A stretch of 64,000 nt of DNA from Paraspadella gotoi (GCA_051294375.1 CM119263.1:1352510-1416509); one strand, 5' to 3'. Positions 1 to 64,000 are shown, counted from the stretch's first letter. Program-made: numbers and translations. Notes: generated from the sequence alone by a model not told the origin.

Positions 1-28
1 TTTAAATAAACTTTTTTTACTTTCACAG

Positions 29-494
29 AACAACATTCAGGATCCAGAAGAGGAAGTAGACATTGACTTGGACGACCCAAAAACGGCGGAAGCTGCAACT
101 CAGATTCAGGCCGCCTTCAGAGGAATGCAAATAAGGTAATTAGGCTAACAACTAGGTTTTTTCACAAACCCACTACAAGTACAACGCAATTAATTTTTAT
201 TTTTTTTTTTGCAGAAAAAAGAAGCCTCTGGCAGCAGCGGTAGCGGCGAAAGCACAAGCCCCCGTCAGCACCAATCCTTTCGCGCCCTCCCCGGCGAAGA
301 CGGCCCCGGCGAAATCCGCGCCCGCACGTGCCCCCACACGGCCCCCCGCTGCCAGATCGGCCCCTGGACGAGAGCCATCGGTGCCCGCTCGCACCGGGCC
401 CCCGCCGCGGCCTCCGGCTGCGTCTCGTCCCCCCAACGTCCCGTCGAGGCCTCCTCGTCCCGGAACGTCTTACAATAGGAGAGACGGATATTAA
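29..494 (+). CDS. Last two exons (29-135, 215-494) of an IQ-motif protein with a Pro/Ala-rich tail; 5' part lies outside the window
   Basis: Spliced reading gives NNIQDPEEEVDIDLDDPKTAEAATQIQAAFRGMQIR|KKKPLAAAV...YNRRDGY*. DIDLDDP..AA.IQA.FRG is the neurogranin/neuromodulin/PEP-19-type IQ motif. AG at 27-28, GT at 136, AG at 213-214, TAA at 492-494. Confidence 0.75.
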
Positions 495-2599
495 TATTTA
501 ATTTCCTTTTTCTTTTTTCCATCCGTGTATAAAGGATATTTTTTCAAAATTCATGACATTTTTTTTACCTAATATGGTCTTTCTATATTTTTTATGCTTT
601 ATAAATAATCTTATATTTTTCATTTTATTTTTTAATAGGTCCTCGCTAGAAACAAAAAAAAAATAGTATATATTTTATAAATCGTCTCGGGCTTTTTTCG
701 TCATGAATTCGTTTTTTCTTACGAACTTCCTTTCCTTTCCAATCACATTTGAATTCTACCATGACTGTTCCTTCTTCCTGCTCTTAGTCTTCCCAAAAGC
801 TGAATGCACCTTTGTTGTCAATAGCTGGTCTGAGTTCTTCAACCAAAGTTATAGTCTTGACTCAATGTTAACGGGTGCCTCTTTTCCGCCTCGAAAAAAA
901 ACTGTGTTTGTAATTTACCAAGCCCGAAATTTCTACCCGATATTTTGTGTTTCATTTTGTGTAGAAAATTCCGAAAAAGATTTTTATCTTTAACAGAAAG
1001 CAAACTTCCCCGGTGTTGCAAAACCCGTATACTAAAATTAGATTGCTAGCATTGCCTGGGTTCTCTAAAAAAAAGAGCACGTCATTTTTTGTCGGCCTTC
1101 AGAGGCACAAACCTAGAATGCGCCTTTAGAGCATAAAAGAAGTACTTATACCGTCACACCCGCGTGAAGTTCTTTCCTTCCCGAAATCATTTGTTTTTGA
1201 ATGTCAACACTTTACACACACTGTCTTTCTTTAAATGGATAATGATCCAAGTCTTTGTCCTTCAGGGAAGAAATATACATTTTGACAATACGGAGTTTTT
1301 CTTCCCCTTTGGGTAAAGATCATTACTTTACTATTACAAAAGTAATACTTTCATCAAAGCCTATTGACTTAGATATCTTTATTTTATTACTATTTTTATT
1401 ACTCATTTCTTAAAGCTAAGTCCATAGGCTATGTGAATTAAAAATTCTGCTTTTCTTTTAAAGTTTTTGGCTGCCCACTCGGGGACAACAACACCGTCCC
1501 AGACGCAACCTTTATTTATTTAATAATTTTAATATTAGTTGGTGACTACCATGAATCGAACCATTCAACAAATGAAATAAAAAATATACAAAACGTACAA
1601 GATGATGAAAACGTAATCCTTAATTTTTAAGGAATACAAAAGTACATACAGGCTACAATAAGGATGGAGATTCGTAAACAATATTCATTCCAAATAGCTA
1701 CTTTGTTTAAAGATGTAATCTTATTCCAATCGCAGATTGTATCTTTACTACATTCAACTTACAAGCTGCATAATTACTCTTGTAATCCTCAAATGATAAT
1801 CACGATTCTATCTACCAGGCCATGCTATCACGTTCATGTAGTCACATTTACTTTATTAATTCCACAACAAATGTTATTTACAAAATAAAAAAATCTCTCT
1901 GTAATTGTTTTGTTTTATATCCCAGTCGCTTAAGTTAATGTGTAACATTAAATGATTAATGATATAAGAATATAAGTTCGTTGGTTCTAAATTTAAACTG
2001 AAACGTAGGGAAGAGAGTTTATGATTTTATCATCAGGAGATTATCTGCTGAAGTATAAGTATATACTAATTACAAAGAGCTCTCTGGGTTCATATCCTGT
2101 TGATTTGGAGAGGCATTGTTTTTGTGCATCTTCGCGTTGCTCTTTTCACTGAATCTCTTTCTCGGTTTTCGCCACAAGATGTGAATGGCGCTGCTGACGT
2201 CAAAAGAGCATCCAACTGAAATTCACAGAAAACGTGAATAAGACTTAAGAATAAGAGTGAAATTTCATCAATAAAAAAGGCGCGGGAAAAAAATGCTCCT
2301 ATTCTAAATTATTAATCTCATCAAAAAATTTTTTTATTAATCTCATAGAAATCTCATGGAAATCTCATAGAAAAAATTTCAAAAACAAAACGTTAAAAAG
2401 AATTTATTTTTAACAAGAAATTATTTCAAAGTTAGGGTAATCATTAGCCTGGGCTTTGGGTCGTGAAATTTGTTGGGAAAGTGAGTTAGGGGTGATTGTT
2501 GAGGATTTAAAATCATTCTAAATGTTTCGGCTCTAAACCAGACTCGTAAATCTAACCAAGTCTGGCTTTTCTCTTTTAACTTAATTCTCCGACGCCCCC

Positions 2600-2910
2600 C
2601 CCAGTCGGTCCCTTTTGCCTTTTCGGTTCCTCATTGGCCCCCAACATTCGTTGCCGACCCCACGGTTCCATTGTTGTTCCGCCTGGAAATTCAAAACTCC
2701 GTTATTTTTCGGTTTGCCTATTTGCCCCATGGCTGAGAGGTCGGCCGGCGAGCCAGTCGAGTCGGGCCCGGCCTCTTTCATTGAGCCCTGCCCGGCCCCG
2801 CTGAGCCCGTGCGGCCACATCGAGGCTTCGCTCTCTCCTCCTCGTCTGACGTCACTCGCTCCAGATCAGAATCATGGCGCCTCTTCTATTCGCTTCGAAA
2901 AAAAAGTAAG
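2600..2910 (+). promoter_or_regulatory. GC-rich putative promoter / first non-coding exon of the bHLH gene
   Basis: GC-rich island in an AT-rich background, a perfect CRE palindrome TGACGTCA at 2847-2854, an ATTGG (CCAAT) box near 2633 and a donor-like aaaGTAAG near 2906. A further UTR-exon candidate lies at ~3439-3544. Confidence 0.45.
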
Positions 2911-3633
2911 AAATTCGGGAAGGAAAATCAAAAACAGGTTTCCGTCTAATGGCCGCCGAGAAGGGGTCGACCACCGCCGACGCCACTTGGTTTATCGGGG
3001 GACGGGAGACGTAACTTTGGGGTGGAAGGGGGAATCTGTTATAGAAATGTCCCATTTTAACGTTGGAGCGCCATAAGTTCCGTGATTTCGAAATTTAAAG
3101 TTTTAACCAAAAAAAAAAACCTTTTTGATTCGTGATTTTTTATATTTTTTTCTTACTTGTACTTGTTTAATTATATTTTGAAGAAGTAATTGCAGACGGA
3201 TTAACTCGCTTTATTTCGTCTGTATAAGTCGCGACTGATTGTGCAAGATCTGTTTGTAAGTTGGTCTAGTGGCTTTCACAGGTCGTCTTACAAATCTGGA
3301 CTACTCGTCAATTTTTAAATTGCTCTAATCTTTACTATAACTGCTACGTATAGTACTTATTGAAACGTTTTGTTAATTATAGTCTTCCTGAGAAACGCGT
3401 TAACTTGTGCTAACAGTATTTACTTCTTTTTGTTTAGGATCCTGACAAATCACATTCAATTATGGAGAATTGGTTCACTTTTTATACGGATTACTCGTTT
3501 TAATCCACCCTTGCTGTGAATAAAACTCAAATGTATATAAAAAAGTAAGTAATTATAATATTTTTTGATGTTCTTTCTTTTCCCGTCAAGTAACTCATGT
3601 TATTTTTTTTTTTTTTTATCAGACTCGTTGAAA

Positions 3634-6600
3634 ATGGCATCAAAAACTTCCGTCCCTTTGGGCGCCCTTCCCATTTCTCTTCCAAGTCAGGCTCGCTCCT
3701 TGACGAACCCGGACGAGCATAGTGCCATTTCCTCGGCCCAGCGTCTCGCGACGACGTCGCCCATGACTTCGGAAGTGACTTTGTCCTCGGTGATGCCGGG
3801 CGCCGAGCCCGTCGCTACCGTCGTCGTCGCAATGCCCACGACATCGTTGTTGGCGCCGATGGAGGCGTCGACGCCGACCAGTTCCGAAGCGACGGCGGAA
3901 GGGCAAATCGGCGCCGCGGAATCGAACGCAGTCGACGCTGGCGCCGTTTTGCAGGACCCAACGGTGCAGCAGTGGCTCAATCCCGAGGAAGATGATCCAC
4001 CCGAATTGAAGAAGAGGTCGAGTCTCTTAAATTTATTCTTTTATAATTAGAATTCAATTTTTTTTTCTTAGGATATAAATTGCAATACGATTTGAGTCAA
4101 ATAATAGGATTTAATAAAATAATCGTGCCACTCGCAGAAACGAGAAGGTGAAGAAAGGCGAGTCGGAGCGGCGCCGTAAAGATCACATCGCCGCTTTGAT
4201 TTTGGAGTTGGGCGCCAAGCTTCCTCGCTCCTCCGGGACTCACAAGCAACTCCAGAAAGTGGGCATTCTGGGTCGAGCCATCGACTACATCGCCGAGTTG
4301 GAGCGAAAAAACGACGAGTCCGCCGAGGAACAGGGTGAGTCCTTTGTATGTCCATTAATATTTACGCTTTGAACCAGTTTACTTTTTATAGTTTACTTTT
4401 TACTTGGTTTACTTTTCATATTTTTGTAAAAAGAGTAAATTTTAAGCTTTGGTTTTTGTCTGATAGTTCTACTATTTTGACATATATTTTCGTTATATAT
4501 AATTTTTTGGGTAATTTTTGTAAAAAATTAAGAACCAAACATCAGCGGAAGAAACGAGCGATAATTGAATATTTGCGAGGAATTTATGCCGCAAATAATG
4601 ATAAATCTTGAAAGTGTGTATTTGCTCATTTCGTCTCAAAGTGCGATTTTTTCTTTTTGTCGTCCAGCTGTCACGCTCAAGTTGCTTCAGGAGAGAGTCG
4701 AAAGCCTGGAGAAGCAAGTTCTTAATTATCGTGACATTGTGCAAAAACTAACTCCGCCCGCCGCCGCCGCCGCTTCGTCGACGGCGTCGAAAAAGAAAAA
4801 AGGCGCCTCTAAAACAATAAAATCCAACTCGGCGGCGGCGTTTGCGACGGCGTCTCCCGCGGCGCCCTCTACGCAAGGATGCCTGCAGATCGGCCAACAT
4901 GTCTTCCAATCTGAGGGAGGCCAAGCTGCTGTATGCTATCCGAATCAAGTCGGCTCCGACGCGGCGATGGTAGCGGCGGCCAACTCCGGGGGTTCCATTC
5001 AAGCTTCGCCGGCGATGGCTCCCGGGCAAACATCGGGCCTTCAACAGGTTTTGCTCGTCAACGAGCAGGGAGTCCCCGTTGGCCAAACGTTCCTGCAGCC
5101 GGGACAGTCCCTTATGTCAACCACCGGATTGCAGCAGCAGCCTCAATCCATTCTGCAGCAGCCGATGCTTCAGTCTCACATATTGCAGCATTCAGTCATG
5201 CAACCGCAATTAATGGCCCATCCGCAGGGCGCAGGCCCGACGGAGCAGCCGGTAGCCTCTGCTCCAGAAACGCCGACGACGCCCGTCACTCCGGCGCCAA
5301 AAACTTCGCCGCCGAAACTCAAGACGTCAAACAAAAAGAAAGGGAAAAAATCGAATCTCGCCGATTCGAGCGCATCGTCGGCGACGGCGTCCCATTCGAC
5401 GTCGACACCCACGGCGCCCGCGGGAATGAAGGCGCCGCCTGGCGCTACTATAGTCCTCAATGAGAGTCAAAGCACTGCGAGCGCGGAAGCGAATCCACAG
5501 GCTGAACAGTCAACTGCTTACAGGTTAATTTTTAAGCTCTTTTTTTTTAAACACCTTAGTTAAAGGCTTTTCCCTGGCGGTGGGTGCTCCTACTGCTCCT
5601 TTATCTTGACTGATTTTTTAAAAAACCTTAATTTAAACGTTTTGCTCTATTTATTTTTCTGTAGGCCTGGTCAGCAGCTTCTGATTGGCCCAAATGGGCA
5701 GATACTCGCCATTGCACAGCCGAACCCGTCCTCCGAAACAACTTCTGCTGAGGCTGCAGGCGCTCCCTCCGCGGCGACTTCTCTCAATTATGCCCCCGGC
5801 GCCGCTACGACTTCTCAATCTGCAAATCCCAATTATCCACAAGCGTTACTTCTTCCTAACGGTCAAATAATCCCCGTCATGGCTCAGCCAAATATTTTGA
5901 TGCAGCAACAATCCGACGCCGGTGATTCATCCTCGACCGTTAAGTCGGAGTCTGACGCCGCTTTTCCTGTCAAACACGATTCTGTCGACGGTGATACGAC
6001 GCCGTCTTCTAACAAGTCGGCGCCTTCTCAGCCCGTGGCGCTTCTCGACGCGCCGGCATCAGACGCCGGTACAGGAAAGAAAAAGAAAAAGAAAACCGGC
6101 GTCTCTGCTAGTGCGGCAACGCCGGCCCCCGCCCCCACAGACATTCTCGCCAAAGCGGCCGAGTCCATCTTCGCCGATTTTGGCGATTTCGGCGAAACGG
6201 ATCAGTTCGGTGGCTTCGAAAATCCCCCAGGTCAGGAGGCCTCGATCCCAACGCCCACGACCGCATTGCCAACTATGACGCCGGATTCGGCGACGCCGGC
6301 GACGACGCCGCTCGTGCCGACGGCAACGACGCCGTCGACGAAGGGACACGAAGCGAAGAAGAAAAAGAAACCTGTGATGAAGAAAAAGAAGACTCTGGAT
6401 TCGGTGGGTGACGAAGCGACTCCCGCCTCTACTCATCACTCGACGGCCTTAGCATCCAAGCCCATCAAATCCATCAGCCCTTCCCTTGCGCAGTCGCACA
6501 TGATTCCGCCCGCCGCCTCATCCTATCATCTCTCCCGATCTACTAACATGCAAATACCGCCGCCCCGTATCATCATGGTTTCCGCCGCCGACGGGAAGCA

Positions 6601-9600
6601 GATCGACGAATTCAAACCGTCCGCCGCGCAGCCGGTTCCGCCGCCTCCTCCGCCGCCCTCGTCGACATCCGCGCCTTCGGCGGAAAAACGTGGAATCGTA
6701 GATAAAAAAGACGAGGATCATTGCAAGAAAAGCAAGAAAAAACACGATGGTCACGTCGTGTATACGTCCTCGAAGGACCTCGACGAAGTATTGGACGCCG
6801 TCGTTTGCCGCGTCGCTTCCGCAGCGGCGGGCGAAGAGAAGGCGGAGGCGAAGGTCGTCGTGGAGGGCGTCGATTCGGAGTCGCCTCAGCCGGAGGAGAG
6901 CCTTCCGAAGAAGGAAGCGAACATCACAAAAAATTTGTTGAAGACGCCTTCGTCAGAAACTTCCAAGTCTTCGGCGACGAAATTACCGAGCAAACCCGCA
7001 GATCCTTACGCCTTCGACGATGACTTGGAAGAGGCGGAACCGGTGCTGCCTCCACTGAGGAATAAAATTGCCAGCGGCGGTGGATCGCCTTTCAAGTCCC
7101 CCTCCACGAAAAATTCGTTAGACTCGAAACCTTCGTCAAAACTAGAAACTCTTTTGTCGCCGCCGTCGACCCTCGCGAAGACCGTCGATAGGACGATGCC
7201 TTTGCTGAGAGTCTCGGAGGAGGAAGACTTCGTTAAAAAACGTTCAAAAAGCAAAGAGGAAAAGGAAAAAAAGAAAAAAAAGAAGCGTAAAAAAGAGAGG
7301 AATAGCGGAGAGCACCTATGCGGCATTGAGAAGACTCTCGATGCGTCGGCGCCGACTTTGACGGCAGAGTTGCCCTCGAACAAGTCGGAAGATCCGGCGA
7401 CCCTCGACGACGCAATGGAACCTTCTCTCGCGGAGACGACGACCGATGTTTCGCGCGGAGGGAAAAGTGTCGAGGACTCTGAGGTCGAGTCGAGACTCGT
7501 TCTCGACACTTCGTCCACTGAAAAGAATTTGGCGCCCAGGATTTCTGGCGACGCCGTCAACTCCGCCAGCGCCGGCGTCGAAGATTCCGGCTCTGCCAAA
7601 TTTCACGAAGAATCTTCTGCTCCCGAAACGAGGAGTTACGGCGCCGCTATGAAAATTAACAACGGCGTCAACTCTGTTTCCGTCGTTGGCGGCGCTTTCG
7701 CTATGGGCGACGTCGAAGAAAGGATCAGTTTCGACGTCAGTGACATCGAAAAAGTTTTGGATCAAGTGGAGAATTTTAAGGTTAGTTATTTTTAGTCTAT
7801 TTCTTTTTTCGTGAATGTGTTAAAAATTAAATGGTATTGTGTAAACATTAGTGTTTGTTGCTGAATCAGTTCCAGGACAACTTTTCCAAAATATTTTGTA
7901 AAACTTTAATTATTCTTATTAAGAGCAAATTTTTTTTTTCTTCCTACTTGATACATATCATAAACGTTCGTCGTCGTTGTTGTTGTTGTCGTCGTTTTTT
8001 GTCATGAACACAATAGATAAAACTTTTAAAATCACCAATCATCGAACAAAGATATCAAATGTGCAGTTGAGTAGTTTTCACTCATCCGAGTGCACATATA
8101 ACCGAGCGGTTTTTAGTCTGATCTGCTTATTAGCAGATTCCGACTCTATAATTCACTTTGTCGGTCCCACCCCAAAATCTTGTCGGTAAGTCATTATTTT
8201 CATATCAGAACCTCGAATTATGATAAATTATGCATTGTGTTAGATCCTTTTTTTCGCTGTGTTTTGGTTATTAGAAAGAGTTTGAATTATTTAGTTTCAA
8301 CAACGATTGTTTTAATTTCATTTAGAAACGTACATGTTTCGGTTCTTAGTTGGCTCTGTATTGGAAACTTTGCCCTCTCTCTCTAATTCTCCCTCTTTCC
8401 CTCCCTCCCTCTCTCCCTCCTTTCCTTTGCACAAAAATGTAAACTAGTTTTCAGATCTGTTGATGCTGATGAAGGTTCGCAACTAAGAGCCGAAACATGT
8501 ACGTTTCTAAATGAAATTAAAACAAACTCTTTCTGATAAATTATGCAGAATGATGTCCGTCCGTCCGTCAAACCTTAGCAAAAAACTCCAAATACTCTTG
8601 ATTGGATGGATGGATTGGAATGAAATTTTGTGTGTGGGTAGGGAAGTGTGTGATTGAGCTGGATATGAAGTTTCGATGGTATCATGCGAGTAGAAAAGAG
8701 TTTAAATGGAAAAAACAAAAATATATATTTCACCATTTGAATGCCAATTACTCATGAGTGGATAGAACGATTTATTTTAAATTTTGTATGTGGATAGGAA
8801 AGTGTCTGATTAAACTGAAAATCAAGTTTCGATGGAATCGTCTGAGTGGAAATGAGTTTAAATGGAAAAAATAAAAAAACCTGTTTCACTAATTGATTAT
8901 GCTTCTTTTCGTTTTATATCAAATGTTAATTCAAGATGTATGAATTAATCAAATAATTAATCAGTTACTTAACCAATTAGTCACTTAAATAATCACTAAT
9001 TAATTAATCGGTCAATTAATCAATAAATTGATTATTCAATCAGTTTATTTATTTATTAATTAATTATTAAATCAATCAAGTCAATCGTTATCGGCATTAT
9101 TGTCGTCGTCGCCATCGTCGTCGTTGCTTTTGTCGTGGTCAGTGATGAAAAGACCTAAAAACAAACATTTGGAATCAAATTAATTAATTAAATACCTCTA
9201 ATGATCGTGGGTAGATCCGACATTGTTAGCTCAAAATTTTATTTTTACTTGTCATAGTTTAATTTAAATGAAACATCTAATATTATTTTAACTGAATCAT
9301 CGACGTTAAACGTGCTTTTCGTAATATTGTGGGGAAGACAATTCGCCGATCCACTGGCCAATTATTTTGGCCAAAGATTCTGGCCCACAATGTAGTCGTT
9401 ATTTTTCTTCGGTTACTTAGTTACTTAGTATTTATTTAGTAAAATTCCCATCATCCACATTATGAAAAAACAAAAGCGAAAAATATCAGTGAGAAATATT
9501 ACGTGATTTAAAAAAATAATTTAAAAAATACAACTTATTCATACCAGGGACACGACAAAGCAAAAGAAGAAGAGTGCGAACCACGAACATCGTCGGCGGA

Positions 9601-12600
9601 AGACCGGACAGAGATTGTGACGGAGGTTATGGAGGAAAGCGGCGGAGCATCCGAGGACCAGGAAATGACGATCGCCGAGGACGCCGAACTTCCCTCGACG
9701 GGCGCGTCTAGCCAACAACATGATAAACGAGAAAAAGTCGGACTACCCGGCAATGGCAGTGGCGATGGCAGCGGAGATGGCAGCGGCTATGGCAGAGGCG
9801 ATGGCGATGGCGACGGCCGAACCTCCGACGAAATCTTGAGAGCGGGAAACAAACGTCAACTTCTCATTTCCGAGACGGGAACGGAACCTGACGAAGAGTT
9901 GCATCGACCCTCGACGCCGAAACGAAGAAGAGAAAGCATCGGTGGCGTCGAAAGCGAAGAGGCGGACAACGAATCGACTGAGCTACGTTTCGACGACGAC
10001 GATAACGTCTTCGCGCCTTTAAGTCTAGACAAGACGTTGTCGGCGTCATCTGTCAAAGAAGCCGACGTCGAATCGCAGAAGTCGGAAAAGTCTGTCGATG
10101 AAAAAAGACCAGGCGCTTCCGACAATCTCCACTGTAGAACTAAGGACATGGAAGACAGGGTGGCTCCTCCCGTCGACTCAATCCCTCCGGTTCCATCCTT
10201 CTATAACGCCCCCAGGGACCCGGACACGCCTCCGCCTCCCCCGACGCCCAAACACAACGCCCACGATGCTCTTCGCCTTTTATCACCGGAAAATCAATCA
10301 TCGTCGCCGGTTCCGTTCGGCTTCTTCATGGAACTGCCAAGCGTTCGTCCACCGGACAAGGAGGAGGAAGAGGAAGAAGAGCCGAAAGCCGAGGAATCGA
10401 AGAGGGGCTCGAAGGAAGAGGGCGTGGCGGACGAGTCCATGTCTTTCGATCTGTTCGAATCGATGCAGGGAGGCGAAGAAGATGGAGAGTCGGAAAACGT
10501 CGCGAAGCTCACGCCTTCCGGGTCGTACGGTGAGCGTCACGACGAAGCCGTGACTTTCGAGGAAGACAAAGTTCCGCCAGAGTCACCAAATCGCGCCTCT
10601 TCCGATTCCCTCGTCCAAGAGCCCATGTCGGATGGTCTCACTCTCGATCACGCCAACTCGGATCCCTTGGGTCTAAAGGACGTGTCCCCCGATGCTCTCG
10701 GTCTCTCGTCCACCCAATCTTCAGAGCAACGGCAAGAGCATGCTTCTTGCAATCCCAAATCTTCGTCCCAATTGTCGCCCGATTCCCTTTCTCATTCGCA
10801 CTCTGCCGGTTCTCTCCCCGTAGAACCAGTGTCGCCTGAGCCTCTGGCTCAAATGCACGCTACTTCCGATTCCCTCTCCCAAGCTCACGCATCCTCCCAA
10901 GCACACTCATCCTCCCAAGCGCACGCATCCTCCCAAGCGCACGCATCCTCGCAAGCACACGCATCCTCCCAAGCGCATGCGTCTTCTGATACTCATGACG
11001 AAGCCAATGCCTCCACCAACTTATCGGCTCATTCGACTCCGATGAATACTCCTCTGCAGCAGAGAGTCTCGTACGGCGAGAATTTGCCCTCGCAGCAACA
11101 GCAGAATGTTTCTGTCGCTAATCAAGGTTTGATGATGTCCACCACAGTCGAGAGCGCTTCTCCATGGGCGCAGAGCGGAGCCGCGTCGCTGCGGTTTTCA
11201 GAAACAACTCGAGCTACGGAGCAAACTTCTGCTCCTTCATCAATCGAATCCTCCACAAGCCACGAGACGCCGATTCCGCAGCGAAGCCCTGCATCCTATG
11301 TAGGCGGTCAGCAATCGATACAGCCTCAACTGCAGCAGCCCGGAAGCAACGCCTCCTCAACCGCGGGAGCCAGTAATCCAAATTCACCCTTTGGATACCA
11401 GGAACCCTCTCTCGCTGCTTCCAGACAAAGTCCTTATCAACACGGCGGGCCAAACTCTTACCCGCCGCACTCTACCCGGGCGTCCCCAATGCTGCAGCAG
11501 CAGCAGCAACACCAGCAGTTGCAGCAAAGATCTTCGATCGACGAGACCGTTGGACAAATTCACGGTGCTAACAACAATAACAATTCTTTTCCGCCAAGTT
11601 TTTCTCCTCTTGTTAATGAGCCTCAATCAAACGCTTCGCATCACGGTAAATCGGATCACGCCTCGAACCCCGCTGCCGCCGCCGCTGCCGCCATTGCCGC
11701 TGCTGCCAACGGATTCCCGCGTCAAACACCGTCGTCCTACGGATCGACGGAAAACTTGATGAAGACGGGGGAACACCTGTCGTCGAATCCGACGCCGTCG
11801 CCTTCGCACCGTGGAGGCATGAACCCGCCCACGCCCAATTCCTGGTCCTCGGCTTACTCCGCCGAAAACCTCATGCAATCGTCGAGACGAGGGCCTTCCA
11901 TCGCCGAAGGCTCTCCCAACGCCGCCGCCAATAAACGATTGCAGGTGATAGAACGTTACTTTTGAGATTATATTGTAATTTAAATTAAATTAAATTAAAA
12001 TTTCTAATCAAACGGGTGTTTTTTGTTTTTTGGTTTTTTTTTTTTTTTAATAAAATCTAAGATTCTGAGTAGCTTTGTTTTTGTTAAAGAAAATATTTGT
12101 TGGTTGAAGTAAAAAAAATATATTTTATTATTTTCTTCCTTCGCATCAAATTATTCCTTTTCATTTTAAAACCAAAAAAATTCGTATTGGATGTGCCAAT
12201 CATCGTTTTGATTTATTTTGCCTCTCAGGACGCGTCCCTTCCATTTTCGCCGCCATCCAATCCGCCTCTTCCGACCACGCCCTCCTCCTCCGCTTCTATT
12301 CCCTCTCCGCTCAACTACCCCTCTCCCAACATCGCACCTCCAACATCTCGTGCTCCTTCCGCTAACTCCCACGCCATGCCTCCCGCCAACCCTCCTAACC
12401 CTCACTACAACGCCCCGCAACGAGCCCCCTCCGCCAATGCCCATTACAATTCCTCAATGCAGCAACAAGACCTAACGTCCCTTCAGCATCATGCTCAGCA
12501 GCAACAGCAGCAATCTCAGCGACATCAGCATCATCCTCAGTCTTTCGGCCCGCCCCCTTCGTCGGAGGCCTTCGTCGCTCGGAGCGAGAGTCTTCAACAT

Positions 12601-13125
12601 CCTTCCTCGTCGCCGGCGCCGTCTCCCTTCCTTCCCGGTCACCACCCTGCAACCTCTCATCCTTTTCTTCCTCCCCAGTTTCCCAACGTCTCCTTCTACT
12701 CTCCCTTCAACCCCGCCTCCGTCGCCCCTTCCTCGCAGCATTCTTCTCCCTCTTCGACGCCGATCTCCAAAGCCTCCGTCACCACGACGACGACGACGTC
12801 CTCCTCTTACCCCGTCGTTTCCTCCACCGCCGCCGCAGTTCACGGATTCGAGGCGCAGCTTCAGCCGCATCCTCACCATCATCCTGCGTTCCCGTCCTCG
12901 CTCGATGTGGAGAAGGAGCGCGCCGCCGCAGCCTTTCTGGCGTCGCAGGTGGGAGTGAAGGGGATCATAATTGCTTATTAATTATTAATTTATTATTGCA
13001 TATGGAGTAGGAATTAGATTTTCTTTTTGTCCCTTCGAGAAAATTCGAGAGCCGTTTTCTCACTCTATATCTTTCTCTCTTTAATTTAAGAATCATCTTC
13101 TAGGACATTCGAGGGCTTTATTTCA

Positions 13126-13175
<50 letters not shown>

Positions 13176-15116
13176 AATGAATCTTCTAGATCATTCCAGC
13201 GCCTTCTTCAAATCTCTCCCTCTTTTTTCTTCTGACGTCTTTGTTTTAAGTTCATTGAATAATTTATACTCTGCATCATGTAAGAAAATGTTTTAAAAAG
13301 AATATTTTTTTTGAACTTATTAGTATCATAATTCTTTTATCATAATTTTCAGCCCACAACGAACGTCCACAAACAGCTGGGGACACACCACCACCCGAAC
13401 CTCGCGCCGACGTCGTCTTCGGCGTCGATGTACCCAGGATTTCCCGCAGATGCTTCCCTATCAACAGAGTCGCGGGCGTCTGAAGCCGCTCGCCACGGCG
13501 GAGCTTCTTTCCCGGGCGCCGGACGTTCGGGCGTCGCCGATATTCACTCCTTAAAGAATCAGAGCCATGCCTCTCGGACCCTCCCCCCTCATTCGAGTCA
13601 CCTTTCAATGAACGTCCACCATGGCGTCAATCACTCTAATCCGTCAATACATGGGACCAATCCTCATCACAACAACGCGCGCCACCACGCCTCGCCGAAC
13701 CCCGAGCCTGCCCATCAGAACCACGGCCGCCACGCGACGCCGCACGCCAATTCTCGATCAACATCTGGGGCGCCGGCCGCCAATGCAATGGCACCGAACT
13801 CGACGCAGCGAAACAACACTTCGACGCCGTTCGCCACTCCCGTTCCGCCACCGACGTCCGCCTACGGAGGGAGAACCGCGGCGCCGCACATGCAGCTGCC
13901 TTCGAGCGGCGTGCCACTGCCTCAGTCGGGAAGCGGAAGCGGCGCCGTTCAGCCGCATTCGGGACGATCATCCAAGACGGAGCATCACTCGAAGAAGGAA
14001 GCGAGAGAGTCACAGCATCGGGCACGGACGTCCGTGACGCCCACCAACAACAACAACAGCAACAGCAGCAACAACAACCATCCATCGCACTCTAATCCTC
14101 CTTCTCAAATATCGAGCAGTCATGGCGCCGCATCGGTCGCCACCACCGGCGCCGGTTCGGCTCCGTCGTCCAAATCTAAATCCAAATCGAAGTCGAGTCG
14201 ATCGTCGAAGGGCGCTGCAGCCGCCGCGGCTGCTGCTGCAGCCGCCGCCGCCGCTGGGACCGTCGCTCCCGAGGTCGACGTTAATCTTGGTCACTCTATT
14301 TTCGAGTCCTCGAACAACCACTACTTTCCCAACCCCATGACCGGCGCCCTCTCGCCCTCGGGTCGTAACCTCCCAACTCCTCACGATGCCGTCCATTTTA
14401 ACAACTTTTACCCTAATCACAGTTCGACTCGCCCGCCTCCGCAGAATCCCAAATCCACGGTTTCCTTGCCCGACCATCTCTCTAGTCCTTTCAACCCTCA
14501 GGCGCTTTTCCCCGGCGCCCCTAGACCCGCCCACCACCATCAGAACGGCTTGCCCCAGGGTTTTCCCGGCATGCCCCCCGGCATTCATCCGAGTATGCAT
14601 CACCCGGGCGCGATGGGCCACCACCATCATCCTTCAGGCGCTGGGAACCCGCACAACCCCAACGCTCCGGCCCACCACCCTAACTTGTCTCATCTCAATG
14701 CCTTTTCGCAGTTCTTCCCTACCGATCAGACGCCGGATACTCTCTCGCCTATAAAATTCGCCCACGGGGGCGTGCCGCTGCCGCCGCATCACGCCGCCGA
14801 CGCCGCCGGAAATGCCGCTATGTTTTCCGCCGCCGCTGCCCACAACCGCGGTGGGTTCAACCCCAATGCCATGATAAACAGTCTGCTCAATGCGCACAAT
14901 CCGCACCACGCAGCCGCCGCCGCGGGATTCGGCGCCCCGACCGCCGACCACCGGGGACCGCCCAACATGGGTGCGCCGCCCCACATGAACGCACCGGCTC
15001 ATCACGTCAACTTTCCGGCACCGCACGGCGCGCATCATCATCATCCGGCGGCGCCGCCTTTCGCGCATTCCGGCGTCATGCCCTCGATAAATTTTCCAAT
15101 GCACGATACACATTGA
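3634..15116 (+). CDS. Very large bHLH transcription factor, USF3/KIAA2018-like. Exons approx. 3634-4016, 4138-4334, 4668-5523, 5665-7780, 9548-11944, 12229-12948, 13353-15116
   Basis: N-terminal bHLH (KKGESERRRKDHIAALILELGAKLP...LQKVGILGRAIDYIAELERKNDE) followed by >2000 aa of S/P/Q/H-rich low-complexity sequence in long ORFs bounded by GT/AG. The architecture and a YSAENL motif recall USF3; orthology not tested. Confidence 0.65.
8235..8533 (+). mobile_element. Penelope-like element fragment with inverted ends, flanked by a 14-bp duplication
   Basis: TGATAAATTATGCA occurs at 8221-8234 and 8534-8547 but only once in the paralogous host repeat near 53680. 8307-8352 is an inverted copy of ~8480-8525. 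Contains a minimal hammerhead. Confidence 0.6.
8461..8507 (+). ncRNA. Minimal type-I hammerhead ribozyme (Penelope-type)
   Basis: CTGATGA (8466-8472), stem II GGTTC/GAGCC, GAAAC (8492-8496), palindromic ACATGT stem III, GTA cleavage triplet (8499-8501) and a weak stem I GATG/CGTT. Confidence 0.6.
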
Positions 15117-16069
15117 AGTGAAAGGAAGGAAGGATAACATTGGAGGGAATATTTCGCCAATTGTTTGGTGCGCGATAAAAAAAAAAAGGACAAAGTTTTT
15201 TTTGTCGATAACAAAAAAATTATGCCACAAGTGAAAAATAGATAACATTGCCCATTACCCAATACACCTAGAATCATGCTAAAGCACAAACTATAAACTT
15301 GGATTTTTAGGTGGATTTTCATCTTCCATGAATTCACTCATAATCTCACTAAACTGATTCCATCCAAGCTCTGAAATGAGCCGAGTTGTTCTATGATCTA
15401 TTTCATGCTACATATTTGATTTCAGTCAATAACACGGTGAAAAAAATAATGAACAAACGGAATGTGTTTGCCGTTGATGTTTGTTTATAATTTAGTTTTT
15501 GAAATGTTTTTTGTATTATGTGACAGGTGTGATAAAAAATGCAATTGTATTGTTGTCTTATTTTCCTAAATTATGAAAATTATTTGATAACTATGGGATC
15601 TAGGCTTAACTAAAAAAATGGTTAACTGGTGACAGTTACCTCGCAGAGACGTAGTTTATAGCCCTTCAGATTTTTGGGAATTAGTTGATTAGTTGAGAGG
15701 CGAAATATTGTTTATGGCCATTATTTATATTCGCTTCATATTAAAATTATAAAAAAGAAACATAAATTGTGCATGAATCTCTTTCCCTGCACAACTTTGG
15801 TACCCTACCACACTTTCAGTTTTTTTTTTTTTGTTTTTTTTTTCTTAATGAAATATCTAAGAAAGTGATTTATGATTACACAGGCTGATTTTTATATACA
15901 TACACAGGTCGCTTTGCGTCTGATAACGGTTTTTTTTTCTTTTCATTTTTTTCTATCTTCATAATTTTTTGTTTTATTTTGCAGATTAAACATAAACGCA
16001 GCGGGTCGTAAGATCGATCGCTAGTGAACTTTTTATAAATTAAAGAATAAAAAGAGGAAATAGAGAAAA

Positions 16070-17147
16070 ATGTCAGGAATCGCGCTGGGCCGCTTGTCGG
16101 AAGAGAGAAAGGCTTGGAGGAAGGATCATCCCTTTGGATTCGTCGCGAAACCCAAAGTCAACGAAGACGGAACTCTCAACTTAATGCACTGGGAATGCGT
16201 CATTCCAGGTATGAATTAAATTTTGAAGAGACGTCATTTGCACAGGTGAGGTATATTGAGATAAGTTTTTTGTGGAATTTACAAGTGTATTTTTTAAATT
16301 TTTGCCAATATTTCGATTTACATAGACTGCCTTCATCAATGTAAATCGAAATATTGGCAAAAATTTTTAAAAAATGTACTTGTAAATCCCACAAAAAACT
16401 GCCTTATCTCAAGGTATGAATTTATTTTAATGTATTAAGATTATATCGTGATTATATCTTTGTGTGTATGTAATAATAATGAAGCATTTTAATGAATTTG
16501 CATTAACGCTCAGTCACTCCATTTTCGCGTCCTATCCATTATAAAATCTACATCCCAAACAATTGACGAATAAATCCATCGTTCAGGGAAAAAAGGGACC
16601 CTTTGGGAAGGCGGCCACTACAAACTCCGAATGCTCTTCAAAGACGACTTCCCTTCCAGTCCCCCGAAATGTCAATTCAATCCGCCGCTTTTTCACCCCA
16701 ACGTTTATCCTTCGGGTAAGAGATGGCGCTTTTTCTCTCATTTTCTTTCACTACATAACGTTTCCCCCTCTACTTCCTACGATTTTAGGAACCGTTTGTC
16801 TCTCTCTACTTGACGAGGAAAAGGATTGGCGGCCCGCCGTGACCATCAAGCAAATTCTACTGGGGATTCAGGTTAGCGGATTTGTTTCTGCCGTCTCATG
16901 ACTTGTTGGATTGATTTCTTTTCCGAATTATTCTGATGATTTAAATTTTAATCACAGAGTTTTGGAAACTTTTTTTCTGCAAATGCCGATTCTCATTTGC
17001 TCCATTCTCTTCCCCAAGGCGCTCCTCAACGAACCCAACGAGAAAGACCCGGCTCAGGCGGAAGCCTACACCATCTACCGGGAAAACAAGACCGAGTACG
17101 AGCGAAGGGTTCGAGCCGAGGCGGGCAAGCACCCGCCCAACGCGTGA
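16070..17147 (+). CDS. UBE2I: SUMO-conjugating enzyme UBC9. Exons approx. 16070-16208, 16587-16715, 16789-16871, 17019-17147
   Basis: [28 protein letters not shown]...[11 protein letters not shown]|[43 protein letters not shown]|[27 protein letters not shown]|[20 protein letters not shown]...: the UBC9 signature throughout, with the catalytic Cys present. Confidence 0.97.
16256..16412. repeat. ~157-bp near-perfect inverted repeat (MITE-like) in the first coding intron of UBC9
   Basis: The arm ttgagataag...tttttgccaatatttcgatttacat is mirrored by atgtaaatcgaaatattggcaaaaa...cttatctcaa around a ~15-nt spacer. Confidence 0.7.
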
Positions 17148-17864
17148 ATCGCCCCCCTCGCGATCTTTGTCTCTCAATTCTATCTCTCTCTCTTTCCCTC
17201 ACCCCCCCTATTTCGTATCCATCTTTCGCAACTAATAGTGAATTTAAATATTTTGTTTCCCTTTTTTTTGAGTTAGTATTATTATTATTATATTATTATT
17301 ATGATTTCACACAGTTGGTGAAAAAAGTTAATATTCGATGTAATGACATTCCATTCCTTCTTTCGAAGAAGAAATAGTTGCTCGTTTAAAATTCGCTCTT
17401 TGTGTTTCTTGAGGTCTCCCCCGGGACATGTACCAAATTTAGGCTTCTTTTTTATTTTGAAAAAAAAAATTAACAAGGCCCCGAGACTGACAATACTTTT
17501 CGTAATTTGACAACGTCTTACGTTTTCGCTTCTTTTTATAATCCAAATATTCGTGTGTACTATTGTGTACATAATTCGCGATTTGAAATACAGCCGAGTT
17601 GAAAATAATGTATATTTCATGGCTAGTTTAAATTTCAAAATAGGAATCATTTCAGCTTGCTAGATAATGAGTAATACTAATCTATTTCTTTATTTCTCTT
17701 TAGTTTATTTGCTTTAAAAATACATTTCCCATCGACACTGAAACAATCGATGCCACCCCGTATGCTTTTCGTAAATTTTATGGCAATTAGACAATATTCA
17801 ATGACTATAAACAACAATAAATAAGGATTTAAGGATAAGCGACGAAAATCATTTGTAAACCAAA

Positions 17865-19233
17865 TCAATGCTTAAGCATGGACGACGAAAGGAAACTGTA
17901 TTCTCCGTCGTCTCCCTCGCCCGAGTCTTCGGACGGAGCGCTTCGTCCATCGTTGAGCCCCTGATTTCGCCAAAAGTTTGACATCTTGTTCCTAACGTCT
18001 TGGTTCATTTCGTTCCACTCTCTCTGCCACGTTCGTAGCGACGCCACTTCCGGTTCTTTTCTTACCAAAAATCCTCGCCAGTGAGACTGAATGATCGTCG
18101 CCGCCTTCAGTCGAGGGCAACAAGAAATAAGATGGTATTTTTTTTGTCTGGACTCGTAACAAAAAAGTGAATTGAACTCTGATCGAAATTCCGTCCACTT
18201 GCGGGGACTTTCTTATTATTATTTTTACATTTTTTCAAATTTTGAATCGATCAATCTCCGTCAAACACTCGTCAGTCATTTTAGCTGATAAAAAAATAAA
18301 AAGAGCAGGCATCAAAAGGAATCTCTCTCCACCTGCTCGTCGGAAAGAAGGAGCGAAAGCGGAAGAGCTTCTCGCGGATGATCGGCTGAAAATTCTTTGC
18401 AGAACGGAATTTCCAAGACGCTCAATGGTTGAACCTTAATCGGGAAAAAGATATTGTCAAAAGTCTGACCCATCCGACCCACCCAAATAATAAAAAAGTC
18501 ACCATTCGTTGAGGATGTCTCGGGTTGTTGTTAAAGAGCCATTCGGTGAGAAAGTCGCAGGCGTTGAACTTAGTCCGTTTGCGTTGGAAACATCGCTCCC
18601 TCCTTGCCTGAAACAGCATCTCTCTCAGTCCCGGAAGGAGCACAGGAAAGAGTAGTCGTTGCATGTATTCTTTAGATGAGCACTTTGCTGGGTCCTCTGC
18701 TGGGGTGAAAGATAAGTAACGTGACTTTTTGCCTCTAGTTTGCAGATGTTAAACAATTTCGCGAAGAAACTACTTTTTCACAAGGTATCCTAGACTTACC
18801 TTTAAAAAGAGTCGTAGTCTCGATGTCATTTGTTCGCTCCAACTCTTCGTCTATGAAGGCGTGGCCGACCGAAGCCGGATGTCCTTTCGCTGGGTCGAAC
18901 TCGCTCGTCACGTCCACGTCCACATTATTGATCTAAAAAAGTTATTAGTTGATCGTCTCGTTTAGTCCTTGTTTATTTTACTAAGTTTCATTTTCACAAT
19001 GAACTCGCATTCCCCTTGAATGTCTGTTCTTCAAGGTTCCTACAAGTTACCTTCGCGAAAAGTTTTCCGTAAAAGACGGGCGTGACGATCGCTGGGTTAA
19101 AGTCGACAATTTCGGGAGCATCATATTTAGAAAAAGGGGAACTATCTTCTTTCTCTTTTCGACAAATGTCATCCCAAATGCTCGGTTCAGGAAATTTGAC
19201 GAATAATTGCGATGGTTTTGTTTTTTCGCTCAT
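17865..19233 (-). CDS. IQCK: IQ domain-containing protein K (about 5 exons)
   Basis: EYMQRLLFPVLLPGLREMLFQARRERCFQRKRTKFNACDFLTEWLFNNNP...LEIPFCKEF..DHPREALPLSLLLSDEQ|AATIIQSHWRGFLVRKEPEVASLRTWQREW matches the IQCK family pattern; GT-AG junctions present. Confidence 0.85.
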
Positions 19234-19353
19234 TTTCGTTTTAGATGATATTCGAAACCACTGAAAATGTGCCACTACAGACTAATATTTAAGTTCTCAT
19301 CATTTTCGTATTTCCAACTTACAAATTCGCTTGGATCGGAACCAGCGTCGTCA

Positions 19354-19368
19354 GTTTCCATTAGTAAC
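19354..19368. promoter_or_regulatory. RFX X-box candidate upstream of IQCK
   Basis: GTTTCCATTAGTAAC fits RYYNYY(N1-3)RRNRAC and lies ~120 bp upstream of the IQCK ATG. Confidence 0.5.
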
Positions 19369-19961
19369 CGTCAACCTGCTCTTTTGTCCTTTTCTGTCTT
19401 TTTCTGTCTTTTTCTGTTTTATGTCGCGGTAGCACATTTTGTCTGTATGCCTGTTTGAGGTTAATGTGTTTAAGCCGGAAGTGTTAAAATAAGTTTTTGA
19501 AAAGCGTCTCTGATCAGTGATCACCAGTTAGCAGAGTTTTTGCTGTTGTCTCTCCTTTAATTTAAAGTTTATATAAATCGACTTTCCATTGTAATTTTTT
19601 TTATTTCGTGTCTTAAATAATAAAATAAAACAATTACTTTTAAACGCCTTTTATGAGAATCTCATTTTGATTATTTAAAATTAAAAATAAAGTAAACATA
19701 GTACAATTTGTTTTTCATAGGCAAATAAATTTTGAAGTTAACATTGGTAAGTATTTTCTGGTATATAAATATAAACGGGTTATATATAAATGTAAACAAA
19801 CGGTATATAAATATAAACAGGTTAAACTGTGTTGCTTGTGGCAAAATTTTAAATCGAGCAAATAAATGGCAAGATCATCTTTAAAAAGGCAAAACATTTT
19901 TGCGCAGTGAGTTATAATATACTAAGTAGTTTTAAGGTAAAAATAAAGCACAAATTGGGAT

Positions 19962-20213
19962 TCATCTCTGTCTACACTTGACGTAAATTAAGCATGCCAG
20001 TAAAACGAAAACAACAAAAACAGCGACCGACGCTACGACGATAAATCCAGTGGCGGCACCGGCGCCGATGTCGATGTTACGGCAAGTGCGTCCGCTGCAA
20101 TCCGGACCCATGTATTTTTTCAACAGTTCGTCCATATCCTCTTTGATTTTTCGTCTTCTTTCTTCATACGATAAAGTTGAATTTGATTGCGATTCCTGAG
20201 GACATTCGATCAT
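19962..20213 (-). CDS. 83-aa ORF or terminal exon of a single-pass membrane protein, function unknown
   Basis: Charged helical N-part, two Cys, a ~25-aa hydrophobic stretch (GFIVVASVAVFVVFVLLACLIYV) and a basic stop-transfer tail KCRQR. Confidence 0.4.
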   Translation of the reverse strand: MIECPQESQSNSTLSYEERRRKIKEDMDELLKKYMGPDCSGRTCRNIDIGAGAATGFIVVASVAVFVVFVLLACLIYVKCRQR

Positions 20214-20633
20214 TATTATAGATTTAGTAGTAAACCACCAAAGTCAGGGGCAAGATAGCTTATTTATTAAATTGCGGCGACGACAACAACAACGAAAAAT
20301 TTTTATATTGGTTGTACCAATTTTATAAAATTCAGCTCCTTGAATTTTGATGCTGGGTGGAGTACAATATAGTATTCCCCGATCTAATACTTCAGGGAGT
20401 GGTCTTTTCATACAATTGAAACATTCTTTGAAACATTATACCACTTCATTGATAGGGAAGCCAGGTATTCTGGGAGTGAATTAACGAGACTGTGAGAGAG
20501 TCTTGATTGAAAGCTTGCAGGGACCTGCTATGTCATTATCTTGTAAGAGTGATGGAGGCCTTAAACTACCTAAGCCTGTCCAAAGTCAGGGGCAAGATAG
20601 TATGGTGGACTAAAATCCACCAACCGTTCATCA

Positions 20634-20705
20634 GCGGCCATTGGTGCCGGAGGCAAGTCATTCGCCTCCCAACCCAAAGGTCCGGGGTTCTAGCCCGGTG
20701 GTCGT
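20634..20705 (+). ncRNA. tRNA-like (Gly-CCC-related) segment in the 5' LTR; second copy at 21052-21123. Not a functional tRNA
   Basis: 7-bp acceptor-like stem GCGGCCA/TGGTCGT, A-box-like TGGTGCCGGAGG, T-arm CCGGG-GTTCTAG-CCCGG with B-box-like GGTTCTAGCCC, and TCGCCTCCCA as in tRNA-Gly. The anticodon stem pairs poorly. Confidence 0.6.
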
Positions 20706-20708
20706 CTG

Positions 20709-20782
20709 GCAGTTAAGAGGGACGGGGCACTTAACCCGCCTGTAACTCGGTGTTACAGCCTGATCCGAAGCTCAGGGACTGC
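20709..20782 (+). ncRNA. Twister ribozyme, type-P5 permutation (5' LTR copy)
   Basis: P5 GCAGT/ACTGC; GAGG-GA-CGGG; T^AA site at 20732/20733; P2 CCC (A bulged in GAGG); T2 GC; P3 CTGTAAC/GTTACAG; P4 CCTGA/TCAGG; L4 TCCGAAGC (T1 TCCG:CGGG, T2 GC:GC). P1 is nearly absent. Confidence 0.8.
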
Positions 20783-21126
20783 TTATATTGAACGGTTCTG
20801 TCACTAACTCATAACAATAATTACTGTCTCTTCATTGGTGAGCTCGACTTCCGAACACAACACCAGCAACACTTTCAGGCGACATGCCTCAACCTGGCGA
20901 TGCACTTTCCGCCCAAAACACATCAGGCGACATGCCTCAACTTGGTGACGAACTTTCCACCAACAACAACAATTCACTGAAGAGACGCAACAGACTTCTC
21001 CCTACGGGAGGGGGGATGTATGGTGGACTAAAATCCACCAACCGTTCATCAGCGGCCATTGGTGCCGGAGGCAAGTCATTCGCCTCCCAACCCAAAGGTC
21101 CGGGGTTCTAGCCCGGTGGTCGTCTG

Positions 21127-21200
21127 GCAGTTAAGAGGGACGGGGCGCTTAACCCGCCTGTAACTCGGTGTTACAGCCTGATCCGAAGCTCAGGGACTGC
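21127..21200 (+). ncRNA. Twister ribozyme, type-P5 permutation (3' LTR copy)
   Basis: Identical to 20709-20782 except one base in the P1 linker; predicted cleavage at 21150/21151. Confidence 0.8.
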
Positions 21201-21642
21201 TTATATTGAACGGTTCTGTCACTAACTCATAACAATAATTACTGTCTCTTCAATAGCTTATTTATTATATGAATGAATAATTTTTATATTGGTTGTACCA
21301 ATTTCATATAAATTATTAAGTATTCGGGCACAAATAAGCGTTTGTTGTGCGAATTTTTTGTATGTGACCAATACAGAATAAAAGACTGCTATTACGTTCT
21401 GGATTCTACTCTGTTAAATTACCATAATATATAATTTTGTATTTCACTGTTACTAATTTTGAAATTGCCGTTTTTAAGCCAAAGTTTTTCTTTAGGTTTT
21501 AGTCATCTTTTCCAACTTGTTTAAAAGGTAATACTGGATAAAATATGTTTTGGGCAGACTTGAACTGAGTGCTCAGACAAATGGACATCGCCAGACTTGT
21601 CAGACTCGGGCGCCGATCTCCTCACCTCGCAACCACCAAGAC

Positions 21643-24626
21643 ATGGCCGACTCAGAATATTTCGCATGGTAATGTTTTCATTTTAGGATTATGAGAATTC
21701 TTGGTTGTTGAGCTTTCAGTAACCTCAGTTAACTGAGCGGTTTTTGAAACTAAAAAAACATTTATTTTAATTTACGTTCTTATAATCCCTACCCTCTGTT
21801 TATTATTTATTTTCCTTCATAAATTTTGAATCTCAGGTCGAGCGGGAGCGGAGATGAGGAAGCAGAACCCGGAGAATCCATGGGGCTGCCTCCGTTGTCT
21901 TCCGAACTGGGATCACCGACGGCGGCGCGTCCTGGCGGAACATCCGGGCGACACTCTTCGGGCGATAATCCTCTCTCCGACGTTCGCCCTCTGTCGCCCT
22001 TGCCCTTCTTTACGGGCGCCGCCTCTCACGCTGACCGGACGCCCGGTGAGCCTCCCCGATCTCCGCTCCCTGCTTCCGGCCCGACTTCGCCCATGCGTTC
22101 AGTCTCCGTGGGGCCCAAGGCCCCCAACAGGCGTCGGTCGCGCGCTCTCTCAATTTCCCAGGCACAAACGGGGAAGACGACCATGATACACACCAGCTCC
22201 CGCACCATCTACACGGCGGGAAGGCCGCCTTGGTACGATTCCGAGGGAACGATCAAGGACGCCTTCGTCATCGGTATCTGCGGAGGAAGTGCCTCGGGTG
22301 AGGACGGCTCACTGTCCACTTTACTTTACCGAGATCGGCAACTAAAAAGTGTTTCACGTACGTTTCCAGGAAAGACGACCGTGGCTCAAAACATAATCAA
22401 AGCTCTCGATGTTCCGTGGGTCTCGCTTTTGTCCATGGATTCCTTCTATAACATCTTGACGCAAGAGCAGCACGCCTTGGCAGAAATGAACGAATATAAC
22501 TTCGATCATCCAGGTTGTCTAAGTTCGAAACACATTTTGCTGCACCCAGCCGCCCGGACTGCTCACTTAGCAAGTGTGGTTCGTTAACTCTTTCTTGGTT
22601 TTCCGATTCACAGATGCCTTTGACATCGATTTGGTAGTGAAGACGTTGCGGAAGCTTAAGGAGGGAAGGCAGGTCGAAATACCCATTTACAATTTTCACA
22701 CGCACGCTCGTGAAAAGCACAAAAAGGCCATCTACGGGGCCAACGTCATCATCTTCGAAGGAATCATGGCTTTCGCCCACAAAAACTTGCTGGAACTAAT
22801 GGACATGAAGATATTTGTCGACACAGGTTTATTATACGAGGGACTTCAGTTACTTCATAAAATCCATTTAAATTTATTCGTAATACAAATCGAAAATTTT
22901 AGTAAAAGATTTGCTCGTCTGTGACGCTCGAACCTGGACCCTCAGCGCCTTAAATGATGAAGCATTTGTCCATTTTGTCCATATTGTCCAAACTAACAGG
23001 ATTAGTTTTCCTCTATGAAATTTAGAATTTCTTTTTTCAGATTCGGACATCCGATTAGCTCGTCGACTCAAGCGGGACACGTTGGATCGCGGTCGCGATA
23101 TTCACGGAGTTTTGCAACAATACGAGCGTTTCGTCAAACCCGCTTTCGAGCATTATATTGAGCCCACTATGATGCATGCTGATATAATCATTCCAAGGTA
23201 AATACTAAAATAAATTCTGAATCAAGTCTTGAATTTTAAATAATTCGCTCACGACCTCCCTTTCAGGGGTGGCGAGAACAGAGTCGCCTGTCAGCTGGTA
23301 GTGCAGCACATTCATACGCAATTGACGCGCAGGGGTTTTCAGTTGCGGCAGCAGTTACGCATTGGCCATTACGAGAAACGCCTACCGAGTAACTTTCATC
23401 AGTTGGAGAGCACGCCACAGATTCAAGGTAGGCTTTTTTTTCTTTCTTTAATGCCCTCGATATGAAAATAGAGCATCTCGTTTCCGGGATGAAGGCCTTC
23501 ACACAATCATCCGCAACCGCGAAACTCCGCGGGACGAGTTCGTCTTCTACTCGAAGCGGTTGATGCGACTTCTGGTCGAATTCGCTCTCTCATTCCTTCC
23601 TTACAAGACGGTCGAGGTCGAATCTCCTCAGGGAATTCCTTACCTGGGTCAAAGGGTTCAACAACAGAGTTCCGTTTGCGGGTAGGCCAGTGGTCTTAGC
23701 GGAAGCGATTAACTATTTATATTAAATTGTATTTCATCTTCATCGCTTTCGCTCTCTCTCCAGAGTTTCCATTCTTCGGGCTGGAGAGGTCATGGAACCA
23801 CCGTTGGCTTCCGTTTGCAAAGTAAGCGGTTTTATGAAATTGGTACAACCAATATAAAAATTATCCATTCATTTAATAAATAAGCTATCTTGCCTCTGAC
23901 TTGAATCATAAATAACCTTAATCCCATTACAAATTATCCTCTCCACCCCTTTCTGTTCAGACTTTTAAATATTTTTAAAGTCTAATTTAGTAAAACAAGT
24001 AATCTTGCAATTTTTCATATGTGAATTTATATGTGAATTTATCGAGTTAAAAATAAAACCAATTGTAATTTCAGGACGTGCGCTTAGGAAAGATTCTGAT
24101 TCAGACGAATTTGAACACGGGAGAACCCGAGTTGTATTACTTGCGTCTTCCGCGCGAAATCGGAAAGGGCTGGGTCTTTTTGATGGAAGCGACGGTGGCC
24201 ACGGGAGCGGCGGCCATGATGGCGATCAGAGTTTTGCGCGATCACGACGTTCCCGAAGGTTGGTTCCATCCTAAAATCAATCTGCCAATTTAAGCTGTTT
24301 ATTTTTCTATTAAAATGTTAAATAAATTCGATTCTGGTTTTTTTAAATTTTAAACGGTACTATTATCTAAGTTAGATGTTAGATAGTTTTTACTTCCATA
24401 ATTTTTCCCTGGCTAATAATAGTAATAATACCGATTGCTTTTAATTTCAGATCGTATTATCCTCTTGTCCTTGTTGATGGCGAAATCCGGCATTCACGCT
24501 ATCGCCTACGCTTTTCCACGGGTCAAGATTCTCACTACGGCCTACGACCCAGCCTTCGACGAGAACTTCCACATCATTCCGGGAATCGGAAATTTCGGCG
24601 ACCGATACTTTGGCACCGACGATTGA
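21643..24626 (+). CDS. UCKL1: Uridine-cytidine kinase-like 1 (uridine kinase + UPRTase-like domains), about 10 exons
   Basis: [25 protein letters not shown]|KTTVA (P-loop), LSMDSFY, YNFDHP|[52 protein letters not shown], and C-terminal [17 protein letters not shown]. Confidence 0.95.
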
Positions 24627-25078
24627 GATCTGAAGATTAATAAATCCGAGAAGAAGCTTGCCCACCGCTAATGTAGTCGTCGCAATGGAGGCGTCTAATA
24701 TCTTGTTAATCAATGAGTCATTGAAAATCTGTTTTGTTTTGAAGTGATTTTTTTCTCCTTTTTTTGCTTTAGTTGCCTAACTTTTATTCTGAATTAATAA
24801 TTTATTCCACCACGTTGTTTTGTCAACTTTCATGTGATCTCCTTGCGCCTCTTTCACCTTCGTAGTTTTCTTTTTTTCTTTTTTTTTTTAAATTTCGACA
24901 ATCATGCGCGCAACGAAAAGTATCTTTGTTTTTCAGCTTTTTAAATTGGATTTTTAGAAGGTTTTATGCCATTTATCCCCTCTTAGGTATTTTTTTTTCA
25001 TGGGCCCATTTTAAGGGCAAGAGTAATTTGGTTGACTGCAACCGACTTTTCCGCCAACGCTCAACATCTTGCGGCAAC

Positions 25079-26085
25079 ATGTTTCGAAATGACCCTTTCT
25101 TCGCGAATCACCGCGCAATGATGGATTCCTTCTTTGGAGAATCTGCTTTTGCTGTGGAAGGTATTGATTTTTCGTTGCATAGAGTTGGTCATTTTGATCT
25201 CTTAAAAACTTAGCAATTGACGGCATTTGATCCAACATTAGGGAACCAGGCTGGCCATCAAGATCGCCGGGGCGTGGAACGACGGCAGGAACGCAGGATT
25301 GATCCATTTGAGGACATGCACAGACATATGAACGATATGATGTCCAATTTTGGACGAGGCATGATGGAATCGGTAACTTTCTTTATTTCTTCGATCGTTT
25401 AAAACTATATATCTTTGACTTAACAATATTTTTCTAATATTACCCAATCTTCTTCATTATTATTAACGTTTTATTTATTACTCTTATTCTTCTTCCCTCA
25501 TTAATTGTTAAACTGATAATTATTAATATTATAGAACTTTGGCAACGGCAACGACGGTCACGTCTTCAGTCATTCCTCCGTCTATTCATATTCTAGCGAC
25601 GGTCAGGGTCCGCCTAAAGTTTATCAAGCGGCGAGGGAGGAACGTCGTGGTCCTGGAGGGATCAGGGAGACGAAGAAGGCGCTTAAGGACTCAGAATCTG
25701 GACTTCAAAAGTTAGTTTTACCTCATCCGCGTTATCTTTTAAATTTGAAGGCAAAAAATTGCTCACTTTTTTCCCTATTTTGTTCAGAATGGCGGTCGGG
25801 CGTCACATGGGCGAACGCGGCCACGTCATCGAGCGCTCGCAAAACTTCCACACCGGCGATCGGGAGGAGCATCAGAATTTCGTGGGCATGACGGAGGAGG
25901 ACGGCACGGCCTTTCACGACGAATGGTCACGGGCCACGCAGGGTCACGCCCGTCACCAGAGACGCGCTGTGGCGGAGGAGACTCGAGACGGGCGTCGGGG
26001 TCATCGCGGTCAACGCGCCCTGCCAGCCACTCCGCGAGATCAAATGCTAAAGGTCGAAGGGCGACGCGTCAAGGGAGATCATTGA
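25079..26085 (+). CDS. MLF: Myeloid leukemia factor family protein (4 exons)
   Basis: MFRNDPFFANHRAMM...HVFSHSSVYSYS.DGQGPPKVYQA..EERRGPGGIRETKKALKDSESGLQK|MAVGRHMGERGHVIERSQNFHTGDREEHQNFVGMTEEDGTAFHDEW matches the MLF1/MLF2 core. Confidence 0.92.
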
Positions 26086-26615
26086 AAACAAATTGTGACG
26101 AAAATCTAGTTCAGAGTCGGGAGGAAGAAGATTCGTGCTTCATGATATTTATCAGAATTTATAAGTTATTTCTTGTTTGCCACTTTCTTTCTATGCAGGG
26201 TGATTTAGTTTAAATATCAAATAGAAAATGGTATTTAGGTTATATTTATTTAGTTTCTCCAAAATTCGGAAAGTTTCGTCCGTCTGTTGATTTTATTCAT
26301 TGTAGGTAAATTGTGTAAAAGTGCTCTTATACTTAAATCGGCACTATTATTTTTTTTTTAAATCATTGCACTTACTATTTATACACACATTCGGTCATTT
26401 ACTGAACAAAAAGATTATTTTTTTCTGCAGATTTCTTCAAAGGCTTTAATGATAATTCCATCTACAATAAACAAATGACTTCGAAAGCCCACGAGTTTTC
26501 AGTAACGTCGCTTTTTTCATTAATTTAAACTTAAAGTGAAACTTGACTTTCTATTTCGTCATTACGTCCGCCCTCCACAAAGTTTTTCTCGTGTCTTTGA
26601 ATTAAATATGAAATC

Positions 26616-28456
26616 ATGAGTCTGGACGATTACATCCGTTCATTATTATTAAACCGTCCGCCGGACGTGTCTCGTGGCCCGGAACGCCCCGTAGATCCTT
26701 CCTCGCCAGAACCGCCGCCCCCGATTGTCCCGAGAGATCCTCGTTATCGGGCCAATCCTTTCTTCGGTCTCGATCGAGTCATTCAATCTCACTTCAGTTC
26801 CATCTTCGGTCCTTTTTTCGGCTCCGACGGCGGAACGCCTTCCATCGACGATGACGGTTGGTTGAGCGGATTAATTATTATTAATTATTAAATTAAAAAT
26901 ATTAAAAATAGTTTATGCCCATTGATAAGTATTACTTATTAAGTAATCATCGTAGGAATGTGAAGTGAGTCGTTCGAGAGATGGAATAGTTTCTTCGAAT
27001 CCAACCACCTGGTTATTCCTGCGATAATAATAATAATTATGGAACTTTCATTGCAATGTCTTTAGTGCCACGCAGACAGGACAAATTACCGCCTGTTATT
27101 TGCTAGCTTCAGAACTTCGGATCTGACTGTAGTCCGCCACTACATGTGCGAGCCCAAGGCCGCTTGGTGGGAAGAAAGAATGTTTGGTCTTACGTCACCG
27201 GCGAATCAGGCGGGTGGTGATACTGAATGTGTTGCCCCACACGTCTATATTTTTATCGCTAATTTCAAACTGATTTGTTTCTGAATTTCACAAAGACCCG
27301 GCTTCCTTCGGATCGACCGGCGGCGGATGGTCTAGTCCGCGCATTGAGATTTGGTCTTGGCAAGACACGAGGGACGAATTCGGTGAAGACGACGTTCCAG
27401 GCTCCGATTGGGACGGCGGCGGCGGAGTGTGGGGAGGCGGCGGCGGCTTCGGCAGCGGAGGCTTCGGCGGCGGAGGCTTCGGCGGCGGAGGCTTCGGCGG
27501 CTTTCCGCCCGAAATGGACGGGAACGATAATTGGAATGCTGATGGTGTGCTCGAAACATTTTCTGTCTGCAATAATCATTATAGTAATTTTGACATGATT
27601 TTGTCGTCACAGAACCGGAGGGACTCCGCGGCCTCTTTCACGGATTCGACGATATCCTACGCAATTTTAGAATTCCCGGCGACGAGCAACTCGAGGGTCG
27701 AAGCCGAGTGGATGACTTCGATCAAAGTCTGTGACTTGACGTGACGAAATAGAAATACAATTTCTTTTTCAGTTTTTTCGTTTTACATGTTATTTTTTGT
27801 CAGACGACATGATTCGACCTCCACGAAAGTCCCTCCGGGATTACATGTTGAAAGGCCCCATCGTCGGCGAGGATGTTGACTCTGATCCGCCTCCTTCAGT
27901 CCCGCCACCTTCAGCCGATCCAGCGACCCCATACGTCGAATCACTGCCACGTCGCCACGAGTCCAGTAGGGAGGACCTGTCCCTCGACCACCGAAGCGAC
28001 TTCGACAAAACCGCTGAAATCGATCGGATCCTGAGAGAGGGAGACCAATCGCGCGAATTTCGCGACCCCCGACAGCAGAATCCCTTTCGCGACCCCCGAC
28101 AGCAGAATCCCTTTCGCGACCCCCGACATCCGAGCCCCTTTCGCGATCATCACGACGGGTTCGACAGATCCTTCTTCGGTTCCCTCTGGGGCTCCTTTCT
28201 GCCTAGAAACTTTTCGTGGAACTCATCGGGAGGGACCTCTCTCGAGCGCTCGTGGAACTACAAGTACTCGACGACGACGACGAACGTGACGCCGGACGGG
28301 TCGGTGGAGACGAAGAAGAAACAGAGCGACGGTGAAGGAAACGTCGTGGAAACGATCGTCCGTCGAAGGAGCGGCGCTCAGGGATCGATCACGACGACGA
28401 CGAAGAGCGACGGATCGGTGCACGTGACGAGAGACGGGGATCAGTCGCTCTTTTGA
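26616..28456 (+). CDS. HAX1: HAX1-like protein (HCLS1-associated X1), about 4 exons
   Basis: F/G/D-rich N-terminus, FHGFDDILRNF, SLRDYMLK, and C-terminal STTTTNVTPDGSVETKKKQSDGEGNVVETIVRR resembling the HAX1 motifs (LRDSMLK; PDG.VEERRTV.DSEG). Confidence 0.7.
27109..27147 (-). ncRNA. Partial twister-like module (T2-P3-P4-L4) in an intron of the HAX1-like gene
   Basis: Minus strand reads AC-A-TGTAGT-ggcgg-ACTACA-G-TCAGA-TCCGAAGT-TCTGA, the same geometry as the LTR twister with compensatory changes. The UAA, GA and P2 elements are not recognisable. Confidence 0.4.
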
Positions 28457-29109
28457 CCTCATTGCCATTGGTCGAGTCTTGATGCTGTGGGAAATGGAAA
28501 AAATACTGTCGAGGGGTTTTAATCTGTGATTCGGTTGAATACCTGTTATGTTTTCCATTACCCCGAAAACCGTAATGCTTTTTATTCCGCGGTTAACAAA
28601 TTATGATCGATCATTGAATGTAATGTTTTTGTTAATAAATAATTATTTTAGTTAGTTATTCATAGTAAGCTTTAGTTGATCAGAAGACGTACGCTTATTA
28701 TAATTTAAGGATTTTCTTGCAGTATTTATAATAAAAAGTGTGTATGAAAGATCGATTCCCTTTTTTTATTTAGCTGTAAACAGTGTAAAATGAAATATTT
28801 AGTAGTAGTTTACTACGTATGAATTTCGATACGAATAACGAAGTTCATTCAACCGTTCATAATCGAAACAGTCTATTTTAACAAATATGAGGTCAGTCAG
28901 TGAGCGTCTTTCAAAGATTAAAACATTTAAACATAGGGAAGTCGGTACGGTACCTCATCGTTAAAAGGGATTAAAAACGAATCACGAGATATATGAGAAA
29001 GATCACAATTTTTCAAGTTGAATGAACAGAAATAATCACAAATCAAAAACTGTTTTAATTTTAAAATATTTGATTTAAAAAAATCTGTAACAAACGCGTC
29101 CTAAAAACA

Positions 29110-38593
<9,484 letters not shown>

Positions 38594-39430
38594 GACGTTT
38601 CTGGAAGATCGAGGGCCTTTTGTTTTATTTACATATCTATTTTATATACAACGATAACATTTTTTCAACCACTTAGTCCAAACGCAACCAATAGGATGAT
38701 AATACTCAAATACAATGCCTATTAATTATACTATGGTTTATAGCGCAGGAAAAACCAAATTGAAGGAATAAAATATGAGCGTTAATTCAGTTACAGTTTG
38801 TATTTTAAAATATTTTAGTATATAGTTTTTATTAAGTTACATCTTGTGATTCGCGTGCTTTCTTAAAAATGCCATGGAAAAGGCTTTGATAAAAAACCAT
38901 TGGTGGAACAGATTGTAACTTTTAACTTAACTTAAATTAACTTTTTAAATTTATTATCCGCTTAAAAATCAGACTTATGATTATTTTATCTTATGATTAC
39001 TGCGTAAACCTCTCCATTGAACATTCCGAAAGCGTCTTTTAGATCTCAGTAATCTAATTAATTAATGTTGTAATAATTATCCTTTTTTTAAACATCGTGG
39101 CGTACCCAAACAAACTTTTGGCGTCAAAATCACTCCAAGTGCGTTCCTCCGCCCGTGTCGTCGACTTTGTCGAGTCCCGGGTTCGAATCCATTACGGACT
39201 TTTCTTTTTTCCGCGACAAAATCATTTCCACGTTTTTTTTTTTATTTTCTTTTTTATTTTCTTTTTAAGGTGAGGTTGGGGTAAGTTTCGCAGCCGAGAC
39301 TCTGGAGGCCTCCTGACGGAAGTCGGCTTGACTTTGAGTTTGAGACACGTTATATTATTTTTGTTATTTTGTGTTTATAAATCTAATAATTTCTTACTCG
39401 GCGGGAAATGTGGTGAAGCGAGACTGGAGC

Positions 39431-39533
<103 letters not shown>

Positions 39534-40601
39534 TTTGCATCGATTAAAGTGAGAAGAGAGGTGAATTTGTAATTCAGATGTGGAGGACGTTTCTGAATTT
39601 CACATCGAGTTTGTTTTTTTTTCAGTGAGACTAGAGACGTCGACAGTGATGATGTACTGGAGCGGTTTCAGCTCCAGTGCTGGAGTAAAACGGTATTAGA
39701 CCAATTGATGGAGTCAAGCGGTATCAGCGCCATAGATGAAGAAAAGCTGTTGTAATTTTGAGCCAGCGATGAAATGAATGTATGAATTGAACTGAAAAGG
39801 ATAAAATCGTTTAAATTTACTTAAAATAACATTATAGGGTGTTCTTTATACCATATAAGATGTATTATAATGTATATTTCGGTTGAAGCTAATCGTCAAT
39901 ACAAAAGAGAAATGGAACGAAGGAACGACTAAAAGAAAGAAAAAGAAAAAGAAAGAAAGTAGACTGAAAAAAAGGAAGAATGAAAGACAAAAAATAAAAT
40001 AGAAAGAGCAAAAGAAAAGTAGGGAAAAATTAAAGAAAGAATAAAAGAATGAAAGAAAGAAAGAGTAAAAGAAAAAGAAAGAAAGAAATTCATTATAAAG
40101 ACGAAAAGAGGAAGGGAAAGTCGAACTGATTATCCGCTTGAATTTCTTTTCATTTGAGTTTTCATCTTTTCAGTCGCGCAATCAAAAAGTATTTGAAAAA
40201 AAAAAGTCGTTTAAAACTTTAAGACTCTCATTTTTCGATGACTACTTGACTATTATTCACTACTGGCTTTTCCATTCAAATTTGTTTGTACTTCTTAATG
40301 AATTTTAGCTTCCGTCTTCAGTTCATAAATTATTTCTTTTTTTTTAACAACAGACAGTCCCATGAACACTCAATGAATACTAAATACCCATGAAAAGTCA
40401 ATGATAATAGCCAAATGAATTCGGCACAACAACCTAAAAAATGCTAAAAAGAAATAACATGTTCATTTCTTTTTCGGCATTCTTCTGATTAAAGAGGAGA
40501 CGGAAAAATGACTAGATAATTGATTTACATCATTGTTTAACTTTAAAGAAAATTCAGGAAGATGATGAAAGGGCCAGACGACGAAAGAGTGCTCGACGGA
40601 A

Positions 40602-40723
<122 letters not shown>

Positions 40724-41299
40724 GTTAAAAGGAGATAGAGCGGGCAAACTCGATTTTTCTTTTTCGAGGGGCCCGCCATTCGGAATTTTTTCGGGTAAAC
40801 AAACGAGCGGCTCCGCATCTTCCTCTTTCATCGCTGAAGCGAATCTTTTTTTCATGCGTCCATGTTGTTACTGACTCTTGCTAGGGGAAATTTAGTTTAA
40901 TCCTAAGCATTTTAAGTTTTTAAAAACGGTCCGACCGTTACGATTAGTAAATTATTTTTCATTTCTTCTTTTTTCGAAGGAAAAAACCTAAATATTTTAC
41001 ATCCTTTACTTTCCTTTTTTCATTTAACGTTTCTTTAAATACTGGCTAAACCTTTTCTTTTAAGATATAAATATCAATTATTAATTAATAAATTAAATAA
41101 TTAATTATTAATCAAGTAACGTAAAATTCTCCTTTCCTCCTTGACTCCATTACAAATGTGGACGCATTCCTCAGAGTCATAGTATCTTTGATTCATCGAT
41201 GACGATGACGATGATGAAGATGATGACGATCGCTAGAGATTATGCGATCAAAATCGGAAAACCATTTTCGACTCGAGTCGTGAGGGGTCGCGAATTTAG

Positions 41300-41645
41300 C
41301 CCCTTCAAACAGCCGCCCACCCAAAACAGCCACCCACCCAAAACAGCCCCACCAAAAACACAACACACCTCCAAACAGTCCCCCAAAAACAGCCCCTCCC
41401 AAAACAGCCCTCCAAAACAGTCCCCCCCGAAAACAAGCCACCCAAAAACCGCCCCTCCGGAAACCGCCCTCCCAAACAGCTCTCCCAAAACAAGCTCCTC
41501 CAAAAACAGCCCCCAAAACAGCCCCCCTAAAAAAGCCGCTCCAAACAAGCACCCCAAAACAGCGCCCCCCTTAAAAAGCCCCTCCAAACAAAAGCCACCT
41601 CAAAAAGTTATTGTTTTCTAAAACAGCCTCTCCAAACAGCCCCAA
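41300..41645. repeat. Degenerate C/A-rich minisatellite (ccaaaacagccc)
   Basis: Visible tandem array. Confidence 0.8.
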
Positions 41646-41879
41646 TCCTACTCCCCCTTTGAGTTGTTAAAATTCGAGATTGAAGGAAAAAAAATGATTT
41701 GAAATAAAATAACCGAACGACTTCGATGATTGTCGGTGATTCACTCTGGACGTGATGAAAGGCAAAACAATTTTTCAATAAAATAAGTTAATTTTTTTTT
41801 TACTGAAAAAGTCGTCAAATTTTTGGCCATATTTTCTAAAAGCCCCCCATTTCAGCTCAATTTTAGAATTAATCTAGTT

Positions 41880-42005
41880 TTTAGGTTTAAGAATTAGGTT
41901 AAAGGTTAGGAATAGGAATTAGGTTAGGGATTAGGGTTAGCGATTTGGTTAGAGATTCGGTTTAGGATTAAGGTTAGGGATTAGGGATTATGGTTAGGGA
42001 TTAAT
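41880..42005. repeat. Degenerate TTAGGG-like tract (similar tracts at ~37850-37920 and ~52190-52275)
   Basis: ttagggattagggttag-type repeats. Confidence 0.65.
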
Positions 42006-42357
42006 GAATGCGTTAAGCGTTTGGTAAGAGATTATAAGTAATTCGTAATATTAGGAACAGAAATGGGGCAGATCGGAAATAATGCAAAATTTTTATTTGT
42101 AAAAATTTTGGTAAGAAAATAAGAAACATTTAAAGAACTTTATTTTTATTCGGCATTTTTGTTTCTTCTTGTATAGTTTGTTTTGTTCTTTTTTGTCCTC
42201 CTCTTTCGCTCCATTCTTTTTTCTTTTTTCTTTTTCTTTCTTTTCTTTTTCGATTCCACCTCTCTCAGTCCTCGTTTAGACTCAAACGAACAAACAAACA
42301 TCTGTTTACGAAAAGAAAAAAATTCGGCAAAACAAATCCGAACAAAGAAAAACGAGG

Positions 42358-42466
<109 letters not shown>

Positions 42467-43416
42467 AAAAGAGCATGATTGAGCGTGGAGCAAAAGAGAC
42501 AAACAAGCAAAAGAACATGATTGAGCGTGGAGCAGGGGAAAGAGAGAGAGAGAGACAATCACACACAGCAACGGAAAAAGCTTGCTCGTTCGTAACATGA
42601 TTCTCTTTACGAGAAAAGTTAAGTGTAATGATTAAGGTTCAATGAAAAGAGATATATCGTGATCTATATATCGTGAGATATATCGTGATCGGCGATGTCG
42701 CTTCCACATGCTAAATACTTTTTTAGACATCTGTACTTGGGTTTTTATTAAAATTAACAGTTTTTCTTATTTAAAAGAGCAAAACGTCTCGTTAAGAGAC
42801 GAATCGAGAGGATCCGGTCCTTCGACTTTCACCAACGCGAATGGAATAAATAGGTGAGAGATGTCGAGGTGACCTCGTGCGATCAATTGATCGAGGAAGG
42901 GGGGAGGGAGTCAATTCAAATCCAAGCACCAGGTGGTTTGATCTCACACCCCCCCTCAAAAGAGCGCGATTTCAGGGCGAGGAATTGAAATGTCGGGTGT
43001 TCGTTGATATGTTTAATGATTTATTTATATCTTTGATAATCGAAACAAATCTTGCGTGAAAAGAGAAAGAGAGAGCGAGAGAGGAGAGCAGAGAGAGAGA
43101 GAGAGAGAGAGAGAGTGGGGAAATCGATATACAGAATTAATTATTTATATTTCTCGACGACGCTTATCGAGTTTGGATTTCAACGACGACGGCGACGACG
43201 ACGACGACGACAAAGAAGAAGAAGAAGAAGAAGAATAAAAGCCGTCGCCTTCTCCGAGTTCGAGGATCAACGGGTGACGTGCGCCGAATCCGAGATGAGG
43301 ATCGCGCATGCGCGTGGATTAAAGCCAAGCGCGTTGCGCGCGAATCGATCGTCGCACGCAGCAATGATATGACACGAGGGCAAATGTTTAATACCATTGG
43401 GGACTGCTCTCGGTCC

Positions 43417-43505
43417 AATTAGGGATCGATTTCGGTACAATTGGGGATGGATCTCGGTACAATTGGGGATCGATCTCGGTACAATTGGGGATCGATCTCG
43501 GTAAC
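43417..43505. repeat. 21-bp tandem repeat x4 (aattggggatcgatctcggtac-like)
   Basis: Visible tandem array. Confidence 0.85.
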
Positions 43506-43675
43506 TAACGGTTATGATCTGATTGTATTACTCATTGTAATACTCAATGAGCCACCGGGCTTATCGGCGGGTTGCAAATGTTGCAAAGCCCGACGACAAA
43601 AGAATGATGCTTAAGAAATGGGAACAATCATTATTACAATTATCCAATATCTATTAATTTAACCTTTTGTGAGGT

Positions 43676-43734
<59 letters not shown>

Positions 43735-44022
43735 CGTAATAAAGATAATAACGTATCAAAACTTTCACAGTCGTTCTCTTTTTAATTTCAAAACTCGGTT
43801 AATTGGCAAAAAAAATGTACTGCTAACGTTTTAAACGATACTAATATCATTATTGTAATTGATTATTGTAATAATTGTAATCAATCCTCTTGCTAAGTAA
43901 AAGTTGACGCCAAAATTAACCGAACTTTTCATAAAACCAACCGATTAATGTGATCTGTGAAAGACTCCCAGCGCATCGCTCACGTGCGCGAGCGAATCGG
44001 AATCCTGGGACCGTCGAGCACC

Positions 44023-44091
<69 letters not shown>

Positions 44092-44225
44092 TGAGAGAGA
44101 GAGAACAAATCGTGGAGAAATCTTTTCAACGAACAGACATTATCAACTTGATGAGCGTCGGCTATTAGATGAGCGCAAGGTCTAATTCACCGAGTACGCA
44201 AAGTTCATTTCGCTCTCGCTTTCAT

Positions 44226-44267
<42 letters not shown>

Positions 44268-44362
44268 AGAGGAGAGGAGAGAGAGAGAGAGAGAGTGATG
44301 AGAGAGAGAGATAATCATAACGCTAGTCAGTGATACGGAATAATAATCACAGATTCGTGACA

Positions 44363-44452
44363 TACCGAATAAGATTTATTTCAGACCGAATAAAATTTAT
44401 TTCAGACCGAATAAGATTTATTTCAGACCGAATAAGATTTATTTTAGACCGA
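44363..44452. repeat. 21-bp tandem repeat x4 (gaccgaataagatttatttca)
   Basis: Visible tandem array. Confidence 0.85.
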
Positions 44453-44809
44453 TGATAATGGTTGATGATGCTTATGATGACAAAGATGACGAGTCATGAT
44501 TCCATCTTTATTTTCGAATCGTGATTATTTAGAGCGTAATGATGACATTTGTGATGACAACGATTCATAAACTGACAATCGTAACTGAGATCGATCCCCG
44601 GGTGGGCGTGGCCCGATTTAATTGCTTCGTCGCTTTCGTCGTCCCGATGGAAAAAAAGTCGCTTCGTCCATTGTTGACCGACGACGATGATGATGACGTT
44701 GACAATGACGTCGACAAAGGGGAAATCAATGATAACAAAGATGGCCGACAATGACAATGGCCGTAGTCATTAATGACGGCTGACGATGAGGACGCCGATG
44801 ACGATAATG

Positions 44810-45400
44810 AGAACGATGACAATGATTAATTTAATGACGACGATGACAATGATTAATTTAATGATGATGACAATGATTAATTTAATGACGACGATGACAG
44901 CGATTAATTTAATGACAACGATTAATTTAATGACGATGATGACAATGATTAATTTAATGATGACAATGACAATGATTAATTTATTGACGACGATGACAAT
45001 GATTAATTTAATGACAATGATGACAATGATTAATTTAATGACGACGATGACAATGATTAATTTAATGATGATGACAATGATTAATTTAATGACGACAATG
45101 ACATCGATTAATTGAATGACAACGATGACAACGATTAATTTAATGACGATGATGACAATGATTAATTTAATGACGACGATGACAATGATTAATTTAATGA
45201 CGATGATGACAACGATTAATTTAATGATGATGACAACGATTAATTTAATGACGACGATGACAATGATTAATTTAATGACGAAGATGACAACGATTAAGTT
45301 AATGACGACGATGACAACGATTAATTTAATGACGACGATGACAACGATGATGAAAACGATGACGATGATGGTCGACGACGATGACGACGATGACAAACAT
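44810..45400. repeat. Triplet-derived ~21-24-bp minisatellite (gacgatgacaatgattaatttaat)
   Basis: Visible tandem array; explains the spurious MTTMTMINL / VIVVIKLI ORFs. Confidence 0.9.
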
Positions 45401-46485
45401 CGACTAGATTCGCGATTTAAATTTTTTTTTAAAGGATCGGTTTCTTCCGCGGGAGACGAACCGGTCCGCGATCCGAGCGACGCGTGGTGGCGCGAGTGAC
45501 GAGCGCCACGTGACGCGCGTAAGGAATCGTCGTCGTCGTCGTTGTTGTCGTCGTCGTCGTCGTCATAGACGTGGTCATTGTCGTCGTCGATGTGTGATGA
45601 GCGTGGCGCTATGAGAGCGGCGAGATGATGATTAGTTTACTGTTTCATTGAGTAATACTAATTAATAGTAATAGTAATTAAATTACTTAATGAATGGCGA
45701 TGATGATTGACAAACTTCAAACTTCACGATAGTCGTCCGATTAAAATTCGTCAAAGATTAAAATTAAAAAATCAAAAAAGTTAAAAAACAATTTAAAAAA
45801 AAAGTTAACATTAAATTTAAACTTTAAAGGGAGAAAACGGAAGATTTTAATTAAAGAAAAAGTAATATTTTTAATTTTAGTTGACAGAAAATGTGATAAA
45901 CGGTTAGAAAACGTGTTGAGATCCGAGGTCTTTTAATATTAGACTTAAAAAAAAGGCTCTCCCAATTTTAATTTTCTCTTCGTTATTTTTCGTCTTCTAC
46001 AAAGTTCAGATTAATTAACTAATTAATTAACTACTAATACAAAAAGTATTACAATTTAAACTCGTGTTCAAAAAAATAAACCAGAAGGTTATTTGAGGAT
46101 CGAGGATTCCCCATATTATGGAGACAGAATAATTGTTGAGAATTGACTAATGATGACCTATGACCCATGACCTATGATCCAATTAGCGCTTTGAACGGTT
46201 TGTGGATTTTAATCTAATTCAATAGTAGAATAACGTCGAGAAAATGTTATTAGTTAATGTTCCATAGTTGTTGGTTTAACAAAGCCATGAGAAAGTTAAT
46301 TTATTTATTTATTTATTTATTGAAATGTAGAATTAATTGCAGGTGCAGAGGAGTCGAGAAGAGAAGAGAAGAGAAGAGAAGAGAACGACAGATGCGAAAG
46401 ATAGGAAGGAATTCGGGCGAAGAAAAGAAAAGAAAAGCTCAGCGGACAGACGGGAAAAGAGAGAGAGAGAAAGAAGAGAGAGAGA

Positions 46486-46558
<73 letters not shown>

Positions 46559-46944
46559 AGAGAGACGAGAGAGAGAGAAGAGAGAGAAAGAGAGAGAGAA
46601 AGGAGAGAAGAGAAGAGAGGAGAGAAAGAGAGAGAGAAGAGAGAGAGAAAAGAAGAGAGAAAGAAGAGAGAGAGAGAGTGTCCTTATCAAGGTTGACGAA
46701 AGGCTATCGGCATTCGGTTCCCATCATTCATGGAACGAGTGACAGATTCGACGAAAAAGCTTAAGCTTAAGTGTGAGACTGTGAAAGTGATTCCATTGGC
46801 CTTCCACTTTATTGCCTCTTCGATGTCGTGACGAATATACATTTTACTGGGAGACGGTATATATACTCTATATATACTCTATATATACTCTATATTACCG
46901 TAATATAAGCTCTTTATATCCTTCATACACGGGATGTTTTAGGC

Positions 46945-47312
46945 CACGAAAGACCGGGATCGCAGCACCGCTAGAACGGGATGGCAGCACCGCAAGAACG
47001 GGATCGCAGCACCGCAAGATCGATATCACAGCACAGCAAGAATGGGATTGCCACACCATAAGAGCAGGATCACCGCACCGCAAGAACGGGATTGCAGCAC
47101 TGCAAGAACAACATTGCAGCACCACAAGAAAAGGGATTGCATCACCACAAGAAGAGGATCACAGCACTGCAAGAACGGGATGGCACCACTGCAAGATCGA
47201 TATCCCAGCACTAAAAGAACGGGATTGCAGCACCGCAAGAAAAGGATCGCAGCACCGCAAGATCGATATCCCAGCACTGCAAGAACCGGATCGCAGTACC
47301 GCAAAAACGAGA
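46945..47312. repeat. ~21-22-bp minisatellite (cgggatcgcagcaccgcaagaa)
   Basis: About 17 diverged tandem units with no unique spacers. Confidence 0.85.
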
Positions 47313-47641
47313 TAGCGGGCGCCCAGATTTCGGTGATTCTAAGCGAAAATATTTTGAAGAATTTCTCTTGGATTTCTTCAGAGCAATAAAACTGGGAAAG
47401 TAAAGGTAAGTTAAGGAACTCTTTTTACCTTACTTTTTCCTTTGGAACCTCGATAGAAAAGCGGGTTCTATTTTTAGCCGTCTCGTTCCATCGCTGCGAG
47501 GAACCGGGCAGCGTAATCCCTGCAAGAACTCGACAATAAACTAGATTAATAAAGTTTTTATTCTTGGTTTTTTTAATTTGAACATACGGAAATAGAGCTT
47601 TTTTAGGGGAAGAGGATAACAAAAAATAACAAAATAACAAA

Positions 47642-47808
47642 AAATTATCCATTCATTTAATAAATAAGCTATCTTTCCCCAGACTTTGGACAGGCTTTGG
47701 TGGTTTAAGGCCTCCATCACTCTTACAAGATAATGACATAATGACATAATGACATAGCAGGGTCCTTCAAGCTTTTAATCAAGACTCTCTCACAGTCTCG
47801 TTTATTCA
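47642..47808 (-). repeat. Uninterrupted (empty-site) copy of the repeat that hosts the TRIM at 20.6 kb
   Basis: Reverse complement of 20478-20600 joined directly to 21257-21285, with a single ATAG. Confidence 0.85.
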
Positions 47809-48368
47809 TTTGATATTTATTTTCATTATGACATGACGTTTTAAGAACTAGGGAAACTAGTTTTTAGTTGCGCCGCGAATATTCGTTTTCGGTCGGTCGG
47901 TCCGTGGGTCAGTCGATATGTCTGTCCGTCGAACTGCTAGCGCCGCCTTCTGGAATTCCTAAAACTATAAAGAATAAAAGACGGAATTTTAATGCATTGC
48001 AAAAAAAAAATTTTAGTCATGTCATGTCATGTCATATCATGTGATCAAAGGAAAATATCCTTGAAAATAAAGTCACTTCGGTGAAACAAATTACCGTTCT
48101 TGTTTTGTTTGAAATCCCAAGATCTTTCTTTGTCCTCTTTTGAAAATTTAACCGAAAACAAAGAAAAAGTTAAAACGTTTAATACTGTGACCCAAAGCTT
48201 TCGGTGACCCAGCTGACCCAAAGACTCCAGTGACCCAGCTGACCCAGCTTTGACACCGTGACCCAGCTCTGACTAAGTGACCCAAATCTGACCCGACGTA
48301 ACGAGCGAAGAGACGTTCACTTGACGGACTTAAGAAGTCATCGACTTAAGCCTCTGACTTAGTCTCTC

Positions 48369-48399
<31 letters not shown>

Positions 48400-48519
48400 C
48401 TCTCTCTCTGTCTCTCTCTCTCTCTCTTTCTCTCTTTCTCTCTCTCTCTTTCTCTCTCTCTCTTTTTTTTCTCTCTCTCTCTCACTCTCTCTCTCTCTTT
48501 TTTTCTCTCTCTCAATTAC

Positions 48520-48561
<42 letters not shown>

Positions 48562-48782
48562 CCTCCATCCCTCCCTTTCCTTCAATATTTACACGTAAAA
48601 ACATCCTCGGCCACATAAACACTTCCTCACCCTCTCACTCTCACTCTCTAACCGTTAAAGAGAGAAAGTCTTCTCTCTTTTTGTTTGGCGCCATCTTGTT
48701 TTGTCCGAGAGAGGGGGGGAAACCGGCGATGGACTCGTTTGGATCTCCGGTTGTGGAATTCCACGCATTTCGATACTCACAA

Positions 48783-48838
<56 letters not shown>

Positions 48839-48849
48839 CTTCTCTCTCT

Positions 48850-48915
<66 letters not shown>

Positions 48916-50177
48916 GATTCGAACCGGTTAAACAACGAACGGACGAGAATCTTAACAACCCTGGACTTTGTTCCGTTTCGCAGTTGCTCTTGCAGTCAAT
49001 GGTGGCTGATGGTTGTTTTGGTCTCCAGGTTTTGTCTTTCGTTTTTGTCTTTCTCCCTTCTCTGCTCCATTCTCCCACCTCGCTCAGTTTTCATCTCCTG
49101 TCGTCCACGATTCAAAAGCTCCATGGTTCTGCTGGCCTCAGTGGCCCATTGGCCTTATTGACCCATTGGCCTCATTGGCTTATTGGCCATTCTCCTCTTT
49201 TCTCTCTCCTTCTTTTCTGGCCACATGTACATTTTCCTCTTTTCTCTTTTCTTCCTCTTTCCTTTCTTATCAATTTTTTTCGTTATTCCAATTCTTTTTC
49301 AAATTTCCCTCATCTTTTTCAGGTGAGTTTGTTTTTTCCTCCTTTAACTCCTTACCCTTCACTCCGCCGAACTCACTCTGTCCTGCCTTTCTTTCACCGC
49401 CCCGTGTCACAGAGCACCCGCCAAGAAAAGAAAAGAAATAAAAAGAAAAGAAAAGAAAAGAAAAGAAAAGAAAAGAAAAGAAAAGAAAAGATCAGTTTTT
49501 ACTCGAGGAAAATGATCCGCGATAAATTCTATTGTGACGGGAGTTGAGAAAAAAAGTTCGCTTAACTTACCCAATTTTATCGATTTCACCTCGAACTATC
49601 AACAGAAAATTCACAGTCACCAACCATTATTTCTTTTCTTGAGAATTTTGGTCACGGGATAAAAGAAAGAATTTGCAAATGTTAACGCTAAGCCATTTCT
49701 CAAATTTTCTAATTTTCTAATTTTCTAATTTTCTAATTCACATTAAAATTATGGGTTTATTGCCAGATCGAGATTTAATCATGGGAATTAACCACACGTG
49801 TTCCACTTTTCCCTTTCGTTTGAACCAAGGGGGGGGGGCATTGGTTGTTTGTTTACCTGACGGAATATTCCATGCGATTCATTGGTTTCAATTCAGAACC
49901 GTTGACGTCATCAAGCCACGCCCCCTTTTGCCAATTTCCCTTTTTTTAAACGTCCTTGCTTGTCAAGTTAAATGCGCAGATTTTGTGTCGTTTTCATATT
50001 AGTTTTTTATACGTAAGTAATTGAAATCGTTTTGCTTCGATAAATTTTCTTTTCGAGTAAAAATCAGTTTTTTAATACATAAGTTAAAATTGGACGAGAA
50101 AGAGAGAAAAGTAATACTAATAAAAAAGTAATACTATTAACCTATTAGGTTTTAGAATATTATTTTTTACTATTATT

Positions 50178-50268
<91 letters not shown>

Positions 50269-50621
50269 CCTTTTTTTCAGATTTCTCCCTGACACACCGC
50301 GCCTCCCAACTTTGGCAGACAACGCTCGATCGTCTCGCTCTTTGACCGCGCAATCTTCCTTTCGTTTTCCTTTCCTCCCGCCCGTCCTCCATCTACTTTG
50401 CCCGCCCCTGATCCCGCCACTCCCCTGCCATTTTCCCGCCTATCCGCCCGCTCCTCTGCCCGCCTCTTCGCTCGCTTCCCTCTGCCCGCCCTTCTTCCCA
50501 CGCTCGCCCGCCCTTCTCATCTTTTCTTGTCGAGTCTCGGGTCGTTATTCAAAAAAAAGCTTTTATATTCAGAGCGGAAGCATCGGGGCGTCGACCGACT
50601 CTCTCCCTCTCTGTCTGTCTG

Positions 50622-50685
<64 letters not shown>

Positions 50686-53269
50686 CTCTGTTTATTCAAC
50701 ATTCACGGTACCGACTGATTCAGTCCAAATTTTTCTTTTCTGTTCTCACCCCCTCACAGAACTCCAAGCGGATTAACATTCACGGTGAACGTCCTTCCTT
50801 CCCTTAGAAAAATGCCAGAAGGGAATGTGGACATTATCAGTAAATTAATGTAATTATAGTTCTTTGTTTAGACCTATAACTGAATTATCGGCAAAGTTGA
50901 GAGAAATCTATTATCTCTTTTGAGAACGAAATTTGTCAGAGACAATTTCTTAAAGAACTAAAAACGCATCTAAAGACACAAGTATCATTTGATTTCTTTT
51001 ACTCATTGATTCTTATTTTATTTCATTTATGTTTTCAGCCTCGCGAGCATCTTGTCTGGTTGTCGGCCCCGTCTTTTGTTTTAAATTGTGGTTGACAGTC
51101 GCGACACTGTGGTCACTTGTCACTGGTCACTGGTCACTGACCAGTGGTCAGTGTTCATTGTGTTCAACTGTGCCTCCCGTCGGTTTAATAATATTGTGGT
51201 TATCCGCGTTGGAGTAATTCCGCTCCTACAAATTAAAAGCGACGATAAATACTCGACGTTTACGTAAATTAGGTGATAGATTTTGTCGTGTGACACTGTG
51301 ACAACTGCGACGCTGTGACTCTTTCACCTCACTCTGTCACTTTTTCTAGTGACACTTTCAGGAAGGAGTGATTCATTAATTTTTGTCGCTCCTTTTTTAT
51401 CACTTTTTCTTTTTTCCTTAATGTGCGTAATATTAATCTACCGTATTTTCATTTCACTTGCACTTATTGCATTATAATATTTTAGTTTTTATGGCAATTT
51501 GCATGAGAAACTCAAGAAAACGAAGTTCCTCCGGGCGAAACACATTTAATTAGTTTACAAGTGAAACAAAATTGTGACTTTAAGCTAAAATGCGGGGCTT
51601 TCCGAAAAGATGCCCGAAATTTGACTGAACGTCGTTAAAATAAGAGTAATCTGGACCAACTGGATTCTGCTTTTTGATTAATTGATAATTGAATTTTTCG
51701 GGTTTGATATTTTGCGTGAAAAAAAAACAGCATTTTTTACTTCGTCTCTTTTCTTTTCTTTTTTTCAATGCAATTTTAATTTGAAAACAAAAAAAAGTTG
51801 ATATGAATTTGAAATAAAAAATTGAGATTTTCGTCTCTTCTTTTCCTTTCTCTTTCCTTCTTTGTTCCTCCGAAAATTTAAAAAAAGTTTTAAAGAAAAA
51901 GTTTTTTCTAACTTTTCAGAATTTCTTGCATTTGAAAAGGAACCGAGAGGAAAGGGTTTTTTTTGTTCAAATGAATTTAAATAAAAACTGTTTTGATTTG
52001 AAATAAACATTAACGAAACCTACACCCAGGATTAATTAAATACAAAATTGAAATAAAAAGTTTTTTCTATGATTTTAAGTAGATTTAAAAATTTTTTTAT
52101 TAGTTCGCAGTGATGTGAAAAAATTGGGAGAAAATAAGGGCTCTCTTTTCTAAAAATTAAATATTAATATTTAACCTAAATGTGTTCCAAACTAATCACT
52201 AATCCCTAATCCTTAATCCCTAACCCTAATCCCTAATCCCTAATCATAAGCCCTAATCTAATCTTGAACCCTAATTCGCGTTCTGGGAAAATAAGGCCAA
52301 ATAAAAAGGTGAGATAGAGAGAGAGGAAAAGAGAAAGAAGAAAAGAGAAATAGAGAGAACGAGCGGTTGTGTCATGATCTCATCACAATTCTACGAGTGG
52401 ACTCGCGTAATTGATACTCAATGATGAAGATCCTGTAGGAGGATCTGGAGGAAGAGGAGGAGGAGGAGGAGGAAGAGGAGGGGGAGATGGATTATGTAAG
52501 AGAAAGGAGAACGATACAGATAGGGAGGAGAGAGATAAAACGAGGAAGTAAGAAAAAAGGAGAAAAATAAAAATGAAGGAAGGTTTTTGGGGGAGGAAAG
52601 AGAGAAAGAAGAAAAAGGAAATGAGAGGAGGAAAGGAGGAAAGAGAAAGAAGAAAAAGAAAATGAGAGGTGGAAGGGAGGAAAGAGAGAAAGAAGAAAAA
52701 GAAAATGAGAGGAAGAAGAGAGGAAAGAGAGAAAGAAGAAAAAGAAAATGGCAGGAAGAAGGGAGGAAAGAGTGAAAGAAGAAAAAGAAAATGAGAGGAG
52801 GAAGGGAGGAAAGAGAGAAAGAATAAAAAAGAAATGAGAGGAGGAAGGGAGGAAAGAGAGAAAGAAGAAAAAAGAAATGAGAGTTGGAAAAAGAGGAAGG
52901 GAGGAAAGGAAAGAGACCCGATTCGTCGTCATTGCGTCTCAAATTATAACGGATTCAGGAAACGTTCTCTCCTTTTTTCTCTTCTTTTTAGAAAAAAGAA
53001 AAAAACCCAAATGACCCAAGAAATAAAGGAAAGGAAGGAAAAAGAAAACGGGAGTCTGCAGATCAGAGAGAAGAAAGGCTGAGGAGAAAGAGTGAGAACA
53101 AGTTTGAGCAAATAATGTCGGATCTGCCAACGATCATTATCGGTAATTAAATAATTAATTAATAATTAATTTAAGTTAATTAATTATTTCATTAATTAAT
53201 AATTCATTTATTCAAGTTAATTATTTAATTAATTAGGTAATTGCATTGACATTAAAAATAAAAAGAAAA

Positions 53270-53810
53270 AAAAGCATAATCAATTAGTTAAACAGGTTTT
53301 TTGTTTTTTCCATTTAAACTTATTTCCACTCTGACGATTCCATCGAAACTTGATTTTCAGTTTAATCACACACTTTTTTACCCAAATACAAAATTTCAAG
53401 CCAATCGCCCTATCCATTTATGAGTAATTGGTGTTCAAATATTTAAACTCATTTCCACTCGGACGATTCCATCGAAACTTCATATCCAGCTCAATCACAC
53501 ACTTCCATACTCACACACAAAATTTCATTTCAATCCATCCATCCAATCAGGAGTAATTGGTGTTTTTTGCTAAGGTGGGACGGACGGACGGATGGACGGA
53601 CAGATGGATGGATGGATGGACGGACGGACGCACAGACAGACAGACAGACAGACGGACTGACGGACATCATTTTTTTTGCATAATTTATCATAATTCAATG
53701 TTCTGACATGATATAAGTGTGTGCCCGACAATATTGAGGGGGCGGACCAATGGACCGACAAAGTTAATTATAGAGTCGGGATCTGCTGATAAGCAGATCC
53801 GACTAATAAG
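53270..53810. repeat. Second copy of the Helitron/DINE-like repeat, lacking the hammerhead insertion
   Basis: Reverse-complement similarity to 8095-8880, with a (GGAC/GGAT/CAGA)n microsatellite. Confidence 0.65.
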
Positions 53811-54087
53811 AGGTGAAATAAAATAGTGAAAAAAGATGGTCAAGTCAAAGTGTGACATGAAATAATGAGTATGAAGGGGAAATTGAGAAGAGATAAAATA
53901 TTTAGTGAAAAACGTGAATAACATGATGAAAGGAAATACTAGTGAAAGTGTGAAAGTGTTAAAAAGATAAGAAATGATTGATGGAGCATGGAGAGAGATA
54001 TGAGTGCCATGGCGAGAATAGGGTCAACAGATGAGTTATGAAAGAGGGAGAGTTATGAGAGAGAAAGATTTCAGCAAAAAAATGAGA

Positions 54088-54145
<58 letters not shown>

Positions 54146-55238
54146 GCTTGTGCAGACCGCGAAAAGGCGACACTCCGGCGTCTCACTGAAAAATTTTTAA
54201 TCTCTCCCTCATTTTCATCCGCTTTTTCGCAAGATTAATCGTCGTCGTCGTCGTCGTCGTTTTCATAGTCGTCGTCGTCGTCTTCGTCGTCCTCTTTAAT
54301 CATTCCATTCTCTTTTCCTTTATTTTCTCTCAATTCTAATCGTCAGCCAAGGTTCTTGTTCCATTTTCCTTTTTTATTTCCTAACGAAAATATCATTGGA
54401 CTAATCCTCGCCGGAGGAGGAGCATTTCTAAGAATTCCCCAGTCACGCATTAACATCATTAATCACTACAGCCACTGCAGCTTCTTCCGGATCGGAGATC
54501 TACCGAAATTGTTTAACCTTCGGTTATTATTTTTTTTTGATGAGTTTTGAGCATAAAATTGATTATTTAATCATAAAATTAGTTACAAAGTCTATTTAAT
54601 AGGGTTAGCCCCACTCAAAATAGAAAACATAAAACAATTTAAAAGATATATATGTCTTGTTTAACTTTTTAAGCTCTATCAGAATCCCAAAAAAATTTTA
54701 AGATTTAAATTTTTTTTCTATATAGTAATATAATAAGTTTAATTAGGCTAGTACCCTCAGAAGAAAGCATTTTTGAAAAAAAATATTTTAATACCATAAT
54801 CTATGCTCAGGATAGATTATTTTAACGCTGTATACCTTAGTGTTTAAATTTCATTGGCTATGGCTATTTCTAAGTAATAAACATTTTTTTCGTCACTAAA
54901 CTTTTGAAAAGTTAAAAATATAAAAATGTATCCATTTACCCAGTTTTCTGTGAAAAGTAACTAAGAAAAAACAAAAAATCCTCCATTTTTGTTGATTTTC
55001 CATGACTCGAAACGGTTACTTAATTAATTTCGTGTTCTGTTAATTTTCTGTTGATATGTTTGTATGCATCGGCATATAAGACGAATAAAATTTTTTCCTA
55101 AGAAAGCTTTCTTGGGAAAATGATCCCCCCAAAAAATTCTTTCGCCTCACATCATCTGTCTCATTCATCTCAACCAAGCTTTCTGGGAATAATTTTCTCT
55201 CTTCACGACTTTGGTCTCTCTCTCTCTCTCTCTCTCTC

Positions 55239-55526
55239 NNNNNNNNNNNNNNNNNNNNNNNNNNNNNNNNNNNNNNNNNNNNNNNNNNNNNNNNNNNNNN
55301 NNNNNNNNNNNNNNNNNNNNNNNNNNNNNNNNNNNNNNNNNNNNNNNNNNNNNNNNNNNNNNNNNNNNNNNNNNNNNNNNNNNNNNNNNNNNNNNNNNNN
55401 NNNNNNNNNNNNNNNNNNNNNNNNNNNNNNNNNNNNNNNNNNNNNNNNNNNNNNNNNNNNNNNNNNNNNNNNNNNNNNNNNNNNNNNNNNNNNNNNNNNN
55501 NNNNNNNNNNNNNNNNNNNNNNNNNN
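55239..55526. other. Assembly gap (N run) next to a (CT)n microsatellite
   Basis: Run of n characters. Confidence 1.
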
Positions 55527-55632
55527 ACGGGTGATGCTAATAAACGTGAAAAAGTTGTTTAAAGAAAGGATGAAACAAAGTTGGTAAATGAAAGTTGGGT
55601 TAGAATGGATTGATTCCCGGGGAAAAATATAT

Positions 55633-55682
<50 letters not shown>

Positions 55683-57435
55683 GAGGAGAGAGAGAGAGAC
55701 GAGGAGAGAGAGAGCACGAGGAAAAATGTAATAAATCCAATGGACCGCTTGTTTAAGGGACTGTCTGGAAAAGAAAAGATAATAGTGTAAGAAATGAGAG
55801 GGAGAGAGGGCGAGAGGGAGAGAGGGAGTTTCCAAAATTGGTTCAGGGAATTTGGAATTCTCTTCAAGGAAAAACCCGCGCATCCGAATCGCAATTGAAG
55901 CGCGGATTTTATGTGAGTCATCATTTGCCTCAATTCACAAAAAAATAAAAAAACAGGAACGTTGATTCCAATGTGTTGCGCCGAAGTTACTTTATTTTCA
56001 TGTTTATGACAAGACGTGACATGACTAAAAAACTTTTATGACATGCACTGCATCGAAATTTTAGTTTTCGGATTTCCTGAAAGACAGACCGACAGACCGA
56101 CAGACAGACCGACAGACAGACCGACAGACAGACCGACAGACCAACCAAAAAGTGACTAAATAGAGTTGCTCCGCGGAGCAACTAAAAAAAGATAAAAAAG
56201 AACGACGTGATATGACCTTTAGTCTTCGTGGGTTTTCATGGGATTCATTATGAGGTAAAAGTTGATCGGTGACTAAGACTGAGAATAATGACAATACTGA
56301 AAGTGAAAATAAAGTTATAAAGAAAAACTTAAAACTGACCAACTAAAAAGAGTTTTTGAAACTGGTTAAGTTGAAAAAAAAAGCCCGAAGAAGCAAAATA
56401 CAAGCCAAGAACAAGCAGGAAAAAGTGAAAATCGTGTGAAAAAAAGCAGAAAACACGGTAACAAGCGAAGGCGGCCCTCGCAATAAAACTTTTTCCTCAA
56501 CTCAATTTTACCGGCAAATGCGTCGTTCCGCCTGCCGATTGCCGATTGCCAACAGCCAACTCCGACTGCTTATACTATAGATGCCTGAAAACTTCCAACA
56601 GCCAACTACCACCTGCCAACGTCCACTTTCGCTCTGCCGACCGCCGATTGCCGACTACACACTGAGTAATGCGTATTGCCGCCTGCCAACAACCAACTTC
56701 TGACTATCGTCTGTCAACAGGCAACAGCCAACTCAGACTGCATATTGCCGCCTGCCGACTTCCGCCTGACGACTTACGCCTGACGACTGTGGGAAATCGA
56801 CGCATCATCTCAGATTCTTTATTTCCTTTTTCTTTCTTACGAATTCACGATTTCTTTTTTTTTTTCTTTTTTTTTCTTTCTTAAATCTCTCGACGACCGT
56901 TTGGCGTTGAGCTCAGTTTTATTGCTTATTTTTTCGTCTAAAAAACAATTCGACTCTGAATGTTAAAAAGATTTATATTTTATTTTAAAAAAATTTTGAG
57001 ATTTTTTTTTTTCGGTTGGATTTGACTTCTAAAATCCAGGCTTGCGATTCAATCCCAAGATTTTTGGTTAAATTTTGTTGTCTTTACGATTCATTTTAAG
57101 ATTTTTGCTCCTAAGTTGTTTGGGCCATTCTCAATAACATTTTCACCTTTCCCATTTTTAGGTTAAATTAAATAATTTGTAATTGTTTGTTATTTGTCAA
57201 TAACATTTTTACATTTTACATTATCAGTTTAGAAAACTAACTATTTTATTTTAAAAAAGGGAACGAGGTTTAGATCCTGAATTCGTTCGCCATTTTCAAT
57301 ATCGTTTTCAACTTTCCCTTTTCAGTTGCTAACGGAAAACAGGTTCTAAGTTTCCATTTGTTTTCCTTTTTTCCCCAAGTTTTTTATCGACCCCTAGACG
57401 ACGTTTCCGATCCCAAGATTCCAAAGGAGGGAAAT

Positions 57436-57472
<37 letters not shown>

Positions 57473-57996
57473 TCGTCGTCACTTTTCCTTCCGGGGTTTC
57501 TCTAAAAATTTCCTCTGGGACGCGAAGCAACATTGGCGTTCTGGAATCTGGATGCGATCCCGCCAAGATGGAGATGCGAATATATATGCGAATATTTAAT
57601 GAGAATAAAAGCTTCGTTTGCGATCACTGTCTCCATGAAGGGAAATTCACAAATATTCTAATATATGTAGATTTATGGGCTTCCAGTTGACAGTTGATAT
57701 TTAATTAATTTACAATTCCAGAATTGAATATTTAATCAAGTGATTACATTTGTGATGAAGAAACGGAAAGTGAAGTAACTTAAGGAGATGCGAAATGCAG
57801 ATGTCGCCTGTGCAGATGTCCCGAGATTTCAACAGGTGCCCGGATGCCCCTCGTCGCGATGAGTGCAACCGAGGCGGAGATTCGCCAGATGCGCTCAATT
57901 GATTGCATCTAGCACCGAGGCGTCGGCATCGCTCGATGAAGAAACGACCTTGAGAAAGAGAGAGAGAGAGGAACGAGAAGGAGAGGAGAGAGATGA

Positions 57997-58038
<42 letters not shown>

Positions 58039-59010
58039 GGAAATGGGACGGAGGAAAAAAAATGAACTGAACGGAAAGAGTTTTGAAAGAGAATTAATAA
58101 AGAAAAGGTAAAGAAAAGAAAAGAGAGAAAAGAAAAGAAAAAAGAAAAGAAAAGAATTGGGAGACAAAGTAATGAGGCGACGAAAAGACGATAGGAGAAG
58201 GAAGAGAGAGGTGAGAAAAGAGGAGGAGAGAGAGGAAATTGAAAAGAGGAGATAGGAGAAAGAAAAGAGAGGTGAGGAAAGAGGAGGGGAGAGAGGAAAT
58301 TGAAAAGAGGAGATAGGAGAATAGAGGAGAGAGGAGAGAAAAGTGGATAGGAGAAGAGAAAAAAGAGAAGAGAGGAGAGAAAAACGGATAGGAGAAGGGG
58401 AAAAGAGAGAAGAGAGGAGAGAAAAAAGAAGAGGAGAAAAGGAAAGTAGGAAAGAGAAAAGAGGAAAGATAAACAGTCGAATAGTCATGAGGAAAGATGA
58501 GATAAAAGAGAGAATTAAGCAAAAGAGAAATTCCGCATAAAATGAAGAGAATCGATGAAGTTTCTTCTTTTGACGCAGTCTCGATTTGACGCAGTTCTTG
58601 ACGCAGTCTTTGACTCAGCCTCGATTCGCTTTAGGGTCGAGGTCGAATCGAGTTGAATCGATGGAACTCTTCAAATAAGTATTAATATTATTACTTCAAA
58701 TAACGCAAGTATTAATCTTTTTACTTGCGTCGGTCATATTTGATTAACTTACTAAGTTTGCTATGGAGGTCTGATTTGAACCGGATCCATAATCCATGGA
58801 TCTGTAGGTCTTGCAAGAGAGCAAGACCTACTGATCCATAATCTATGGATCTGTAGGTCTTGCAAGAGAGCAACAGACGTTTTTCCATCCATGAATTTCC
58901 GAGACTGAGTATTTTTGGTCTCTTGCTTCAGACCCCAAGAGCATCTGGCAACGTTGCCTCTGTCTCCATGGAATCTTTTTTCTTCTGGCATCACCATCGC
59001 TGCTGGCACT

Positions 59011-59124
<114 letters not shown>

Positions 59125-59754
59125 CCCTCCATTTGCGGTGGGGCGACCCATGGCACTTCCACCGCCTTTGGATATTCCACGTGGCTTCGCCATTGCGCCC
59201 CTTTGGTTCCCCCTTCCCCTCCGACACCCTCTCCCCTTCGCCCTTCCTCTCCCCTTCCTCTCTCCTCTTCCTCTCTCCCTTTTTTCCTTCCCCTTCCTCT
59301 CTCCCTTCCTCTTCTCCCTTCCTCTTCCCCTTCTCCCTTCCCTTTCAAAAAAAAAAAGAAAGGTAATCGCGCGGAATATTTCCCGATAACGATCGCTATT
59401 CTGCTTGGGGAATATTTAATTTAGAAGATAAAAGCTAAACGACTATTTTGGTACGAAATTGGTACAACCAATATGTATCTTTAATCAATTATCTAACATT
59501 TGAACTATTTAATTATCAAGAGCAAGACGGCGATGGAATCAAATTGTTTGGAGAGTTTTTACTTAAAATTACTATTATTACTGTTATATAGCGCTAAATA
59601 AATACTGTTTAAATTTAATTTAAAGTTATCAAAATGTATGTAGTACATAACATTTTCTACTGTGTTTGAAGACTAATATTTAACTCACACTCACACACAT
59701 TAAAAAAGTGTGAGAGAGGGAGGGGCCGAAGAGGGTCAGGGGAAAACGAGAGAG

Positions 59755-60412
59755 ATCAAGGAAAAAGACGGGAGAAGGAAGAGGGGAGGAAGGAGAGAAA
59801 GATAAGGAGGAAGAGAGGAGGAACAGGAAGAAGAAAAAGAAATATGAAGAGGAAGTGAGGAGTAAGAGGAAGAAGAAAAAGAAATGTCAATAGGAAGAGA
59901 GGAGGAAAAGGAAGAAGAAAAAGAAAAGTAAAAAGGAAGAGAGGAGGAAGAGGAAGAAGAAAGAGAAGGGTAAAGAAGAAGAAAGAAGGAAGAGGAAGAA
60001 GAAGAAGAAATGTAAAGAGGAAGAGAGAAGGAAGAGGAAAAAGAAAAAGAAATGTAAAGAGGAAGAGAGGAGGAAGAGGAAGAAGAAAAAGAAATGTAAA
60101 GAGGAAGAGAGGAACTGGATGAACAGGAAGAAGAAAGAAAAGGGTAAAGAGGAAGGGAGGAGGAAGAGGAAGAAGAAAAAGAAATGTAAAGAAAAAGAGA
60201 GGAGGAATAGGAGGAAGAGGAAGAAGAAAGAGAAGAGTAAAAAGGAAGAGAGGAGGAAGAGGAAGAAGAAAAGGAAATGTAAAGAAGAAGAGAGGAGGAA
60301 TAGGAAGAACAGGAAGAAGAAAGAGAAGGGTAAAAGGGAAGAGAGAAGGAAGAGGAAAAAGAGGAAGAACTGTAAAAAGAGAAGGGTAAAGAGGAAGAGA
60401 GAGGAGGAAAGA
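59755..60412. repeat. Purine-rich degenerate minisatellite (similar tracts at ~52440-52910, ~57950-58520, ~61555-62015)
   Basis: gaggaagaggaagaagaaaaagaaatgtaaa-type units. Confidence 0.85.
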
Positions 60413-62313
60413 GATTCGGCCGAGGTTCCGGATTCTGACCAACCGGAATAAAAAAAAAGGGAAATTGGAAATCCAAGGACCAAATCTCCATAAACGGAGT
60501 TGATGACGCGCGGCGCCGGCCGCGCCCGTGACATGCCGACCACGATGCCAGTGTCGGGTCAGTGCCACGCCTTGAATACGACGCCGTTGCAGCGCGGCAT
60601 TTTTTTAGCTGAGCAAAAGGACGCCGGTAGGGGCAGCCAGAGAGACGACGCCGACCCAATATACACTGACGACGATTCCATTCGCTTTTTGAACATCTCT
60701 CTACTTTAGAGTGTGAAAAATGTGAGATTTGGATTTCTGATTTAACAAAATAAAAGAGTTTAATTTTACTAAACCAAATAAAAATGAAATGTGTCATTAT
60801 TTAAATATATTTAAATAGATGTATGGACGGACAGACTGGTAAAGTGACTTATAGAGTCGCGCGTCGATTACGCGACTAAAAAAAAAAAAGAAATCGATGA
60901 AAATCGCGGGAAAAACTGGTGAGAGTTGGAAACCAGTCGACTCGGCCGGAGAGAGAAGGATGAGAAAAATACGTGAGAAGAGGAGGAAAGAGAAGAGACT
61001 GAAAAGAGAAGAGAAAGATGGAGGGGAGAGAAAAAAAAGATGGAGGAAAGAGAGAAGAAAGAAAAGAGAAGATATAGATGGAGGAAAGAGAGAAGAAAGA
61101 TAAGAGATTGGTAAAACTGAATGAGACAGAGAAGAATGAGAAGAAAAAAAAAGAAAAAAAGAGAAGAGAAGAGAAGAGGAGAAGGAAAAAAGAGGTGGGA
61201 GAGAAATTGTTATGAAGCATTTATTTTGTTGTTTTGTTTTTTAACTGAATCAAGTATTGCAGATGTCGCGCCTATCCTTTGCTAACATTTAACATTTGAG
61301 ACAGAATGAATGAGTACAAAAATGGTCAGCTATTTATAGTCGACAATCGGATCAACGACATGGGCTCGGTTTCCCGATGGCATGAAGCCCGTCTTCTCAT
61401 TGGTTGATTCCCGACGATGATTCATCCAATCGGCGAGTCCTTGGTAGATTTCATCCGAGTCGCGGATCCGATTCAATTCTTGGTTCTGATTCCATCTGAA
61501 ATGCTAAGAATAATTCTCAATAAGAAGCTTTGTAGCAAAGTTAATGTTAAAATGGGACAATGAGAAAAGAAAAGGGAAATGAGAAAAGAAAAGGGAAATG
61601 AGAAAGGGAAATGAGAGAAATGAGAAAGAGAAAGGGAAATAAGAAAAAAATGAGAAAAGAAAAGGGAAATGAGAAAGGAAAAAGGGAAATGAGAAAAGAA
61701 AAGGAAATGAAAGAAAAGAAAGGGAAATGAGAAAGAAAGGGAAATGAGAAAGAAAAGGGAAATGAGAAAGGGAAAAGGAAATAAGAAAGGGCAAGGAAAT
61801 GAGAATAAGGAAAATGAGAAAGGAAAGGGAAATGAGAAAGGTAAAGGGAAATGAGAAAGAGAAAGGGAAATGAGAAAGGGAAAGGGAAATGAGATAGAGA
61901 AAGGGAAATGAGAAAGATTATGGAAATGAGAAAGGGAAAAGGATAAAAAGGCAAGGGAAATGAGAAAGGTAAAGGGAAGTGAGAAAGAGAAAGGGAAATG
62001 AGAAAGGGAAAGAGAAACAAAGATTTTGTCGGAGGTAGAGAAAAAATTACAATCGCCAAAGCGAGGAGGTAAGTCGCGCGATGAAACGAACTCACCCTCT
62101 GAACGAGTTGGAAGCTCGACTTCACTTCTGCTTCAATCTCGGTTCCAGGAAACTAATTTAACGAGATGATGACGACGACGACGACGACATCGGTGACGAC
62201 GACGACGACGACATCGGTGACGACGACGACGACGACGACATCGGTGACGACGACAAGGACAGATTCACTGCCATTAGTCGACTTAAAAAAGTCTCGAGTT
62301 ACCGAATTCAATC

Positions 62314-62388
<75 letters not shown>

Positions 62389-62416
62389 TTATTTCCTTCT
62401 AACGGTCGTGCTTTCA

Positions 62417-62487
<71 letters not shown>

Positions 62488-62514
62488 TATTTCCTTCTAA
62501 CGGCCGTGCTTTCA

Positions 62515-62591
<77 letters not shown>

Positions 62592-62911
62592 ATTTCCTTC
62601 TAACGGCCGTGCTTTCATCCATCGTTTGCCTTTGGCTCCTGAGTTGAAAAGAGAAAAATGAAAAAATAAAAAAGTGTAAAGAATAAAAAAAACTAAGGAA
62701 GAAAAAGAAAAGAAGGAAAAAGAAAGAAAAGACAAAAATGAAAAGAAAAGAACAGACAACAAGGAAAAAGAAAAGAACAGACAATAAGAAAAGAAAAGAA
62801 AAGACAAAAAGGAAAAAGAAAAAAGGCAAGAAGGAAAAAAAAAGAAAGACAAGAAGGAAAAAAAAAAGATTCATTCCGATCTCACCTCTTTTTTTTTTCT
62901 TTCCCAGGAAA

Positions 62912-62960
<49 letters not shown>

Positions 62961-63234
62961 GTGATCACCGAAAATTCACGTAAAACAAATCCATATTTTT
63001 TTGTTATTTCTCAAATTCGCCTTTTCTCAATTTACTACTCTTTTAAAATAACCAATAAATAAAACAAATCACAGTTTACTTTGAGACAAATAGTGTTTTT
63101 AATAATGAATTAAATTTTCCGCGCTCCGATTTTCAGTTACCATCGTGACTTCTTTAACGACAACAACGACAACTACAACGACAACAACGAGGCCGCATCT
63201 CCTCTTCTTTGGTTGAAACTTTGATCGATGACGA

Positions 63235-63630
63235 CAAAAGAATTAGAAAAAGAATTAAAAAAGAATTAGAAAAGAATTAGAAAATAAATTAGAAAAGAAT
63301 TAAAAAAGAATTTGAAAATAAGTTAGAAAATAATTAAAAAAAGAATTAGAAAATGAGTTAGAAAATGAATTAAAAAATGAATTAGAAAAAATAATTAGAA
63401 AAATAATTAGAAAAAGAATTAGAAAAAGAATTAAAAAAAAATTAGAAAAAGAATTTAAAGAAGAATTAGAAAAAGAATTAGAAAAAGAATTAAAAAAGAA
63501 TTAGAAAAAGAATTAGAAAAAGAATTAGAAAAGGAATTAAAAAAAGAATTAGAAAAAGAATTAAAAAAAAATTAGAAAAAGAATTAAAAAAGTATTTGAA
63601 AAAGTGTTAAAACAAGAATTAGAAAAAGGG
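63235..63630. repeat. ~12-bp tandem repeat (gaaaaagaatta)
   Basis: Visible tandem array. Confidence 0.9.
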
Positions 63631-64000
63631 AAAAACGAGAAAAGTGAAAAAAGGAAAGAATTGCACAAAAATAGAATTGCCAGTTTTGGAATGAAAGGCC
63701 ACTGGCACTATACCCATAGAACCTGTATTATCATTTAAACTATTTATTTATTATTTTTTTATCCACAAACATTCTTTTTTTTATTATTCTTTCTATTATA
63801 AGTATATATAAAACTGTCTTGAAGAAAAAGTATGTTTCAAACAAATCCTATGCGACTCTACGGTCAATAAAGTCTCCAATTCCTTTTAACTTATTCCATT
63901 CGATTCCATTACTTTCAAAAAAATTTCATTCCATTTCATTTTTTTACATTCATTTCAATTACATTACATTTTATTTCTTTCCATTCATTTAAATTAAATT

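Follow-up and report, generated by a model that had tools for sequence, protein, structure and literature searches.

Positions 20601-21252 of the window (the whole 64-kb stretch of Paraspadella gotoi DNA analysed here) are a non-coding, highly repeated miniature LTR element of 652 nt. Both of its LTRs carry a tRNA-like segment and, directly 3' of it, a type-P5 twister-like fold. Support for the anatomy of the element, its mobility, and the identity of the twister comes from variable flanks, empty-target joints, a fully preserved catalytic core, and compensatory changes relative to a neighboring twister.

LTR retrozymes are assigned to plants and non-LTR retrozymes to animals in passages of PMC7761336, PMC6765202, PMC11722881, and the preprint 10.64898/2026.07.22.740005 (2026). 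The published division pairs the LTR form with type III hammerheads in plants and the non-LTR form with type I hammerheads in animals. One source on retrozyme classes refers to unpublished work on elements of bacteria or insects that carry type III hammerheads. The link between twisters and retroelements that is found in print concerns the RTE element Perere-3 (PMC8501958). No animal LTR element with a twister was found in the open-access literature (subscription journals, Repbase, and Dfam lie outside this search). An animal element of high copy number that combines LTR hallmarks with a twister would contradict the published division in both of its halves. It bears on the role of ribozymes in LTR elements, either circle formation or end formation, and on how Pol III-driven TRIMs define the ends of their RNA. 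It also bears on whether ribozymes pass between elements of Penelope-like and Gypsy-dependent type and on dimer-dependent cleavage by twisters.

Structure of the LTR element

The element is read on the plus strand, as are all of its parts described below. The 5' LTR (20601..20834) and the 3' LTR (21019..21252) have a start-to-start distance of 418 nt, and their sole mismatch is A20729 against G21147. The termini are TA...CA, not TG...CA. At the start of the LTR a hairpin of 7 bp (20603..20622) is predicted. Copies of the TSD are found at 20597..20600 and 21253..21256.

The internal region (20835..21018) is 184 nt long and non-coding. Within it, 46 nt are duplicated (20875-20968), and the U5 end recurs in inverted orientation near 20973-20995. 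The PBS (20836..20848) is of the tRNA-Trp type and begins with TGGTGA at 20836, one base 3' of the 5' LTR. Compared with the 3' end of honeybee tRNA-Trp (Fig. S2 of PMC10886601), 11 of the 13 positions are identical and one more forms a wobble pair. T20844C, the commonest family variant among the 40 of 90 variants listed (about 97% of the depth in run X1, described below), raises the match to 12 of 13. The PPT consists of 11 purines (21006..21016), which are followed by TG and then by the 3' LTR.

Eight ATG-initiated reading frames of at least 25 amino acids overlap the element. Among 94 translated frames there is no Pfam match to reverse transcriptase, integrase, or GIY-YIG domains. The initial annotation had described LTRs, a PBS, a PPT, a 4-bp TSD, and a lack of coding capacity, and all of these are borne out: the LTRs are 234 nt each, the TSD is ATAG, and the longest reading frame is 75 amino acids. 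The next gene on the plus strand is uridine-cytidine kinase-like 1. Its best matches come from invertebrates; among those with a name, bivalves, an annelid, and a brachiopod are ahead, though only by small margins.

Mobility and copy family

Contigs from four public sequencing runs (X1, X2, X5, and X9) of one organism, produced in three studies, were placed on 20200-21400. X1, X2, and X5 are DNA runs from two studies. The type of X9 is a guess (RNA), and its coverage is not counted as transcription. Summed depth in X1 is 0.65-2.7 million across the element against 217 in unique flank. According to the warning of the tool, this depth is not a copy number, and it is therefore taken only as very many copies.

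The ends of the element are well defined in these contigs. In 73 contigs of X1 the sequence before 20601 is unrelated to the reference. On the other side, unrelated flanks begin after 21253 in 63 contigs of X2, 22 of X5, and 21 of X9, and after 21255 in 49 contigs of X1. Most flanks of the element are unrelated, A+T-rich sequence. A preference of the element for inserting into the twister-bearing repeat described below was considered and rejected on these flanks.

The target is also found without the insert. A joint from 20596 to 21253, skipping 656 nt with 4 letters that fit both sides, is present in X1, X2, and X5 and absent from X9. It omits the element together with one TSD. These joints probably represent further copies of the target repeat and not alleles at the 20601-21252 locus. 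Within the window the target without insert is present three more times, at 20238-20272 and, on the minus strand, at 23830-23902 and 47640-47808. Pattern scans for further copies elsewhere gave five matches in metagenome contigs, all by chance (similarity ends within 20 nt), and none in viral contigs or prokaryote genomes.

A simple local duplication that resembles a ribozyme by chance is hardly tenable, and this explanation was rejected. Nothing favors it except the absence of an Rfam match for the LTR motif. It is opposed by the TSD, the PBS, the PPT, and the defined ends with varied flanks seen in the contig mapping, and also by the twister descriptor described below, which matches none of 20,000 shuffled LTR sequences.

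Twister-like fold in each LTR

The type-P5 twister-like fold is 74 nt long and occupies 20709..20782 in the 5' LTR and 21127..21200 in the 3' LTR. Its general base would be G20721 in the first copy and G21139 in the second, with predicted cuts at 20732/20733 and 21150/21151, respectively. In the 5' copy the catalytic residues are G20721 and A20722, and the predicted cleavage site is U20732^A20733, followed by A20734. The parts come in the order P2b-GA-T1b-linker-UAA-P2a-T2a-P4-L4, enclosed by P5 (20709-20713/20778-20782). Both pseudoknots can form entirely by Watson-Crick pairs, three of three in T1 and two of two in T2. P3 and P4 are present. P4 has 5 bp with pair probabilities of at least 0.97 and carries the 8-nt loop L4. 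The pair that closes L4 is A-U; a G-C pair at this place is near-invariant in twisters (PMC5408937). P2, normally 4 bp, is reduced to two pairs with a C.A mismatch. There is no P1 hairpin, and a linker of 6 nt takes its place.

The twister descriptor was built on the Rfam P5 consensus and designed after the LTR sequence had been seen. It recovers all four Rfam-positive phage P5 twisters used as controls. In the window it finds three sites, namely both LTRs and the twister in the flank. When the descriptor is loosened, 9 of 5,000 shuffles match and four additional, spurious matches appear in the window. The motif has no match to the Rfam twister family (RF02684), either at the gathering score or at E-values up to 10, and no match to Rfam hammerheads. 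In a model of our own built from the four phage P5 twisters, the four twister sites of the window rank 1, 2, 3, and 6 of 10, none significantly; the LTR sites are second and third, with E 0.39 and only over P4 and L4.

Thermodynamic folding of the monomer, in which pseudoknots are ignored, places the nested twister fold 9.4 kcal/mol above the minimum with a P2 probability of 0.0. A competing helix is predicted to bury the T1 and T2 strands. In the same folding test three of the four control twisters form P2 at a probability of at least 0.8. By itself a 96-nt fold has ordinary stability (z -0.29). In natural twisters that have been assayed, defects of P1, P2, and P4 are tolerated and defects of the pseudoknots or catalytic residues are not (PMC11662667, PMC5408937). 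Within the fold, family variants (among the 40 of 90 listed) change the P5 wobble from G.U to A-U or lie in the P3 loop or at the linker base that differs between the LTRs.

The initial annotation had placed the core parts of a twister here, with T1, T2, P3, P4, an 8-nt L4, and P5 in 74 nt, and the coordinates and pairing agree with it. Its identification of the motif as a twister is supported by the catalytic residues and both pseudoknots, but the motif departs from type-P5 twisters in the Rfam score, P1, and P2. The check that it proposed with Rfam covariance models came out against it for the LTR motif, and our own model adds nothing significant. The tRNA-like segment, the palindromic linker, the second twister in the target repeat, and the hammerhead read by eye in two wasp Helenus consensus LTRs, all described below, are additions to that annotation.

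tRNA-like segment and relation to Helenus

Directly 5' of the twister is a tRNA-Gly(CCC)-like segment (20634..20706 in the 5' LTR, 21052..21124 in the 3' LTR), which may serve as an internal Pol III promoter. It has an acceptor stem of 7 bp, a T arm of 5 bp with GGTTC, and CCC at the anticodon position, while its D and anticodon arms are decayed. Of the box motifs of Helenus, box B (GGTTC) is present; of box A, YGG is present and TRGCY matches at three of five positions. ARAGORN with its threshold lowered to 80 calls a tRNA-Gly pseudogene, alongside three other weak calls; at the default threshold it makes no call here, and there is no Rfam tRNA match. A tRNA descriptor matched 2 of 20,000 shuffles. 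The sense strand of the element has no run of four Ts, the first T-run being at 21281. The lack of such a run is weak evidence alone, as 1,459 of 5,000 shuffles (29%) lack it too.

The ribozyme might instead act on read-through or Pol II RNA and insulate the element from host transcription, the tRNA-like segment being a relic. The decay of this segment and a TATA-like TTATAT at 20783-20788, 3' of the twister fold, would suit such a role. However, two variants among the 40 of 90 listed, T20702C and T20705C, turn both G.U pairs of the acceptor stem into G-C pairs and so restore pairing, and GGTTC is kept. Moreover, an R region of this kind would be lost by cutting upstream of it in the 3' LTR. 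This role is very unlikely.

Helenus (TRIMp3; Kojima 2024) is a group of TRIMs with a tRNA-like sequence in the LTR, for which transcription by Pol III and mobilisation by Gypsy helpers are presumed (PMC10886601). Like Helenus, the element is a non-coding TRIM of less than 1 kb with a PBS, a PPT, and a GGTTC-containing tRNA-like segment in the LTR, and like the animal Helenus families it has a 4-bp TSD. Its 652 nt lie well within the upper size of about 1.3 kb for Helenus. The TA start has a precedent in Helenus-3_MeDo (PMC10886601). The element differs from Helenus in having a twister, in lacking a T-run after the tRNA, and in its more decayed head. The testable features of Helenus are thus found, weakly so for the tRNA boxes because default thresholds miss the tRNA-like segment. 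With this segment placed before the twister, together with the LTRs, PBS, PPT, and 4-bp TSD, the element is therefore assigned to the Helenus-type TRIMs. Its tRNA-Trp class of PBS is used by Gypsy-32_NVi and Helenus-2_SyJa, and the closest class is Helenus-2_SyJa and Helenus-2_SyUm with their tRNA-Trp PBS (PMC10886601).

Read by eye, the LTR consensus sequences of these two wasp families have, some 25 nt beyond the T arm of the tRNA-like segment, what looks like a type III hammerhead. The candidate shows the GUC triplet and a core of CUGAUGA and GAAA; its three stems have 7, 4, and 6 pairs, and its loops, 12 nt long, are complementary. Unlike the neighboring wasp LTRs in that part of the consensus file, Helenus-2_SyJa and Helenus-2_SyUm have no T-run after the tRNA. 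The hammerhead core word occurs at five places in the file; two are SyJa and SyUm, and three are fungal entries, whose displayed passages show no motif. Words for the twister loop or core give no twister context among the matches listed for this file, in which line breaks can hide words. PMC10886601, in its available text, describes no ribozyme in Helenus and has the word "ribozyme" once, within the title of a reference. If the motif read by eye is right, the same position in the LTR is held by two unrelated classes of ribozyme, which would speak for selection on cutting at this position.

A second twister in the target repeat

A second type-P5 twister is found immediately upstream of the element (20537..20599, plus strand), with a predicted cut at 20562/20563. 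It matches Rfam Twister-P5 with 29.9 bits (E 4.1e-5), below the gathering score of 37.6. The LTR element is inserted at the 3' edge of this twister. The two twisters align without gaps over 27 nt, of which 19 are identical, and both have a P2 strand of 3 nt and a linker of 6 nt. Where they differ, several changes are two-sided: C-G in the LTR is U-A in the target repeat in T1, G-C is A-U in T2, and C-G is A-U in P2. These pairs were tabulated by script, as MAFFT did not align the twisters of different families by structure. The second twister also misfolds in the folding test without pseudoknots. Of all the evidence, the alignment, the shared P2 strand and linker, and the two-sided changes argue most strongly that the LTR motif is by descent a twister, and they point to a common source. 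3' of the twister the likeness between LTR and target repeat is no better than chance, with 1,328 of 2,000 shuffles scoring at least as high; homology is therefore claimed for the ribozyme only.

The second twister is part of a repeat that runs from 20238 to 21308 on the plus strand and is interrupted by the LTR element. The repeat is a 5'-truncated partial tandem of units of about 330 nt with a fixed 3' end at 21308. This end is also seen as loose contig ends after 21308, in 193 contigs of X1, 186 of X2, 86 of X5, and 31 of X9. Abundance is as high as that of the LTR element. A 5'-truncated partial tandem with a fixed 3' end is the layout described for Penelope-like elements and Naiads in PMC8557442, which also presents Naiads as lacking canonical hammerheads. 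The layout of the target repeat thus appears Penelope-like, and putative membership in this family fits. No Pfam match to reverse transcriptase or GIY-YIG was found for it among the 94 frames (the window holds only short end fragments of the repeat). The LTR twister probably came from this adjoining Penelope-like repeat family or from a source shared with it.

With such an origin the twister could also be a passenger, captured by a Helenus LTR as part of a Penelope-like repeat and now misfolded or silent, in an element moving as an ordinary TRIM. The predicted misfolding, the weak P2, the missing Rfam score of the LTR motif, and the great abundance of a donor-like family in this genome are in line with this. 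All catalytic and pseudoknot positions are intact, however, and the changes relative to the neighboring twister are two-sided, although these could predate capture from a third family. The hammerhead read by eye at the same place in wasp Helenus-2 also speaks against it. On balance a mere passenger is unlikely.

Self-complementary linkers

The 6-nt linkers that replace P1 are at 20726..20731 in the 5' LTR and 21144..21149 in the 3' LTR. The 3' copy, GGCGCU, is self-complementary, and in the 5' copy the palindrome is broken by A20729. The linker of the target repeat, AGGCCU, differs from GGCGCU at three of six bases, and both are self-complementary. The share of 6-mers that qualify as self-complementary is 5.3% and 1.6% for GGCGCU and AGGCCU, respectively. 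Duplexes of two 3' LTR copies and of two target-repeat copies are computed at -8.3 and -9.1 kcal/mol; the duplex of the 5' and 3' LTR linkers is computed at -2.9 kcal/mol. When the full transcript is folded computationally, the palindromes are not paired with one another (probability 0.0).

Metazoan hammerheads with a helix of 1-2 bp and a palindromic loop are active as dimers, a mode of cutting proposed to leave monomeric circles intact (PMC4209133). By analogy, we infer that the two LTR copies of the twister supply each other's P1. P1 is dispensable in assayed twisters (PMC5408937), and therefore a dimer may be unnecessary. No natural dimeric twister was found in the open-access literature as far as titles and the beginnings of abstracts tell.

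Proposed life cycle

We give an even chance to the following cycle: a Pol III transcript is cut by the twisters in both LTRs, and the resulting 418-nt unit is circularised and reverse-transcribed by a Gypsy-type helper. Pol III would start near 20634 and read through the whole element, since there is no terminator within it. In most Helenus LTRs examined the tRNA is followed by a T-run; here the ribozyme would stand in for it and would set both ends of the RNA. P1 would probably arise when the palindromic linkers of the two LTRs pair within one full-length transcript. Such pairing would favor cuts in RNA with two LTRs and spare the circle with a single ribozyme, as in dimeric hammerheads. With one cut per LTR, the predicted product is the monomer 20733..21150 (plus strand), which would likely be circularised, with RtcB as the candidate ligase in the initial annotation. 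The predicted circular fold of this unit has -133.6 kcal/mol (z -2.7), and 1 of 100 shuffles is as stable. The unit has no R region, so copying it requires circularisation, as has been proposed for plant retrozymes; a circle model with ribozymes in both LTRs is given in the Discussion of PMC4918200. tRNA-Trp would then prime reverse transcription over the junction, by which the full LTR would be rebuilt with its tRNA head and twister. Finally, a Gypsy integrase would insert the DNA and give the 4-bp TSD.

The helper would most likely be a Gypsy element of the CsRn1 clade, by analogy with the tRNA-Trp PBS and 4-bp TSD that mark this clade (PMC2582038). Neither a helper sequence nor a tandem multimer of the element was found. 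While the LTR element begins with TA, the termini of CsRn1-clade elements begin with TGT (PMC2582038).

An active twister could also do without a circle: on linear Pol III RNA spanning 20634-21150 it would form the 3' end. In that case the 5' copy would cut slowly, the tRNA head of 99 nt would be R, and strand transfer would proceed as in an ordinary LTR element. The lack of a run of four Ts in the element agrees with end formation of this kind, the competing helix could slow cutting, and Cassandra uses a short R region defined by Pol III (PMC10886601). On the other hand, the 5' and 3' copies take like folds in the predicted structure of the full transcript, so that nothing selects the 3' copy, and a cut in the 5' copy would take R away. 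We regard the linear route as improbable.

A broader proposal is offered as tentative. Animal LTR retrozymes may exist: Pol III-driven, tRNA-Trp-primed Helenus elements would have swapped their terminator for a ribozyme at least twice, a twister from a Penelope-like repeat here and, in Synergus wasps, a type III hammerhead, and would replicate via small RNA circles. Here a twister activated naturally by dimerisation, each LTR copy completing the P1 of the other, would cut full-length RNA and spare the circle. This would show that the class of ribozyme is exchangeable while its position in the LTR stays.

Comparison with known systems

The motif resembles type-P5 twisters (RF02684) in the order of its parts, the catalytic G and A, and both pseudoknots. 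It is unlike RF02684 in the 3-nt P2 strand with its C.A mismatch, the P3 stem, and the A-U pair closing L4. Its P1 is a palindrome of 6 nt, unlike the four type-P5 controls, in which P1 takes 17-20 nt.

Perere-3 has twister variants with a weak P1 inside a retroelement, as is the case here. Its twister, however, is at the 5' end of a non-LTR element of the RTE type (PMC8501958), unlike the position in the LTR. In the dimeric minimal hammerheads of Penelope-like elements a palindromic loop near the cut is completed by a second copy, likewise to what is proposed for the LTR twister. Those hammerheads sit in pseudo-LTRs, not in LTR elements of the integrase type (PMC4209133).

The LTR retrozymes of plants (Cervera et al. 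2016, PMC4918200) carry a self-cleaving ribozyme on the sense strand of both LTRs, to which the twister-like fold of the element, also on the sense strand, corresponds. The PBS, the PPT, the 4-bp TSD, the absence of coding capacity, and a predicted unit without an R region are also common to both. The element differs from them in its animal host, in having a twister instead of a type III hammerhead, and in its tRNA-like head. Its PBS is of the tRNA-Trp type, not tRNA-Met, and its predicted unit has 418 nt against 600-1000 nt (PMC4918200). Under the proposed model it would work like a plant LTR retrozyme, but it falls outside the definition of one, as it has no hammerhead and its circle is predicted only.

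Repeat structure and gene content

In the LTR element (20601-21252), a miniature non-coding retroelement with a twister-type fold in each LTR, the end of the internal region (20973-20995) is an imperfect inverted copy of 20824-20842, where U5 ends and the primer-binding site starts. In the predicted structure this inverted copy closes the internal domain, and it could regulate primer access. A 46-nt duplication (20875-20968) also lies in the internal region; its copies are 85% identical and each has a small hairpin.

The repeat into which the element inserted is a second very high-copy repeat in the window, with a unit of about 330 nt and a Penelope-like layout. It is found at 20238-20325 (+), 23830-23902 (-), and 47640-47808 (-). 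At 20537-20599 (+) it carries its own type-P5 twister, in which a palindromic linker replaces the P1 hairpin; in the copy at 47.7 kb, P4 contains a mismatch. Possible identities for this repeat are the end of a Naiad and a non-LTR retrozyme bearing a twister.

A further, separate dispersed family (identity about 78%) is found at 8110-9238, 29787-30096, and 53100-53809, with a 129-156-nt tandem inside; a terminal inverted repeat of 46 nt lies at 8307-8525. The first half of the window is gene-dense and the second microsatellite-rich. Exons were assigned to a bHLH gene (4118-4369), a ubiquitin-conjugating enzyme (16545-17144), an IQ-motif protein (17868-18212), uridine-cytidine kinase-like 1 (21823-24623), a myeloid leukemia factor homologue (25535-26082), and a rhodopsin-family receptor (34279-35437).

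Comparison with Helenus LTRs

Helenus elements are tRNA-bearing TRIMs (PMC10886601). In the LTR consensus sequences of two wasp families, Helenus-2_SyJa-LTR and Helenus-2_SyUm-LTR (DataS1), a type III hammerhead-like motif, not remarked upon in that paper, was read by eye shortly after the tRNA-like head, with a loop-loop match of 12 nt. On this reading of the sequences, both families are candidate insect LTR retrozymes.
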